From: an uncultured Rikenellaceae bacterium
GTDB taxonomy: Bacteria > Bacteroidota > Bacteroidia > Bacteroidales > VadinHA17
Direction: 5' to 3'
NCBI GenBank assembly: GCA_964526345.1
Contig: CAZGKI010000010.1
Location: forward strand, 19,958 to 83,957
Length of the DNA stretch: 64,000 nucleotides
This document shows positions 1 to 64,000 of the stretch, piece after piece. The stretch's first letter is position 1, and each line of letters opens with the position of its first letter. A program made the position numbers and the translations under genes. The notes below the pieces were generated by a model. It made no database searches, was not told where the DNA came from, and saw nothing but the letters and a program-made list of their open reading frames with translations.

Positions 1-530
1 TTAATGACCTTTTTGCATCAGACTATATTGTCAGTAGAAAACCAGGATCCCTGAGGTTGAAGCTTCATGGAGAAAACTATTTTACGGCCAACAGGGAAGC
101 TGTTATGCAAAGAATAAATTATGGAAGACTAATGCATGAAGTTTTCGAACAGATAGATACCTATGAAGACATACCAGATGCAGTGGAGCGTCTCGTTCTT
201 GAAGGAAAGATACCCGGCACTGATGCAGAATCTCTTATATCAAGATTACAGGTACTGCTCTCTGCTCCGGGTGTATATGAATGGTTCGGCCCGGGATATA
301 AAGTGCTGAAAGAAGCAGAGATACTATTGCCGTCAGGTATAAAAAGAAGACCTGATAGAATCATTATTAAAAATGGTAAAGCTGTAATTATTGATTTCAA
401 GTTCGGCGAAGAGAATCATCATTACACGGATCAGCTCAGGCAATACAAGGAGCTGCTGAGGGATATGGGTTACAGGGATACTGAAGCTTTTTTATGGTAT
501 GTCGACCTGAATAAAACAGTGAGTATCTGA
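1..530 (+). CDS. C-terminal PD-(D/E)XK nuclease domain of a UvrD/AddA-like helicase-nuclease (5' end outside window)
   Basis: Frame 3 is open from nt 3, so the ORF enters from upstream. The nuclease-like motif 'RPDRIIIKNGKAVIIDFKFGEE' lies near the C-terminus. An AddB-like gene lies nearby on the same strand. Confidence 0.6.
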   Translation, partial: NDLFASDYIVSRKPGSLRLKLHGENYFTANREAVMQRINYGRLMHEVFEQIDTYEDIPDAVERLVLEGKIPGTDAESLISRLQVLLSAPGVYEWFGPGYKVLKEAEILLPSGIKRRPDRIIIKNGKAVIIDFKFGEENHHYTDQLRQYKELLRDMGYRDTEAFLWYVDLNKTVSI

Positions 531-1510
531 TGCTTTCAAATCCGGCACATATGAAGAATTATCCGTGGGGGCATGAGCGTCGATTCAATGCCTATTCAAA
601 CTATTTCAAAAAGCATTTTGGCGCACGAGTACAGAAGGTCTCTATTGATGCAGGATTCACATGTCCCAACCGTGATGGGACAAAAGGAACGGAAGGCTGT
701 ACTTACTGCAATAATGATGCTTTTAATCCATCCTATTGTATTCCTGAAAAGCCCGTAGTGCAACAGATTGAAGAGGGAATTAAGTTCCATCAAAAGAGAT
801 ACAGAACAGCAACCTCATATCTTGCTTATTTCCAGGCATATTCAAACACTTATGCTCCTCTTGAAAAGATGAAACAGCTGTATGAAGAAGCTTTAGGCTA
901 TCCAGGCATTAGCGGACTCATAATTGGTACCAGGCCTGATTGCGTTGATGTTGAAAAACTGGATTATATTAAAGAATTGTCGGAAAAGTGCTATATAGCT
1001 GTTGAGTATGGAATTGAATCATGCTATAATAAGACGTTACGCCGGGTTAACAGGGGACACACAGTCGAGGAGGCATGGAATGCACTGAATGCCACATCTT
1101 CAATGGGTATTAATACTGGCGCCCACTTCATTTTCGGTCTACCTGGCGAAAGTGTTAAAGAGATGCTGGCAGAGGCTGAAATAATTTCCCGCATGCCTTT
1201 AACGACTGTCAAATTCCATCAGCTTCAGATAATAAAGGGTACAAGGATGGAAGATGAATTCAGAAGAAGACCGGGCGACTTTCATGTTTTCTCATGGGAA
1301 GAGTACCTCGGTTTCTTTATTAATTTTCTTGAAAGGCTTAATCCTGCGATTGTTGTAGAACGTTTTACAGGGGAGGCACCACCGCGCTTACTTGTTGCTG
1401 CCAACTGGGGTAAGAAAAGAACCGACCAGATAGTCACCCTGGTTGAAAAAAGTCTTGAAGAACTTGATACCTGGCAGGGAAGACTTTATATTAAACACGG
1501 GAGTGTCTGA
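530..1510 (+). CDS. TIGR01212/YhcC-family radical SAM protein
   Basis: Cys cluster 'CPNRDGTKGTEGCTYCNN', plus 'YLAYFQAYSNTY', 'GTRPDCV' and 'RVNRGH', which closely resemble E. coli YhcC. The start overlaps the upstream stop (TGATG, nt 528-532). Confidence 0.8.
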   Translation: MLSNPAHMKNYPWGHERRFNAYSNYFKKHFGARVQKVSIDAGFTCPNRDGTKGTEGCTYCNNDAFNPSYCIPEKPVVQQIEEGIKFHQKRYRTATSYLAYFQAYSNTYAPLEKMKQLYEEALGYPGISGLIIGTRPDCVDVEKLDYIKELSEKCYIAVEYGIESCYNKTLRRVNRGHTVEEAWNALNATSSMGINTGAHFIFGLPGESVKEMLAEAEIISRMPLTTVKFHQLQIIKGTRMEDEFRRRPGDFHVFSWEEYLGFFINFLERLNPAIVVERFTGEAPPRLLVAANWGKKRTDQIVTLVEKSLEELDTWQGRLYIKHGSV

Positions 1511-1531
1511 AAGGTTAATATTAAAAATATA

Positions 1532-4429
1532 ATGGAATACTTTCTGGAGAGAATCGCAAAAAGCCTCTACAGTGAATTTGGTAACAAACTGAATTCACAA
1601 TGTCTTGTCTTTCCAAACAGGAGGGCAGGTCTCTTCTTTCTGAAATACCTTGCAGCAGAATTGAAACAGCCTGTATGGACACCTGCAATAATGTCAATAA
1701 GCGATCTGTTTCGTAAATTTTCAAAGCTGCATCCTGCAGAAAATGAGATACTTCTTTATGAGCTTTATAAGGTATACCGGAATATAGGCAAGACGCCGGA
1801 GCCTTTCGATGAATTTTATTTCTGGGGCGATATGTTGCTTAATGACTTTGATGATGCTGACAAATACCTTACAGATGCTGCTCAGCTGTTCAGCAACGTG
1901 CAGGACCTTAAGAAAATAGACCAGCAATTTGGTGGTATTAGTCCGGAACAGGCTGAAATAATTAAACGGTTCTGGACAAATTTCAACCCTGAGAAACTTA
2001 CTGATGAAAAATTAAAATTTATAAGCCTTTGGTCAATTTTGACAGATCTCTATTATGAATTCAGAAGCGTTCTGAAGGAAAAAAATATCGCATATGAGGG
2101 TATGATCTTCAGGGAAGTAACTGAGAATAAAGGCTGGGAGAAGATATCGGATTCTGGTTGGAGCATGGTTCATTTCATTGGTTTCAATGCCCTGAATGAA
2201 TGTGAAAAAGCAATGATGTCAGGGTTAAAGAATGAAGGATCAGCCAGGTTTTACTGGGATTACGATAATTCATACATCACTGAAGAAAAGCTAAATTCTG
2301 CAGGATTTTTCCTGAGGGACAATATAAGGCTGTTTGGGAATGATATGCCTTCTGACTGGAGCTATGACACATACCTGTCAAAAAATTCTGAATACGCAAA
2401 GCGAAGAGTGATTGATACCTCATCAGATATTGCCCAGGCAAAACTTATACCATATTTAATAAGGGAGCTTCCATCATTTGACCCGGATAATGCACACCAT
2501 ACAGCAATAGTCCTTGCTGATGAGAACCTGCTTATTCCGGTTCTGACCAGCCTGCCCGAGGAGATCCCGGATGTTAATATAACGATGGGTTATCCGCTTG
2601 GTCAGACATATGTATATTCTCTCATCAGATATCTTCTTGATCTGCAGCAAAACCTCCGGGAAAAAGACGGAAAAATACTCTTCAGTCATAAAGATGTTTT
2701 GCGTGTGCTGAAGATCAACCTGATAGCAGGTATAACAGGTGAGACTGACAGAGAGATCATTAAAGAAATTGTAAAAGGGAACCTTTTATGGATCCCTTCT
2801 GAACGATTTGAAGGTTCTCCTGTTTTATCAAAAATATTTTCAAGACCAGCAGCTCCTGAATTAATCCCTGAATATCTGAAAGCTGTACTTTTACTAATAG
2901 TATCTGGTAGTGCAGGCTCTGACATTCAGAATTTTACAGATATTATGCCAGAGACGATCAGGAATGAATTTATTTACAGGGCAATACTTTCTGTTAACCG
3001 GCTGGAATCAATATTTTCTAATTCCGGAGTGATCCTGTCACTTAAAACCTGGAGTAAATTGCTCGACAGGTTATTAAAAAGAGAGTCGGTTCCATTTTCC
3101 GGAGAACCTCTTTCGGGTATTCAGATAATGGGGATACTGGAATCGAGAGTCCTTGATTTTAAAAACCTGATTATTCTGTCGGTGAATGAAGGTATTTTAC
3201 CTTCATTTACTACTTCTTCTTCCTTTATACCTTTCGCATTGCGTGAAGCATTCAGGCTTCCATCTGTAAATCACCAGGAATCAGTTTATGCCTACCATTT
3301 TTACAGGTTACTGCACCGGGCAGAAAATGTGACATTCATTTATAACTCTAATCCTGAGGGGTTGAGAAGCGGTGAGATAAGCAGGTTTCTTCAGCAGATG
3401 AAATATGAGCCCGGGCAAAAACCCGAATTTATGAACCTGAGTTTTGAAATCAGAAATCCGGGATTTGTACGACCAGTTGTGGAGAGAACTAATGAGCATA
3501 ATACCAGGCTTTTATCAAGATTCTCAACTGACAACAGAAGAGGGAGATTATCACCCATGGCAATTAATACCTGGCTTAATTGCAGGATGAAGTTCTATTA
3601 CAGGTATGTTAATGATCTTAAAGAGCCTGAAGTAATCGCTGAGGAAATTGATCCTGCCATGCTCGGCATTATGCTTCATGAGGCAATACGGAGTCTTTAC
3701 AGCAGGTATTCTGGTATAATAATGGAAGGTACCGCTATTGATGGACTATTGAATGATGAGCGTTTGCTTTATAAATTGATAACAAATGTTATTAATGAAA
3801 AATTCAAAAGAGGCAATGATTCATATTTTGTTGCCAATGAACAGATTGTAACTAATGTATTAAAGGTTTACATTAATCGCATCCTTGAAATTGATAAAAA
3901 ACTGACACCTTTTATAATCATGGCGGTGGAGAAGCCGGTAAGCTTCAGAATAGAGTACGAAGTAAATGGCACATCAGATAACATTGTTATTGGGGGAACA
4001 ATAGATCGAGTGGATATTAAGGATGGAGTGACAAGGATTGTTGATTACAAAACAGGCGTTACTGTTGATTCCATTGGTTCTGTCGGTGAACTTTTCAGGG
4101 ACGACCGGAAGAAAGATGCTGACGGATGGCTTCAAACCATGTTATATTGCGAAGGTTATCTGAGGGAGAAGCCGGAAACCGTTGTAATGCCTGTGGTATA
4201 TAAAATAAAAAAAACTCCCGGAGATCAAATGACCGGGCTTCTTAAAATCGGGGCTTCAAGGAAAGAGACAATGGTGCTGAATGATTTTCGTATGGTAAGG
4301 GATGAATTCATGGATGGACTTAAAAATATTATTGGCAAAATTTTCAGCGAAACGGAACCTTTTATCATGACAAATGATGCCTGGAACAAATGTTCTGTTT
4401 GCCCCTACAGGATTTTATGTATGCGATAA
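1532..4429 (+). CDS. AddB-like PD-(D/E)XK nuclease family protein (helicase-nuclease subunit)
   Basis: 965 aa. Nuclease motif 'IDRVDIKDGVTRIVDYKTG'. C-terminal 'CSVCPYRILC' (Cx2Cx5C) plus an upstream Cys ('WLNCRMKF') matches the AddB iron-staple pattern. Confidence 0.7.
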   Translation: MEYFLERIAKSLYSEFGNKLNSQCLVFPNRRAGLFFLKYLAAELKQPVWTPAIMSISDLFRKFSKLHPAENEILLYELYKVYRNIGKTPEPFDEFYFWGDMLLNDFDDADKYLTDAAQLFSNVQDLKKIDQQFGGISPEQAEIIKRFWTNFNPEKLTDEKLKFISLWSILTDLYYEFRSVLKEKNIAYEGMIFREVTENKGWEKISDSGWSMVHFIGFNALNECEKAMMSGLKNEGSARFYWDYDNSYITEEKLNSAGFFLRDNIRLFGNDMPSDWSYDTYLSKNSEYAKRRVIDTSSDIAQAKLIPYLIRELPSFDPDNAHHTAIVLADENLLIPVLTSLPEEIPDVNITMGYPLGQTYVYSLIRYLLDLQQNLREKDGKILFSHKDVLRVLKINLIAGITGETDREIIKEIVKGNLLWIPSERFEGSPVLSKIFSRPAAPELIPEYLKAVLLLIVSGSAGSDIQNFTDIMPETIRNEFIYRAILSVNRLESIFSNSGVILSLKTWSKLLDRLLKRESVPFSGEPLSGIQIMGILESRVLDFKNLIILSVNEGILPSFTTSSSFIPFALREAFRLPSVNHQESVYAYHFYRLLHRAENVTFIYNSNPEGLRSGEISRFLQQMKYEPGQKPEFMNLSFEIRNPGFVRPVVERTNEHNTRLLSRFSTDNRRGRLSPMAINTWLNCRMKFYYRYVNDLKEPEVIAEEIDPAMLGIMLHEAIRSLYSRYSGIIMEGTAIDGLLNDERLLYKLITNVINEKFKRGNDSYFVANEQIVTNVLKVYINRILEIDKKLTPFIIMAVEKPVSFRIEYEVNGTSDNIVIGGTIDRVDIKDGVTRIVDYKTGVTVDSIGSVGELFRDDRKKDADGWLQTMLYCEGYLREKPETVVMPVVYKIKKTPGDQMTGLLKIGASRKETMVLNDFRMVRDEFMDGLKNIIGKIFSETEPFIMTNDAWNKCSVCPYRILCMR

Positions 4430-4486
4430 AGATGATACCCTCTGATAAAAATTTATTAATTTGGTAATCTTTTTAATAGCAATCAG

Positions 4487-6229
4487 ATGACAACAGGTTA
4501 CACCAATTACAAGGTAGAGATCAAAAAAGATAAATTCATTGCTGATGATGGCAGAACATGCCCTAAGACAGCAATAATCACATTCTTTGATAATGAAAAC
4601 AGGGAGATCGATTCCGAATTGTTCGGAGCTGTTGAAGTAAGTACGATCTATGATCTTATTATGAACGGGAAAGATTTAAATCTCGACAATTTCTATATTT
4701 CCGATTTTTCATTATCTGCATACAGGAGACTCAATAATATTGAAAAAAAAGAACTTGTCCCGATAAAAAATTTCACGGCAAAAGATGCTTTTTTTGAATC
4801 AAAATTGTGCAACGACTTTTCCCATGCTTTTTTTTCAGATGGAGAAGTAAATTTTGATGGCTCTCATTTTGCGAAGGGAAGGGTCGTCTTCACCGGCTCA
4901 CGCTTCGGTACCAGCAATGTAAATTTTTCAAACACATTTTTCAGGGATGGGAATATTGAATTTACAGGCTCCACATTTGGTGATGGTGATTTCCTTTTTA
5001 AGAATGCTGTCGTTAAGAACGGAATAAAAGACTTCCAGGATATGCAGTTTGGAAACGGCGAAGTAAATTTTGCCAATACCGAGTTCAACGGCGGGGAATT
5101 GTTGTTTATTAATACAAGGTTTAACAGCGGAAGGTTTAATTTCAAGATCACGAGAATATCAGATGGGAAGGTGGATTTTCATTACTCTGTTTTTGGCGAT
5201 TGCGAGATAACCTTCGAAAGAACTGAATTTGGGAACAGCAGGGTTGATTTCAGAACAGTCGATTTCGGATCGGGCAGGATTAATTTCAACCGTTCAGTCT
5301 TCGGTAATGGTGAAGTTAATTTTGAAGGAGCGTCCTGCACAGCAGGAAAGATCCAGTTCAAAAAAGCTGAAATGGGGGTCGGGCCTAAGAATTTCAATCT
5401 CATGGAGATGAAAGATACTGAGATAAGCTTCGAGAGAACAAATTTCGGAGACGGCGATGTATCGTTTTATGAATCAAAATTTCTCACACTCTCCCTCAAG
5501 TCGTGCCATCTCGACCATTATATAGATCTTCGTCTGGCTAAAGCTCAGTTGCTGGATGTCTCCGATACTATAGTCCGCGATATAGTTGACATTGAGCCTT
5601 ATGATTTCCCTGTCGAGATAGAGGTGCTTGATCTTTCAGGAATGCGTTTGATCGGTAAGATGTACATCGACTGGAAACATAACAAATGTAAAGAGGTTAT
5701 AATAAGACAGGAGATGACAACTTTAAGACAGAAAGCTGAACAGTTCAGAATATTGAAGGAAAATTTCAATAATACCGGAAAATATGCTGATGAAGACGAA
5801 GCTTATGTAATGTTTAAGAGATATGAATCCAAATCATGGCTTACAGAACAGAAAGAGAAGGGAGGACTTACCAGGGTTTTGAGTTATATTCCTCATGGTT
5901 TTAAATGGCTTGTTTTTGATGCTATGGGACTCTATGCGACAAATCCGGCCAGAGTGCTTATCTCCATGGCCGGATGGTATGTCACTTTCAGTATTATCTA
6001 TGTCCTTATGATCAGTTTTACTGACGCTGATATAATATCTTCAACATCTGACAGTCTCGGAGTTGTTGCCCGTTCCTTTTATCACAGTGCTATTACTTTT
6101 TTTACAATAGGTTACGGTGACCATTACCCTTTCAAGGCAGCAAGAGTTGTGTCGAGTATTGAGGGGTTTATCGGAGTCTTCCTGATGTCATATTTTACTG
6201 TGGCATTCGTCAGGAAAGTGCTGAGATGA
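4487..6229 (+). CDS. 2-TM potassium channel with a large N-terminal repeat (beta-solenoid-like) domain
   Basis: K+ selectivity filter 'TIGYGD' (nt 6104-6121) is flanked by two hydrophobic helices ('VLISMAGWYVTFSIIYVLMISF', 'VVSSIEGFIGVFLMSYFTVAFV'). The N-terminal part holds 18 tandem 12-aa repeats. Confidence 0.75.
   Translation: MTTGYTNYKVEIKKDKFIADDGRTCPKTAIITFFDNENREIDSELFGAVEVSTIYDLIMNGKDLNLDNFYISDFSLSAYRRLNNIEKKELVPIKNFTAKDAFFESKLCNDFSHAFFSDGEVNFDGSHFAKGRVVFTGSRFGTSNVNFSNTFFRDGNIEFTGSTFGDGDFLFKNAVVKNGIKDFQDMQFGNGEVNFANTEFNGGELLFINTRFNSGRFNFKITRISDGKVDFHYSVFGDCEITFERTEFGNSRVDFRTVDFGSGRINFNRSVFGNGEVNFEGASCTAGKIQFKKAEMGVGPKNFNLMEMKDTEISFERTNFGDGDVSFYESKFLTLSLKSCHLDHYIDLRLAKAQLLDVSDTIVRDIVDIEPYDFPVEIEVLDLSGMRLIGKMYIDWKHNKCKEVIIRQEMTTLRQKAEQFRILKENFNNTGKYADEDEAYVMFKRYESKSWLTEQKEKGGLTRVLSYIPHGFKWLVFDAMGLYATNPARVLISMAGWYVTFSIIYVLMISFTDADIISSTSDSLGVVARSFYHSAITFFTIGYGDHYPFKAARVVSSIEGFIGVFLMSYFTVAFVRKVLR
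4829..5476 (+). repeat. 18 in-register tandem 36-nt (12-codon) coding repeats, consensus x-F-G-x-G-x-V-x-F-x-x-[ST]
   Basis: Counted directly from FFSDGEVNFDGS, HFAKGRVVFTGS, RFGTSNVNFSNT through NFGDGDVSFYES, with no indels between units. The DNA motif 'gg(c/a/t)gaagt(a/t)aatttt' recurs. Confidence 0.85.
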
Positions 6230-6231
6230 TA

Positions 6232-6720
6232 TTATTTTTCCAATGAACGCTGCAGAGCTGCCATTTTTATTGCTGTAACTGCTGCCTCGTCACCTTTATT
6301 GCCAAGTTTACCTCCGGCTCTATCTTTAGCCTGCTGGTAGTTTTCAGTAGTAAGAACACTGAAAATAAAAGGAATATTATAATCAAGATTAAGCTGAGTT
6401 ATTCCATATGTAACACCCTGGCAGATATAAGTGAAATGAGGTGTCTCTCCCTGGATGACGCATCCCAGGCATATCACAGCATCAAGATCATCATATTCAG
6501 CAAGGAACTGAGCTCCCAGAGTGAGCTCAAAGGTACCGGGAACATTCTTTATGACAATATTTTCCTGCCTGGCGCCATGCTTTTTAAGTGTATTGACTGA
6601 TCCATCAAGAAGCGCCCTTGTTATATCCCGGTTCCAGTCTGAAACAACTATTCCAAACCTCATCTCACTGGCATCCGGGACTTTCTCAGAGTTATAATCT
6701 GATAAATTGGTTGTGGCCAT
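6232..6720 (-). CDS. ribH: 6,7-dimethyl-8-ribityllumazine synthase
   Basis: 162 aa with 'FGIVVSDWN', 'VPGTFELT' and '[15 protein letters not shown]', typical of RibH. Confidence 0.9.
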
Positions 6721-6800
6721 TGCTGATCGCGAAAATTAAACTTACCCGTATTTTTATTTGGCCGGAGGCGACTTATATTCAGTAGTTTACCTGAAATCAA

Positions 6801-7487
6801 TTATTGCATAAGCAGTTTTGCCCTTGCAATATATTTTTCAATGGCGAGACCCTCGGTACTCTCAGGGTACTCTTCCTGTATCCTCTGATAGAGCTTAAGT
6901 GCTTCAGCATAATTATTTTCTAATTCATATAACTCACCTGCCTTCATAAGGAAGAGAGGCGTGTTAAATGAATTAGATCCGAAATTTGCTGCTTCAATAT
7001 ATTTTGCGATACCTTTTTCTGTGTCACCAAGTTCCACATAGGCGTCTCCTTCTGCCCCAATGGCTAAAGACCCAATAACCTTATCTTTTTTCTTGTATGT
7101 TTTAAGCATGTCAATTGCATCTTCGTACTGACCAGCATGAAGATAACAGATTCCGGAACTGTACCTGGCAAGGTTACCGGCATTGGTGAACTTGTAATCC
7201 TGTGCAATATCAAGAAACCCAAGATAGTTACCATCGCCATTAAGAGCCAGATTAATAGAATCCATCTCAAGATATCTTTCAGCCTGGTACATCTGTGACT
7301 GAGCCTCATCATTTCGCCTGGACATGTACATCTTTCCAAGCCAGAACAATCCCACCAGTATAACAATGACTGCCAGCACATAAAGCAAACCTTTATAATT
7401 CTGTTCCAGGAATTGCTCTGTTTTTGTTAATGTCTCCTCAACATTCTTAAGACTCTGCGGATTACCTTCTTTTGACTTTTTTGCCAT
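6801..7487 (-). CDS. Membrane-anchored tetratricopeptide-repeat protein (YfgM-like)
   Basis: One N-terminal TM segment ('LLYVLAVIVILVGLFWLG') followed by TPR-like helices. It lies directly upstream of ribH on the same strand. Confidence 0.65.
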   Translation of the reverse strand: MAKKSKEGNPQSLKNVEETLTKTEQFLEQNYKGLLYVLAVIVILVGLFWLGKMYMSRRNDEAQSQMYQAERYLEMDSINLALNGDGNYLGFLDIAQDYKFTNAGNLARYSSGICYLHAGQYEDAIDMLKTYKKKDKVIGSLAIGAEGDAYVELGDTEKGIAKYIEAANFGSNSFNTPLFLMKAGELYELENNYAEALKLYQRIQEEYPESTEGLAIEKYIARAKLLMQ

Positions 7488-7524
7488 ATCAGTGTTTAAT
7501 ATTAACTTCGAATTTTTTCCACCG

Positions 7525-7532
7525 CAAAAGTA
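7525..7532 (-). promoter_or_regulatory. Bacteroidota-type -7 promoter box (TACTTTTG on minus strand)
   Basis: Plus-strand 'caaaagta' is TAnnTTTG on the minus strand, about 38 nt upstream of the ATG at 7487. Confidence 0.45.
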
Positions 7533-7650
7533 ATTTTTTTCAATTTATTTTAAAACAATTATTTAAAAATTAGGGAAAATAAGGTTCTGGTATCCATAAA
7601 ATTGATTTTCAAGGAAATAAAATTGACTGTAAAAAGAACCTTTGTTTTCG

Positions 7651-7658
7651 TATTTTTG
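7651..7658 (+). promoter_or_regulatory. Bacteroidota-type -7 promoter box (TATTTTTG)
   Basis: Exact TAnnTTTG match 20 nt upstream of the recF ATG at 7678. It lies inside the longer ORF-track start (7642), which argues for the shorter gene. Confidence 0.5.
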
Positions 7659-7677
7659 TATTGTAACACCCTTAATC

Positions 7678-8796
7678 ATGTACCTGAAAAGAATAACACT
7701 CACCAATTTTAAAAATTACGATCAGACTGAACTCGAATTATCGCCAAAAATAAATTGTTTCGTAGGGAATAACGGTGTTGGAAAAACAAATATTCTGGAT
7801 GCTATACACTACCTGTCACTGACGAAAAGTTTTTTTAATAATATAGACAGTATCAGCATAAAGCATGGGGAAGATTTTTTTATCATAAACGGGACTTTTA
7901 TCAGAAACGGAGAGGAAGATCAGATCTATTGCGCTTTTCAAAAGCAGAAACAAAAGATCCTTAAAAAAAACGGCAAAGAATACCAGAGATTATCTGATCA
8001 CATCGGAAAGTACCCTGTGGTAATGATCTCGCCTGCCGACAATGCTTTGATTTCAGAAGGCAGCGAAGAAAGAAGAAGATTCCTTAACAAGATAATAAGC
8101 CAGTACAATGCAGAATATCTCGATTCTGTCTTAAAATATAGTAAAGCGCTTCAGCAGAGGAACAAGCTTTTAAAAGACTTTAAACAGAACGGACGATTCG
8201 AGAATGATGCTCTTACGATCTGGGATTCACAACTTGTAAAATACGGAACATATGTATTTAATGAAAGGAATATTCTTGTCGATGAACTCATTCCCGTATT
8301 TCAGGAGAATTATTCAATGATATCATCCGGAAAGGAGAGAGTCCGGTTGTCGTATAAGTCGCATCTTGCAGAAGGCAGTTTTGGTGAGGCACTGATAAAT
8401 TCCGTTACAAAAGACAGGATCCTGGAGTACACAACTGTCGGCATACACAAGGACGATCTGATCCTGGAGATGGATGAGTATCCTGTAAAATCGCTTGGTT
8501 CTCAGGGGCAGCAGAAATCATATCTTGTGGCGCTTAAGCTGGCAAAATTCGATTATATAAAAAGGAAAGCAGGTAAGGTACCTGTACTGCTCCTCGATGA
8601 TATATTTGATAAATTTGATGCTGAAAGGGTGGAACAGATTATCAGACTTGTAGGCAATCAGAGGTTCGGTCAGATATTCATTACAGATACTCATCAAAGC
8701 CGTCTTCATGATATACTGACATCTCATAAGACGGACTATAAGCTGTTCAGGATCAGTAATAATGCAGTTGAGGAGATAGCAAAAAACGGTAAGTAA
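7678..8796 (+). CDS. recF: DNA replication and repair protein RecF
   Basis: 'MYLKRITLTNFKNY' N-terminus, Walker A 'GNNGVGKTNILDAI', signature 'LGSQGQQKS', Walker B 'VLLLDDI'. Confidence 0.9.
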   Translation: MYLKRITLTNFKNYDQTELELSPKINCFVGNNGVGKTNILDAIHYLSLTKSFFNNIDSISIKHGEDFFIINGTFIRNGEEDQIYCAFQKQKQKILKKNGKEYQRLSDHIGKYPVVMISPADNALISEGSEERRRFLNKIISQYNAEYLDSVLKYSKALQQRNKLLKDFKQNGRFENDALTIWDSQLVKYGTYVFNERNILVDELIPVFQENYSMISSGKERVRLSYKSHLAEGSFGEALINSVTKDRILEYTTVGIHKDDLILEMDEYPVKSLGSQGQQKSYLVALKLAKFDYIKRKAGKVPVLLLDDIFDKFDAERVEQIIRLVGNQRFGQIFITDTHQSRLHDILTSHKTDYKLFRISNNAVEEIAKNGK

Positions 8797-8801
8797 TAAC
8801 T

Positions 8802-9092
8802 ATGAGGCGAAGCAAGACCATATCATTGGCTGAGGCCATGCAGGATTATATTAAGGAGATGAACCTTGAGGGGAAACTTAATGAGATAAGCCTTATAAAT
8901 TCCTGGGAAGAAACTGTCGGAAAAGCAATATCTTCACGCACATCACGGATATATATCAAAGACAGGGTGCTTTATGTCCATCTTAACTCTTCTGTAGTGA
9001 GGAATGAGCTGCTCATGCTGCGGCAGGTTCTTCTGGAAAAACTCAATGAAAAGGCAGGAAGCGAAGTTATTAAAGATATAGTCCTGAAATAA
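8802..9092 (+). CDS. DUF721-domain protein (recF-associated small protein)
   Basis: 96 aa immediately downstream of recF. 'WEETVGKAISSRT...LYVHLNSSVVRNELLM' is typical of this family. Confidence 0.65.
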   Translation: MRRSKTISLAEAMQDYIKEMNLEGKLNEISLINSWEETVGKAISSRTSRIYIKDRVLYVHLNSSVVRNELLMLRQVLLEKLNEKAGSEVIKDIVLK

Positions 9093-9136
9093 AAGGAGGG
9101 GGTGAATGGGAGATGGGAAGAACAAAACTAATTTAA

Positions 9137-10885
9137 CTAATTGATATTATAAGTATTTCCAGAGATTTTAATTGATTTCCGGAAATCTTTTTTGGAGATA
9201 AAATGATAAGTGTTCTCGTTGTGGAGAAGACTTACAATTTTTTTGTTAACTGCTATTGAGATTGATGCGTCTGGATCTTTGGACAGAATAAAATCGGCGA
9301 GGAGCAGGGCTTTTTCAATTCCGTCGCCACGGCTGAAATTCCAGACCTCATCTGGAAGAGCAAGTCTCTGGCCATTATAAATTGAATCATCATCAAATTC
9401 AGCAAGTATATCAAAAACTACATCAGTAGTTTTGCCTTTCAGATTATCGATACAAACAGGATTACGTTCTATTGCTGCCTTGACAAAAGGAACCCAGTCG
9501 ATCATATCCATTTGTCTGTAAACATACATTGTGAGCAGCATTGCCTCAGAAGTCACTGAATGCCTGACAATCGAATCAAATATTTTCTCCCTGGGGTCAT
9601 CAGCAGAAATAGATGGTATATTATCCCTGATATAGTTTTTTGCATCATCCGGGATCATTGGATCTGTTGAGATAAAAGCTGCAAGATCGGTGAACATTTC
9701 ATTGATTATATTTTGAGGTATGTGCCCGTTTAACCTTATCAATTGGTTTTTAATCTCCATGAGATCTGAACCCTGATTATTGTTAATTATTGTCTCAACA
9801 TCATTAAGGATTATTTTCCCCTGTAAAGGACTCAGATGAAATTCATCACCTTCTATTTCCCTGATCAGCTGTTCCCTGTTTTCAGGCGAAGCATTGTATT
9901 TACTGGTATGCTCATACTCGAACATCTTCTCAAGTAAAATATATCTTTTTGTGCCGGAGCATTCACATATATATTGAAAAAGGGTTTTATATTTAGATTT
10001 AAAGCGCAGGAAATTTATAAAGATCAGGCAGGTAAGATCAGTCTTTAAAAATTTTCTTAACATGGTTGAAAAAAGATCATAAGCTTCCCAGTCAATTGTG
10101 GCATCATTATAAAGGGTGTGAATATATCCTGAAATATGGGATACAATGGTAACCTTTTCATTCTCAAGTGCTCTCCTTGCTTTTTCCGATAGGGACGTTC
10201 CGTTGTACCACATGTTCTTCGTCACAATCCTTCTGTTGTTGGTAATTAAACCCTCCTTTTCGATGATAAAGTTTTGTGAATGCAGTGGTGTGGCAATTAG
10301 AAATATTTTTTTGAGTGGTATTCTTCCGACAACGAACATCGCAGCGGCGTAAAGGGCAGATAATGAAACACATTCACCAGCACCAGTCGAATAGGTATCC
10401 TTGAACCTGAAGGCGGTCATTGCTTCTATTGTCTCTGTTTTCCAGTAAGGAATAACATCTGAATTGAATTTGTCAAGACCGAAATGTTTCCGGATATCAA
10501 TATCAAAATAGTACTTATCTCCTTCATAACCGAAAAGTGCATTTGACTGTTTCAGCAACTCCATGTCAAAAAAATCGCTGAACCTCTTTATCTCCCTGCT
10601 TTTTGTAGTGAGTCCCCAGGTTGTGAGGTCAAGATTGAAAATGTAATTCTGGATAATGTATTGCTTTATCCTGTTAACCTTGTAAGTAAATCCTTTCTTC
10701 TCAATATTTTTAAACCATGGATCATCACGCCATTTCCAGATGACCGGGGATAAAATATTTGCAAGGACAAGAGGGTAAAACAATTCAGGAAATATGAATA
10801 TCTCCATATCGGAGAGCGTAAAGGCTGACGAATATTTCTCGAGAGTCTTCTTATTGGAGAATTCAGTAATATTTTTTAAATCCAT
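9137..10885 (-). CDS. Conserved hypothetical protein with a possible transglutaminase/papain-like Cys-His core
   Basis: A long 582-aa ORF. 'GAGECVSLSALYAAAMFVVGRIPLKK...ATPLHSQNFI' resembles the G-x-C...GIP-x-R...H core of transglutaminase-like proteins. The function call is weak. Confidence 0.5.
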   Translation of the reverse strand: MDLKNITEFSNKKTLEKYSSAFTLSDMEIFIFPELFYPLVLANILSPVIWKWRDDPWFKNIEKKGFTYKVNRIKQYIIQNYIFNLDLTTWGLTTKSREIKRFSDFFDMELLKQSNALFGYEGDKYYFDIDIRKHFGLDKFNSDVIPYWKTETIEAMTAFRFKDTYSTGAGECVSLSALYAAAMFVVGRIPLKKIFLIATPLHSQNFIIEKEGLITNNRRIVTKNMWYNGTSLSEKARRALENEKVTIVSHISGYIHTLYNDATIDWEAYDLFSTMLRKFLKTDLTCLIFINFLRFKSKYKTLFQYICECSGTKRYILLEKMFEYEHTSKYNASPENREQLIREIEGDEFHLSPLQGKIILNDVETIINNNQGSDLMEIKNQLIRLNGHIPQNIINEMFTDLAAFISTDPMIPDDAKNYIRDNIPSISADDPREKIFDSIVRHSVTSEAMLLTMYVYRQMDMIDWVPFVKAAIERNPVCIDNLKGKTTDVVFDILAEFDDDSIYNGQRLALPDEVWNFSRGDGIEKALLLADFILSKDPDASISIAVNKKIVSLLHNENTYHFISKKDFRKSIKISGNTYNIN

Positions 10886-10943
10886 AAGTTATTAAAGATG
10901 CTACAGACCTGATAACATAACAATAAACAGGATTTAATGTTTA

Positions 10944-11366
10944 TTACAGGAACCTTTCAGTAGTTGAAAAAAAGAAGTCTGATTCCCTTTTTGCATTTTC
11001 ATCACTGTCGGATCCGTGAATAGCATTCAGCTGAACAGAAACTGCAAATAGTTTTCTTATGGTCCCCTGTTCGGCTTTAGCAGGATCAGTCGCCCCGATA
11101 AGCTTACGGAATTCTTCTACAGCGTTTTTATGCTTCAGGATTATAACAAATACGGGACCGGAAATCATGAATTCAATTAAACCATCATAAAAGGGCTTGT
11201 CCTTATGAACAACATAAAAATCCGCGGCTTGTTCGGGAGTAATCTTTACCATTTTCATGGCAACAATTTCGAATCCGGCTTCATTGATCATAGCCAGGAT
11301 GGGACCTATCTTACCTGTCCGTACAGCATTTGGTTTTATAATTGACAATGTGAAATCACCATTCAT
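10944..11366 (-). CDS. ndk: Nucleoside-diphosphate kinase
   Basis: 'FTLSIIKPNAV' and the active-site motif 'NAIHGSDS'. I chose the internal Met (MNGDFTL) as the start, to match the usual NDK N-terminus. Confidence 0.9.
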   Translation of the reverse strand: MNGDFTLSIIKPNAVRTGKIGPILAMINEAGFEIVAMKMVKITPEQAADFYVVHKDKPFYDGLIEFMISGPVFVIILKHKNAVEEFRKLIGATDPAKAEQGTIRKLFAVSVQLNAIHGSDSDENAKRESDFFFSTTERFL

Positions 11367-11450
11367 AGACTGATATTTTGAAATTAGACATAGGAATTTC
11401 TCTTCAGGAATAATGCTTATCTTTACCAACTTAAAAAAACAGTTGCAAAA

Positions 11451-12476
11451 GTGGAAGAATTATCCAAATATACAAAAGAATTAGTAAAACTTTTTTCCAC
11501 CTCCGGGAATATCCTGCTTGTATGCCATATTAATCCTGATGGAGATGCTGTTGGTTCACAATTAGCTCTTTATCATTATCTTAAGGAAAACGGGAAAGAG
11601 GTGGAAATGATCTCACCGAACAACCTCCAGGAGTTTCTGAAATGGATGGACGGAGCAGGAATGATAAACATTTTTATAAAGCAGAGAGCTTTGTGTAAAC
11701 AACTGGTTGAAAAGGCCGATCTGATAATAATGGTCGATTTCAATCAACCTGACAGACTGGGTGAAGCAGAAAAACTGGTTACTTCATCACTCGCAAAAAA
11801 AATAATTATCGATCACCATCGCGATCCATCTGATTTTGCCGATCTTATTATCTCTGATACAGCACGATGTGCTACTTCAGAGATAATTTATGAGCTTCTT
11901 TCGGATATTGACCCGGAGATTCTTAAAAATAAATCAGTAGCTGAATCGCTATATATCGGAATTATAACTGATACCGGCAACTTTGAACATGGTACTTATT
12001 CCGGGCGTACATTCAGAATAGTGGCAGATCTGCTTCAAACGGGTATTGATAAGGATAAGATAAACCACCTTATTTATAATAATTTTACTGACGACCGCAT
12101 GCGGCTGCTGGGTTATTCTCTTAAGGAAAAGATGGTAGTAATACCTGAATATAAGACAGCGTATATTACTCTGAACAAAGAAGATCTTTCTTCTTTCAAT
12201 TATATTAAGGGCGATACTGAAGGTTTTGTAAACATGCCTCTGTCTATAAAAGGAATTGTCTTTTCTGCCCTGTTTATTGAAAAAAGCGGATTCATAAAAA
12301 TCTCATTCCGTTCCAGGGGAAATTTCCCGGTTAATGAATTTGCGTCGGAATATTTTTCAGGAGGAGGGCATATGAATGCCTCCGGTGGAGAGTATCCTGG
12401 TTCTCTTGAAAATACAGTCAGTTATTTCCTGAAAGTACTGAAGGAAAATTTCAGCAGATTCAATAAGAACGCATAA
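11451..12476 (+). CDS. DHH-family phosphoesterase (NrnA-like oligoribonuclease/pAp phosphatase)
   Basis: 'HINPDGDAVGS', 'DHHRD' and DHHA1 'GGGHMNASGG'. GTG start. Confidence 0.8.
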   Translation: MEELSKYTKELVKLFSTSGNILLVCHINPDGDAVGSQLALYHYLKENGKEVEMISPNNLQEFLKWMDGAGMINIFIKQRALCKQLVEKADLIIMVDFNQPDRLGEAEKLVTSSLAKKIIIDHHRDPSDFADLIISDTARCATSEIIYELLSDIDPEILKNKSVAESLYIGIITDTGNFEHGTYSGRTFRIVADLLQTGIDKDKINHLIYNNFTDDRMRLLGYSLKEKMVVIPEYKTAYITLNKEDLSSFNYIKGDTEGFVNMPLSIKGIVFSALFIEKSGFIKISFRSRGNFPVNEFASEYFSGGGHMNASGGEYPGSLENTVSYFLKVLKENFSRFNKNA

Positions 12477-12479
12477 AGA

Positions 12480-12992
12480 ATGGCAATAAGGATCCTCGTA
12501 TTTGCGTTATTAGCAATGTTGCCTGTCTCCTGTGGACGTGGTACCGGAAAAGGCAATATTCAGGTCAGGCCGGGGAAAAAGGAAATGGCAGAGTTGAACA
12601 AGTATCTCGTACAAAAAGACAGGGAAAGGATAGAAAACTATCTTGAGAGGAAAAACCTTAAAATGACTGAGTCACCAGCAGGTTTCTGGTATCTTATAAA
12701 ATCCGAAGGTGAGGGGGATTATTTTATTGATAATGACAGGATTGTAATAGATTATGATTGTTCTCTCCTTGATGGAACAAGATGTTATTCATCAGATGAA
12801 CTTGGTCCAAAGGTTATTATCCTTGGAAAGAGCGAAGTGGAAGCCGGGCTGGATCTGGGCCTAAGAATGTTAAAACCCAGAGGTGAAGCTATCTTTATAT
12901 TACCGCCTTTTCTGGCTTTCGGGCTTCATGGTGACGGAAAGAAAATACCCTCAAGGGCAATAATAGTATATAATGTTCAAATAGTTAATTAA
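12480..12992 (+). CDS. FKBP-type peptidyl-prolyl cis-trans isomerase (lipoprotein)
   Basis: Signal sequence with Cys ('LLAMLPVSCG') and an FKBP-like C-terminal domain ('IDYDCSLLDGT...GLDLGLRMLKPRGEAIFILPPFLAFG'). Confidence 0.75.
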   Translation: MAIRILVFALLAMLPVSCGRGTGKGNIQVRPGKKEMAELNKYLVQKDRERIENYLERKNLKMTESPAGFWYLIKSEGEGDYFIDNDRIVIDYDCSLLDGTRCYSSDELGPKVIILGKSEVEAGLDLGLRMLKPRGEAIFILPPFLAFGLHGDGKKIPSRAIIVYNVQIVN

Positions 12993-13039
12993 TAATATTT
13001 GATAATTTTGTGGAGTATGAAAATAAAAAATGTATGATT

Positions 13040-13537
13040 ATGAATAAAAAAAGAATCAGTTCAGGACTTGTATTCATGTTTATTTTGTTGATATTCTCTA
13101 TTACTTCATGTATGAAGTCGGACGATATGCAAAAGGAACAGCTTGCTCAGATTCAGCTATACCTTGACAATCATCCGGACCTTGATTTTGAGTTGAAAAA
13201 CAGTGGTTTGTATTATCTTGAGACAATCCCGGGATCAGGGCCGGTAGCTGCAACTCATGATACTGCATATTTATTTTTTTCAGGTTACTTTCTTGATGGA
13301 ACCAGTTTTTTATCCAATTCTGGTACGACAGATACTCTTATTATCCCAGTTAATGAGAGCTTGCTGATACTTGGCATAGATGAAGCAATAACTTATATGC
13401 GTGAAGGCGGGCATTGTAAAATTCTTTTTCCATCCGAACTCGGATATGGTAATTCGGGTTATTATTTGAATGCATATACACCTCTAATATTTGACCTGTA
13501 TCTTGCAAAGCTGGTTCCTGGTCCAGGAGGCAAATAG
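13040..13537 (+). CDS. FKBP-type peptidyl-prolyl cis-trans isomerase (lipoprotein)
   Basis: 'MNKKRISSGLVFMFILLIFSITSC' lipoprotein-like leader and an FKBP-like domain ('FFSGYFLDGTSF...GIDEAITYMREGGHCKILFPSELGYG'). The start is moved to the internal Met. Confidence 0.7.
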   Translation: MNKKRISSGLVFMFILLIFSITSCMKSDDMQKEQLAQIQLYLDNHPDLDFELKNSGLYYLETIPGSGPVAATHDTAYLFFSGYFLDGTSFLSNSGTTDTLIIPVNESLLILGIDEAITYMREGGHCKILFPSELGYGNSGYYLNAYTPLIFDLYLAKLVPGPGGK

Positions 13538-13539
13538 TC

Positions 13540-14238
13540 TTACTGCAATACAAAGACCACTAATTTCTTATTCAGGTCAGGTACCGTAATTTTCCATTCT
13601 GAAATCTTTTTTGTTATTATGGATTCAGTTGGAAGCGTTATGTCAGATGCTATACATAAAAGTGTCGCATGCTGACACACGTCAAGAATTGTGTCAATCA
13701 TTTTCTGTGCCCTGTAAGGTGTTTCCATAAATATCTGAGCGTACCCCTGGTGAGCCTTTTTTTCAAGCACTTTAAGCCTTACTGCCCTCTCGTCAGGTCC
13801 GACAGGAAGATAACCGTTGAATGAGAAGTTTTGTCCATTAAGACCCGAGGAAATCAATGCCAGAATAATGGAAGAAGGTCCGGAAAGAGGAGTGACCTTT
13901 ATTTTCATCCGGTGTGCCAGTGCTATTAACCTGGCTCCGGGGTCAGCAATTCCGGGCAAGCCTGCTTCACTCATTATCCCAATGTCATTTCCTTCTAAAA
14001 CAGGGTCGAGGAAATGCACAATATCATTTTCATCTGTATGTTCATTAAGCTCAAAAAAGATAGATTCGTCAATCGGAAATTGCCTGTCGATAAGACGCAA
14101 ATATCTCCTGGCACTTCTGATTTCCTCTACGGCGAAATGTCTGAGACCTCTGGTTATACCAATAACTGTTTCAGGTATTACGTCTTTGAAATTGTTTCCT
14201 CCCAGCGTTACAGGTATGAGGTAAATCTTCCCTTTCAC
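13540..14238 (-). CDS. SAM-dependent methyltransferase, tetrapyrrole-methylase (RsmI-like) fold
   Basis: 'IYLIPVTLG', 'SEAGLPGIADPGARL' and 'GPSSIILALISSGL', typical of the TP_methylase/RsmI family. Confidence 0.7.
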   Translation of the reverse strand: MKGKIYLIPVTLGGNNFKDVIPETVIGITRGLRHFAVEEIRSARRYLRLIDRQFPIDESIFFELNEHTDENDIVHFLDPVLEGNDIGIMSEAGLPGIADPGARLIALAHRMKIKVTPLSGPSSIILALISSGLNGQNFSFNGYLPVGPDERAVRLKVLEKKAHQGYAQIFMETPYRAQKMIDTILDVCQHATLLCIASDITLPTESIITKKISEWKITVPDLNKKLVVFVLQ

Positions 14239-14328
14239 ATTAATTCATTTTATCAAATATAACAAATAAACATTAACCGGTGTGAGAAATAAAAGATCAC
14301 CGATCTTGGCTGTTTTATATTTTTAAGT

Positions 14329-14336
14329 TAGGTTTG
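14329..14336 (+). promoter_or_regulatory. Bacteroidota-type -7 promoter box (TAGGTTTG)
   Basis: Exact TAnnTTTG match 19 nt upstream of the GTG at 14355. Confidence 0.45.
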
Positions 14337-14354
14337 TTATGAAATTTTTTGGAT

Positions 14355-15122
14355 GTGAAAATAACATTTCTTGGAACCGGCACATCTCAGGGAGTACCTG
14401 TTATTGCATGCGATTGTGCAACATGTCTTTCGGAAGACCCTCGCGATAAACGACTTAGAACTTCGCTGTTACTTGAAAGTGAGGAGGTTACACTGCTTTT
14501 TGATGCCGGGCCTGACTTCAGGCAGCAGATGCTCAGGGAAAATGTGAAGAAACTCGATGCTATATTATTAACTCACGAACATAAGGATCATATCGCCGGT
14601 ATGGATGATGTGAGAGCTTTTAATTATAAAAGCCAGGACGCCATCGATATCTATGGTGAAGAAAGAGTTCTGAAAGCTATCAGGCAGGAATTCTCATATG
14701 TATTTGCGGAGTATCATTACCCCGGGATACCTAAAATGAGACTTAACTCGGTTAACGATTATGGTTTTTCAATAAAGGGAATCGCAGTTACGCCTGTCCG
14801 TGTTCGACACATGAACCTGGAAATTTACGGATTCAGAGTTGGGAATTTCGCGTATATTACCGACGCAAATTATATTCCTGCTGAAAGCAAGGAAAAGCTT
14901 ATTGGTGTCAAATATTTGGTTATTAATGCATTAAGAAAGGAGAAGCATATTTCACATTTTAGTCTCAGGGAAGCTATAGATTTCATTAAGGAAATATCAC
15001 CCAAAAAGGCATTTTTAACTCATATCAGCCATCAGATGGGATTGATGAAGGATGTAGAAAAAGAACTGCCTGCCGGAATTGTTTTGGCATATGACGGATT
15101 AAGCCTAACCTGCGATGAATAA
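14355..15122 (+). CDS. MBL-fold metallo-hydrolase (PhnP-like)
   Basis: 'KITFLGTGTSQGVP' and the metal motif 'THEHKDHIAG' (HxHxDH). The start (GTG 14355 versus TTG 14349) is uncertain. Confidence 0.75.
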   Translation: MKITFLGTGTSQGVPVIACDCATCLSEDPRDKRLRTSLLLESEEVTLLFDAGPDFRQQMLRENVKKLDAILLTHEHKDHIAGMDDVRAFNYKSQDAIDIYGEERVLKAIRQEFSYVFAEYHYPGIPKMRLNSVNDYGFSIKGIAVTPVRVRHMNLEIYGFRVGNFAYITDANYIPAESKEKLIGVKYLVINALRKEKHISHFSLREAIDFIKEISPKKAFLTHISHQMGLMKDVEKELPAGIVLAYDGLSLTCDE

Positions 15123-15130
15123 ATTTGTGA

Positions 15131-15337
15131 CTACTTCCTTTTATAGCTTTTGATAAGCTTTTTCTGATACCCTGTCGAGAAATAATATCTGTTCCGGCCA
15201 AGCTGCGATGTATTAACCTTTGATGCTTTCTTCCGTTTCTCCATATATGAATTTTTCTTTGCAGGAGCACAACCGACAGCAAAAGCAAGAAGGATTAAGA
15301 CTAAAAAATACTTTATTATTTTAAATGATTTAGACAT
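15131..15337 (-). CDS. Small basic lipoprotein, hypothetical
   Basis: 68 aa with leader and lipobox 'LLAFAVGCA' and a K/R-rich remainder. No recognisable family. Confidence 0.4.
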   Translation of the reverse strand: MSKSFKIIKYFLVLILLAFAVGCAPAKKNSYMEKRKKASKVNTSQLGRNRYYFSTGYQKKLIKSYKRK

Positions 15338-15544
15338 TCACACCGCTGCTAATTAAATGTTTTCTAAAATTACAACTTATTTAACTATAAAAAAAATTGA
15401 AATTTTCTCTCATTCATGACATACAGGATGATATAAGTTAAAACAATTTTTTAATTGCTATCTTAATTATATCTTGCATATAATATCCGTATCACTTTAT
15501 ACGAGCAATATTTTAAAAAGTTTAACCGGTTTTTGATCAATTTT

Positions 15545-18373
15545 ATGTTGAAATATATGATTTCAGCGTGGAAAAGTAGTTTCAGGGTTCTCCGTTTTTC
15601 GCCGTTGATTATTTTGTTTTATTCTTTACCTGGTCATTCTCAGGTTATTAAGGATATAATTATATCTCAAAATCATGGACTTCATTCAGGAGGTCTGTTA
15701 ATGTCGGATAGCACCATTACTAAATTTAATTCTGACAAACCCTTATTTAGTTTTGTTCTCAATGATAAATATTACAATTCATCTGATATTGAAACATTGA
15801 AGAATGATGGATCATTAAGCCAGCTAATCAGCAATACCCTTAAAATTACTTTCAGCTTGCCCGAACAGTTGCCCGGACGATGGATGGGTGAATTCAGATT
15901 TGAAAATGTCGGACAGGACACATTGATACTCAGTAATTTCGTTCCTTTTGGAGAAGATAATAAATCAGTTTACCTCACTGGATACGGACCTCCGGATCTT
16001 GCAAGGGCCTGCCTGTTTCGTCCCGGTTACCGTCCGGTTAGAGTTATCCTGCCGGACAATGCATGGGAAATGGGATTTACTTCGTTTCCTTCTGAAAAGG
16101 GTATTTCTGTTACTGCGATTGCAAGAAGACAGAAAACCGAGGGAGGGCTGAAAAGAAGATATGAGACCGTATTGCCACCGAAATCGGAAGTTACATATAA
16201 GATGTATTGTGAGGTATTCCGCGGAGAATGGCAGGAGGGTCTCCGGCTGATGTTCAGGGACAGGTACCTTTATGATCTTGATAAATTCGATAATACCCTT
16301 TTTGAAAGACCCGATCTCCAGTGGATAAAGGAGAGCTATATTATCGTTCTGCAGATGGCCTGGGACAGGGAATTTTATGACAGACTCTCTGGCAGATATA
16401 ACTATGGAGAATTTCTTAAAAAGTGCATAGAGAGATTTGGTTATATAGATGTTTTTGGTATATGGCCAACCTGGCCCCGCCTTGGCCTGGATCAGCGGAA
16501 TCAGTGGGACCTTTACCGTGATTTGCCTGGCGGTACGAATCAGCTCCGCAACTTCGCCAGGTTGTCGCGCCCTTATGGCACAAGGTTCTTTATTGCATAT
16601 AACCCCTGGGATAACAGTACACGACCTGAAGATCATTATAAAGGGATGGCAAAACTTATTTCGGAGACTGAAGCCGATGGCGTTGTACTTGATACAAGAG
16701 GAAGCTCAAGTATTGAATTGCAGGCTGCTGCCGACAGTGTGAGAAAAGGAGTGGTTATGTATTCGGAAGGTATGGCAGTCCCTAAAGATATGCCTGGTAT
16801 TATTTCAGGCCGGGTTCATAACGCTATTTTCAATAGTCCCGAAATTAACCTGAATAAATTAATTAAACCCGACTTTGCGATTTTCAGGGTTGCCGATGTT
16901 GGTCAGGATATCATTCATCGTGAAATAGCAATTGCCTTTTTTAACGGCTATGGAACAGAACTTAATATGTTCCGGCCCGGAGGAAGGGATAAAAACCTTG
17001 ACGCAGATCTCGATTTCCTGGCAAGGACTACTTTTACTCTCAGGCAGAATAACGATGCATTCCTTGATAATGACTGGACACCTCTTATAGAGACAACCAC
17101 CGATAACGTATATGTAAACAGATGGAGTTCGGGAGAAAAAACAGTTTATACAGTTTTGAATATGAGACCTGAGGGGATTTCCGGAAAGCTTTTCAGCGTT
17201 CAGAACAAAAGCGGGAAACATTATGTTTCGATATGGAATCATGAGAAGATTATACCGATAAAAGAAAATAGCAGGTCATACATTTCATCAAAGGCAGAAG
17301 GATGGCTCGTAATAAATTCCGGAACAAGGAAAGAAGGATCGGTAGATTGTATTGCTGAATTCCCCGAAATTCTGAAATCAGAATTGAAGGGCGATTCAAT
17401 TAAACTGAGGTATTCAGGAAAAGGCAAAACAATAATCTGGAAGGGAGATCCGTCGTACAATACTCTATCAAAGGAGTTCAGGATCAATAAAGATACGGTT
17501 ATCAGTGTTAAAGATCTGTTTGGTTACTATGAAGGAAAGCTGGTTATTCAGTTCGTTGATAACAAGAGACTTATAGATGAGAATGTTTTGACGCTTAAAG
17601 GGGGTAACCCATGGCTGATCAGCAAAAAAACAATAACTGAAAGAGCTCTGAATACCCCTGCCGATATGGTGCTTGTTCCAGGCACTCCTTTCTCATTTGA
17701 TGTAACTACCGGAGAGGACTTTATGCCATACCCGGATGTTAGTGGTATCGAAACTAAGATCGACTCTTTCCTGATCGACCGGTATCCCGTGACAAATGAA
17801 CAATATTATAATTTTATCTTAAGTTCAGGTTACTACCCTGCAGATACTACAAGATATTTACGTCACTGGTCATCCGGGACATTCAAGCAGGGTCAGGAAA
17901 AGTATCCCGTGGTCTATGTGAGTTTTGAAGATATGCAGGCTTATGCAGAATGGGCAGGGAAAAGATTGCCTGCGCAGGCAGAATGGCAGCTGGCAGCCCA
18001 GGGGACAGATAAGCGGGTATGGCCATGGGGTGATGAATTCCATGGAACCTATTGCAATAATGCGTTCGACAGACCAACGCCCGTTGATGCTTTTCCAAAA
18101 GGCCAGAGCCCATATGGTGCAATGGATATGGTAGGTAACATATGGCAGATGACCAATGATATGTATTTTAACGGAACAAGCTATTTCTCGGTCATCAGGG
18201 GAGGAAGCTATTACCAGCCCGAGTCCAGCTGGTGGTATATCAGGGGCGGTCCTCAACAGCTCGACAAAACTCAGATTATGCTTCTTGTTTCACCCGGGTT
18301 TGACAGAAGTGCCACCGTAGGTTTCAGGTGTGTAATGGATGTGGATAGTAAGAATTTCAAGGGAAAGAGGTAA
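15545..18373 (+). CDS. Large secreted protein: about 700-aa N-terminal region of unknown function fused to a C-terminal SUMF1/EgtB/PvdO (FGE-like) domain
   Basis: The C-terminal domain (about nt 17661-18340) has 'YPVTNEQYYNFI', 'YPVVYVSFEDMQAYAEWAGKRLPAQAEWQLAAQG', 'WPWGDEF', 'GNIWQMTND', 'RGGSYY' and 'GFRCV'. The N-terminus has a hydrophobic leader. The start (15533, 15545 or 15557) is uncertain. Confidence 0.75.
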   Translation: MLKYMISAWKSSFRVLRFSPLIILFYSLPGHSQVIKDIIISQNHGLHSGGLLMSDSTITKFNSDKPLFSFVLNDKYYNSSDIETLKNDGSLSQLISNTLKITFSLPEQLPGRWMGEFRFENVGQDTLILSNFVPFGEDNKSVYLTGYGPPDLARACLFRPGYRPVRVILPDNAWEMGFTSFPSEKGISVTAIARRQKTEGGLKRRYETVLPPKSEVTYKMYCEVFRGEWQEGLRLMFRDRYLYDLDKFDNTLFERPDLQWIKESYIIVLQMAWDREFYDRLSGRYNYGEFLKKCIERFGYIDVFGIWPTWPRLGLDQRNQWDLYRDLPGGTNQLRNFARLSRPYGTRFFIAYNPWDNSTRPEDHYKGMAKLISETEADGVVLDTRGSSSIELQAAADSVRKGVVMYSEGMAVPKDMPGIISGRVHNAIFNSPEINLNKLIKPDFAIFRVADVGQDIIHREIAIAFFNGYGTELNMFRPGGRDKNLDADLDFLARTTFTLRQNNDAFLDNDWTPLIETTTDNVYVNRWSSGEKTVYTVLNMRPEGISGKLFSVQNKSGKHYVSIWNHEKIIPIKENSRSYISSKAEGWLVINSGTRKEGSVDCIAEFPEILKSELKGDSIKLRYSGKGKTIIWKGDPSYNTLSKEFRINKDTVISVKDLFGYYEGKLVIQFVDNKRLIDENVLTLKGGNPWLISKKTITERALNTPADMVLVPGTPFSFDVTTGEDFMPYPDVSGIETKIDSFLIDRYPVTNEQYYNFILSSGYYPADTTRYLRHWSSGTFKQGQEKYPVVYVSFEDMQAYAEWAGKRLPAQAEWQLAAQGTDKRVWPWGDEFHGTYCNNAFDRPTPVDAFPKGQSPYGAMDMVGNIWQMTNDMYFNGTSYFSVIRGGSYYQPESSWWYIRGGPQQLDKTQIMLLVSPGFDRSATVGFRCVMDVDSKNFKGKR

Positions 18374-18378
18374 GAGGC

Positions 18379-19539
18379 CTATAATCTTCCTGCACCGTTT
18401 CCTATTTCAGGTTGATAAAAATCTGCCTTTAGTCCGGTCATTTTTGTGTATACTGCCGAAAGTTCTTTCATAAACTGAGCCGAATCTTTTGTTCTTACAA
18501 TACTTACAGTACAACCGCCAAAGCCAGCGCCGGTCATTCTGGTACCTATAACACCGGGAAGTTTACGCCCTTCGTAAACTAGAGTATCCAGTTCTGCACC
18601 TGTGACTTCATAGTCGTTTTTAAGCGAATCATGTGATTCATTCATCAGCTCGCCAAAGCGTTCAATATTATTCTCCTTCAATACTTTAACTGCTTCAAGA
18701 ACCCGTCCGTTTTCGCTTATCACATGTGCAGCTCTTTGGACAACAACCGGATCTTTAATATATTTTGCAAGTACATTTATTTCATCAGTATTGAGCTCAC
18801 TGAGGTTCCGTACTGGTTTATATGCGTGTAGCAGTTCAACGGCTTTATCGCATTCAGCCCTTCGCTCATTATATTTAGAATCGGTAAGTCCTCTTCTTTT
18901 ATTTGTATTGGTTATTATAAGTGAACAATCACCAAGCTGCACGGGAATATTTTCATAAGAAAGGGTATCACAGTTCACGAAGATGGCATGATCTTTTTTA
19001 CCAAAACCGGCTGCAAACTGATCCATAATCCCGCAATTCATTCCAACAAATTCGTTTTCAGCCTTTTGGCTCATCTTTACCAGGTCAAGTATACTTAGCC
19101 CTCCATTGTAAATATCGTTCAGGGCAACTGCAGTTACCATTTCAATTGAGGCGGAGGAGGAGAGACCTGCTCCGTTTGGGACATCTCCATAATAGAGTAA
19201 TTCCATCCCTCCGGGTTTGATATTTTTCTTAATAAATTCATTTATGACACCCAGCGGATAATTGATCCACTTCTTGCCAGTATTAACAAATAACCCTTTT
19301 ATGTTAGTCTCTTCATCACTGTTAAAGTTTAGAGTACTGAACCTGAGGATATTACTTTTTATTTGCCTGGCAAGAAGATATGTACCATAGTTCAGGGCGC
19401 ATGGGAAGACATAACCTCCGTTATAGTCAGTATGTTCGCCAATCAGATTTACTCTTCCGGGAGAGAAAAAAAGAACAGGCTCTTCATTCCTGTTCCCGTA
19501 TTTTTCAAAAAATTTATCATAAAACTTACTAATATCCAT
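18379..19539 (-). CDS. galK: Galactokinase
   Basis: 'GRVNLIGEHTDYNGG' and 'PNGAGLSSSAS' GHMP kinase signatures. The ATG at 19539 lies 3 nt after the dnaA stop. Confidence 0.9.
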   Translation of the reverse strand: MDISKFYDKFFEKYGNRNEEPVLFFSPGRVNLIGEHTDYNGGYVFPCALNYGTYLLARQIKSNILRFSTLNFNSDEETNIKGLFVNTGKKWINYPLGVINEFIKKNIKPGGMELLYYGDVPNGAGLSSSASIEMVTAVALNDIYNGGLSILDLVKMSQKAENEFVGMNCGIMDQFAAGFGKKDHAIFVNCDTLSYENIPVQLGDCSLIITNTNKRRGLTDSKYNERRAECDKAVELLHAYKPVRNLSELNTDEINVLAKYIKDPVVVQRAAHVISENGRVLEAVKVLKENNIERFGELMNESHDSLKNDYEVTGAELDTLVYEGRKLPGVIGTRMTGAGFGGCTVSIVRTKDSAQFMKELSAVYTKMTGLKADFYQPEIGNGAGRL

Positions 19540-19542
19540 CAA

Positions 19543-20973
19543 TCACACTTTTAATTTCTTTTCAATTTCATTGATCTGGTTTCTGAAATGCTTGTCTGTA
19601 TCGATAAGGTTGTTTACTGTTTTACAGGCGTGCAAAACAGTTGCATGGTCCTTACCACCGATATGTGATCCGATGCTTGCAAGTGAGGCTTTTGTAAGGC
19701 TTTTGGAAAAATACATTGATACCTGCCGGGCCTGGACTATTTCTCTCTTTCTGGTCTTGCCCTGGATAAGGTCAACAGGTATCTTATAATAATCGCAAAC
19801 GGTTTTCTGGATATAATCAATGGTTATCTCCTTTCTTGCAGTACTTATCAGTTTTTCAACCATCAGTCTGGCAAGATCAAGTGTGATCTCTTTCCTGTTT
19901 AATGTGGATTGGGCGTAAAGTGAAATAAGAACTGCCTCCAGTTCCCTGATATTATTTGAAATATTCACGGCAAGAAATTCAAATACTTCTTCCGGCAGTT
20001 CTATTCCATCATTATATGCTTTTTTCTTAAGGATAGCCAGCCGTGTCTCATAATCAGGACGCTGAAGATCGGCCTGCAGTCCCCATTTAAAACGCGAAAG
20101 AAGCCTTTGTTCCAAACCCTGAAGATCAACAGGGGGTTTGTCGCAGGTCAGGATAAGCTGTTTACCTGACTGATGAAGGTGGTTGAAGATATGGAAAAAT
20201 GTGTCCTGTGTTTTTTCCTTGCCGGCAAACTCATGAACATCATCCAGGATAAGCACGTCTATCATCTGGTAGAAATGAAGGAAATCATTCTTGTTGTTGT
20301 TTCTCACAGACTCAACAAACTGCGTCTGAAACTTATTGGCATTAACGTAGAGAACAGTCTTATCAGGATGTTTCTCCTTAACGAGAATACCGATTGCCTG
20401 AGCCAGATGAGTTTTTCCAAGGCCTGAATCGCCATAGATCATAAGCGGGTTAAAAGCTGTGCCTCCTGGATTATTACCTACAGCAATACCTGCTGATCTG
20501 GCAAGTCTGTTACATTCGCCTTCTACATAATTGGTGAAATTATAATCAGGATTCAGTTTTGGATCAAAATGTACTTTCTTTATTCCGGGAATTACAAAAG
20601 GGTTCTTTATTGAAGGCTGGGTAACATCAAAAGGTACCTGTACAGGTCTGTTAATCAGGTCAGTTTTGTTTCTGGAAGGATACCTTACAGTATAAGGCTT
20701 GCCATCAGAATAATTGGCATTTTCCATCACGACGTTATATTCAAGCTTGGCTTCGGTTCCGATCTCACGTCTCAAAGTCTTTCGAAGAATATCAATGTAT
20801 TGTTCCTCCAGATACTCGTAGAAAAAAGGACTGGGCACCTGGATTGTCAGTACATTATTTTCAAGTTTTAATGGGATGATCGGTTCAAACCATGTTTTAT
20901 AGCTGATGGATGGTATAATATCTTTGATTATCTGGAGACAGTTATTCCATACGTCATGATGTGTTTTGTTCAT
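19543..20973 (-). CDS. dnaA: Chromosomal replication initiator protein DnaA
   Basis: Walker A 'GDSGLGKTHL', 'LILDDVHEF', and the C-terminal DNA-binding 'IGGKDHATVLHACK'. Confidence 0.95.
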   Translation of the reverse strand: MNKTHHDVWNNCLQIIKDIIPSISYKTWFEPIIPLKLENNVLTIQVPSPFFYEYLEEQYIDILRKTLRREIGTEAKLEYNVVMENANYSDGKPYTVRYPSRNKTDLINRPVQVPFDVTQPSIKNPFVIPGIKKVHFDPKLNPDYNFTNYVEGECNRLARSAGIAVGNNPGGTAFNPLMIYGDSGLGKTHLAQAIGILVKEKHPDKTVLYVNANKFQTQFVESVRNNNKNDFLHFYQMIDVLILDDVHEFAGKEKTQDTFFHIFNHLHQSGKQLILTCDKPPVDLQGLEQRLLSRFKWGLQADLQRPDYETRLAILKKKAYNDGIELPEEVFEFLAVNISNNIRELEAVLISLYAQSTLNRKEITLDLARLMVEKLISTARKEITIDYIQKTVCDYYKIPVDLIQGKTRKREIVQARQVSMYFSKSLTKASLASIGSHIGGKDHATVLHACKTVNNLIDTDKHFRNQINEIEKKLKV

Positions 20974-21319
20974 TTAGGTTTGTTATTTTTATTTTTAAGG
21001 TCAGGATATAACTGATTTGACTAGCAATATTTGTAAAAAAAAAACTTAAAAAAAAAATTTTTTTTACTTGATTTTTTCAAAAAAAGTATATGTTTTTAAT
21101 CATCAGCAACTTATGGAATGATTTTTTTTTAAATGATTCAAGTTGGTGAATTATAATGAATTACAATTAACTGATTTGGTTTGTCAGTGTATTACAACTC
21201 ATTATGAACTCTTACTCAAAAATCAACAATTTTGATCTAAAACGAGTATTATTTTGACGTTAGTTTTATAAAATTTTTCAAGTTCAAGATAATCTGAATT
21301 TTAGAAATTCAGATCATTT
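20974..21319. other. Very AT-rich intergenic region upstream of dnaA; candidate replication-origin/DNA-unwinding region
   Basis: A 346-bp ORF-free gap with A10, A10T8, A7 and T9 homopolymer runs, and a direct repeat 'aactgatttg' x2. I found no DnaA box within 2 mismatches of TTATCCACA by eye. Confidence 0.3.
21293..21313 (-). terminator. Hairpin immediately downstream of the MCE/MlaD gene
   Basis: A perfect 9-bp stem TCTGAATTT / AAATTCAGA with a 3-nt loop, 6 nt after the stop codon. The U-tract is weak and the stem AT-rich. Confidence 0.4.
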
Positions 21320-22267
21320 TTATTGATTATTTTTCTTGCCAAAGAGAGAAAAGTGAACATATCTTTTCGGATTGGTTTTCATGTCCTGAAGAAGCAGGTT
21401 AAGATTTGCAAGACTGTTGTTAAGATTTATATAAAGTGAGTCGTTTGTAAATAATTGTCCGGCACTTCCTTTTCCGTTGTTCAGGTTATCAATCAGGGAG
21501 GATGCTTTTTCCAGGCTTTTCTTCAGGTTTAATACGGAAGTGTAAATATCTGCTGCTGCCAGAGTATCGGTTATCGACTCCAGATTACTGATAGTACTGC
21601 TCATTTTTTCCGTATTATCAGAAAGCATCCGGGAGAATTTTGAAATATTTTCAAGGGTTGCCTTAAGATCTTTTTCCTTTGATCCGATAATGTTGTCAAT
21701 GCTTTCCGAAGTGCTGTTCAGGTTAGCCATAGTACCCTGCAGGTTTTTCCTGAATTCAGGATCCATTATTTCGTTTAATGAGGAGATTGTTGAATCAAGT
21801 ACATTTATCAGGGAAATCATTTTCTCTTTTATCGGATGCAACTCAGTTTCAACAATATTCAGGAGCGATTCAGCAAGCCTTCCCGGGATGGTATCTCCCG
21901 GCGAATAAAATCCCGGACCATTGCCATATACGAATTGCACCTTCATACCGGCAATAATTGAAACAGGAGTAATCTCCGCAACAGTATTTTCTGGAAGCTT
22001 GAAACCTTTGCTTACAGAAAAAACAACAAGCAACTTACCTGAGGTCTCATTAAGAAAATCTATCGACTGCACCACTCCAACCTTGTAGCCGTTAATTTCA
22101 ACAGGGCTGGATTCTGCAAGTCCGCCAACATTATCATAAACTGAATAGTAATATCCTGTACTCTTAAAATATTCTTTACCTTTTAAAAAATTATAAAGCC
22201 AAATAAATACGAGGATAGTAACTATTGCCACTGCTCCAACCTTAACTTCATTTGAGAGTTTTATCAT
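21320..22267 (-). CDS. MCE/MlaD-family protein
   Basis: N-terminal TM segment and Mce domain ('VGGLAESSPVEINGYKVGVVQSI'), followed by a long coiled C-terminal region. Confidence 0.75.
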   Translation of the reverse strand: MIKLSNEVKVGAVAIVTILVFIWLYNFLKGKEYFKSTGYYYSVYDNVGGLAESSPVEINGYKVGVVQSIDFLNETSGKLLVVFSVSKGFKLPENTVAEITPVSIIAGMKVQFVYGNGPGFYSPGDTIPGRLAESLLNIVETELHPIKEKMISLINVLDSTISSLNEIMDPEFRKNLQGTMANLNSTSESIDNIIGSKEKDLKATLENISKFSRMLSDNTEKMSSTISNLESITDTLAAADIYTSVLNLKKSLEKASSLIDNLNNGKGSAGQLFTNDSLYINLNNSLANLNLLLQDMKTNPKRYVHFSLFGKKNNQ

Positions 22268-22279
22268 TTGAACGAGATT

Positions 22280-23428
22280 TTATTTCTTTTTGGTTTGTTC
22301 CAGAGCCTGCCGTAAAGGTAATATTTTGTTATCTTTTACAGCAATAACAAAGGCATCAGGATATAATGATTCTATTTTTTTCCTGTATTTTACTGCTTCA
22401 GAGTAATCGTCAAACTGACCGGAAGCATATTTATAACGGTCCTGTGCATTGATCTCAATTATATCTTTAACGCCTTTAAAATTTCCCGGTTTAATTTCTG
22501 TTCTTGACGATGAAGTGACTATCTGGACCATAAAAATTATTTTTTCCGGAATTGAAGCAATGTCCGGTGCCGGCTCTTTTGTTGTCTCAGTATTCTGCAC
22601 TGAAATGCTGCTTTTGCTGTCAATATCATTAATATAATCCCTGCAGGCCCTGTATATGGCTGATGCAATATAGTCCTGCCCCTGTTTTGAATTAAGGTAT
22701 TTTTCTTCCGCGAGATTGGTAATAAAGCCAGTTTCGATAAGTACACTGGGCATGGTTGTATTGAATAATACCCAGAATCCTGCCTGTTTAACACTCCGGT
22801 CCTTGCGGTTGACCCTTTCACTGAACTGTGTTTGTATCCTGGAAGCAAGATCTGTACTCTGTTTCTGAAAAACATTTTGCATCAGGGTAAACATGATATA
22901 AGATTCGGGAGAGTTTGGATCAAAACCTTTATACTTGGCTGAATAATCCTCTTCCAGAAGTATAACAGCATTTTCTTTCATGGCAACCTCAAGGTTTTGC
23001 TGGTCTTTTGCCAGACCCATAATATATGATTCAGATCCAAAAACATTTTTTGACGATGCCCAATTGGTATGAATAGAGATAAAAAGGTCGGCATTGTTCT
23101 TATTGGCAATTTTTGGCCGGTCAAGCAGATCAACTGTCGTATCCTTGTCCCTTGTGTAAATGACGATAACATCCTTAATGTTATTCCGGATGTATTCACC
23201 TGTTTTTAAGGCAATTGCGAGATTTATATTTTTTTCTTTACTAAAACTTCCTATTGCACCCGGGTCTCTTCCACCATGTCCCGGATCGATAACTATCACC
23301 CATTTACCATCAGTTTTGGGATCAGGAGTTGTTCCTTTAAGTGTACAGGAGACCACAAAAAAGAAAATCAAAGCCAGTGCATATATATTAATAGTATGAA
23401 GTTTCCCGTTTTTAATTTCAGTACTCAT
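22280..23428 (-). CDS. N-acetylmuramoyl-L-alanine amidase with C-terminal SPOR domain
   Basis: 'IDPGHGGRDPGA', 'SIHTNW' and 'PSVLIETGFITN'. The C-terminal 'FMVQIVTSS...YKYASGQFDDYSEAVKYRKKIESLYPDAFVIA' is SPOR-like. The start is placed at the internal Met (MSTEIK...) ahead of the leader; 23482 or 23467 are also possible. Confidence 0.8.
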   Translation of the reverse strand: MSTEIKNGKLHTINIYALALIFFFVVSCTLKGTTPDPKTDGKWVIVIDPGHGGRDPGAIGSFSKEKNINLAIALKTGEYIRNNIKDVIVIYTRDKDTTVDLLDRPKIANKNNADLFISIHTNWASSKNVFGSESYIMGLAKDQQNLEVAMKENAVILLEEDYSAKYKGFDPNSPESYIMFTLMQNVFQKQSTDLASRIQTQFSERVNRKDRSVKQAGFWVLFNTTMPSVLIETGFITNLAEEKYLNSKQGQDYIASAIYRACRDYINDIDSKSSISVQNTETTKEPAPDIASIPEKIIFMVQIVTSSSRTEIKPGNFKGVKDIIEINAQDRYKYASGQFDDYSEAVKYRKKIESLYPDAFVIAVKDNKILPLRQALEQTKKK

Positions 23429-23490
23429 ATTAAGTTCATGTTTTTTTAATAGTTTTACCGCTGACATCCCGAAGTCGCACAAAAACTATA

Positions 23491-23498
23491 CAAAAATA
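23491..23498 (-). promoter_or_regulatory. Bacteroidota-type -7 promoter box (TATTTTTG on minus strand)
   Basis: Plus-strand 'caaaaata' lies upstream of the amidase gene. It is too close to the 23482 ATG for that codon to be the real start. Confidence 0.4.
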
Positions 23499-23507
23499 GT
23501 ATTTAAG

Positions 23508-26165
23508 TTGTATTTTTTTAAACAAAAGCGGTTCCTTATCGTGTTCCTCGTGATGGTCCAGTATTTATCATTGTTCTCTCAGGAAAGAAGAAGTATTCCC
23601 GATACATTGCTTGTTAAGAATGATACCATCGTTGCCGATACAATAAAGAGTTTGAAAAGGATATCAGCCGATGCTATCGACAAACAGGTAACATATACAG
23701 CTGAGGGGTATATTAAAAATGACCTAATCGCAAAAAAAGCCATTCTCGTAAAAAATGCAAAAGTGAATTATGGAGATATTGAGATCAATGCCGATTCCAT
23801 TGTCTTTGATATGGATTTAAATCTTGTTATTGCAGTAGGCCTGAAAGATTCCACCGGAACAGTGGTGGGCAAGCCTGATTTTAAATCAGGTACACAGGAA
23901 TTCCAGTCTGATACGCTTAAGTACAATTTTAAAACAAAAAAGGCATATATAAGGAATATTGTTACACAGCAGGATGAAGGTCTTCTGCGCAGCTCAGCAA
24001 CTAAATTGCTTGCGGACGGAACTTCCAACATATTCAGCAGCACTTATTCCACCTGCGATCTGGATACGCCACATTTCTATATTTACCTCCGCAAGGCAAA
24101 AGTATACCCTGGGAAGAAAATTATTTCCGGTCCGGGTAATCTTGTTATTGAGGGGATCCCTCTTCCACTTTTTATACCATTCGGATTTTTCCCTATCCAG
24201 ACTAAGAAAGCTGCATCGGGACTTATTATCCCAAATCCGCATTATGAATCTGGACGGGGTTATGCGCTTTCTGACGGCGGATATTATTTTGCTGTTAATA
24301 ATTATTTCGATCTGACCCTGAAAGGAAATATCTATACAAATGGATCATGGCTGGTATCAGCTATGACCAGTTATAATAAGCTGTATAAATATAGCGGCAA
24401 CTTCTCATTCAGCTATGCGGATAATAAGCTTGGTCATAAAGGACTGCCCGATTACAGTGAATCAACTAATTATAGTCTTGGATGGACTTATGCCCAGAGT
24501 GCAAAGGCGAGACCAGGTTCGAGGTTCTCAGCCAGTGTGAATATGAGTTCCAGCGGATATGACAGGAATAACAGCTATAACCTGAGTGATCATATAAACA
24601 CAACCCGTCAGTCAAGTGTAAGTTATTCAAAATCGTGGGAAGGAACACCTTTTAACCTTTCTGCCAGTATGAACCAAAGCCAGAATGTGAAGAATAAAAC
24701 AGTAGCACTGAACTTGCCTAAGTTGAATTTTAATGCCTCAAGGATCTATCCTTTACAGGGCAGAAACAGCATCGGAGCAAGAAAGTGGTACCAGGAACTT
24801 CAGTTTCAGTATACCGCTTCCCTCGATAATCAAATTAGTACTTACGACAGCCTCCTCTTTACAAATAAGGTCTGGAATAACACAAAAAGCGGGTTTACAC
24901 ACGAGATTCCACTCAGCCTGCAGATCCGTCTGTTTAAGAACTTCTCTATTTCTCCCCAGGTGTCATATAAGGGTGTTCTTTATACACAGAAGATTGAAAA
25001 GAAATGGGATCCCGCTTACCGGGATCCGGTAACCGATGAGATAGTACCTTCAGTGGTAATTGATACCACAAGAGGGTTATTTTACGGGCAGGCTTTAAAA
25101 ACATCAATAAGCGCCGGTTACAGTCCCCAGATATTTGGTACATTCGATTTTAAAAACCCGGATTCAAGGATTGATGCAATAAGACATGTCATGAAACCTT
25201 CCATAAGTTTCAGTTATGTGCCTTCTTTTAGTGGCCTCAGCTCGAAAATGTACCGGCAGGTTCAGATTGATACATCAGGACGAACAAGCGAATACTCTAT
25301 ATATGAGGGGAATATATATGGAACACCTTCATTATCATCTAAAAGTGGAAACGTGACATTAAGTCTGACCAATATACTTGAAGCAAAGGTCTTTGCGCGA
25401 AATGATACAACAGGCAAACCAAAGAAGATAAAACTGATTGATAATTTTGGGATATCAACTGCCTACAACGTTTTTGCCGATTCTTTAAACTGGAGTCCTG
25501 TATCCATGGTTATGAGAACGTCTCTGATAGAGAATATAAACATATCGGCCAATGCTAGTTTTTCCCTTTATGCTCTCGATAGCCAGGGGCGTCAGACGGG
25601 AACATTTTACTTCAAGGAGACCGGGAAGCTTATGCGACTGAATAACGTTAATTTCGGCCTCGACTTCAGTCTCAGCGATCTCCTGAAAGGGAAAAGTACC
25701 AAAAAGACAACAAGTAATACTCCCGGATCACAAAAATATGGAGTATCTGGTCCTGAAGTACCAAATGACATAAATCCGGTCAGTGGACAAAACGCTGGCA
25801 TAAGCCAGTTTGATGAATTCGGATATATGAAATTCGATGCCCCATGGACTATGAATATAAGTTATGCGTTAAATTATGCAAAACCTTCGACGACGTCAGT
25901 AATATCACAGACCATTTCCGTTAACGGAACTCTCCAGCTGACAAAAAAGACCAACATCACATTTAACTCCGGATATGATTTAAAAGCAAAAGCAATAACC
26001 ATGACCCAGATGCATGTAACCCGTGATCTTCATTGCTGGGAGATGAGTTTTGACTGGATACCAAATGGTTATATGAGAATGTGGACATTCTCAATCAGGG
26101 TTAAGGCTTCAGTCCTGGCCGACCTCAAATATGATAGACGAAAAGATTATCATGACAATTATTAA
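23508..26165 (+). CDS. Putative LPS-assembly protein LptD-like outer-membrane protein
   Basis: 885 aa with a leader ('KQKRFLIVFLVMVQYLSLFSQ') and an OstA-like N-terminal segment ('AKVNYGDIEINADSIVFD'). The long beta-rich C-terminus ends with aromatic-rich strands. TTG start is uncertain. Confidence 0.6.
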   Translation: MYFFKQKRFLIVFLVMVQYLSLFSQERRSIPDTLLVKNDTIVADTIKSLKRISADAIDKQVTYTAEGYIKNDLIAKKAILVKNAKVNYGDIEINADSIVFDMDLNLVIAVGLKDSTGTVVGKPDFKSGTQEFQSDTLKYNFKTKKAYIRNIVTQQDEGLLRSSATKLLADGTSNIFSSTYSTCDLDTPHFYIYLRKAKVYPGKKIISGPGNLVIEGIPLPLFIPFGFFPIQTKKAASGLIIPNPHYESGRGYALSDGGYYFAVNNYFDLTLKGNIYTNGSWLVSAMTSYNKLYKYSGNFSFSYADNKLGHKGLPDYSESTNYSLGWTYAQSAKARPGSRFSASVNMSSSGYDRNNSYNLSDHINTTRQSSVSYSKSWEGTPFNLSASMNQSQNVKNKTVALNLPKLNFNASRIYPLQGRNSIGARKWYQELQFQYTASLDNQISTYDSLLFTNKVWNNTKSGFTHEIPLSLQIRLFKNFSISPQVSYKGVLYTQKIEKKWDPAYRDPVTDEIVPSVVIDTTRGLFYGQALKTSISAGYSPQIFGTFDFKNPDSRIDAIRHVMKPSISFSYVPSFSGLSSKMYRQVQIDTSGRTSEYSIYEGNIYGTPSLSSKSGNVTLSLTNILEAKVFARNDTTGKPKKIKLIDNFGISTAYNVFADSLNWSPVSMVMRTSLIENINISANASFSLYALDSQGRQTGTFYFKETGKLMRLNNVNFGLDFSLSDLLKGKSTKKTTSNTPGSQKYGVSGPEVPNDINPVSGQNAGISQFDEFGYMKFDAPWTMNISYALNYAKPSTTSVISQTISVNGTLQLTKKTNITFNSGYDLKAKAITMTQMHVTRDLHCWEMSFDWIPNGYMRMWTFSIRVKASVLADLKYDRRKDYHDNY

Positions 26166-26174
26166 AAACCCCAA

Positions 26175-26555
26175 ATGATGAAAAGAATAATCAGAACTTC
26201 CAGTGCACCTGCTGCCATTGGCCCTTATAGTCAGGCTGTTGAGATAAACGGAACACTCTATATATCGGGTCAGGTACCTGTCGATCCGAAAACCGGCAAG
26301 CTCGTTGAGGGAGATATTACTATTCAGACAAAACAGGTATTTAAAAATATTGAGGCGATACTTCGAGAGGCCGGATATAATTTTACTGAAGTAGTTAAGT
26401 CTACCTGTTTTCTGAGCAATATCTCCGATTTTAAGGCAATGAATGAAATCTATGCTCAATATTATTCTGAGAACCAGCCTGCAAGAGCTGCCTTCGCGGT
26501 GAAAGACCTGCCTATGGGTGCCTTGATCGAAATAGAGACGATTGCAGTGAAATAA
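26175..26555 (+). CDS. ridA: RidA/YjgF-family reactive-intermediate deaminase
   Basis: 'APAAIGPYSQAV...LYISGQVP' and 'PARAAFAVKDLPMGALIEIE', classical YjgF/RidA motifs. Confidence 0.85.
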   Translation: MMKRIIRTSSAPAAIGPYSQAVEINGTLYISGQVPVDPKTGKLVEGDITIQTKQVFKNIEAILREAGYNFTEVVKSTCFLSNISDFKAMNEIYAQYYSENQPARAAFAVKDLPMGALIEIETIAVK

Positions 26556-26637
26556 TCTTACTATTTTACCCCCTCTCCGGCTAAAGCGGGATTTCCCCCG
26601 GGTGGGAAATGAAAAGGGGGATGATTTCAATAAAAAA

Positions 26638-26659
26638 GACCGGACAAAATTGTCAGGTC
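26638..26659. terminator. Bidirectional intrinsic terminator between convergent ridA and rplI
   Basis: Stem GACCGGACA / TGTCAGGTC (9 bp, 1 mismatch) with loop AAAT. It is flanked by A6 (26632-26637) and TTT (26660-26662). The minus-strand reading gives the better U-tract. Confidence 0.55.
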
Positions 26660-26681
26660 TTTACAGTTCAGTGCAGTATTA

Positions 26682-27128
26682 TTATTCTGCAATTATCTCA
26701 AAGTCAATCTCAACTTTGATATCCCTGTGCAGCTTAATAACAGCTTTATAATTTCCGATTTCTTTTATCTGGTCTTCAGGAAGCGATATGCTTTTACGGT
26801 CAATCTCAAATCCTTTTTCTTTAAGAGCTTCAGCAATTTGAATTGTATTGACAGATCCGAAAATTTTTCCTGAGGTGCTTGTTTTGGCTCCGACAACGAT
26901 CTTAATATCAGCCATTTTAGCAGCCAGCTCCCGGGCTTCAGCCTTGATCTTTTCCTCTTTATGAGCTCTTTGTCTGAGATTCTCAGCATGCATTTTCTTT
27001 GCAGAAGATGTTGCAGCTATGGCAAATCCCCTGGGTATAAGGAAATTTCTTCCATATCCGGATTTAACATGCACCAGATCATCCTTTTGTCCAAGTTTCT
27101 GAACGTCCTGTAATAATATTATTTCCAT
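26682..27128 (-). CDS. rplI: 50S ribosomal protein L9
   Basis: 'MEIILLQDVQKLGQKDDLVHVKSGYGRNFLIP' is the canonical L9 N-terminus. It lies in an rpsF-rpsR-rplI cluster. Confidence 0.95.
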   Translation of the reverse strand: MEIILLQDVQKLGQKDDLVHVKSGYGRNFLIPRGFAIAATSSAKKMHAENLRQRAHKEEKIKAEARELAAKMADIKIVVGAKTSTSGKIFGSVNTIQIAEALKEKGFEIDRKSISLPEDQIKEIGNYKAVIKLHRDIKVEIDFEIIAE

Positions 27129-27140
27129 TTTATATCCTCC

Positions 27141-27410
27141 TTATTTTAACAAGTCAGTAACATAAGGAAGAAGGGCAATATGACGTGCTCTCTTAACAGC
27201 TTTTGCCACTTTCCTCTGATATTTAAGAGACGTGCCGGTAATCCTGCGCGGAAGGATCTTTCCCTGGTCATTCAGAAACTTCTTGAGGAATTCAGGATCT
27301 TTATAATCGATATATCGGATCCTGTTCTTCTTAAATCGACAGTATTTCTTCTTTTTGACTTCAACAGTAGGGGGAGTCAAATATCTGATTTCTGATTCAT
27401 TCTGTGCCAT
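27141..27410 (-). CDS. rpsR: 30S ribosomal protein S18
   Basis: '[50 protein letters not shown]'. Confidence 0.95.
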
Positions 27411-27413
27411 ATC

Positions 27414-27767
27414 TTATTCCTCCTTTGTAGTTACTGATTCTTTCTGTTTTCTTTTTTTCTCGGCATATTCAACAGCAAATTTCTCCATCCTGAATGTCAG
27501 GAACCTGATAATTCTCTCATCGCGACGATATTGAACTTCAAGTTTGTCTATAAGGCTGCCTTCACCCTTGAATTCAATAAGATAATAGAATCCGGTTGAT
27601 TTCTTCTGAATAGGATAGGCCAGTTTTTTAAGGCCCCAGTTCTCTTCATGAACGATCTCACCATCATTGTCGGTGATGACCTTCTTGAATTTAAGTACCG
27701 CTTCCTTCATCTGGTTCTCAGATAAAACGGGAGTTGCAATGAAAACGGTTTCGTACTGATTTAACAT
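27414..27767 (-). CDS. rpsF: 30S ribosomal protein S6
   Basis: '[10 protein letters not shown]' is a typical S6 start. A -7 box at 27804-27811 lies inside the longer ORF-track version, which supports the internal Met. Confidence 0.9.
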
Positions 27768-27803
27768 AATAATAGTCTGAATTGAATTAATTAATTTGGC
27801 TCG

Positions 27804-27811
27804 CAAAAGTA
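27804..27811 (-). promoter_or_regulatory. Bacteroidota-type -7 promoter box (TACTTTTG on minus strand)
   Basis: Plus-strand 'caaaagta', 37 nt upstream of the rpsF ATG at 27767. Confidence 0.5.
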
Positions 27812-27936
27812 CAATTATTTTAATTTAAACAAAAATTAATGCACGGAAAATTATGCCTTTATGCCAATTGATAATTTTTTGTTTGTTTTCATCCTTCATA
27901 GTTTTCAACACTTATTTCTCAGTTTTCCTTTTTAAC

Positions 27937-27960
27937 TATCTTTGTTTTGCAATAACTTTG
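27937..27960 (+). promoter_or_regulatory. Two tandem -7-type boxes (TATCTTTG 27937-27944; TAACTTTG 27953-27960) upstream of dnaX
   Basis: Both match TAnnTTTG exactly, 37 and 21 nt upstream of the ATG at 27981. Confidence 0.45.
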
Positions 27961-27980
27961 AAAGCGAAAGTCAATTTTTT

Positions 27981-29720
27981 ATGGAAAACTTCATAGTATC
28001 AGCAAGAAAATACAGACCTGCCACTTTCGACATGGTTGTCGGCCAGGATACAATTACAAATACACTCAAGAATGCCATTAAAAACAATCATCTGACCCAA
28101 TCTTATCTGTTTTGCGGACCCAGGGGGGTGGGTAAGACGACATGTGCCAGGATTTTTGCCAAGACCATAAATTGCAGTAATCTGAAAGAAAATGGAGAAG
28201 CGTGTGATAAGTGCGAATCATGTATCTCTTTTAATACGCTCAGGTCGTTTAATATTCATGAGCTTGATGCAGCCTCCAACAATAAAGTTGAAGATATCAG
28301 AAGCCTGAACGACCAGATAAGGATACCACCTCAGATTGGTAGATACAGCATATACATTATTGATGAGGTTCATATGCTCTCATCCTCTGCATTCAATGCT
28401 TTCCTGAAGACACTTGAAGAACCTCCTTCGCATGCTATCTTCATCCTGGCAACTACTGAAAAGCATAAGATCATTCCTACAATATTGTCGCGTTGCCAGA
28501 TTTTTGATTTCAACAGGATCAGGGTAGAGGATATGGTAGGCAGACTGACATATGTTGCAAAGAACGAGGCAGTAACAGCTGAGGAGGAAGCTCTGCATAT
28601 TATTGCCCAGAAAGCTGATGGAGCTCTCAGGGACGCTTTGTCGATTTTTGACCAGATAGTTAGTCTGTGCGGAAAAAATGTAACTTACCAAGATGTAATA
28701 GCTAACCTGAATGTTCTGGACTATGAATATTATTTTAAAAGTGTTGACGGAGCTCTGGAAGGAGATGTATCAACAGTTTTACTCACTTTTAACGAAATAC
28801 TGGAAAAGGGATTTGATGGTCATAACTTTGTCTCGGGTTTGAACAGCCATTTGCGCGACCTTCTTGTCAGCAAGGATGAATCAACATTGAGGCTTCTGGA
28901 GACAACACCGGCTGTAAGACAGCGATACCTGATACAGTCTTCCAACTGTCCGGTCGAATTTCTTTACAAGGCCCTGGAAGCAGGAAGCAACTGCGATATC
29001 TCATACAAAATCAGTAAGAATCCCCGGCTGCATGTTGAACTATTCCTGATCCGTATGTGCCGTCTTTCAGATGAACCTTCTGAGGAGGCAGAAAAAAAAA
29101 AGTTACAGCTGAATAAAAGCGAAAAAGAACTCAAGCTGCCATCAAAATCTGAGATAATACGTGAATCTGAGGAACCTGTTAAAAATATGGCAGGAAGTGA
29201 AGAGAAGACTTCCAGCCATATGCCGGTAATTGAAAAACCTGCCAGGACTTTTTCAATTAAGGAGATTATTTCAGAAACCATGGAGCCGGAAACAAAAGTA
29301 TCTTCAACCGTTGAAAGTCAAAATGACATCGATGCAGAATTTCCCGGGAACAAATTAGACTTCACTCCCGGAAATATTTCTTCTGTCTGGATGGAATTCA
29401 TCAAAACGCTCAGCAGCGAAGGTCCCAGAATAGTTAGCATGTTTAAATCAATAGTACCTGAGATGGAAGATGAGCATACCTTAAAGGTACATTTAAGCAA
29501 CGCTGCACAAAAAGATCTATTCATCCAGAATTATAAACAGAGGCTTTTAAATTATTTGGGTGACAAATTTGCCGATCCCGAACTCGAAATTGAAACAATT
29601 GTGGATCTGTCAGATACAAATGATTTACTTTATACCGATGAACAAAAGTATAACTACCTTCAAAAAAAATATCCTGTTTTGAAAGATTTTAAAAAAACAT
29701 TTAACCTTGATATTACTTGA
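27981..29720 (+). CDS. dnaX: DNA polymerase III subunit tau (gamma/tau)
   Basis: 'ARKYRPATFDMVVGQ', Walker A 'GPRGVGKTT', Zn module 'CSNLKENGEACDKCESC', 'IIDEVHML' and sensor 'TILSRCQIFDF'. Confidence 0.9.
   Translation: MENFIVSARKYRPATFDMVVGQDTITNTLKNAIKNNHLTQSYLFCGPRGVGKTTCARIFAKTINCSNLKENGEACDKCESCISFNTLRSFNIHELDAASNNKVEDIRSLNDQIRIPPQIGRYSIYIIDEVHMLSSSAFNAFLKTLEEPPSHAIFILATTEKHKIIPTILSRCQIFDFNRIRVEDMVGRLTYVAKNEAVTAEEEALHIIAQKADGALRDALSIFDQIVSLCGKNVTYQDVIANLNVLDYEYYFKSVDGALEGDVSTVLLTFNEILEKGFDGHNFVSGLNSHLRDLLVSKDESTLRLLETTPAVRQRYLIQSSNCPVEFLYKALEAGSNCDISYKISKNPRLHVELFLIRMCRLSDEPSEEAEKKKLQLNKSEKELKLPSKSEIIRESEEPVKNMAGSEEKTSSHMPVIEKPARTFSIKEIISETMEPETKVSSTVESQNDIDAEFPGNKLDFTPGNISSVWMEFIKTLSSEGPRIVSMFKSIVPEMEDEHTLKVHLSNAAQKDLFIQNYKQRLLNYLGDKFADPELEIETIVDLSDTNDLLYTDEQKYNYLQKKYPVLKDFKKTFNLDIT
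29092..29116 (+). other. Candidate recoding site in dnaX: A10 run containing an in-phase A_AAA_AAG heptamer, followed by stops in both alternative frames
   Basis: Zero frame is GAA AAA AAA AAG TTA. The -1 frame reads GTT ACA GCT GAA TAA. The +1 frame reads AGT TAC AGC TGA. See findings. Confidence 0.4.
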
Positions 29721-29765
29721 TAAAGAGCTTAAGTCATCTAATAGATTAATATATAATTTAAAAAG

Positions 29766-31688
29766 GTGAAGCAGAACACTGCAAGACATTCTGGTGATGA
29801 TGATCTAAACTTTCTGAAAAGAGAAAAATATTTTTCTGATCATATTATAGACCATTCCAGGTCTATGATTAGCATTATAAACCGTGATTATGTTTATGAA
29901 AAAGTTAACTCTTCTTTCTGCAATGCTCATAAAGAAGTAACTGACTCAATCGTTGGAAAAACACTCGGGGATGTATGGGGTCATGAGATATTCGTTACAA
30001 AGATCAAGCATAATATCGACAAATGTTTTTCTGGTGCCACAGTCAGGTATGAAGCATCATTTACAACACCCCGGTCGGGTGTAAGGTTTTATGAAGTGAT
30101 CTTCCGTCCCTTCCCGGTGGAATCGGGCGAGATAACACATCTGCTTGCTGAAACCTTTGATATAACTGATCTTAAGTTATCGGAAAAAATAGCAACCGAA
30201 AAAGAGGAGGAATTCAGGAAGTTTGAAACAAACCTGCCCATTGGCTTCATAAGATGTCAGCCTGATGGTACAATAATCCATGTTAATAAATCTTTTGTTT
30301 TAATCCTTGATTGTGAAAAGGAAGATGCAATTTGCTTTAGAAACCTCAGGAGTTATTACGTAGAGGAGAGGATTTTCGAAATGCATATTGAGCAGCTCCT
30401 TGGTGGAAAACCTAAATATTTTGGCAGGGTTCCGCTAAAGACCTGCAGGGGCAATGAGATTGTGTGTAGAATAAGTGGATTCATGACTGTTAACGATCCT
30501 GAAATCCCCTCTTATATAGATTTTGCTATTGAGGACTCATCGCGTGAGCTGATGCTGGAAAACCGTCTTCTGGAAGCACAGAAGCTTGAAACCATTGGAG
30601 CTCTTGCAGGAGGCATAGCTCACGATTTTAATAATATACTTACCACTATATCAGGTTATTCTGAATTATTACAGGACGATCTTCCGAAATCTTCTCCATC
30701 GGCCCAGAAAGTCGCAAAGATAAGGATGGCTGTTTCCAAAGCCAGGTCGCTTACAAACCAGATACTTACATTCAGCAGACAGATGGAGCAGGAAAAAGTA
30801 TCTGTAAATGTATATGATGTTCTTAAAGAGACTATAGGCTTCGTTAAATCTTCAGTACCTTCAAACATCAGTGTAAGGAGCAACTTCAGGAGGATCGAAG
30901 CACCGGTTTATGCTGACCCGACACAGCTCTTCAGGGTGTTCCTGAACCTGATCACCAATGCTGTACAGTCCCTGGAAAACAGGAAAGGCACTATTTTTAT
31001 TAATATGGAAGTAGTGGAAGGGAGAAATGTACAAAACGAAATGAACAAAAATATTGTTGCAGATGAATATGTACAGATAACTTTCAGGGATACAGGAAAA
31101 GGTATGGACCAATCATTGATGAGGAGAATATTTGAACCTTTCTTCACTACCCGGGAAGTTGGAAAGGGATCAGGGCTGGGTTTATCAGTTGTTCATGGCA
31201 TTGTATCAGAAATAGGAGGAGAGATACTCGTTTCAAGTGAAAAAGACAAAGGATCATCTTTTTACATTTATCTTCCTGTCTCAAGGGAAACCATTAACGG
31301 GACGGGCAAGAGTGGCAGGAGAAAAAAGATTTTGTTTATAACAGGTAACAGGCATGAATCACGAATATTATCACTGGCATTAAATAACACAGGTTATGAA
31401 ATGATACAGTCATGCGAACCCGTGCATTTTAATAAGGTTTTAACTGATCCAAAGCAAAAGCCTGATCTTGTTATATATATGAGCGATTCGGAATTAATAA
31501 AGGCCGAAGACCTACTTGTAGCTTTTAAGAACTCCGAAATAAATATACCCTGCATCCTTGTAACTGATTCAAATGTCGGTTTAATGGAAGAAAAATTATT
31601 AAATTCGGGGATTATTAAACAGCATCTGATAAAACCGGTTTCACTTAAGGAAATAAAAAACGCAATACAATTGTCTATTAACAGTTAA
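29766..31688 (+). CDS. PAS-domain sensor histidine kinase with a C-terminal degenerate receiver-like domain
   Basis: H-box 'GGIAHDFNNILT', N-box 'FLNLITNAVQS', G1 'RDTGKGM' and G2 'GKGSGLGLSVV'. The C-terminal ~125 aa are REC-like but read 'ILFITGN' where the acidic pair is expected. GTG start. Confidence 0.85.
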   Translation: MKQNTARHSGDDDLNFLKREKYFSDHIIDHSRSMISIINRDYVYEKVNSSFCNAHKEVTDSIVGKTLGDVWGHEIFVTKIKHNIDKCFSGATVRYEASFTTPRSGVRFYEVIFRPFPVESGEITHLLAETFDITDLKLSEKIATEKEEEFRKFETNLPIGFIRCQPDGTIIHVNKSFVLILDCEKEDAICFRNLRSYYVEERIFEMHIEQLLGGKPKYFGRVPLKTCRGNEIVCRISGFMTVNDPEIPSYIDFAIEDSSRELMLENRLLEAQKLETIGALAGGIAHDFNNILTTISGYSELLQDDLPKSSPSAQKVAKIRMAVSKARSLTNQILTFSRQMEQEKVSVNVYDVLKETIGFVKSSVPSNISVRSNFRRIEAPVYADPTQLFRVFLNLITNAVQSLENRKGTIFINMEVVEGRNVQNEMNKNIVADEYVQITFRDTGKGMDQSLMRRIFEPFFTTREVGKGSGLGLSVVHGIVSEIGGEILVSSEKDKGSSFYIYLPVSRETINGTGKSGRRKKILFITGNRHESRILSLALNNTGYEMIQSCEPVHFNKVLTDPKQKPDLVIYMSDSELIKAEDLLVAFKNSEINIPCILVTDSNVGLMEEKLLNSGIIKQHLIKPVSLKEIKNAIQLSINS

Positions 31689-31699
31689 GGATATCAGAA

Positions 31700-32107
31700 A
31701 TGAATATCCTGAGAAATCAATATCCAATGCCAGGAATATTATTAGTTGAAGATGATAACGACCTGAGAGAAATGCTTAAAGATACTCTCAGCAGAAAAAA
31801 TTTTACTGTTCTTGAAGCTAAAAACGGGAGGGATGCAATAATGCATTTCAAACCAGCTGTTATCGACCTGGTAGTCACGGATCTTATAATGCCTGAAGAA
31901 GATGGTCTGAAAGTTATAATGAGATTAAGGGAAATGAAACCGGGTTTAAAGATAATTGCAATTTCCGGAGGAGGTAAAGCTGGTCCGGGCAGTTATCTTA
32001 ACCTTGCCAGAGCCCTTGGGGCCGACGCTATTTACTCAAAGCCATTTTCAATAAACGATTTGATAACCAAAATTGAGGAATTGCTTGTTGGTGAACAACA
32101 GGGTTAA
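31700..32107 (+). CDS. Stand-alone response regulator receiver (CheY-like, no output domain)
   Basis: 'ILLVEDDNDL', 'DLVVTDLIMPEEDG', 'IIAISG' and 'KPFSINDL' are canonical REC residues. 135 aa. Confidence 0.85.
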   Translation: MNILRNQYPMPGILLVEDDNDLREMLKDTLSRKNFTVLEAKNGRDAIMHFKPAVIDLVVTDLIMPEEDGLKVIMRLREMKPGLKIIAISGGGKAGPGSYLNLARALGADAIYSKPFSINDLITKIEELLVGEQQG

Positions 32108-32145
32108 CTAAAATGTTATAATCAAAACCAATAAATATAATTGTT

Positions 32146-32655
32146 ATGTTAAAAAAGAAAGTAGAAGATATTTGCAACAGACAGGTTGAAAGAGAAGGTT
32201 ATTCATCAAATCTCTATTTAGCGATGGCCTCATGGGCTGAGACAAATGGATTTGCCGGTGTCGCACAGTGGTTATATATTCAGTCAGATGAAGAGAGGAT
32301 CCACATGCTTAAATTTATCAAATACATTAATGAACGGGGAGGGAAAGCCATAATGCCAGCAATGAAAAAACCTCCTGTAGATTATAAAGGTGTAGAAGAT
32401 TTATTCAAAGATGTTCTTAAGCACGAGGAATTTGTGACAGCAAGCATAAATGAGATTGTTGCACTGACTCTTGCTGAAAAAGATTTCAACACAAATAATT
32501 TCGTTCAGTGGTTTGTTACAGAACAGGTTGAAGAGGAAGCTTCTGTTAGGACTATTCTTGATAAATTGCATCTGGTAGGCAAAAATAATATGTATCAGTT
32601 CGACAGGGATATTTCGAGCCTCAGAGCTTCGTCTACCACTGCTCAGACAACTTGA
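32146..32655 (+). CDS. Non-heme ferritin
   Basis: 'QVEREGYSSNLYLAMASW' and 'QSDEERIHMLKFIKYINERGG' are ferritin di-iron site helices. Confidence 0.85.
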   Translation: MLKKKVEDICNRQVEREGYSSNLYLAMASWAETNGFAGVAQWLYIQSDEERIHMLKFIKYINERGGKAIMPAMKKPPVDYKGVEDLFKDVLKHEEFVTASINEIVALTLAEKDFNTNNFVQWFVTEQVEEEASVRTILDKLHLVGKNNMYQFDRDISSLRASSTTAQTT

Positions 32656-35114
32656 TGAAAAAACTGATATTTTTCTGTATCAATCTTTATCTTTTATCAT
32701 CCTTTTCTCAGCTATTTGCTCAGAAACTGGAAAAACATTCAGTTATTACGAGCTATTGTTATGCAGGAGATAAGGTAAACAGAATTTACATCCCCCCGCC
32801 AAAGGAATTCTTTCAAAAGAAAGGAATTAAGGGAGGGGCTACTGTTAAATTCCACTATACTGGTTTTTCGCAAACAGCAATAAATGCAATGGAATATGCT
32901 GGTTCCATTCTTGAGGTAATGCTGCCTCCTGATGTACACATAGATATAATTGCATCCTGGAGTGACCTGGGTTCTTCAGGCATACTGGCACAAGCAGCTG
33001 CAACAGGATATGCCCCGGGCTGGGGTATAGATGCCCAAAAACCATATGCCTTTTATCCGGCTGCACTCGCTGAGAAAATTTCAGGGCAAAGTCTTAATGC
33101 CGCGAGGGACGGAGATATTGAATTATATGTGAACAGTTCAATAAGCTGGTATCTTGGAACAGATGGTAATACACCTACACTAAAATATGATCTTGTAACT
33201 GTTGTTATTCATGAATTAATACATGGACTGGGCTTTTTTGATAGTTTTCTTGTCGATGCCACTACCGGATCCTATGGATCTAACACAATTCCAGTGATTT
33301 ATGACACATTTGTAGAGGATCTGACTGGAAAGAAACTGACTGATACACTATTATTCCAGAATCCTTCCGCTGCCTTGAAAAGTGAACTTACAAGCGGAAA
33401 TCTCTATTTTAACGGCCCTCTTCTGAGCACCTATACTTCCGGATCGAGAGCAAAGCTTTGGGCTCCTGCAACATTTGATGAGGGGTCGAGTGTTTCACAT
33501 CTTGATGAAAACGCTGTACTGAAAATAAATTCTCTGATGACACCTTATATCGACAGGGGAGAAGCTATTCATGATCCGGGGAAATATACCTTCTCGATAC
33601 TGGCTGACCTGGGTTGGATAAACACCCGAATTATCCATACACCTTCAAAGGACACTGAGGAACATGTATCTGAAGTGGCTGTTTCTGCTTCAATAAAATC
33701 AGATACAACGTATAATCATAACAGCGTTGGAGTGGTTTGGTCATTCGACAATTTCAGCTCCAGCGACACAACATATATGGTATCACCACAATCAGATAAT
33801 AATTATATGGCGGTAATACCGGTATCAGGCTATGAGAAAAAGCTCGAATACTATCTTTTTACCGAAGATCGATTCTTGCGGACTTACAGATCCCCATCAT
33901 TCATCCCGAAATTTTTTCACACCGTTTATATAGGAATTGATACTGTAAAACCTGTAATTACTTACACACCTCCGGATTATTATTTTGAATTGATCGACTC
34001 AGTAAGATTCAACGCAAAAATTACTGATAATCTTGGTATTGATACTGTCTATATTGAATATAAAATTAATAACGAACCTTCCCGTTTTATTGGATTAGAG
34101 CCTGGCAATAATGATATTTACAGCAACGCCTTAAAAACTAAAAATATTGGATGGGCGGGTGGAGATTCATTACAATACAGAATTATAACACGCGACAAAG
34201 CAGCTGCTGTTAACCAGAGGGTATTGCCTGCTTCAGGATTCTTTTCCGTGAAGGTTGAAACTGTTAAGCAGGTGCAGGAAAGCTATTCTACTGATTTCTC
34301 AGATGCTTTCACCGACTTTTACAATGAGGGATTTCAGATCCTGAAACCTGCCGGATTCTCACAATACGGACTTAATACGCCGCACCCTTATATAAGCCCT
34401 GAAGAGAGCGGAGACAGCATTGGTTATGAGTCAACATTAAGGATACCGGTAGTTTTTGATGGCAGTGGAATGATCCTGAGTTATGATGAAGAAGTACTTG
34501 TCGAACCTGGTGAAACAGGTTCCGTGTATGGATCAAAATATTTTTATGATTATGTGATTGTTGAGGGTTCAGTGGATTTTGGCCGAACCTGGTTCAGCCT
34601 TACTGATGGTTATGACAGCCGTTATACTGATGCCTGGGAAGAAGCTTATTTAAGTTCGACGGACGAACAAAACTCAATCTTTATTGGAAATGAATCTTTG
34701 TTAAGAAAACATACCATCTTTCTGAATGGATCTACAAACTTGTCTGTGGGTGATACATTGATGGTCCGTTTCAGAATATTTTCTGATCCTTATGCAAATG
34801 GGTGGGGCTGGGTTATCGAAGATCTGCATCTGGGACCTATTATTGACCAGGTTGAAGATATTGTTTATAAGCCCGCTATAATATACCCCAATCCGGGTAA
34901 TGGTATGATGAGAATAAAACAACCAGATGATGTGAGTGCTAAACCCGTGAGATACAGTGTTTTCAATACAACAGGTACCTGCCTTCTCACTGGGATAAGC
35001 GATGGAGGAACTGAGTTTGAACTAAATATTTCCCGATATCCTTCCGGTCTTTATTTCATTGTGCTCTATAATGATGGCGGAATCAGTGCCCTGAAATACA
35101 GCCTGATTAAATAG
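32655..35114 (+). CDS. Secreted zinc metalloprotease-like protein with a T9SS C-terminal sorting domain
   Basis: Leader 'MKKLIFFCINLYLLSSFSQLFAQ'. Motif 'HELIHGLGFFD' (HExxHxxGxxD, nt 33210-33242). The C-terminal ~80 aa ('IIYPNPGNGMMRIK...GLYFIVLYNDGG...') are a T9SS CTD. The ATG overlaps the ferritin stop (TGATG). Confidence 0.7.
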   Translation: MKKLIFFCINLYLLSSFSQLFAQKLEKHSVITSYCYAGDKVNRIYIPPPKEFFQKKGIKGGATVKFHYTGFSQTAINAMEYAGSILEVMLPPDVHIDIIASWSDLGSSGILAQAAATGYAPGWGIDAQKPYAFYPAALAEKISGQSLNAARDGDIELYVNSSISWYLGTDGNTPTLKYDLVTVVIHELIHGLGFFDSFLVDATTGSYGSNTIPVIYDTFVEDLTGKKLTDTLLFQNPSAALKSELTSGNLYFNGPLLSTYTSGSRAKLWAPATFDEGSSVSHLDENAVLKINSLMTPYIDRGEAIHDPGKYTFSILADLGWINTRIIHTPSKDTEEHVSEVAVSASIKSDTTYNHNSVGVVWSFDNFSSSDTTYMVSPQSDNNYMAVIPVSGYEKKLEYYLFTEDRFLRTYRSPSFIPKFFHTVYIGIDTVKPVITYTPPDYYFELIDSVRFNAKITDNLGIDTVYIEYKINNEPSRFIGLEPGNNDIYSNALKTKNIGWAGGDSLQYRIITRDKAAAVNQRVLPASGFFSVKVETVKQVQESYSTDFSDAFTDFYNEGFQILKPAGFSQYGLNTPHPYISPEESGDSIGYESTLRIPVVFDGSGMILSYDEEVLVEPGETGSVYGSKYFYDYVIVEGSVDFGRTWFSLTDGYDSRYTDAWEEAYLSSTDEQNSIFIGNESLLRKHTIFLNGSTNLSVGDTLMVRFRIFSDPYANGWGWVIEDLHLGPIIDQVEDIVYKPAIIYPNPGNGMMRIKQPDDVSAKPVRYSVFNTTGTCLLTGISDGGTEFELNISRYPSGLYFIVLYNDGGISALKYSLIK

Positions 35115-35240
35115 TAAGTATATTCATTTAGATTATTAATCTGCCACTATATAATTCGGCAAGGTTATTGTATTTGTTTTTTCTTGTTATTTGCACCTTT
35201 TTAAACAAAAAAATCCTTATCCGTTATTGGAAAAATAAAC

Positions 35241-35248
35241 TAATTTTG
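35241..35248 (+). promoter_or_regulatory. Bacteroidota-type -7 promoter box (TAATTTTG)
   Basis: Exact TAnnTTTG match 35 nt upstream of the secA ATG. Confidence 0.5.
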
Positions 35249-35282
35249 CGTGATATTTTAAAATTCTGTAAAATACTTTAAA

Positions 35283-38200
35283 ATGAGCCTTATAAATAAT
35301 ATACTGGGTCTTTTTCTGGGGAATAAATATGAGAGGGATATAAAGGAGATAAATCCCTATGTGGAAAGGATACACCTTGAATTTGAAAAGCTTAAGGACC
35401 TCACGAACGATCAGCTACGAGATAAAACACTTGAAGTTAAAAAGGAGATCCTCAAATATATCGAGGAAGATGAAACTGAGATAAAATCTCTTAAAGAAAA
35501 GTCTGAATCTGAAGATGATGTTTATACCAAGGAAGAGATTTATAACGAAATTGATAAAATTGAAAAACGCATTGATGAAAAGCTGGAGACAGTACTCGAT
35601 CAATTTGTTCCTGTGGCGTTTGCAATAGTCAAAGAAACTGCCAGGAGATTCAAGGAAAACAGTGTACTGGAGGTCACTGCAAGGCAATACGACAAGGACC
35701 TGGCAGCAGCAAGGGAAAGCATTAATGTCAAAGGCGACAGAGCATACTGGAATAATAAATGGATAGCAGGAGGCAATGAGATCCTCTGGGATATGGTTCA
35801 TTATGATGTTCAGCTTATCGGAGGAGTGGCTCTGCACAAAGGCAAGATAGCAGAAATGAGCACAGGAGAAGGAAAAACTCTTGTTGCAACTCTTCCCGTT
35901 TTTCTTAATGCACTCGCCGGCCGCGGTGTGCATATTGTAACCGTCAACGATTACCTTTCAAAACGCGACTCGGAGTGGATGGGACCCATATATGAGTTTC
36001 ATGGTCTCTCTGTAGATTGTATTGATAAACACCAGCCTAATTCGCAGGACAGGCGTAAAGCATATAATGCTGATATAACATTTGGAACTAATAATGAGTT
36101 TGGTTTCGACTACCTCAGGGATAATATGGCGATCAACCCTGAAGATCTTGTTCAGAGAAAGCATCATTATGCTATCGTCGATGAAGTCGACTCAGTACTT
36201 ATCGACGATGCACGTACTCCGCTTATAATTTCAGGTCCTACGGCAAAAAGCGACACACAGCAGTTTGATGAGCTGAAACCCAAAGTCGACAAACTGGTAA
36301 ATGCCCAGAAAAAACTTGTTACTCAAATACTTGCCGACTCTAAAAAACTTATTGCCGAAGATAAAAATGATGAGGGAGGCTTGCTGCTGCTCAGGGCGTT
36401 TAAAGGACTGCCAAAAAACAATGCTCTCATTAAATACCTGAGTGAAGAAGGTAATAAATCGCTTCTGCAGAAAACCGAGAACTTTTACATGCAGAATAAC
36501 AGCAAGGATATGCCTAAAGTGACCGATGAGCTCTACTTCATAATTGATGAAAAAGCAAATTCTATCGAACTCACTGAAAAGGGACTTGATCTTATTTCAA
36601 CATCGGTAGAAGATTCCAGCTTCTTCATACTTCCCGATGTTGGATCTATGATAGCTGACCTTGAAAAATCGGATCAAAGTGAAAGAGAGATATTTAAACT
36701 AAAAGATGAACTCCTGCAGGATTATTCAGTCAAATCGGAGAGGGTTCATACGATGACACAGTTGCTTAAGGCATGGACCCTGTTCGACCGCGACACGGAA
36801 TATGTGGTGATGGATAATAAAGTAAAAATTGTCGATGAACAGACAGGAAGGATCCTTGAGGGCAGGCGATATTCGGACGGCCTTCACCAGGCAATTGAAG
36901 CAAAAGAGAATGTTAAGGTGGAAGCTGCAACCCAGACTTATGCAACCATCACTCTGCAGAACTATTTCAGGATGTATCACAAGCTGGCAGGTATGACAGG
37001 TACAGCAGAAACAGAAGCCGGTGAGTTCTGGAATATCTATAAGCTCGATGTGGTTGTAATACCGACAAACAGACCTGTAATAAGGACCGACCGTGAAGAC
37101 ATAGTCTACAAGACCAAACGGGAAAAATATAACGCCGTAATTGACGAAATATCGCAGATGAACAAGCAGGGCAGACCTGTCCTCGTAGGAACTACTTCTG
37201 TCGAAATATCCGAATTGCTCAGCAGGATGTTAAAAATGAAAGGACTCAGGCATAACGTGCTGAATGCAAAACTGCACCAGCGCGAAGCAGAGATTGTGGC
37301 AGAAGCAGGTAAAGCAGGTACAATAACAATAGCAACAAACATGGCTGGCCGCGGGACGGATATAAAGCTTAACGAAGAGGTCAGGCAAGCCGGAGGACTT
37401 GCAATTATAGGAACAGAAAGGCATGAATCACGAAGGGTTGACAGGCAGCTGCGGGGGCGTTCGGGAAGACAGGGAGATCCGGGATCATCACAATTCTTTG
37501 TATCTCTCGAGGATGAACTGATGAGGCTGTTTGGTTCAGAAAGGATCGCTGGTATAATGGATAAGCTTGGGCTGAAGGACGGGGAAATGATACAGCATCA
37601 GATGATCACGAAATCAATTGAGCGGGCGCAGAAAAAAGTCGAGGAGAATAATTTTGGTATCCGAAAAAGACTCCTTGAATATGACGATGTTATGAACTCA
37701 CAGCGTGAGGTTATTTACAAGAAAAGACGGCATGCACTGCTGGGAGAACGGGTTAGTGTGGATGTGGCGAACTCAATGTATGATGTTACTGCTACCCTTG
37801 TTGACAGCTATCATAGAGATGGTGATTTTGAAGGCTTCGACTTTGATCTTATCCGTTCATTTTCAATGGATTCACCAGTGCCCATGGCTGAATTTCTGAA
37901 AAGTTCTCCTGATGCTGTGATTGACCAGGTATATGCCAAAGTACTTGACACTTATAAAAGGAAAGTGGAGACTATATCACAACAGGCTTATCCTGTTCTG
38001 AAAGATGTATATGAACGGATGTCGCATGTTTATGAAAATGTCGTAGTCCCTATTTCTGATGGCGTAAAAGTTTTCCAGGTTATAACTAACCTTAAGGCAA
38101 CCGCAGAGTCCGAGGGAAAAGAACTGGCTAAAGCGTATGAGAAAACCGTCGTCCTTTCAACTATCGACGATGCATGGAAAGAGCACCTTCGTGAGATGGA

Positions 38201-38606
38201 TGAACTGAAGCAATCTGTGCAGAATGCTACCTATGAACAAAAAGATCCGCTTCTGGTTTACAAATTTGAGTCATACGAGCTCTTCAAAACGATGATCAAT
38301 CAGATTAATAAGGATGTTGTAAGCACTCTGATGAAAGGCCATATTCCAACTCAGGATCCCGAACAGGTAAAAGAGGCTCAACGCCGCAGGCAGGTTGAAA
38401 ATCTCAAGACCTCAAGATCTGATTCATCTCAATTTGGCAGTGCATCTGGCGGAGGACAGGACAAAGACAGGAAGACAGAACCTGTAAGAGTCGATAAAAA
38501 GGTAGGCAGGAACGATCCCTGTCCCTGCGGTAGCGGTAAGAAATACAAGCAGTGCCATGGTATGCAACAGGGAGCCGGCGGCCAGAGTGCCAGACCAAAC
38601 AACTAG
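35283..38606 (+). CDS. secA: Preprotein translocase ATPase SecA
   Basis: Walker A '[14 protein letters not shown]', '[21 protein letters not shown]', 'GRGTDIKL' and '[14 protein letters not shown]'. C-terminal Zn finger '[14 protein letters not shown]'. Confidence 0.97.
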
Positions 38607-38613
38607 AGCACCT

Positions 38614-39492
38614 TTATTTTAGTTCTTCAGCTGTTTTTTGTATCCTGCTGAAAATTGTTTTGCTAACTGGAACCAGTGGCAACCTTAAATTGTTCTGGCA
38701 CAGGTTCATAACATTGAGAAATGCTTTGACACCGGCAGGGTTGCCATCAGCAAACATCAATTCAATAATCTCCATAAACCGGAATTGCATCTCTCTGGCT
38801 GCTTTGAAATTATTTTTTAAAGCCTGGTTAACAAGTTCACTGCATCCTACCGGATAAGCATTGGCCAGTACAGAAATGACCCCGGCCCCTCCAGCTGCAA
38901 TTATCGGAATAGTCATCATATCATCTCCTGAAAGGACAATGAAATTTTCGGGTTTACCTTTTAATATCTTCATTATCTGCACTATATCGCCCGAAGCTTC
39001 CTTAATCCCAATAATGTTCTCACACTCGTGGGCGAGTTCCAGGCAGGTCTCTGCAGATATGTTGCTGCTCGTTCTTCCCGGAACATTATAGATTATTATA
39101 GGCAATGGACTGAATGTGGCTATTGCTTTGAAATGCTGGAATATACCTCGCTGACCCGGCTTATTATAATAGGGAGCTACAGATAAAATACCGTCAGCAC
39201 CAGTGAGATCATACTCTCTTATTGATGTTATTACCTCCTGCGTATTATTTCCTCCGATACCAACAACAAGAGGCACGCGGTTATCTATTGCTTCAACAAC
39301 ATATGATATCAATGCCTGTTTTTCATCCCTGGTAAGTGTCGATGCTTCACCGGTTGTTCCCATTGCAACAATGTAATTAACCCCTCCTTTTATGACATGA
39401 TTGATAACACGGCCAAAAGCATTAAAATCTATACTTGAGTCATTTTTGAAAGGTGTGACTATAGCCACACCTGTACCTTTAAATCTTTTCAT
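38614..39492 (-). CDS. dapA: 4-hydroxy-tetrahydrodipicolinate synthase
   Basis: 'GTGVAIVTPF', 'GTTGEASTL', 'APYYNKP' and the catalytic-Lys context 'IIGIKEASGD'. Confidence 0.9.
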   Translation of the reverse strand: MKRFKGTGVAIVTPFKNDSSIDFNAFGRVINHVIKGGVNYIVAMGTTGEASTLTRDEKQALISYVVEAIDNRVPLVVGIGGNNTQEVITSIREYDLTGADGILSVAPYYNKPGQRGIFQHFKAIATFSPLPIIIYNVPGRTSSNISAETCLELAHECENIIGIKEASGDIVQIMKILKGKPENFIVLSGDDMMTIPIIAAGGAGVISVLANAYPVGCSELVNQALKNNFKAAREMQFRFMEIIELMFADGNPAGVKAFLNVMNLCQNNLRLPLVPVSKTIFSRIQKTAEELK

Positions 39493-39498
39493 ATTGTT

Positions 39499-40071
39499 CT
39501 ATTTGTCAACTTGATTTGAAGTGCCTGAGTTTATAATTTCAAGGTAATGCACAATTTCGGTCAGGTAATTATCTACCTGAACAGGTTTCTTAAGCTCTAT
39601 CATTAAATCAAAAGCCGGGCTGTTTTTATCAGGGTCAAATAGCCCAACCTTAAATCTGGCTGCAGACATGGAAGTTATATAATACAGAGGTAATACTTTA
39701 TCAAAATTAATATCAATAAGAATGTCAAAAGGATTTCTTATAAAGAAATCTGTTTCTGCTGAAACCGGAAGATGGAAAAAGTTAAGTTCATTTCTCCTGA
39801 TGCATGACAGGAATCTTATCGCGGTATATTGATCAGGAAGTTCCTTTCCCGCGTAATATCCGATAACTTTTACATTAATATTCCTCTCATTCATTTTCTG
39901 GAAGAACTGTGAAATACTGGTGAATTCCTTAACCCAGGAAGCATCCCATACTATTCCAATACTTTTAACTTCGCTAAAATGGGAATAGTATCCTTTTCTT
40001 TTAATCTTTGCAATCCTTTTTGCAAGAATTGAATTCCCTGTTTTCAGCCTGGCTTTTTTGAATAGTTCCAT
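39499..40071 (-). CDS. Hypothetical protein (between ligA and dapA)
   Basis: A 190-aa ORF tightly spaced with dapA (6-nt gap). I recognise no motif. Confidence 0.5.
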   Translation of the reverse strand: MELFKKARLKTGNSILAKRIAKIKRKGYYSHFSEVKSIGIVWDASWVKEFTSISQFFQKMNERNINVKVIGYYAGKELPDQYTAIRFLSCIRRNELNFFHLPVSAETDFFIRNPFDILIDINFDKVLPLYYITSMSAARFKVGLFDPDKNSPAFDLMIELKKPVQVDNYLTEIVHYLEIINSGTSNQVDK

Positions 40072-40117
40072 AATACAAACCTAACAGTTTTTTGTTAATG
40101 TGCGCGAGCCATAAAAA

Positions 40118-42133
<2,016 letters not shown>

Positions 42134-42176
42134 TTAAGGTATTATTGTATCGGGATTTCAATCAGACAATTTTGTA

Positions 42177-43313
42177 TCAGTTCCAGACACCCTTAATTTC
42201 GAATCCGCATTTGTTACATTTACCATTAGAAATATTATTTAATGTAACCCTGAATCCCTGCCTGGCAATAACCGTTGTTCCACATGAAGGACAAATGGTA
42301 TCAGCTGCCTCATTGCCCGGAACATTACCTATATAAATATATTTAATTCCTTCACCTGCTGCGACTTTTGCCGCATTCTTCAGAATATCAACCGGAGTAG
42401 GGGGCAGCTGTTCAAGTTTGTAGACCGGGTAGAATCTGCTGAAATGGAGAGGTGTATCCCGGAATCCATTGTCGCTTAACCATTTACACATTTTCCCAAT
42501 CTCATCAATATTGTCGCTCCATGTAGGGACGATAAGATTTGTAATTTCAAGCCAGACTCCCATATCCTTGTATATTTTCAGAGAATCAAGGACCGGCTGT
42601 AATTTCCCTCCGGTCAGTTTCAGGTATGTGCTGTCATTGAACGACTTAAGATCAATATTGGCAGCATCTGCAACTGAACATAGTTTCTTTAAAGGCTCAG
42701 GATTTATATAACCGTTGGATTTTATAATATTTTTTATCCCGGCTTTTCGCGCAAGTGTAGCTGTTTCAAAAGCGTATTCATAAAATGTTACAGGTTCTGA
42801 ATAAGTATATGCGATTGACCGGCATTTATTTTTTGAAGCTTCCGTAACTACTTTTTCTGGCATCAGGTCATAATTCATTGTTTTATCAGGACTGGTCTGA
42901 GAGATGGTCCAGTTCTGGCAATTGAGACATACGAGGTTGCATCCGGCAGTGGCAATTGAATAAGCTCTCGACCCCGGGAAAAAATGATATAAAGGTTTCT
43001 TCTCAACCGGATCAATATTTACCGAACACGGGTTCCCAAATGCCATGGTATAAAGTTTTGAATTGTGAACCTTGCGATTATTGCATTGGCTGACTTCTCC
43101 TTCTTTGAGGACACATTCGTTGGGACAAATCCTGCACATTATTCCCCGCGGAGTCTCTTCCTGGAACATAGCTTCTCTTTTATAAATATCCTGTCCGGGA
43201 GTAAGTATTTCACCTGAAAAAACTGACCGCGGAAAACACACCATACCCGAAGATAATGCCAGGCACTTTTTCAGGAAGATCCTTTTACTCTTATCAAAAT
43301 CCTTGCGTGTCAT
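42177..43313 (-). CDS. AmmeMemoRadiSam-system radical SAM enzyme with an N-terminal Tat-like extension
   Basis: 'CRICPNECVLKEGEVSQC', 'DPVEKKPLYHFFPGS' and the radical SAM 'GCNLVCLNCQNW'. The first ~45 aa, 'MTRKDFDKSKRIFLKKCLALSSGMVCF', resemble a Tat leader. Confidence 0.8.
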   Translation of the reverse strand: MTRKDFDKSKRIFLKKCLALSSGMVCFPRSVFSGEILTPGQDIYKREAMFQEETPRGIMCRICPNECVLKEGEVSQCNNRKVHNSKLYTMAFGNPCSVNIDPVEKKPLYHFFPGSRAYSIATAGCNLVCLNCQNWTISQTSPDKTMNYDLMPEKVVTEASKNKCRSIAYTYSEPVTFYEYAFETATLARKAGIKNIIKSNGYINPEPLKKLCSVADAANIDLKSFNDSTYLKLTGGKLQPVLDSLKIYKDMGVWLEITNLIVPTWSDNIDEIGKMCKWLSDNGFRDTPLHFSRFYPVYKLEQLPPTPVDILKNAAKVAAGEGIKYIYIGNVPGNEAADTICPSCGTTVIARQGFRVTLNNISNGKCNKCGFEIKGVWN

Positions 43314-43350
43314 TTTGAGTGATAGTATATATAATTATGAAATAAAACTA

Positions 43351-45774
43351 CTATTTGTTCCTGGTTGTTCCAAACAGAATTCCCGCAAATATCAGTATCG
43401 ACAGGAAAAATATTGAGGCTTTTATTCCGAAAGCAGGTAACACAATACCTGAAATAATTATAAAACCCAGTGCTGAACCTGCCAGGTCTGCGCTGTATGT
43501 CGATCCGGGTGAAGTGATAGTTTTCCCGGGCATGGTTAGTTCGCGAAAAATGTTACCTGTCAGACAGGATGGTACGAGCGTTGACAATAAAATAATAATA
43601 AGGGCTGGCGTCGCTGCTTTGAAAACCATAATATAATTAAAGCAGAGGGCTATGCAGCAATAGTAGATAATCAGGAAGAGAGCTTTTATATTTATGGAAA
43701 CCGAAGTCAGAAATTTCAATTCTATGCCTGAACCAAGAGCAAGACCTCCCATCAGGAACGCCAGTATCATTCCTGTAAACTGGTACATATTACCGACTGT
43801 AAGCTGGAGAGTCAGAAGTATAATAATTTCAAATCCCGCTAGAGCGGAGGCGCTAGCATACATTAGAAGATTTCTTCTGCGAACTGCCAGAACCGGAAAT
43901 GCGAAGACCAGTACAAGCAGAACAATTGCTGGGGTCTTCTCACTTAGGTCTTTACTGAAATTAAACGACTGAAAATGGAAACAGGCTACAGGATAAGCCG
44001 ACCTGTTCTGCTGAACTTCATGATCCATGGCGGACATGACTTCATTGGATCTTCTTTCAATAAGATCATCAGCCAGGTAATCTGAACTGACGTAGATATT
44101 GTTAATTTTACGCTCCTCTGTCAGATGACAGATTGAATCTGACAACTCTTCATCAGAAGCAATAAGATACAACTTGTTCCCAACGATCGGGATTACATAC
44201 CTGAAAACCCCGGAAAGAGAATTAAAAATCGATGAACAGAGATTCCTCGATTCTTTGTTTAGATAGTTGTCACCTGATCCCGGAGAGCACATGAACACTC
44301 CTCCGGGTACAAGACTCTTCTTCACATCGCTGAAGAATTCTGAAGTATAGTATCTGTTTAAAGAGAAAGTAGATGGAGGAGGAAGAAGAAGTATAATGGC
44401 GTCGAGCTTTTCTCTGGTGTTCCTAAGGTACCTGAAAGCATCAGTATTCTCAATAATGAGATCTGCAGGTCCATTATAAGGCTCCGATAAGGCAGTTTTT
44501 GTAAGTGCCGGATCCCTCTCAATATAGATTATCTTCTTAACCTGATATTTAAGGATCTCGGGCAGATGAGACGCAAGAGAACCAGATATCATAAGTACCT
44601 TCTCAGGATGGGCTCTCTGCAGCAAAGCATAATGAATATCCTCTTCTCTTTCAATAGCGTCGTCATTATATGCAAGAAGTCTCTGGTTGTAATAAATACT
44701 CTCTTCTCCTGAAAGGATGCCTTTGGTTATATTTCCATAAGGTGTATCTTCAGTTTCTTTTACTTTTATACCCGGCAATAATAACTTTCTGAAATAGATA
44801 TCAGGATGTGAGAGAAGAACCACTGAAATAATAATTACAAAGAGTGTTTTAACCAGTAATTTTAAATTCCTCCTGAAAATATAGAAAGTCAGAGTTGTGT
44901 AAGCCAGCGTTAAAAAAATTATCGTCAGCAGAAGCTGGTAGGTATTAAGGATTCCAGCCGTCAGCAACGATAACAGAATTCCTGCTGCTATGCCGCCTGT
45001 GGTCTCGATGGAAAATGATCGTCCGGGATTAATGCTATTCTCATTTCTGGCAGCAGATATCAGTTTTACAAAAGTGAATCCGGAAACCAGGCAAAAAGGA
45101 ATCAGTAACAGGAAAGTGAAGATCATACTTAAAAGAAATGAAGGAGTCTCTCCGGTTTCCAGGAGAAGTCTTGATAACAAGATCATCAGAGCCAATGAAA
45201 TAAGGGGACTGACAGAAAAGGCCAGGTTTATCTTCCTGATATCATTAAGACCTGATTTTCCTGCAATTGCTGCCCCTGCAGCTGAAGCAATCAGCCACGA
45301 TCCAAGGAAAACCCCGGCTATAAGCTCATATCCTCCCGAAATATTCATTATTTCCCTCATCATGAGAAACTGAACCGAGGTGCTAGTAAAGCCAACAATA
45401 AAAAGATTTGAGAGAACTGAATAGAAGGTTGGTTTAGTAAAAGGCTGATCAACAGAATGATAATCTGTCGCTTTAAACAATGTCCCGTAATACTTCAGAT
45501 GCCATAAAAAGTGAAATATTCCCGTTAAACCAAGAGAAACACCAATTTCAACATGCCATTTAAGTATCGATTTGATAAAGGGGATATTCCATTTGTAGTT
45601 TATCTGCAAAGCCATAAAAATACCTGCAATTGCAGTAAAAAGAAAGGTAATAGCAAGTACGCTGTTCCAGAGTTTTCTGTGGACGGCCTGAGAATAAAAA
45701 CCCAGACTGTAAAAAGAGAAACTGATTAAATATAGTATGGAAATTGTTATGCCGGTACCTATAACATGATACAT
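43351..45774 (-). CDS. Polytopic membrane protein with a central spermidine-synthase-like (class I MTase fold) domain
   Basis: 807 aa. Many TM helices occupy both ends. The central 'KVLMISGSLASHL...IIYIERDP...ENTDAFRYL...LDAIILLLPPPST...YYTSEFF...LVPGGVF' aligns with SpeE motifs, but key Gly/Asp residues are changed. Confidence 0.7.
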   Translation of the reverse strand: MYHVIGTGITISILYLISFSFYSLGFYSQAVHRKLWNSVLAITFLFTAIAGIFMALQINYKWNIPFIKSILKWHVEIGVSLGLTGIFHFLWHLKYYGTLFKATDYHSVDQPFTKPTFYSVLSNLFIVGFTSTSVQFLMMREIMNISGGYELIAGVFLGSWLIASAAGAAIAGKSGLNDIRKINLAFSVSPLISLALMILLSRLLLETGETPSFLLSMIFTFLLLIPFCLVSGFTFVKLISAARNENSINPGRSFSIETTGGIAAGILLSLLTAGILNTYQLLLTIIFLTLAYTTLTFYIFRRNLKLLVKTLFVIIISVVLLSHPDIYFRKLLLPGIKVKETEDTPYGNITKGILSGEESIYYNQRLLAYNDDAIEREEDIHYALLQRAHPEKVLMISGSLASHLPEILKYQVKKIIYIERDPALTKTALSEPYNGPADLIIENTDAFRYLRNTREKLDAIILLLPPPSTFSLNRYYTSEFFSDVKKSLVPGGVFMCSPGSGDNYLNKESRNLCSSIFNSLSGVFRYVIPIVGNKLYLIASDEELSDSICHLTEERKINNIYVSSDYLADDLIERRSNEVMSAMDHEVQQNRSAYPVACFHFQSFNFSKDLSEKTPAIVLLVLVFAFPVLAVRRRNLLMYASASALAGFEIIILLTLQLTVGNMYQFTGMILAFLMGGLALGSGIELKFLTSVSINIKALFLIIYYCCIALCFNYIMVFKAATPALIIILLSTLVPSCLTGNIFRELTMPGKTITSPGSTYSADLAGSALGFIIISGIVLPAFGIKASIFFLSILIFAGILFGTTRNK

Positions 45775-45776
45775 AG

Positions 45777-47300
45777 TTACTTTTTATTTTCTTCAAGCAC
45801 CATACCATCATATATGTAGATATCAGCGTTTTTCCATCCATCCCATCCCAGGCCAGCCTTATCTCGTGATGTATAGCCAAGAAATTCTTCGACTGTCCAT
45901 CCATACTCTGTGGCTACCTGCGGAAGCATGGTTCCTGACCGGAAATCTTTCTTTATACAAATCCCATGCTTCCCCAGGACAATCTCGTTAATATTATTTA
46001 TTTTTTTAAGTGGACCAAGAACAGTTATTTCTATTTCAACCTTATCATATTCCTCTTTTGTAAGAGGGCGGAACCGGGGATCCTCAAAAGCCGAGGACAA
46101 AGCTGAGGCTCGCACTAAATCATAAAGAGGATCTGAAGATGATTGAAACCTTCCGATGCAACCTCTCAGGACTCCATTAATTTTCAGTGTAACAAAGACT
46201 CCGAGATGTTGCTTTAGAGCTTCAGGAACCTTATTCACATCAATTATGTAAGGTTTTTTATCGAATAGCTTTGCATTGATAGCATTTCTTGCAATTGCAA
46301 ATAACTGCTCCTTTTCTTTTTCATTAAAATGGAACTCCTCTGATGAATTAGTTGCGCTTTTTGAAGCTGAAGGTTTTTCAACTAATGCAATGGCATTATA
46401 ACCAACTACTTCCGTTTTATTCCCATGAGGAGAATCACCGGAATTACAGTAATCTATCTTCTGAAACGCCAGTTGTTTATTCCCTTCGGCCAGGTATAGC
46501 AGCATAAGACCGGAGGTCGATCCGCACATGCTTGTTACCAGTCCGGGAATATTTTTTGCAGCATTCTTTTTAAGTACAGACAAAAAATTCTTTGGATCTC
46601 CTGAAATAATAGCTTCTGCAGTCAGACTATCATTGATAATTGCATCGTTGTAAGGAGGATAGTGAGAAAAATCACTGCTTATAACAAACAGATTTTCAGG
46701 TACAAAATAGGGCTTCATAGCTTCAGCGATGGTTTTTATTGTGCTGGTATTATCTGTGCCAATGATGATTGGTACTATTTTGGGTGTATTTTTATAATAA
46801 TACTGAATAAATGGCACCTGCACTTCGATACTATGTTCCCTGGTGTGCGCATCGACAGGGAAATTAAAAACTTTATTCGAATTCTTTATTTTGCCCGCAA
46901 TTGTTCTGTTAACAACAGCCCTTCCCAGTGGAGTGATAAAATCTCCTATGTCATATACTGATGCTCCGTTAAAAGCCATTATGTGGCTTGATCCGATAAT
47001 GAAAATATTTTTATATGCGGCATCTCTTGAGGTAGCCGAAAAAGATGATGCGGCAATTTTGCCTGAAAAAACATATCCTGCATGAGGACATATTATTGCT
47101 CTTACATTTCCTGCTATATTCGGCTTCTTGCAATCAGCAAACATAACAGTTAAATCTTTTGTCAGTGTCTCTTTGTCTGCAGGATAAAACGATCCGGCTA
47201 CAGCCGGCCTTCTGTCAATTGCTATATTCTGGGAATTAAGTTCCATAATACCAAAGATTGAAAGCAAAACAATTAATACTACGCGCATAATAATAAACAT
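45777..47300 (-). CDS. Fused AmmeMemoRadiSam system protein B (Memo-like) and protein A (AMMECR1 domain), with an N-terminal hydrophobic leader
   Basis: The Memo part has 'RRPAVAGSFYPAD', 'CPHAGYVFSG', 'IIGSSH', 'SSDFSHYP' and 'MCGSTSG'. The AMMECR1 part has 'GVFVTLKINGVLRGCIGRF' and 'AFEDPRF'. The leader is 'MFIIMRVVLIVLLSIFGI'. Confidence 0.8.
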   Translation of the reverse strand: MFIIMRVVLIVLLSIFGIMELNSQNIAIDRRPAVAGSFYPADKETLTKDLTVMFADCKKPNIAGNVRAIICPHAGYVFSGKIAASSFSATSRDAAYKNIFIIGSSHIMAFNGASVYDIGDFITPLGRAVVNRTIAGKIKNSNKVFNFPVDAHTREHSIEVQVPFIQYYYKNTPKIVPIIIGTDNTSTIKTIAEAMKPYFVPENLFVISSDFSHYPPYNDAIINDSLTAEAIISGDPKNFLSVLKKNAAKNIPGLVTSMCGSTSGLMLLYLAEGNKQLAFQKIDYCNSGDSPHGNKTEVVGYNAIALVEKPSASKSATNSSEEFHFNEKEKEQLFAIARNAINAKLFDKKPYIIDVNKVPEALKQHLGVFVTLKINGVLRGCIGRFQSSSDPLYDLVRASALSSAFEDPRFRPLTKEEYDKVEIEITVLGPLKKINNINEIVLGKHGICIKKDFRSGTMLPQVATEYGWTVEEFLGYTSRDKAGLGWDGWKNADIYIYDGMVLEENKK

Positions 47301-47369
47301 GTTTGGCGTAATAAAGTTATGCCAAAAAAACGAAGTAATTATTATTTGAAAGGATTAGTTTTTAACTTG

Positions 47370-47825
47370 TCAAAGCAGGACCATTGACTCTTTAATTATC
47401 TCCCCATTGTCATCAGTGCCATAAATCTTGATTCCAAGGCTGACAGAAGGAGTCCCAATCATATTAATAATAGGACTAAGAGCATCTTTCAGATCTTCGA
47501 TTTCCATGCTGTCGAAATCTTCTATGTTGAAGTAAAGATGAATTATCAGGGTGTTTTCGGGTCCTTTGATCTGGCCAAGGACCTTTATTACTTTTGCCAG
47601 CCAGAGTGAAGATGCTGTGTTGAAATAATCAAGGTTAAGCCTGAGATTTGTTATATATCGAGGATTATTGATGTATTGTGTAACCCATTTAAGGACATCT
47701 TCATAAGTATCAGCGGGATTCTCAGGTATTGAACGCCCCGACAAAATCAATTCACCCGTAAGGGGATTAAAATCTAACTGCGGAGTCTTCTTTGTTGGCT
47801 CCTTTAACAAACTTTTAAGATACAC
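47370..47825 (-). CDS. DUF1987/SiaC-family protein
   Basis: 'TPQLDFNPLTGELILSGRSIPENPADTYEDVLKWV' and 'LRLNLDYFNTASS' parallel P. aeruginosa SiaC ('GDSYPEN', 'YLNTSS'). GTG start. Confidence 0.6.
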   Translation of the reverse strand: MYLKSLLKEPTKKTPQLDFNPLTGELILSGRSIPENPADTYEDVLKWVTQYINNPRYITNLRLNLDYFNTASSLWLAKVIKVLGQIKGPENTLIIHLYFNIEDFDSMEIEDLKDALSPIINMIGTPSVSLGIKIYGTDDNGEIIKESMVLL

Positions 47826-48021
47826 CCGTTATTTAAATAAGTAAAAAAATTATTTCCCATTCAAAAATATAAAACTCTATTTAGAGTATTCTCATGCTTC
47901 ATCAAAATTAAAGGTGCAATTGTCAAATAATTCTCTCTGTTTGCATAAAGTGATCGCTTTTGCTGGTTTTTATCTTCTGGTTTTTGGTTCTGTATTGTTG
48001 GATGTCAATATATTTAAATAT

Positions 48022-48029
48022 TATCTTTG
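48022..48029 (+). promoter_or_regulatory. Bacteroidota-type -7 promoter box (TATCTTTG)
   Basis: Exact TAnnTTTG match 23 nt upstream of the argS ATG. Confidence 0.5.
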
Positions 48030-48051
48030 CGGCTGAAATTGCAGACAACAG

Positions 48052-49839
48052 ATGGAGAATTTACTTAAGGACAAGATCAAGGAGGCTGTCAGGGTTTTAT
48101 ATAACCACGATGTTACTGATGACCTGATCCAGATTCAGGAAACACGGAAAGACTTTAAAGGAGACTTTACACTGGTTGTATTCCCTTTGCTGAGGTTCTC
48201 TAAAAACACACCTGAAAAAACGGGCGAGACAATTGGCACACATCTGGTCGATAATTTTCCGGCAGTCTTGGGTTTCAATGTAATAAAAGGTTTCCTGAAT
48301 CTTGAAATATCTGATGCCTGGTGGATAAGATACTTCAGCGATCTGGCTGCAGAAACAGATGTTCTTTCCCGATGCAAGGTTTCTGACCCTGAGATTGTAC
48401 TTGTCGAATACTCTTCTCCGAATACAAATAAACCGCTTCATCTGGGTCATATACGCAATAATCTCCTTGGTTATTCTCTTTACAGGATCCTGTCGGCTTG
48501 CGGTCACAGAGTGATCAAAACAAATATTGTTAATGACCGTGGTATACACATTTGCAAATCGATGCTGGCATGGCAGAAATATGGAAATGGAGAGACCCCC
48601 GCTTCTTCAGGGATAAAAGGTGATCACCTCGTTGGTAAATATTATGTCCTGTTTGAGAAGGAATATAAAAAACAGTCTGAGGATCTTATTAATAGAGGTA
48701 TTGATGAAAATGAAGCCAGGAATTCGGCTCCTGTGATGAAGGAAGCCAGGGAAATGCTTTTAAAATGGGAATCCGGCGATAAGGAGATCATGGATCTTTG
48801 GAAAATGATGAATTCCTGGGTTTATACCGGATTCGATGAGACATACAGAACAATGGGCGTGGATTTTGACAAAATATATTATGAATCTGATACTTATAAA
48901 ATAGGAAAAGATATCGTACTTTCTGCATTGAATGATAACGTTCTCTACCGTAAAGACGATAGTTCAATATGGGCTGATCTCAGCGATGAGGGCTTAGATC
49001 AGAAGCTCCTGCTCAGATCCGATGGAACTGCCGTTTATATGACTCAGGACCTTGGGACTGCAGTTCTCAGGCAGAACGAATATGGTTTTAACAGGTGCAT
49101 TTATGTAGTTGGCAATGAGCAGAATTATCATTTCCAGGTACTTAAGGCAGTCCTTAAGAAAATGGGATATAGCTGGGCCGATGGCCTTTATCATTTCTCT
49201 TATGGTATGGTTGAGCTTCCTGAAGGTAAAATGAAATCGCGCGAAGGAACAGTCGTTGATGCTGATGACCTTATCAGCGAAATGAAGGAAACAGCCAGGG
49301 AGGTATCACTCGAACTTGGAAAGCTTTCAGATTATTCTGAGGGAGAAAAAGAAGAGATATTCGGGAAAATCGGGCTCGGTGCATTAAAGTATTTTATCCT
49401 GAAAGTGGACCCGCGAAAAAATATGACCTTTAATCCAGCAGAATCCATTGATTTTAATGGTAATACAGGACCATTTATCCAGTATACCTATGCAAGAATC
49501 CAATCCGTTTTCAGGAAGGCGGAACAAATGGGAATAAATTATGATTATGCCGTTTCACCTGAAACAAAGGTTGGTGAAAAAGAACTGGTGCTGGTAAAAT
49601 TACTTCGCCGTTTTACCGGGACTGTTTCTGAGGCAGCTATTGGCTATTCTCCTGCTTTGGTAGCAAATTATTGTTATGAGCTGGCTAAAGAATACAACCA
49701 GTTTTATCACGATTTTTCCATCCTTGGCGAAACTGATAAATCGATACGCAATTTCCGCCTTGTGCTCTCGAAAGCCACAAGCAACATATTGAATTCAGGA
49801 ATGTGGTTACTGGGCATTGAAATGCCGGAAAGAATGTAG
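48052..49839 (+). CDS. argS: Arginine--tRNA ligase
   Basis: 'VEYSSPNTNKPLHLGHIRN' (HIGH region), class I core, and a C-terminal anticodon-binding 'YCYELAKEYNQFY...ERM'. Confidence 0.95.
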   Translation: MENLLKDKIKEAVRVLYNHDVTDDLIQIQETRKDFKGDFTLVVFPLLRFSKNTPEKTGETIGTHLVDNFPAVLGFNVIKGFLNLEISDAWWIRYFSDLAAETDVLSRCKVSDPEIVLVEYSSPNTNKPLHLGHIRNNLLGYSLYRILSACGHRVIKTNIVNDRGIHICKSMLAWQKYGNGETPASSGIKGDHLVGKYYVLFEKEYKKQSEDLINRGIDENEARNSAPVMKEAREMLLKWESGDKEIMDLWKMMNSWVYTGFDETYRTMGVDFDKIYYESDTYKIGKDIVLSALNDNVLYRKDDSSIWADLSDEGLDQKLLLRSDGTAVYMTQDLGTAVLRQNEYGFNRCIYVVGNEQNYHFQVLKAVLKKMGYSWADGLYHFSYGMVELPEGKMKSREGTVVDADDLISEMKETAREVSLELGKLSDYSEGEKEEIFGKIGLGALKYFILKVDPRKNMTFNPAESIDFNGNTGPFIQYTYARIQSVFRKAEQMGINYDYAVSPETKVGEKELVLVKLLRRFTGTVSEAAIGYSPALVANYCYELAKEYNQFYHDFSILGETDKSIRNFRLVLSKATSNILNSGMWLLGIEMPERM

Positions 49840-49869
49840 ATATGTTTAATATTAGCAACTTGTTTGGAT

Positions 49870-51189
49870 ATGTTTGAGAATTTAAGTGAACGGCTCGAAA
49901 AATCCTTTAAAATACTTAAGGGCCAGGGAAGAATTACCGAGATCAATATCGCCGAAACACTTAAAGAGGTTCGCAGGGCGCTCCTCGATGCTGACGTCAA
50001 CTTTAAAATTGCAAAACAATTTACCGATACTGTTAAGGTGAAAGCGCTGGGACAGCAGGTGCTTAATTCAGTCAACCCCTCCCAGATGATGGTCAAGATT
50101 GTCCATGATGAACTGGCTGTTCTGATGGGCGGAGATCATACTGATATAAATATTAAAATTAATCCTTCAGTAATTCTTATCGCCGGTTTGCAGGGATCAG
50201 GTAAAACGACTTTCAGCGGAAAACTGGCGAAATGGGTGAAGAGCAAACGTGGAAAAAATCCACTGCTTGTAGCCGGCGATATCTACCGTCCTGCAGCTAT
50301 CGAACAGCTTAAAATAATCGGTTCACAGGCTGAGGTGCCTGTTTATGTTGAGGATAATAACCCTAACCCGGTTCAAATAGCAAAAAATGCTGTCAGAGAG
50401 GCGAAAAAGAACGGGAATGATGTTGTTATCATAGATACTGCGGGACGCCTTGCTGTCGATGAGGAAATGATGAAGGAAATATCTTCAATTAAGGATGCGG
50501 TAAATCCGCATGAGATACTCTTTGTTGTTGATTCAATGACTGGACAGGATGCAGTAAATACGGCAAAGGAATTTAACGACAGGCTCGATTTTAACGGAGT
50601 TGTTCTTACCAAACTCGATGGCGATACACGGGGAGGAGCTGCTCTGTCAATCATGTCAGTTGTCAGCAAACCGATAAAATTTGTCAGCTCAGGTGAGAAG
50701 ATGGATGCTATCGATATCTTTTACCCTGTGCGAATGGCCGACAGAATACTCGGCATGGGCGATATCGTATCTCTTGTTGAGAAGGCTCAGGAACAATATG
50801 ATGTCGATGAAGCCAGGAAACTGCAGAAGAGGATAGCCAAAGATCAGTTCGATTTTAACGATTTTATTGCCCAGATACAACAAATAAAGAAGATGGGAAA
50901 TATTAAGGACCTTATGACAATGATCCCGGGGGTGGGGAAAGCTGTAAAAGATCTTGATATCGACGATAATGCTTTCAAAGGCATAGAAGCAATTATAAGA
51001 AGTATGACACCCGGGGAGAGAGAAAACCCTTCAGTACTTAATGGCAGCCGGCGTAAAAGGATTGCTCAGGGCAGCGGAACAACAGTGCAGGAGGTCAATA
51101 AGCTTGTCAAGCAGTTTGATGAAACCCGTAAAATGATGAAGATGATGACAAAGGGTGGTAATGCCGCCAGACTTATGGGACGCAGATAA
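49870..51189 (+). CDS. ffh: Signal recognition particle protein Ffh
   Basis: 'MFENLSERL', GTPase motifs 'GLQGSGKTT', 'DTAGR' and 'TKLDGD', and a Met-rich M domain. The ATG at 49870 is preferred over the TTG at 49864. Confidence 0.95.
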   Translation: MFENLSERLEKSFKILKGQGRITEINIAETLKEVRRALLDADVNFKIAKQFTDTVKVKALGQQVLNSVNPSQMMVKIVHDELAVLMGGDHTDINIKINPSVILIAGLQGSGKTTFSGKLAKWVKSKRGKNPLLVAGDIYRPAAIEQLKIIGSQAEVPVYVEDNNPNPVQIAKNAVREAKKNGNDVVIIDTAGRLAVDEEMMKEISSIKDAVNPHEILFVVDSMTGQDAVNTAKEFNDRLDFNGVVLTKLDGDTRGGAALSIMSVVSKPIKFVSSGEKMDAIDIFYPVRMADRILGMGDIVSLVEKAQEQYDVDEARKLQKRIAKDQFDFNDFIAQIQQIKKMGNIKDLMTMIPGVGKAVKDLDIDDNAFKGIEAIIRSMTPGERENPSVLNGSRRKRIAQGSGTTVQEVNKLVKQFDETRKMMKMMTKGGNAARLMGRR

Positions 51190-51198
51190 TCCAGTATT

Positions 51199-52071
51199 AT
51201 GTATACACTCATTGATGGTAAAAAAGTTGCCGCTGAAATAAAAAAAGAAATAGCGGATGAAGTCCTGAAACTTAAAAATGAAGGCAGGAAGATCCCTCAT
51301 CTGGCTGCCATCCTGGTTGGTGAAGACGGATCAAGCCAGACCTACGTGGCAAACAAGGTGAAAGATTGCGGGGAAGTGGGCTTTCGGTCGACTCTCATAA
51401 CCTACGATAACAATATCCGCGAAAGCCTTCTTCTTGACAAGATACATGAACTAAACAATGATGATGATATTGACGGTTTCATTGTCCAGCTTCCGCTGCC
51501 AGATCATATATCTGAAAATAAAATCATTGAGGCTATTGATCCGATGAAAGATGCTGATGGGTTTCATCCGGTAAATCTCGGGAAGATGGTAATTGGTCTC
51601 CCTGGTTTTCTGCCGGCTACACCCTTCGGGATCGTTGAGCTGCTAAAGAGGTATTCCATAGAAACTTCCGGAAGGAATTGCGTGGTGATAGGCAGAAGCA
51701 ATATTGTAGGAAGACCGGTGAGCATTCTCCTCTCACGAAAAGGAATGGATGCAACTGTTACAGTTGTGCACAGCCGTACAAAAGATATTAAAGCAATTGT
51801 AAGTGAAGCAGATATTATAATAGCAGCCATAGGATCTCCATATTTTGTCAAAGCCGATATGGTTAAAGATGATGCTGTGGTTATTGATGTTGGTACGACC
51901 CGCATCCCGGCGCCAGAAACAAAAACCGGCTTTAAGCTGGCCGGAGATGTCGATTTCATTAACGTGGCACCAAAATGCTCCTATATTACACCTGTGCCTG
52001 GCGGTGTAGGCCCCATGACCAGAGTATCATTACTGAGAAATACCCTGCTGGCTGCCGCTCTGCGAAAGTAA
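51199..52071 (+). CDS. folD: Bifunctional methylenetetrahydrofolate dehydrogenase/cyclohydrolase
   Basis: 'LIDGKKVA', 'YVANKVK', '[10 protein letters not shown]' and '[10 protein letters not shown]'. Confidence 0.95.
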
Positions 52072-52134
52072 TTTTTTCGTTTGTTACTCTCCGAAACTCC
52101 GTGTTCCCCGGTGGTTAAATTATTTTATTCAGGT

Positions 52135-53139
52135 TCACTTAATTATATCCACTCCACGGAAGTAGAGATCAAATCCGCCTTTACCTCCCGGCCTGTTTGA
52201 TGAAAAAACCATGAAATAATTGGTGAAATCGGGATAACCGGATATTACAGGTCTGTACTCATCTGAAGTTGAGTTAACTCCGGGCCCGAAATTCACAGGG
52301 GAATTCCATTTGCCATTTTTAAAAACTGAGTAATAAAGATCATATCCCCCCAAACCACCCGGTCGGTCTGAAGCAAATACCATTATTTTTTTGTAAACAA
52401 ACGGACATTTGTCATTCGAAGAGCTGTTCAGGCTGTCTACTTTTGCTGATGCTGAATAGGTTCCATCAAGCCAAGTTGATATTTCAGTATCAGCCGGTCT
52501 GGTCTTTAAATAAATTTCAAAGTTACCGTCAATGTTTGATGAAAAAAATGCGCTGTCCTGGTTTGTATCAAAGGATATATAAGCATCGTCGGAACCTGTA
52601 TTCAGCAATGTGGCCGGATAAGGTCCATGTATAACCGGGAGGATGCTGCCTGAAGCAGGTTGATTCTTAAGGTAATAGAAATCGAGATTACCTTCGGTAT
52701 TTACTGACGACAGGAGAAGATATTCATAACCATCGACAGTACTGAAAAAACGATAAGGACCAAAATCGTTACCATCTGTATTGGCGGTATTTAAAAGATT
52801 CGTTATAAATGCATCATTCGACATCTCACAGCCCAGCCCAAACGCGCCTGTTGTCTGATCAAATGTAAAAGTCGTTATGCCCTGAACCAGGTCAAACTGA
52901 CCACCGGCACTGTTCCTGTTACTCGAAAAAACCATAATGACATTTCCCAGTAACTGGTGCAGATCCATATTATAATCGTCATAAATGGAATTGATATCTG
53001 AAAGAGCTATGGTTGAATCAGGAAATGTGCCCTTAGGATATTTGATAGGATTCTCGGTTTTCTTGCAGTACCCCAGACTTAATAAGACTATTGTGCAAAA
53101 AACCAAGCCTGATCCGGTTTTTATTAATGATATTTTCAT
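52135..53139 (-). CDS. Lipoprotein with TolB-like (PD40/WD40-like) beta-propeller repeats
   Basis: Leader ending 'LSLGYC'. Repeated 'VF(S/A)S(N/D)R.GG.GG.DLY' motifs ('VFASDRPGGLGGYDLYY', 'VFSSNRPGGKGGFDLYF'). Confidence 0.65.
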   Translation of the reverse strand: MKISLIKTGSGLVFCTIVLLSLGYCKKTENPIKYPKGTFPDSTIALSDINSIYDDYNMDLHQLLGNVIMVFSSNRNSAGGQFDLVQGITTFTFDQTTGAFGLGCEMSNDAFITNLLNTANTDGNDFGPYRFFSTVDGYEYLLLSSVNTEGNLDFYYLKNQPASGSILPVIHGPYPATLLNTGSDDAYISFDTNQDSAFFSSNIDGNFEIYLKTRPADTEISTWLDGTYSASAKVDSLNSSSNDKCPFVYKKIMVFASDRPGGLGGYDLYYSVFKNGKWNSPVNFGPGVNSTSDEYRPVISGYPDFTNYFMVFSSNRPGGKGGFDLYFRGVDIIK

Positions 53140-53165
53140 AATCTGCAGTTGAGGAACACGTGGAG

Positions 53166-53173
53166 CAAAGATA
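53166..53173 (-). promoter_or_regulatory. Bacteroidota-type -7 promoter box (TATCTTTG on minus strand)
   Basis: Plus-strand 'caaagata', 27 nt upstream of the ATG at 53139. Confidence 0.45.
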
Positions 53174-53196
53174 TTAATATTTAATATTAAATGAAA

Positions 53197-53217
53197 AACC
53201 GGGTTTAATGCCCGGTT
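53197..53217 (-). terminator. Orphan intrinsic-terminator-like hairpin (best read on the minus strand)
   Basis: Stem AACCGGG / CCCGGTT (7 bp) with a 7-nt loop. The minus strand reads hairpin then UUUUU. It lies upstream of the promoter box of the next minus-strand gene, and no ORF precedes it. Confidence 0.45.
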
Positions 53218-53447
53218 CTTCTGAGGTAGAATTTAGGTTAATTCTAGGGTAAATTGGGTATAGGGTAATAGGTTTTGCGTGTTATAACAATAAGATGATT
53301 TTTTGGTTCAAGAGGTTGCGTTTGGGGAATAAAAAAAATGGTAATATATTTTTATTATCTTTATCAACCTGAATATTAGGTGTTTGAAAAAATGTTAAAT
53401 TGTTAATAATTGGATATCGACACTTTAGGCCTTATTAAAATTAGTAT

Positions 53448-53455
53448 TACTTTTG
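53448..53455 (+). promoter_or_regulatory. Bacteroidota-type -7 promoter box (TACTTTTG)
   Basis: Exact TAnnTTTG match 23 nt upstream of the ATG at 53478. Confidence 0.5.
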
Positions 53456-53477
53456 CAGCATACCCATTTGAGTCGTT

Positions 53478-54896
53478 ATGGAGGAGGATAAGTACGGTTA
53501 CTCATATGAAGAGGAGATTCAACAGGCTGTTCAGAAATTTGAGAGGATGAAGAGGAATAATGAAAATTATTTCTTTGATGTTGTTGAATTTGAATCTATT
53601 ATCGACTTTTATATTGAAAGCAATAATCCTAATAAGGCTTATGAAGCTGCCCTTTTAGCCACAAAACAACATCCTTCATCGGTATCCATCCAGCTTAGAA
53701 AAGCAAAGGTACTTCTCGATAAGGGACGCGCAGTCGAAACCCTGCGTATTCTTAAAAAACTCGAGAATATCGAACCGGGGAATCAGGATATTTATATCGC
53801 TAAGGGAACAGCACTCGGAATGCTTGGAGATATTCAGGGTGCAAGAAAAATGTTCGATTATGCTCTTTCAATCGACACCGATGAAGTGGAGAATATTCTG
53901 TTTGCAATTGTCTCGGTTCTTCAGAACCTTAATTATTACGAACACCTTATACCTTATTTACTGAGATTAATTGAAAAAGAACCGAATTTCAAAGCTCATC
54001 TCTACGATCTGGCGTATGCCTATGAGAAAACTGAGGATTTTGACAGGAGTATTCATTTTTACCGCAAATATCTTGAAGAAGAACCCTTCTCCGATAGTGC
54101 ATGGTATAATATGGGAATAATTTATAACAGGCGCGAAGAATATGAAAAAGCAATGGAAGCCTATGATTATGCGCTTGCTATTAATTCTCAAAACACATTT
54201 GCACTTTTTAATAAGGCGAACATACTTAGTAACCTTGATCGATATTCTGAAGCAATTCCGGTTTACCACGAATACCTTGAAATAGAACCCGATAGTTTTG
54301 AGGGGATGACATATCTTGCTGAATGTTACGAAAAAACTAATGATATTGTTAATGCGAAGAAATATTATCATGAAGCAATAGAACTGGCACCTGAATACCC
54401 TGACCCCTGGTTCGGGCTAGGAGTGATTGAGCTGAATTCCGGGAATCCTTCGGATAGTCTGATTTACTTCAGAAAAGCTGTCCGCCTCGATGATGAAAAT
54501 CCTGAATACTGGTATCTCCTTGGAAAAGCACATTATTTACAGGGCGAAATTAAAGCTTCATTGAGCTGTTTCAGGGAAGCTCTGAAGCTTGATGCCTATT
54601 ACGATGAAGTATGGTCCGATCTCGGAAAGATAATCCGGAAAGAAAAACTTGAGTCCAAAGCAGTACCTTACCTTGAAAAGGCATACAGGGTTACCGGAGA
54701 TGTCCCCGGAATAAATTACCTGCTGGCAGCTTTTTATCTTAAAACAGGAAGACTTGAAAAAGCCTCTGTCCATCTTTCCCTGGCTCTTGAAACAGACGAA
54801 GATATGTTCAGGGAATTCAGAGAGATCTTCCCGGCTGAAATAATAACAAAGAAGATTTACAGAATATTGGAAAAGTATAATCTTGCCGGAAAGTAA
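53478..54896 (+). CDS. Tetratricopeptide-repeat protein
   Basis: 472 aa of consecutive TPR-like units ('AWYNMGIIYNRREEYEKAMEAYDYALAINS...'). Confidence 0.75.
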   Translation: MEEDKYGYSYEEEIQQAVQKFERMKRNNENYFFDVVEFESIIDFYIESNNPNKAYEAALLATKQHPSSVSIQLRKAKVLLDKGRAVETLRILKKLENIEPGNQDIYIAKGTALGMLGDIQGARKMFDYALSIDTDEVENILFAIVSVLQNLNYYEHLIPYLLRLIEKEPNFKAHLYDLAYAYEKTEDFDRSIHFYRKYLEEEPFSDSAWYNMGIIYNRREEYEKAMEAYDYALAINSQNTFALFNKANILSNLDRYSEAIPVYHEYLEIEPDSFEGMTYLAECYEKTNDIVNAKKYYHEAIELAPEYPDPWFGLGVIELNSGNPSDSLIYFRKAVRLDDENPEYWYLLGKAHYLQGEIKASLSCFREALKLDAYYDEVWSDLGKIIRKEKLESKAVPYLEKAYRVTGDVPGINYLLAAFYLKTGRLEKASVHLSLALETDEDMFREFREIFPAEIITKKIYRILEKYNLAGK

Positions 54897-54914
54897 TCCT
54901 ATTCAATTAAAATT

Positions 54915-55685
54915 ATGATACAAAAAATTCCACATTTGCCTGAGAGGCCGTTAAAACCAAGAAATTCAGGACTTACAATGGTCATGGACAAAGGCCTGAG
55001 CATCAGGGAGGCAGAAGATTTCATGTCAGTCGGCAGTGAATATACCGACTTTGTTAAACTCGGATTCGGCACTTCTATTTTAACACCCGGAGTTGAAAAG
55101 AAAATAGAGATTTATAGAAAGGCAGGCGCCATTCCATACCTGGGAGGGACCCTGTTTGAAGCCTACATAATCAGGGATATGTTCAGGGAGTTCGTTGAAT
55201 TACTCGACTATCTTAAAATTGACCTGGTTGAAGTTTCCGACGGATCTTACGATATCGAGCATTCCCATAAACTTGAATATATAAAAGAGCTGGTAAAGCA
55301 CAGAACAGTTATCTCCGAAGTTGGCTCCAAAAAGAAGGATGTAATATATACTCCTGATGAATGGGTGGCTATGATGAAAACGGAACTTAAAGCAGGCTCG
55401 GCAAAGGTCATAGCTGAAGCCCGTGAATCGGGAACTACAGGCATCTATAATGCGGATGGTTCAATAAATAACAGCATAATTTGCGGAATATCAGAACATG
55501 TGAGGCTCGATAACGTTATCTGGGAAGCTCCTCTGAAATCGCAGCAGGCATGGTTCATTCGTCACTTTGGAGCAAATGTTAACCTGGGGAATATTGCACC
55601 GCATGAAGTGATCGCTCTGGAGACACTCCGTCTTGGGCTTCGTGGCGATACCTTCTTCCAGTTTCTGCCGGATCATCTTAAATAA
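54915..55685 (+). CDS. comA: Phosphosulfolactate synthase (ComA/YitD family)
   Basis: 'LPERPLKPRNSGLTMVMDKG', 'YTDFVKLGFGTS' and 'LGGTLFE' fit my recollection of the PF02679 family. The length of ~256 aa also fits. Confidence 0.65.
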   Translation: MIQKIPHLPERPLKPRNSGLTMVMDKGLSIREAEDFMSVGSEYTDFVKLGFGTSILTPGVEKKIEIYRKAGAIPYLGGTLFEAYIIRDMFREFVELLDYLKIDLVEVSDGSYDIEHSHKLEYIKELVKHRTVISEVGSKKKDVIYTPDEWVAMMKTELKAGSAKVIAEARESGTTGIYNADGSINNSIICGISEHVRLDNVIWEAPLKSQQAWFIRHFGANVNLGNIAPHEVIALETLRLGLRGDTFFQFLPDHLK

Positions 55686-55732
55686 TTGAATGTGTTCCGG
55701 TTAGAATTTTCAAAGAATGAAGGATTCAGGTT

Positions 55733-56485
55733 ATGAGAAAATACGGTCTTGTCGGATATCCGCTCGGGCACTCATTCTCCAAGAAATATTTTACCGAAAA
55801 GTTTGATGGTGAACATATTACGGATTGTTCTTATGAGAATTTTCCCCTTGATGATATTAATAAGTTCCCTTCTCTGTTAAAAGATAATCCTGACCTGTAC
55901 GGGTTGAATATTACAATTCCATACAAAACCCAAGTTTTAGAATATGTTGATGTAAGAGATACTGCGGTTGATGAAATAGGTGCTGCAAATGTATTGAAGA
56001 TTAAACGGGAGGGTGATAATACCAAAGTATATGGATTCAACAGTGATGTAACAGGCATACATGATTCCATTTTGCCCCACCTGACCAAAAATTTAAAGAG
56101 CGCCCTGATCCTGGGAACCGGAGGCAGCTCTCGTGCGGTTGCCTGGACACTTAAAAAAATGGGAATAAATTATACCCTTATCTCAAGGGATCAGAAACCT
56201 GGAGCTATAAGTTACAGCGAAATTAATAGCAACATTATCAGCAGGATACAATTAATTATTAATACTACTCCCCTGGGTATGTACCCTGATATCGCCTCAT
56301 GTCCTGAACTGGATTATGACCTCCTGGATAAAAGACATATTCTCTTTGACCTGGTTTACAACCCGGAAATGACAACTTTTCTCCGCTCAGGGCAGGAGAG
56401 AGGATGCTCAATAATAACAGGACTTAAAATGCTTTATTCCCAGGCTGAAAAATCGTGGGAAATATGGAATAATGATAATCTGTGA
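55733..56485 (+). CDS. aroE: Shikimate dehydrogenase
   Basis: 'YGLVGYPLGHSFSKKYF', 'NITIPYK' and 'ILGTGGSSRAV' (NADP Rossmann). Confidence 0.85.
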   Translation: MRKYGLVGYPLGHSFSKKYFTEKFDGEHITDCSYENFPLDDINKFPSLLKDNPDLYGLNITIPYKTQVLEYVDVRDTAVDEIGAANVLKIKREGDNTKVYGFNSDVTGIHDSILPHLTKNLKSALILGTGGSSRAVAWTLKKMGINYTLISRDQKPGAISYSEINSNIISRIQLIINTTPLGMYPDIASCPELDYDLLDKRHILFDLVYNPEMTTFLRSGQERGCSIITGLKMLYSQAEKSWEIWNNDNL

Positions 56486-56524
56486 TATATTATTACCGGT
56501 TCGGCAATTATAGGGGAAAACCAT

Positions 56525-56860
56525 TTAGTTGTTCTTTCTCCTGATCCAGTACCTTGGATCACACTCAATACATTCCTGTTTCCAGTAACCCGGTGTAACA
56601 TAACTGCCCTCCGGAGTTTTCAGGAGACATTCATATATTGTAAAAACCGGATTAAAAATAAGGTCTGTAACTCCTAATGTATATTTCTTCTCTTCACTTT
56701 GCTCTTCCGCCGGCTCCTCCATCTCTTTAACTTCAAAGTTATTGAACTCAAGCAGCTGTCGAAGAAAAGCAGCACGCTCCAGGCTAAGACCCGATTCTAC
56801 TATAGTGCATCTTACACCATCTATTTCAGCGACTATATGTTTAGCATTATTGATTGCCAT
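56525..56860 (-). CDS. Small Cys-containing hypothetical protein co-oriented with, and 13 nt downstream of, nuoN
   Basis: 111 aa from the internal Met (MAINNAKH...). The longer ORF-track start would overlap nuoN. Contains 'ECIEC' plus two further Cys residues. Confidence 0.5.
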   Translation of the reverse strand: MAINNAKHIVAEIDGVRCTIVESGLSLERAAFLRQLLEFNNFEVKEMEEPAEEQSEEKKYTLGVTDLIFNPVFTIYECLLKTPEGSYVTPGYWKQECIECDPRYWIRRKNN

Positions 56861-56873
56861 GATTGTTAATATT

Positions 56874-58295
56874 TTAAACTCCGAAACTGAGATTTTGAAT
56901 ATACTCAAAGATCATGCTGGCAAACCCCGTAAAAAATATACCTGCAACACAAATTAAAAGCGCAAATCGGGTAGGAAAATCACTTTTAAAGCGGGCAATA
57001 GGATCTTCATTCTTATTTATAAACATCGCTTTTACAACAAGCAGATAATAATACAATGAGATTATTGTATTCAGTACAGCTATTAATACAAGGAAATAGA
57101 ATCCTTTCTGTGCAGCTGCAGTGAACAGGAAGAATTTGCCGAAGAACCCTGCCACAGGCGGGATACCTGCCAGCGAAAACAATGAAAGGGTCATTATAAG
57201 GCTTAGTCTGGGATTAGTACGGTATAATCCGTTGTAATCATCAATATTTTCTTTGCCTGTGACATTGGAAATAACCGCTACAACTCCGAAGGCTCCAAGG
57301 TTCGAAAATATATAAACAAGAATATAATAGATAATGGAAGCCATACCGAGACTGTTTCCGCCAATAATACCAAGCAGAATATAACCGGCTTGTGAAATCG
57401 AAGAAAATGCCAGAAAACGTTTCAGATTCTGCTGACGGATAGCAAACAGGTTACCAATTGTCATCGTAAGTATTGATGTAACATAGATTGTCTTCTGCCA
57501 TGTAAACATTATAACAGGAAACACTCCAAACAGAATTATTACAAGTATAAAAATAGCTGCGCCTTTGGATATCACCGACAGAAATGAGGTTATATTGACA
57601 GGAGCTCCTTCATAAACATCTGCAGTCCACAGATGGAATGGCACTATCGATATTTTGAAGGCCATGCCTGAAAAGAAGAAGATAAAAGCCAGTATTTGCA
57701 GGCTGTTGCCCGCGAACAGGTGTGAAACTTCATAAAAATACATTGTACCTGTTGTTCCATAGATCATTGATAACCCGTATAGCATTATCCCTGAAGAAAG
57801 GGCAGAGGAAAGGATGAGTTTGATACCCGCCTCAGCAGATTTGTTTTTATAGCGTTCAAAAGCAGCAAGTGCCGCAATGGGAATTGTCGCAAGCTCAATG
57901 CCTATATAAAACATCAGGAAATGAGAAGATGAGATCATAAAGTCTATTCCCAGCAGTGTCGAAATGACAAGTATAAAATACTCGCTGATCTTTCCTGAGT
58001 TTTCTTCTTTACTTAGCCATGTGACCGATTGTATCAGCACGATGAGCACTCCGATATTAAGTATATTTTTCATCAGTGTTGTTACCTGCGATGAAACATA
58101 CATCCCGCCAAAGAGTATTCCTTCCGGTACAGGTATCATTCCAATCAGAGTTATCAATCCAAAAACGACAGTTGAAAAAGTAATTATTCCTTTCTTTTTG
58201 GCAGGATTCCGGAATATTTCCAAAATCAGGATCAGTATAGCAGCTACTGTCAGTAACAGTTCATGGCGCATCGTTAAAAAATCTTGTAGACTCAT
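56874..58295 (-). CDS. nuoN: NADH-quinone oxidoreductase subunit N
   Basis: A polytopic antiporter-like subunit, last in the H-I-J-K-L-M-N order. Confidence 0.85.
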   Translation of the reverse strand: MSLQDFLTMRHELLLTVAAILILILEIFRNPAKKKGIITFSTVVFGLITLIGMIPVPEGILFGGMYVSSQVTTLMKNILNIGVLIVLIQSVTWLSKEENSGKISEYFILVISTLLGIDFMISSSHFLMFYIGIELATIPIAALAAFERYKNKSAEAGIKLILSSALSSGIMLYGLSMIYGTTGTMYFYEVSHLFAGNSLQILAFIFFFSGMAFKISIVPFHLWTADVYEGAPVNITSFLSVISKGAAIFILVIILFGVFPVIMFTWQKTIYVTSILTMTIGNLFAIRQQNLKRFLAFSSISQAGYILLGIIGGNSLGMASIIYYILVYIFSNLGAFGVVAVISNVTGKENIDDYNGLYRTNPRLSLIMTLSLFSLAGIPPVAGFFGKFFLFTAAAQKGFYFLVLIAVLNTIISLYYYLLVVKAMFINKNEDPIARFKSDFPTRFALLICVAGIFFTGFASMIFEYIQNLSFGV

Positions 58296-58324
58296 ATCTT
58301 GCAGGGCGCTAATAACATTTATTT

Positions 58325-59830
58325 TCAGAAAGGCTTAAATGAAAGTATCTTTTCAATCATCGGCTGAACGCTGCTTCCTATCATCGTTGACAACCAAAAA
58401 GGCGCCATACCAATAGCCGCCACTGATCCTATCAATGTGACTGCAGATAACTTTTCGAACCATCTTGCATCGGTAAGATGTTCGAAATGAGAGTTGGTTG
58501 TCGGTCCAAGTAAAAGTATGGCAATGACCCTCAGTATATATACCGCGGTAATGACTATTGATGATACAACAACTATGGTTGCAATCCTGTGAAGCAGATC
58601 AGGATGCTGGAACGCGCCAACAAATATTGTCATTTCCGCAACAAATCCGCTTAATCCGGGAAGTCCTAACGAAGCAAGTCCTGCTATTACATAACAAACA
58701 GCTAGGAAGGGAATTACCTTCATTAATCCGCCCATTTCATTGATCAGACGCGTATGTGTACGGCCATACAGCATGCCGATAAGAGCAAAGAAGAGAGCAG
58801 TCATAAGGCCATGTGAGACCATTTGTATCACTGCACCGTTCATTGCTGTCTTATTCATCATGAGGATGGCAAAAAGGACCAGTCCGCAATGGCTTACCGA
58901 AGAGTAGGCGTTAATGTATTTAAGATCTTTCTGGACAATTGCCCCGAAGGCACCGTATACCACGCTTATTGAAGTTAATATTATAAATATCCATGATAAT
59001 TCGTGTGCTGCTTCAGGCATCAGGTATATAGCAACTCTGAAAGCACCGTATCCTCCAAGCTTCATCAGCACACCGGCATGAAGCATAGAGACTGCAGTGG
59101 GCGCTGATGAGTGTCCGTCAGGCGACCATGTGTGAAATGGAAACAAGGCGCCAAGAACTCCGAAACCGATAAATGTCATTGGGAAAAATACTCTCTGGGC
59201 TTGTATTGGTATAATATAGTTTTTGATTTCAAGAATATTGAATGTCAGTCTGTTACCATCGGGTGCCGAATTGAAATAAATACCAAGGATGCCAACCAGC
59301 AACAATGCAGATGCACCCATAAGCATAAGTGTCAGCTTCATGGCAGAATACTCTTTGGGTCCGCTGCCCCAGATCCCTATCAGCAAATACATGGGGATCA
59401 CTGCAAGCTCATAAAACAGGAACATTGTGAACAGATCGATGGAGATAAAAAATCCGAAAACACCTGTTGCCAGCAGAATGAGGGATATAAAGAATTCCTT
59501 TGTGAGAAAATCTACCTCCCAGGAGGCAAAGATGCCGGCAAAAACGACAAGCGAGGTCAACGCTATCATAGCTACGGAAATCCCGTCAACGCCAACAGTA
59601 TAATGAATATTCAGGGTACTGAACCAGACAAAATCCTTTACAAAAAGCATTTCGTCAACATTGCCGGCCCTGCGCTGCGAGAGATACAGGATCACAAGAA
59701 CAGCTGCCAGAATCAACTGAAGAGCCATTCCGACAGCGGCGACAACCCTGACACGCTTAATATCACCGGCTAATACAATCCCGGTGATGGTAAGTACCGG
59801 TATTACAATAAACAGAGTCAAAATATCCAT
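58325..59830 (-). CDS. nuoM: NADH-quinone oxidoreductase subunit M
   Basis: A 501-aa antiporter-like subunit ('HTWSPDGHSSAPTAVSMLHAGVLMKLGGYG'), placed after nuoL. Confidence 0.9.
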   Translation of the reverse strand: MDILTLFIVIPVLTITGIVLAGDIKRVRVVAAVGMALQLILAAVLVILYLSQRRAGNVDEMLFVKDFVWFSTLNIHYTVGVDGISVAMIALTSLVVFAGIFASWEVDFLTKEFFISLILLATGVFGFFISIDLFTMFLFYELAVIPMYLLIGIWGSGPKEYSAMKLTLMLMGASALLLVGILGIYFNSAPDGNRLTFNILEIKNYIIPIQAQRVFFPMTFIGFGVLGALFPFHTWSPDGHSSAPTAVSMLHAGVLMKLGGYGAFRVAIYLMPEAAHELSWIFIILTSISVVYGAFGAIVQKDLKYINAYSSVSHCGLVLFAILMMNKTAMNGAVIQMVSHGLMTALFFALIGMLYGRTHTRLINEMGGLMKVIPFLAVCYVIAGLASLGLPGLSGFVAEMTIFVGAFQHPDLLHRIATIVVVSSIVITAVYILRVIAILLLGPTTNSHFEHLTDARWFEKLSAVTLIGSVAAIGMAPFWLSTMIGSSVQPMIEKILSFKPF

Positions 59831-59856
59831 AGCGTATTTACATTATCAACTTAATA

Positions 59857-61776
59857 TTATCTCCACAGGAAAATGAGCAGGATCGTCAACAGAATAGTAC
59901 CGGAGACAAAGGCAAATGCATATTTCTGTAATTGTCCGGATTGAAATCTTCGTATCCTGAATGAAACAACCTGTGTTATTGTTGCTATGGAATTCATCGT
60001 TCCGTCAACAATATGCCGGTCGAACCACGCAACAGGTACCGATATATATCTGAAAATTATTTTCTTCGTTACAAAGAGATATAATTCATCCATATAGAAT
60101 TTATTATAAGCCCATTTATAACTGTATCTGAAAACAGAAGCCAGCCTGTCCGGTATGTCGGATGTTTTTTTATACATAACCCAGGCAACACTAATCCCCA
60201 GTAGCCCGATAAGTACAGAAGGTATCGCCACTACCCATTCCATTTCTGTTTCAAAAGCCTGTCCGTTGCTTGTAACCAGTTTATTGAAAGGAATAAACCC
60301 TGCAAATGCAGCGCCGGCGGCAAGTATTATGAGCGGAACAGTCATAGTTAGCGGTGCTTCATGGGGAGTATGATGATACTGTGCATCTCTTCCCCAGAAA
60401 ATGCTGAAATAGAGCCTGAACATATAAAATGCCGTGATCCCTGCAACAGCATATTCTACTGCGAACAGGAACTTATTATGATCAAATGCGGCAGCCAGGA
60501 TCTCATCCTTGCTGAAAAAGCCCGAGAAGGGTGGTATCCCCGAAATTGTCAGACATGCCACAAGAAATGTGAAATGCGTTATCGGCAGGTATTTACGCAA
60601 TCCTCCCATTTCGGTCATATAATTACTGTGAACAGCATGTATTATTGCTCCGGAACAAAGGAAAAGAAGTGCCTTGAACATAGCATGAGTAGACAGATGG
60701 AACATTGAAGCTGTGAAACCCAGTCCTTCATGACCCCCGTAGCCCGAAACACCTAGAGCAAGCATCATGTACCCGATCTGCGACATTGTTGAATAGGCCA
60801 GCACACGCTTAATATCTGTTTGTGTACAGGCTATAATAGCTGCAAAAAGTGATGAAAACGCTCCAACATATGCAACTACATAAAGAGCAGCCGGAGCTGA
60901 AAAGACATAGATAGGGAACATCCTGGCAACCAGGTAAACACCAGCAACAACCATTGTCGCGGCATGAATAAGAGCCGATACCGGAGTAGGACCTTCCATT
61001 GCATCAGGAAGCCATATATGAAAAGGGAACATTGCTGATTTACCGACACCTCCCATATAAACAAATATCATCGACCATGTCATAACCGAGAGTCCCAGAA
61101 AGGCCGCGCCTCCTCCATGCGTTATTGCAGGCCCCGAGGGATCGGTAAGTGTAATGAAATCAAAAGTTTTGGTATTGAACGATAATATCAGTATCCCTAC
61201 CAGGAAACCCATGTCAGCAAACCGTGTTACAATAAAGGCTTTTTTGGAGGCAGCGACGGCAGAAGGTTTCTGATAATAAAATCCTATAAGCAGGTAAGAT
61301 GATATACCTACAAGTTCCCAGAATATATACATCTGAAAAATGTTGGTGGCTGCCACAAGCCCCAGCATTGAGAAAGTGAAAAGTGAAAGAAATGCAAAAA
61401 ACCTTTCAAATCCTTTTTCATCCTTCATATAACCGATACTATAAATGTGTACCATGAACGATACAGTACTTACCACAACAAGCATCATTACAGATATAGG
61501 ATCCAGAAGCACACCAAGGTCGATATGAAGCTTATCCGTAAGCTGCAGCCATACTGTATTTGCTGCCGTTATCGCTTTGTAAGTCTCATCAGTCCAAGGA
61601 GTTGCAAAAAAATACTTATAGGCTGTAATATACGACAGCAGTGTTATTATTGCCAATCCACCTGTTCCGAGAAGTCCTGAAAGCCTGGGCTTCAACTTAT
61701 GTCCGGCAAGCCCCAGCAGAATAAACATAAGGAAGGGGATCAGCAGTATCCAGATAGTATAAGTAAAATTTATCAT
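59857..61776 (-). CDS. nuoL: NADH-quinone oxidoreductase subunit L
   Basis: A 639-aa antiporter-like subunit ('HIWLPDAMEGPTPVSALIHAATMVVAGVYL') with a long C-terminal extension. Confidence 0.9.
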   Translation of the reverse strand: MINFTYTIWILLIPFLMFILLGLAGHKLKPRLSGLLGTGGLAIITLLSYITAYKYFFATPWTDETYKAITAANTVWLQLTDKLHIDLGVLLDPISVMMLVVVSTVSFMVHIYSIGYMKDEKGFERFFAFLSLFTFSMLGLVAATNIFQMYIFWELVGISSYLLIGFYYQKPSAVAASKKAFIVTRFADMGFLVGILILSFNTKTFDFITLTDPSGPAITHGGGAAFLGLSVMTWSMIFVYMGGVGKSAMFPFHIWLPDAMEGPTPVSALIHAATMVVAGVYLVARMFPIYVFSAPAALYVVAYVGAFSSLFAAIIACTQTDIKRVLAYSTMSQIGYMMLALGVSGYGGHEGLGFTASMFHLSTHAMFKALLFLCSGAIIHAVHSNYMTEMGGLRKYLPITHFTFLVACLTISGIPPFSGFFSKDEILAAAFDHNKFLFAVEYAVAGITAFYMFRLYFSIFWGRDAQYHHTPHEAPLTMTVPLIILAAGAAFAGFIPFNKLVTSNGQAFETEMEWVVAIPSVLIGLLGISVAWVMYKKTSDIPDRLASVFRYSYKWAYNKFYMDELYLFVTKKIIFRYISVPVAWFDRHIVDGTMNSIATITQVVSFRIRRFQSGQLQKYAFAFVSGTILLTILLIFLWR

Positions 61777-61799
61777 AGTAAGGTTCCTGTATTATTTGA

Positions 61800-62117
61800 T
61801 CAGAATTTCATTTCGTTTACATCTTCTACATTGATTGTGGTGAAACGACGGTAGATATTTATAATAATGGCAATCGCTACTGCTGCTTCAGCTGCTGCAA
61901 CCGCAATTATGAAAAGACTGAAAAACATGCCATCCAGCTTATTGGGGAAAAGATACCTGTTAAATGCCATGAAATTGATGTTCACGGAATTTAATATGAT
62001 CTCTACTGACATGAGGATAGTGATAAGGTTCCTGCGCGTCAGGAAGCCATAAATCCCGACAAAGAACATAATAGTTGCCAGGACAAGAAAGAATTGTAAC
62101 GGGATACCTGTATTCAT
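61800..62117 (-). CDS. nuoK: NADH-quinone oxidoreductase subunit K
   Basis: 105 aa with 3 TM helices and 'AAAEAAVAIAIIINIYR'. Confidence 0.9.
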   Translation of the reverse strand: MNTGIPLQFFLVLATIMFFVGIYGFLTRRNLITILMSVEIILNSVNINFMAFNRYLFPNKLDGMFFSLFIIAVAAAEAAVAIAIIINIYRRFTTINVEDVNEMKF

Positions 62118-62118
62118 C

Positions 62119-62661
62119 TTATTTCTGTTTTATTGTATCAGACCCGGTGCTTGCAGGACCACCTTTTTTCGCAATCACAATAGCTGCAACCATTGCGGCA
62201 ACCAGTAATATTGAAATGACCTCAAAGGGTAATATATAACCATTATAGTCGGTAGATAAAAGGCTTTTACCGATAATCCGCATATTGACTTCCTGTGCAG
62301 CTTTCGTAGTGGCTGAGAAATTATAATCCAGGATCGTGATAATCGCTAATAATGCACCTGCAATAACAGCCAGCGCAGAAAACAGAACCTTCTTCAGCCC
62401 TACTGGTTCAAATTTCATGTTAATATGACTCGTAAGAAGTATTGAAAAGATTATCAGCACTACTATACCACCGGCATAAAGAGTGAGCTGTACAGCAGCA
62501 AGAAACTGGAAATTCAGCATAAAATAAAGTCCTGATGTCGAAACAAGGACAAAAAGAAGAAATATCGCAGATCTTAATATCTTGCGGCTTGTAACTGCCA
62601 GGATTGAAAAGACCACAATCACAGCGGCAAAAAGAATGAACATTATCTGGTTTGGGGTCAT
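62119..62661 (-). CDS. nuoJ: NADH-quinone oxidoreductase subunit J
   Basis: A 180-aa membrane subunit, placed between nuoI and nuoK. Confidence 0.85.
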   Translation of the reverse strand: MTPNQIMFILFAAVIVVFSILAVTSRKILRSAIFLLFVLVSTSGLYFMLNFQFLAAVQLTLYAGGIVVLIIFSILLTSHINMKFEPVGLKKVLFSALAVIAGALLAIITILDYNFSATTKAAQEVNMRIIGKSLLSTDYNGYILPFEVISILLVAAMVAAIVIAKKGGPASTGSDTIKQK

Positions 62662-63140
62662 TATTCCACTCCTTTCATTAATTGTGAACCTGGTTTGTTT
62701 AATACTTTTATTAAGAGAGCCCTGTTGAATACTGAATGTTCAAACTCCTGCGAGAATGCAAGGGCATTCGATGGGCAGGTTTTTACACATAGAGCACAGA
62801 AAGTGCACATACCTAGCCGATAAATGTGCTTATCAATGACTCTTTTCTTTTTACCATCCTCAGTCATAACAGTCTTTGAGATTACTTCAATAGTTCCGTT
62901 CGGGCAGTTTAGCTCACATATTCCGCAACCGGTACATTTATGTTCATTATTTTCATTATGAGGCATTATCACCTCGCCCTTGAAACGCTCGAACATCACA
63001 AGTTCTTTCCTGTTATTCGGATATTTCTGAGTAACTATTGTAGAAGGTCTGAAAAAATATGATCCGGTAACTTTCATCCCTTTTAAAAGCGACCAAACCG
63101 CTGTAACAATTTCTTTCAGATATTTTATAATGCTTCTCAT
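62661..63140 (-). CDS. nuoI: NADH-quinone oxidoreductase subunit I (2x[4Fe-4S] ferredoxin)
   Basis: Two ferredoxin motifs, 'CTGCGICELNCP' and 'CTFCALCVKTCP'. The start is set at the internal Met (MRSIIKYL), because the longer ORF-track version would overlap nuoH. Confidence 0.9.
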   Translation of the reverse strand: MRSIIKYLKEIVTAVWSLLKGMKVTGSYFFRPSTIVTQKYPNNRKELVMFERFKGEVIMPHNENNEHKCTGCGICELNCPNGTIEVISKTVMTEDGKKKRVIDKHIYRLGMCTFCALCVKTCPSNALAFSQEFEHSVFNRALLIKVLNKPGSQLMKGVE

Positions 63141-63166
63141 AATTGAGATATATTTTATTTTGGAGT

Positions 63167-64000
63167 TTAAAAGTGCCAGCCCATTAGAACTATAAAGGCC
63201 ATAGTCAGCACATTGACCAGATTTATAGGTAACAGATATTTCCATTCGAGTGTCAGAAGCTGGTCGATTCTGAGACGCGGAAAAGTCCATTTGAACCACA
63301 TCATAAGAAATATCACAAAGAATGTTTTTCCGATATACCAGATAAAGGGAGGAATAAAATCCATAACATGGTTAAATCCTTCCCAACTGCCTACATGGAA
63401 AGGCATCCAGCCTCCCAGGAACACTGTCGCTGCTATCGAAGCTACAATGAACATATTTATATACTCGGCAAGAAAGAAAAATGCAAACTTGATACCTGAA
63501 TATTCCGTATGGTAACCTGCTGTAAGCTCCGATTCAGCCTCAGCCAGGTCAAAAGGTCCCCTGTTTGTTTCTGCTGTACTCGAAACAAGGAACAATATAA
63601 ATGCAATAAATGCAGGTATATGTCCTTTAAAAATAAACCAGCCTGTCCGCTGTGCCTCCACTATTTCGGAAAACTGCATTGTGCCTGCCAGTATTACAAT
63701 AGTTATCAGCGTTAGTCCCACCGATAGCTCATAGCTGACTATCTGTGCCCCGCTGCGCATTGCCCCGATAAGAGAGTATTTGTTATTGCTTGACCATCCC
63801 GCTATAAGTATTCCGATTACACCCATCGAAGATACTGCTATGACATACAGAACTCCTATATTCAGGTCGATGGCATGCAATCCTTTTGCAAAAGGGATAG
63901 CAGCAATAGCCATAAAGGATGCAATAATGACAATGAAAGGAGCGAGGTTGAAGAGGAATTTGTCGGCATTCTTTATCGGTACAAGCTCTACAAGCAATAA
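63167..64000 (-). CDS. nuoH: NADH-quinone oxidoreductase subunit H (5' end outside window)
   Basis: '[22 protein letters not shown]' is the NuoH/ND1 signature. The ORF is open to the window edge. Confidence 0.9.

Follow-up and report, generated by a model that had tools for sequence, protein, structure and literature searches.

The dnaX gene of the window (the whole 64-kb stretch of DNA that was analysed) carries a run of ten adenines directly after the part that encodes the clamp-loader core. The comparative data support this run as a genuine recoding site, under selection and located where domain III of DnaX ends. The reading that we favour, with a probability of roughly 0.6, is that the run serves programmed transcriptional slippage of the type known from Thermus thermophilus dnaX. 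That slippage takes place, that it does so at the level of the RNA polymerase and that gamma is produced are points that we infer by comparison with other loci. The first-pass annotation of this DNA had given precedence to an E. coli-type -1 ribosomal frameshift on an A_AAA_AAG heptamer and had named Thermus-like transcriptional slippage as a second option; it is the second option that the comparative data favour.

The A10 run at the end of the clamp-loader core

The gene matches the NCBIfam equivalog PRK14971 with 767.6 bits (cut-off 685) and its ATG start is backed by the invariant residues M1, N3 and F4 of 36 aligned homologues. The Pfam domains DNA_pol3_delta2, ATPase lid and DNA_pol3_gamma3 were all found. 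Domain III (PF12169) ends at residue 374, which agrees with the earlier placement of the site at the end of the clamp-loader core, and the E. coli gamma core (PDB 1JR3/1XXH, 373 residues) aligns over its residues 3-355 with DnaX residues 4-358. The tau C-terminus is conserved among the homologues in the alignment of 36. The features are collected in Table 1; the coordinates first given for the A10 run, the in-phase heptamer, both off-frame stops and the GAGGAGG stretch all hold on the sequence.

Table 1. Features of the dnaX locus, in window coordinates.
Feature	Position	Strand	Remarks
dnaX CDS	27981..29720	+	zero frame encodes full-length tau, 579 aa, 65.7 kDa
Clamp-loader core, domains I-III, codons 1-370	27981..29090	+	common to tau and predicted gamma
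RNA hairpin, 12 bp with two single-base bulges	29058..29090	+	predicted; ends 1 nt before the A-run
Hairpin 7-nt loop and 3' arm	29072-29078 (loop), 29079-29090 (3' arm, UCUGAGGAGGCA)	+	from the fold; 3' arm includes GAGGAGG
GAGGAGG, purine-rich	29082..29088	+	7 nt upstream of the heptamer; pairs inside the hairpin
A10 homopolymer (template strand T10)	29092..29101	+	candidate slippage site at the end of domain III
In-phase A_AAA_AAG heptamer	29096..29102	+	phase verified in the dnaX frame
Tau-only region, variable linker and conserved C-terminal domain	29103..29720	+	absent from predicted gamma
+1-frame TGA stop	29110..29112	+	would end the product of an A9 or A12 transcript: ...EKKSYS, 376 aa, 42.4 kDa
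-1-frame TAA stop	29114..29116	+	would end the product of an A11 or A8 transcript or of a -1 ribosomal shift

Nucleotides 29091-29105 read GAA AAA AAA AAG TTA (E371 K372 K373 K374 L375), with a G at 29102 following the run. Beyond the A10 the -1 frame continues as GTT ACA GCT GAA TAA and the +1 frame as AGT TAC AGC TGA, at distances of 15 nt and 11 nt from the run to the end of the respective stop. The predicted -1-frame product ends in ...EKKKVTAE and has 378 amino acids (42.6 kDa); A9 or A12 transcripts would give C-termini of the form ...KKSYS or ...KKKSYS. The earlier proposal that either shift would give a gamma-like product without the tau C-terminal domains is thus confirmed at the level of the predicted proteins (376 or 378 aa, about 42 kDa). 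Neither of these proteins has an exact match in a collection of 15 billion proteins, in which the full-length form itself is represented on only 8 contigs. On these 8 independent contigs the exact DnaX protein of the window is encoded with the frame intact.

The heptamer taken alone is no more than expected by chance in the window. AAAAAAG occurs 42 times against 32 expected, and the in-phase form is ordinary because 8 such sites lie inside the long ORFs of the window. The A10 of dnaX is the only A/T run of at least 9 within the long ORFs of the 64 kb, and other such runs are few (28 in 667 kb of locus DNA). The caution first attached to the site, that A-runs and off-frame stops are common in AT-rich genomes, therefore applies to the heptamer but not to the conserved A10.

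Conservation of the run and the off-frame stops, and the frame of tau

The 160 Bacteroidota dnaX loci that were fetched were picked by similarity to the query and not at random across the phylum. The matches listed from two large collection scans are relatives at 40-70% identity and not the nearest ones; 12 close relatives were fetched individually. An A-run at the same place, directly after domain III, was found in 109 of the 160 loci, as A10 in 91, A11 in 11, A9 in 6 and A13 in one. It is missing in about a third of the sampled loci, mostly gut Bacteroidales, and is therefore dispensable in some lineages. In each of the 12 close relatives the run is located at codon 371; among their variants EKKN, EKKT, EKKR and EKKM keep A9-A10 and one GKKK variant keeps A8 only.

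The linker is otherwise hypervariable, yet 112 of 120 homologues keep EKKK within it. AAA is the only Lys codon used in the run (log10 P about -47), and this holds even in AAG-preferring genes with 55-62% GC; locus L072, for example, has 0 AAA and 17 AAG among its Lys codons outside the run. The start of the run falls on codon position 0, 1 and 2 in 16, 66 and 27 of the 109 loci, and the base following it is G in 37, C in 36 and T in 36. An in-phase A_AAA_AAG is present in 22 of these loci and is not conserved outside the close clade, in which 8 of the 12 relatives keep the heptamer at the DNA level. Selection thus acts on the run at the level of its nucleotides, whatever the codon phase and the flanking base.

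The frame of tau was placed with an HMM of the tau-only region built from the 36 homologues, which was used in place of tblastn with the C-terminus of the query, a search too insensitive for this purpose (77 loci unassigned). Relative to the core, the region homologous to the tau C-terminus is in frame 0 in 80 loci, in the -1 frame in 20 and in the +1 frame in 4, and the switch of frame is always located at the A-run. In the 24 relatives with a two-ORF layout the zero frame closes directly behind the run, and the remainder of tau is encoded in one of the other frames. This layout is also found in cultured species such as Flavobacterium quisquiliarum (L080), and Pedobacter, Hymenobacter and Aquimarina are culturable carriers of the frame-0 layout. 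From the arrangement of their frames, the two-ORF species can only obtain tau through recoding at the same A10. The window dnaX has the frame-0 layout, and its zero frame reads on past the run.

The off-frame stops follow the run closely. In the 80 frame-0 relatives the -1 stop lies at a median of 6 nt past the run (maximum 16 nt) and the +1 stop at a median of 15 nt, and in the close relatives the -1 stop lies at 6-15 nt. Both stops fall within 24 nt in 94% of the frame-0 loci as compared to 17% of background positions. The check on conservation that the first-pass annotation had named, of the A-run and of nearby off-frame stops at this position in related genes, thus gave a positive result on both counts.

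These observations bear directly on the explanation that there is no recoding, and that the run is kept simply as a Lys-rich stretch of the protein or arose by accident in AT-rich DNA, followed by stops that are there by chance. The window has a GC content of 39.5%, in-phase AAAAAAG is common in its ORFs and off-frame stops are frequent in AT-rich DNA (background medians 23 and 37 nt). The exclusive use of AAA even in GC-rich, AAG-preferring genes, the rarity of long A/T runs and the excess of close stops all speak against this explanation, as do the 24 two-ORF relatives, where an explanation at the protein level is impossible. It is already strongly disfavoured, and we consider it very improbable.

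Still less probable is phase variation at the DNA level, by which the length of the run would change at replication and cells would switch between tau only and gamma only. Homopolymers are classic contingency loci, and lengths of 9, 11 and 13 do occur among the relatives. To judge from E. coli and the other bacteria in which it has been studied, dnaX is presumably essential in this organism, and a state with tau switched off should be inviable. Most of the A11 and A9 relatives keep tau in frame because the surrounding sequence compensates, and a length of 10 is nearly fixed among the run-bearing loci. The intact frame on all contigs that encode the window protein and the absence of truncated forms from the protein collection also argue against such switching.

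Structure around the run and the mode of recoding

The -1 ribosomal frameshift first put forward would take place on A_AAA_AAG, aided by GAGGAGG, and would give gamma by termination at the TAA stop. The heptamer is identical to that of E. coli and in phase, its DNA is retained in most close relatives and the encoded EKKK in nearly all homologues, and a -1 stop is near both here and in the close relatives. The bare E. coli dnaX heptamer, moreover, shifts at about 14-16% without stimulators (bioRxiv 10.1101/2025.10.02.679949). The window gene and most of its close clade carry the optimal E. coli heptamer in phase, an observation that counts against the slippage reading.

Downstream of the run, the minimum free energy fold of 29102-29161 is the pairing of 29106-29110 with 29134-29138 (-4.9 kcal/mol, z = +0.14), as weak as the first-pass annotation had cautioned. 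A downstream hairpin as stimulator was rejected since the fold is no more stable than the shuffles. The relatives have a flat downstream profile with a mean of -5.69 kcal/mol versus -5.93 kcal/mol in controls. An Rfam cmscan of 28800-29400 with E up to 10 returned only chance matches to unrelated families and no match to the DnaX frameshift element; no tRNA genes were found within the 64-kb window. The purine-rich GAGGAGG is present as first described, but a part as an SD-like stimulator is doubtful. It occurs in 0 of the 12 close relatives examined, an SD-like core is found within 20 nt upstream in only 13 of 76 non-redundant loci as compared to 7% of background windows, and an SD-like element was rejected as a conserved stimulator on these grounds. 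Bacteroidia ribosomes do not use SD pairing (PMC7797042, PMC10798248), and prfB frameshifting in F. johnsoniae runs without it (PMC10798248). GAGGAGG is better explained as the 3' arm of the upstream hairpin.

The wider comparison also goes against an E. coli-type site. The heptamer is in phase with a following G in only a minority of the run-bearing loci, and 7 nt would be needed yet 10 are conserved. Four relatives require a shift into the +1 frame for tau, and the nearby +1-frame stop is conserved as well. Hairpins located 5' of a shift site are reported in PMC6321510 to attenuate -1 frameshifting. The variable phase, the variable next base and the variable tau frame therefore fit slippage of the Thermus type and do not fit the E. 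coli cassette. With the in-phase heptamer confined to a fifth of the run-bearing loci, no downstream stimulator and no Rfam match, the -1 site that headed the first-pass annotation is an unlikely source of gamma. The heptamer may nevertheless add some -1 ribosomal frameshifting toward the same short product.

On the upstream side, a predicted hairpin abuts the run. It folds with -12.9 kcal/mol (z = -2.06; 7 of 200 dinucleotide shuffles reach this stability) and exceeds in stability every control window of its own dnaX gene. Across the loci the 30-nt segment ending at the run has a mean of -5.83 kcal/mol as compared to -2.4 to -3.7 kcal/mol at all of the 61 other offsets (Wilcoxon p = 8e-8, n = 76 non-redundant loci), and the dinucleotide-shuffle z is -1.07 at the run versus -0.08 and -0.14 at two control offsets. 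In 86 of 110 loci a gap of 0-3 nt separates the 3' end of the hairpin from the run, and about 47% of the non-redundant loci reach -6 kcal/mol or better upstream. A comparable run-abutting hairpin is present in about 3 of the 12 close relatives (about 4 of the 13 sequences of the window's clade).

RNAalifold gave no consensus structure for 22 Flavobacteriaceae upstream regions. A fixed 8-bp geometry in the Flavobacteriaceae was paired at 83% versus 78% in shuffles, with 2 double-change pairs, which is not significant. As covariation is weak, the case for the hairpin rests on position-specific folding energy. The strength of the hairpin by layout has a mean of -6.1 kcal/mol in frame-0 loci and -4.8 kcal/mol in -1 loci (p = 0.2). 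All four loci of the +1 layout have strong hairpins, a number too small for any claim. That GAGGAGG belongs to a predicted hairpin abutting the run, of a kind enriched at this position across the phylum, is a new point. A role of the hairpin as a nascent-RNA stimulator or pause element for slippage is suggested by its position, and we put this forward tentatively, at somewhat less than even odds.

An A10 run holds an A_AAA_AAN heptamer in every phase, so that the variation in phase is by itself compatible with slippage at translation. Ribosomes could slide on the poly(A) track in either direction, without dedicated stimulators, and give the same short products. The overlapping AAA codons available in any phase, the conservation of both off-frame stops and the existence of tau layouts in both the -1 and the +1 frame are in accordance with such sliding. 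It accounts neither for a run length that stays at 10 instead of drifting, in line with the 9-10 bp of the RNA-DNA hybrid (PMC5009743), nor for a hairpin placed 5' of the run. In the two-ORF species a substantial fraction of the ribosomes would have to shift for the presumably essential tau, and a transcriptional event has been demonstrated in Thermus, the A-run-bearing homologue that has been studied best (PMC1088944). Sliding of ribosomes is improbable on this evidence, slightly more so than the E. coli-type frameshift.

Under the transcriptional slippage that we favour, the whole RNA-DNA hybrid would consist of rA:dT as the RNA polymerase moves past the T10 of the template, and could realign by at least one position. 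Realignment would give a pool of mRNAs with A9, A10, A11, A12 and so on. Messages with A10 (and also A7 or A13) would be translated in the ordinary way into the 579 amino acids of tau. Translation of those of other lengths would terminate at one of the two off-frame stops, 29114 (TAA) or 29110 (TGA), and thereby give gamma-like proteins of 376-378 amino acids (about 42 kDa) that end just past domain III and lack the C-terminal domains of tau. The upstream hairpin probably folds in the nascent RNA while the polymerase is on the run, where it would favour pausing and realignment in the manner of a terminator hairpin or of the Roseiflexus IS630 stem-loop. It is possible, though we hold this more doubtful than a role of the hairpin as such, that hairpin and A10 together form a terminator-like slippage cassette that sets the frequency of polymerase realignment, and with it the tau:gamma ratio, across much of the Bacteroidota.

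The analysis would thus reassign what looks like a textbook E. coli frameshift to a different decoding mechanism. The A10 predicted to generate tau and gamma is widespread among the sampled Bacteroidota dnaX genes and not confined to a few two-ORF genomes, and this breadth implies that selection for gamma extends far outside Proteobacteria and Thermus. Such a dnaX is called either plain tau or a broken gene by annotation pipelines, and recognition of the site corrects both errors. The upstream hairpin offers a concrete, testable handle on the tuning of slippage efficiency in bacterial RNA polymerase. If the cassette reading is correct, the output mixes all three frames, and single-base changes can thereby shift tau among the 0, -1 and +1 frames with neither protein lost. 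As a recoding signal, such a cassette would in addition suit a phylum in which frameshift stimulators of the SD type are of no use to the ribosomes.

Comparison with known recoding systems

The E. coli dnaX cassette shares with the window gene the identical heptamer in the same phase, a purine-rich stretch upstream that contains GGAGG, a -1 stop soon after and the same outcome of gamma plus tau. Unlike in E. coli, neither a 3' stem-loop nor an Rfam match is found in the window, its relatives do not conserve the heptamer and the SD-like element, and the host ribosomes do not use SD pairing. The site is near codon 371, at the domain III boundary, as compared to about codon 430 in E. coli.

In Thermus thermophilus (Larsen et al. 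2000) slippage on an A9 run of dnaX is described as giving about 50% gamma (PMC1088944; PMC5009743). The gene is the same, and so is the boundary after the clamp-loader core. As described for Thermus, the A-run is on the sense strand, tau is contained in a single ORF and stops are near in both other frames; any change of length that is not a multiple of three therefore gives gamma. The Thermus run is followed by GCCTGA, which is also present in several of the relatives examined here. The systems differ in phylum and in run length (A9 there, A10 here), and a hairpin lies 5' of the run here, none being mentioned for Thermus in the reviews drawn on. Slippage was demonstrated in Thermus and is inferred here.

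A10 runs in two-ORF dnaX genes of Flavobacterium, Cytophaga and Chlorobi were predicted to undergo transcriptional realignment by Antonov 2013 (PMC3711429), whose Suppl. Fig. S3 lists Flavobacterium johnsoniae, F. psychrophilum, Cytophaga hutchinsonii, Capnocytophaga, Chlorobi and Coraliomargarita. The A10 is at the same position as in the window gene, and the phylum and the predicted mechanism are the same. The layout of that set is reproduced by the 20 loci with tau in the -1 frame, which include a Flavobacterium isolate. In those genes recoding is needed for tau, whereas in the window dnaX it would be needed for gamma. The in-frame cases were invisible to that survey, as described, because frameshifts at the DNA level were sought. 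Its dnaX passages and Suppl. Fig. S3 describe -1 layouts only and mention no upstream hairpin, and the 4 loci with tau in the +1 frame go beyond them.

The closest parallel to the hairpin is the Roseiflexus IS630 element (Penno et al. 2015), in which, according to the account in PMC5009743, a stem-loop 5'-adjacent to the slippage motif stimulates slippage of the RNA polymerase. A stable hairpin directly 5' of the motif, a terminator-like geometry and a weak hybrid are common to both. The motif in that element is described as a T5C5 heteropolymer within a transposase gene, with a one-base deletion only. The run found here is a homopolymer that could slip both ways, and in accordance with this the relatives need frame changes of either the insertion or the deletion type for tau, unlike a unidirectional one-base deletion. 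The gene concerned here is a core replication gene, and if the proposed role of the hairpin is correct, transcriptional slippage assisted by a stem-loop would here be seen for the first time outside mobile elements.

The dnaX gene and its A10 run

The ORF is dnaX by the NCBIfam PRK14971 equivalog (767.6 bits, cut-off 685). It was called mechanically from a TTG at 27942; the alignment of homologues, in which M1, N3 and F4 are invariant, points to the ATG at 27981 instead. The first-pass annotation had proposed slippage on an A10 run in this gene, either as E. coli-like -1 frameshifting or as in Thermus, and its coordinates and readings were all correct when the sequence was read again. Pfam domain III ends at residue 374 and residues 4-358 align with 3-355 of the 373-residue E. 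coli gamma core (PDB 1JR3/1XXH). The run is therefore positioned at the exact end of the clamp-loader core, as had been claimed. An A9 transcript is predicted to encode 376 aa (42.4 kDa, C-terminus ...EKKSYS) and an A11 transcript 378 aa (42.6 kDa, C-terminus ...EKKKVTAE), while the full-length tau is 579 aa and 65.7 kDa.

Features of dnaX and its neighbours, in window positions
Feature	Position	Strand	Remark
Upstream neighbour, divergent rpsF-rpsR-rplI (S6, S18, L9) cluster	26682-27806	-	
Upstream RNA hairpin	29058-29090	+	12 bp, two bulges, 7-nt loop; ends 1 nt before the run
GAGGAGG	29082-29088	+	sequence
dnaX codons across the run	29091-29105	+	GAA AAA AAA AAG TTA, frame from ATG 27981
A10 run	29092-29101	+	next base G at 29102
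In-phase A_AAA_AAG heptamer	29096-29102	+	sequence
+1-frame stop TGA	29110-29112	+	sequence
-1-frame stop TAA	29114-29116	+	sequence
Downstream neighbour, PAS/HisKA/HATPase sensor kinase	29766-31688	+	

The neighbourhood is conserved among the close relatives fetched, with an S6 gene upstream in 11/12 and kinase domains downstream in 7/12.

The heptamer by itself does not stand out from chance. The window has 42 copies of AAAAAAG where 32 are expected; eight of the 42 are in phase inside long ORFs, and the earlier caveat that Lys-coding A-runs are common in AT-rich genomes holds to this extent. The A10 run is beyond chance in the window: A/T runs of at least 9 are confined to dnaX and one AT-rich intergenic stretch (21035-21130), and of these only the dnaX run lies within a long ORF. 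The intergenic stretch, between the minus-strand ORFs 19543-20973 and 21320-22267, contains A10 at 21035-21044 and 21048-21057, a T8 and a T9, and is probably a promoter or leader region.

Conservation of the run

Of the best 120 homologues (72-80% identity, all uncultured Bacteroidales/Bacteroidia), 112 keep the EKKK tetrapeptide, and the linker around it is hypervariable. The replacements are EKKN (4), EKKT, EKKR, EKKM and GKKK. In the DNA of 12 close relatives the run is found at the identical codon (371) and phase. Eight of them have GAA AAA AAA AAG or AAT, giving A10, the T, R and M variants have A9 and the single GKKK variant A8. All Lys codons in these runs are AAA, except the final AAG of the EKKK sequences. 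The distance from the run to the end of the off-frame stop is 6-15 nt in the -1 frame and, in 11/12, 11-21 nt in the +1 frame.

The wider set comprised 160 dnaX loci (40-70% identity) among the matches listed by two collection scans, from Bacteroidales, Flavobacteriales, Sphingobacteriales, Cytophagales, Chitinophagales and Saprospiraceae. A run of at least 8 A within about 30 codons past the end of domain III was present in 109 of these 160, which were picked for their similarity to the query and do not sample the phylum at random. The length was 10 in 91 loci, 11 in 11, 9 in six and 13 in one. The run was found in 61/80 of the species-representative genome set, and isolates bearing it include Pedobacter, Hymenobacter, Chitinophaga, Aquimarina, Mariniflexile, Aequorivita and Flavobacterium. 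Conservation of the A-run in related dnaX genes, named as a check in the first-pass annotation, is thus seen in both sets. Only 28 other A/T runs of at least 9 occur in 667 kb of these loci. The run is kept in AAG-preferring dnaX genes of up to 62% GC; outside the run, the dnaX of one relative (L072) has 17 AAG and no AAA. Given each gene's own Lys codon usage, the chance of three all-AAA Lys codons is about 10^-47 over 76 non-redundant loci.

Neither the phase nor the following base is conserved. The run starts at codon position 0, 1 or 2 in 16, 66 and 27 of the 109 loci, and is followed by G, C or T in 37, 36 and 36. This variation argues against E. coli-type -1 ribosomal frameshifting at the heptamer, the optimal form of which happens to be in phase in the window dnaX, as the first-pass annotation had noted, but is in phase in only 22/109 relatives with the run.

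The run was absent in about 45 evaluable loci of gut-associated Bacteroidales, labelled among others Bacteroidaceae, Muribaculaceae and some Rikenellaceae (for example L017, L026, L029, L037, L058, L083-L085, L089-L095 and L098-L100), where the linkers are Pro/Ala/Gln-rich instead. Such loci would yield either tau alone or a gamma formed in some other way, for instance through proteolysis as reported for Caulobacter (PMC5009743). In two loci, L014 (about 2861) and L146 (about 2844), the linker is longer and the A10/A11 run is some 270 nt downstream of its usual place, which suggests that the site can shift relative to domain III.

Reading frames past the run

The tau C-terminal region was located with an HMM built from 36 homologues. 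Relative to the core it is in frame 0 in 80 loci, including the window, in frame -1 in 20 and in frame +1 in four (L013, L040, L069, L128), with the switch at the run in every case. For frame-0 loci the median distance from the run to the end of the off-frame stop is 6 nt in the -1 frame (max 16) and 15 nt in the +1 frame (max 44). Both fall within 24 nt in 94% of frame-0 loci versus 17% of background codon positions in the same genes, so the nearby off-frame stops pointed out earlier are also conserved. In the -1 and +1 layouts it is the zero frame that closes, 3-19 nt past the run. Every layout therefore has exactly one frame open past the run, and the other two close at once. This is the logic of a site that spreads expression over all three frames, and both the closing of the off-frames and a tau in frame 0, -1 or +1 disfavour E. 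coli-type frameshifting.

The -1 layout is the two-ORF dnaX described as a "novel organisation" by Antonov et al. 2013 (PMC3711429), with A10 in Flavobacterium johnsoniae, F. psychrophilum, Cytophaga hutchinsonii, four Chlorobi and Coraliomargarita, and a nine-A run, as printed, in Capnocytophaga. There the runs were aligned with the Thermus A9 and transcriptional realignment was predicted. Two-ORF species can obtain tau, presumably indispensable as in E. coli, only through recoding at A10, and this need is the strongest indirect evidence for an efficiently slippery run in the phylum.

In four loci (L053, L067, L130, L148) the zero frame stops soon after domain III with no A-run of at least 8 there; the nearest in L148 is an A7 some 250 nt beyond the site. 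Three of the four have C-terminal homology in some frame. All four could carry a different recoding signal or be assembly errors. Many relatives (L162-L170, L172) have [G/T/C]CCTGA or a like sequence directly after the run, with the TGA 6 nt past the run in the -1 frame; the zero frame is then constrained to a residue with a codon ending in T and then Asp or Glu. The Thermus site is A9-GCCTGA (PMC3711429 Suppl. Fig. S3), and this shared stop context is conserved either by convergence or by ancestry.

RNA structure and comparison with known systems

No stimulatory structure was found 3' of the run in the window (29102-29161, -4.9 kcal/mol, z = +0.14), in line with the earlier caveat that the downstream hairpin is weak. 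The 45 nt past the run are not more structured in relatives than in controls (-5.69 versus -5.93 kcal/mol), the positional folding-energy profile downstream is flat, and no relevant Rfam family matched at the site. All this again disfavours E. coli-type frameshifting.

The hairpin upstream of the run has -12.9 kcal/mol (z = -2.06 versus dinucleotide shuffles), and GAGGAGG, found in 0/12 close relatives, is part of its 3' arm. Three further points stand against the E. coli-type explanation. The anti-SD is sequestered in Bacteroidia ribosomes (PMC7797042), SD pairing plays no part even in prfB frameshifting of F. johnsoniae (PMC10798248), and -1 frameshifting is reported to be attenuated by hairpins located 5' of the shift site (PMC6321510).

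The hairpin signal is specific to one position in the 76 non-redundant upstream contexts. The 30 nt that lead right up to the run fold with a mean of -5.83 kcal/mol (paired Wilcoxon, p = 8e-8), against -2.4 to -3.7 at the other 61 offsets from -180 to +180 and already -3.54 at 6 nt upstream. A value of -6 kcal/mol or better was reached at 47% of sites versus 11% of background windows, and the dinucleotide-shuffle z was -1.07 at the run versus -0.08 and -0.14 at control offsets (p = 9e-6, 2e-4). In 86/110 loci there are 0-3 nt between the 3' end of the hairpin and the run. Stem sequences vary by lineage, for example CUCUAUCA/UGAUGGAG versus CCCUGA/UCAGGG in Flavobacteriaceae, with a coordinated change from Ile-Asp to Leu-Gln; fixed-geometry covariation is weak and RNAalifold gave no consensus structure for the hairpin. 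It is not universal, abutting the run in only about 4/13 sequences of the window's own clade. The hairpins of the four +1-layout loci, where tau needs one A lost or two gained, are strong (-7.1 to -11.9 kcal/mol) and stop 1-2 nt short of the run, and those of -1-layout loci tend to be weaker (mean -4.8 kcal/mol).

The site pattern matches programmed transcriptional slippage as in Thermus dnaX, because the run has hybrid length, is indifferent to codon phase and 3' base, has closed off-frames, carries tau in any of three frames, and has no 3' structure and a 5'-abutting hairpin. RNA polymerase would thus slip at A10 and gamma would be produced from the window dnaX. Some translational slippage may co-occur, since A10 holds a slippery heptamer in every phase. 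With the polymerase at the end of the run, 10-13 nt would separate the hairpin base from the RNA 3' end, as in a hairpin-stabilised pause and nearly as in a terminator, and the hairpin may contribute to slippage.

No experimental study of dnaX recoding in Bacteroidota was found in the literature searched. The breadth of the in-frame version among the sampled Bacteroidota loci, the +1 layout and the upstream hairpin at the dnaX run appear not to be described in the literature examined. The outcome is a mechanistically informative correction with one testable new element, rather than a new kind of system.

The known kind comprises Thermus dnaX slippage, where mixed A-lengths are reported to give about 50% gamma (PMC1088944, PMC5009743), and the A10 realignment predicted in two-ORF Bacteroidetes/Chlorobi dnaX. 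The run here is as long as the 9-10 bp RNA-DNA hybrid (PMC5009743). A stem-loop similar to the hairpin lies directly 5' of the slippage motif in Roseiflexus IS630, where it is proposed to favour realignment by melting the upstream hybrid (Penno 2015, per PMC5009743); the strong hairpins of the +1-layout loci, too few at n=4, are reminiscent of this deletion-promoting stem-loop. Judged by its sequence, the window dnaX would be a Thermus-like, single-ORF layout of this known kind.
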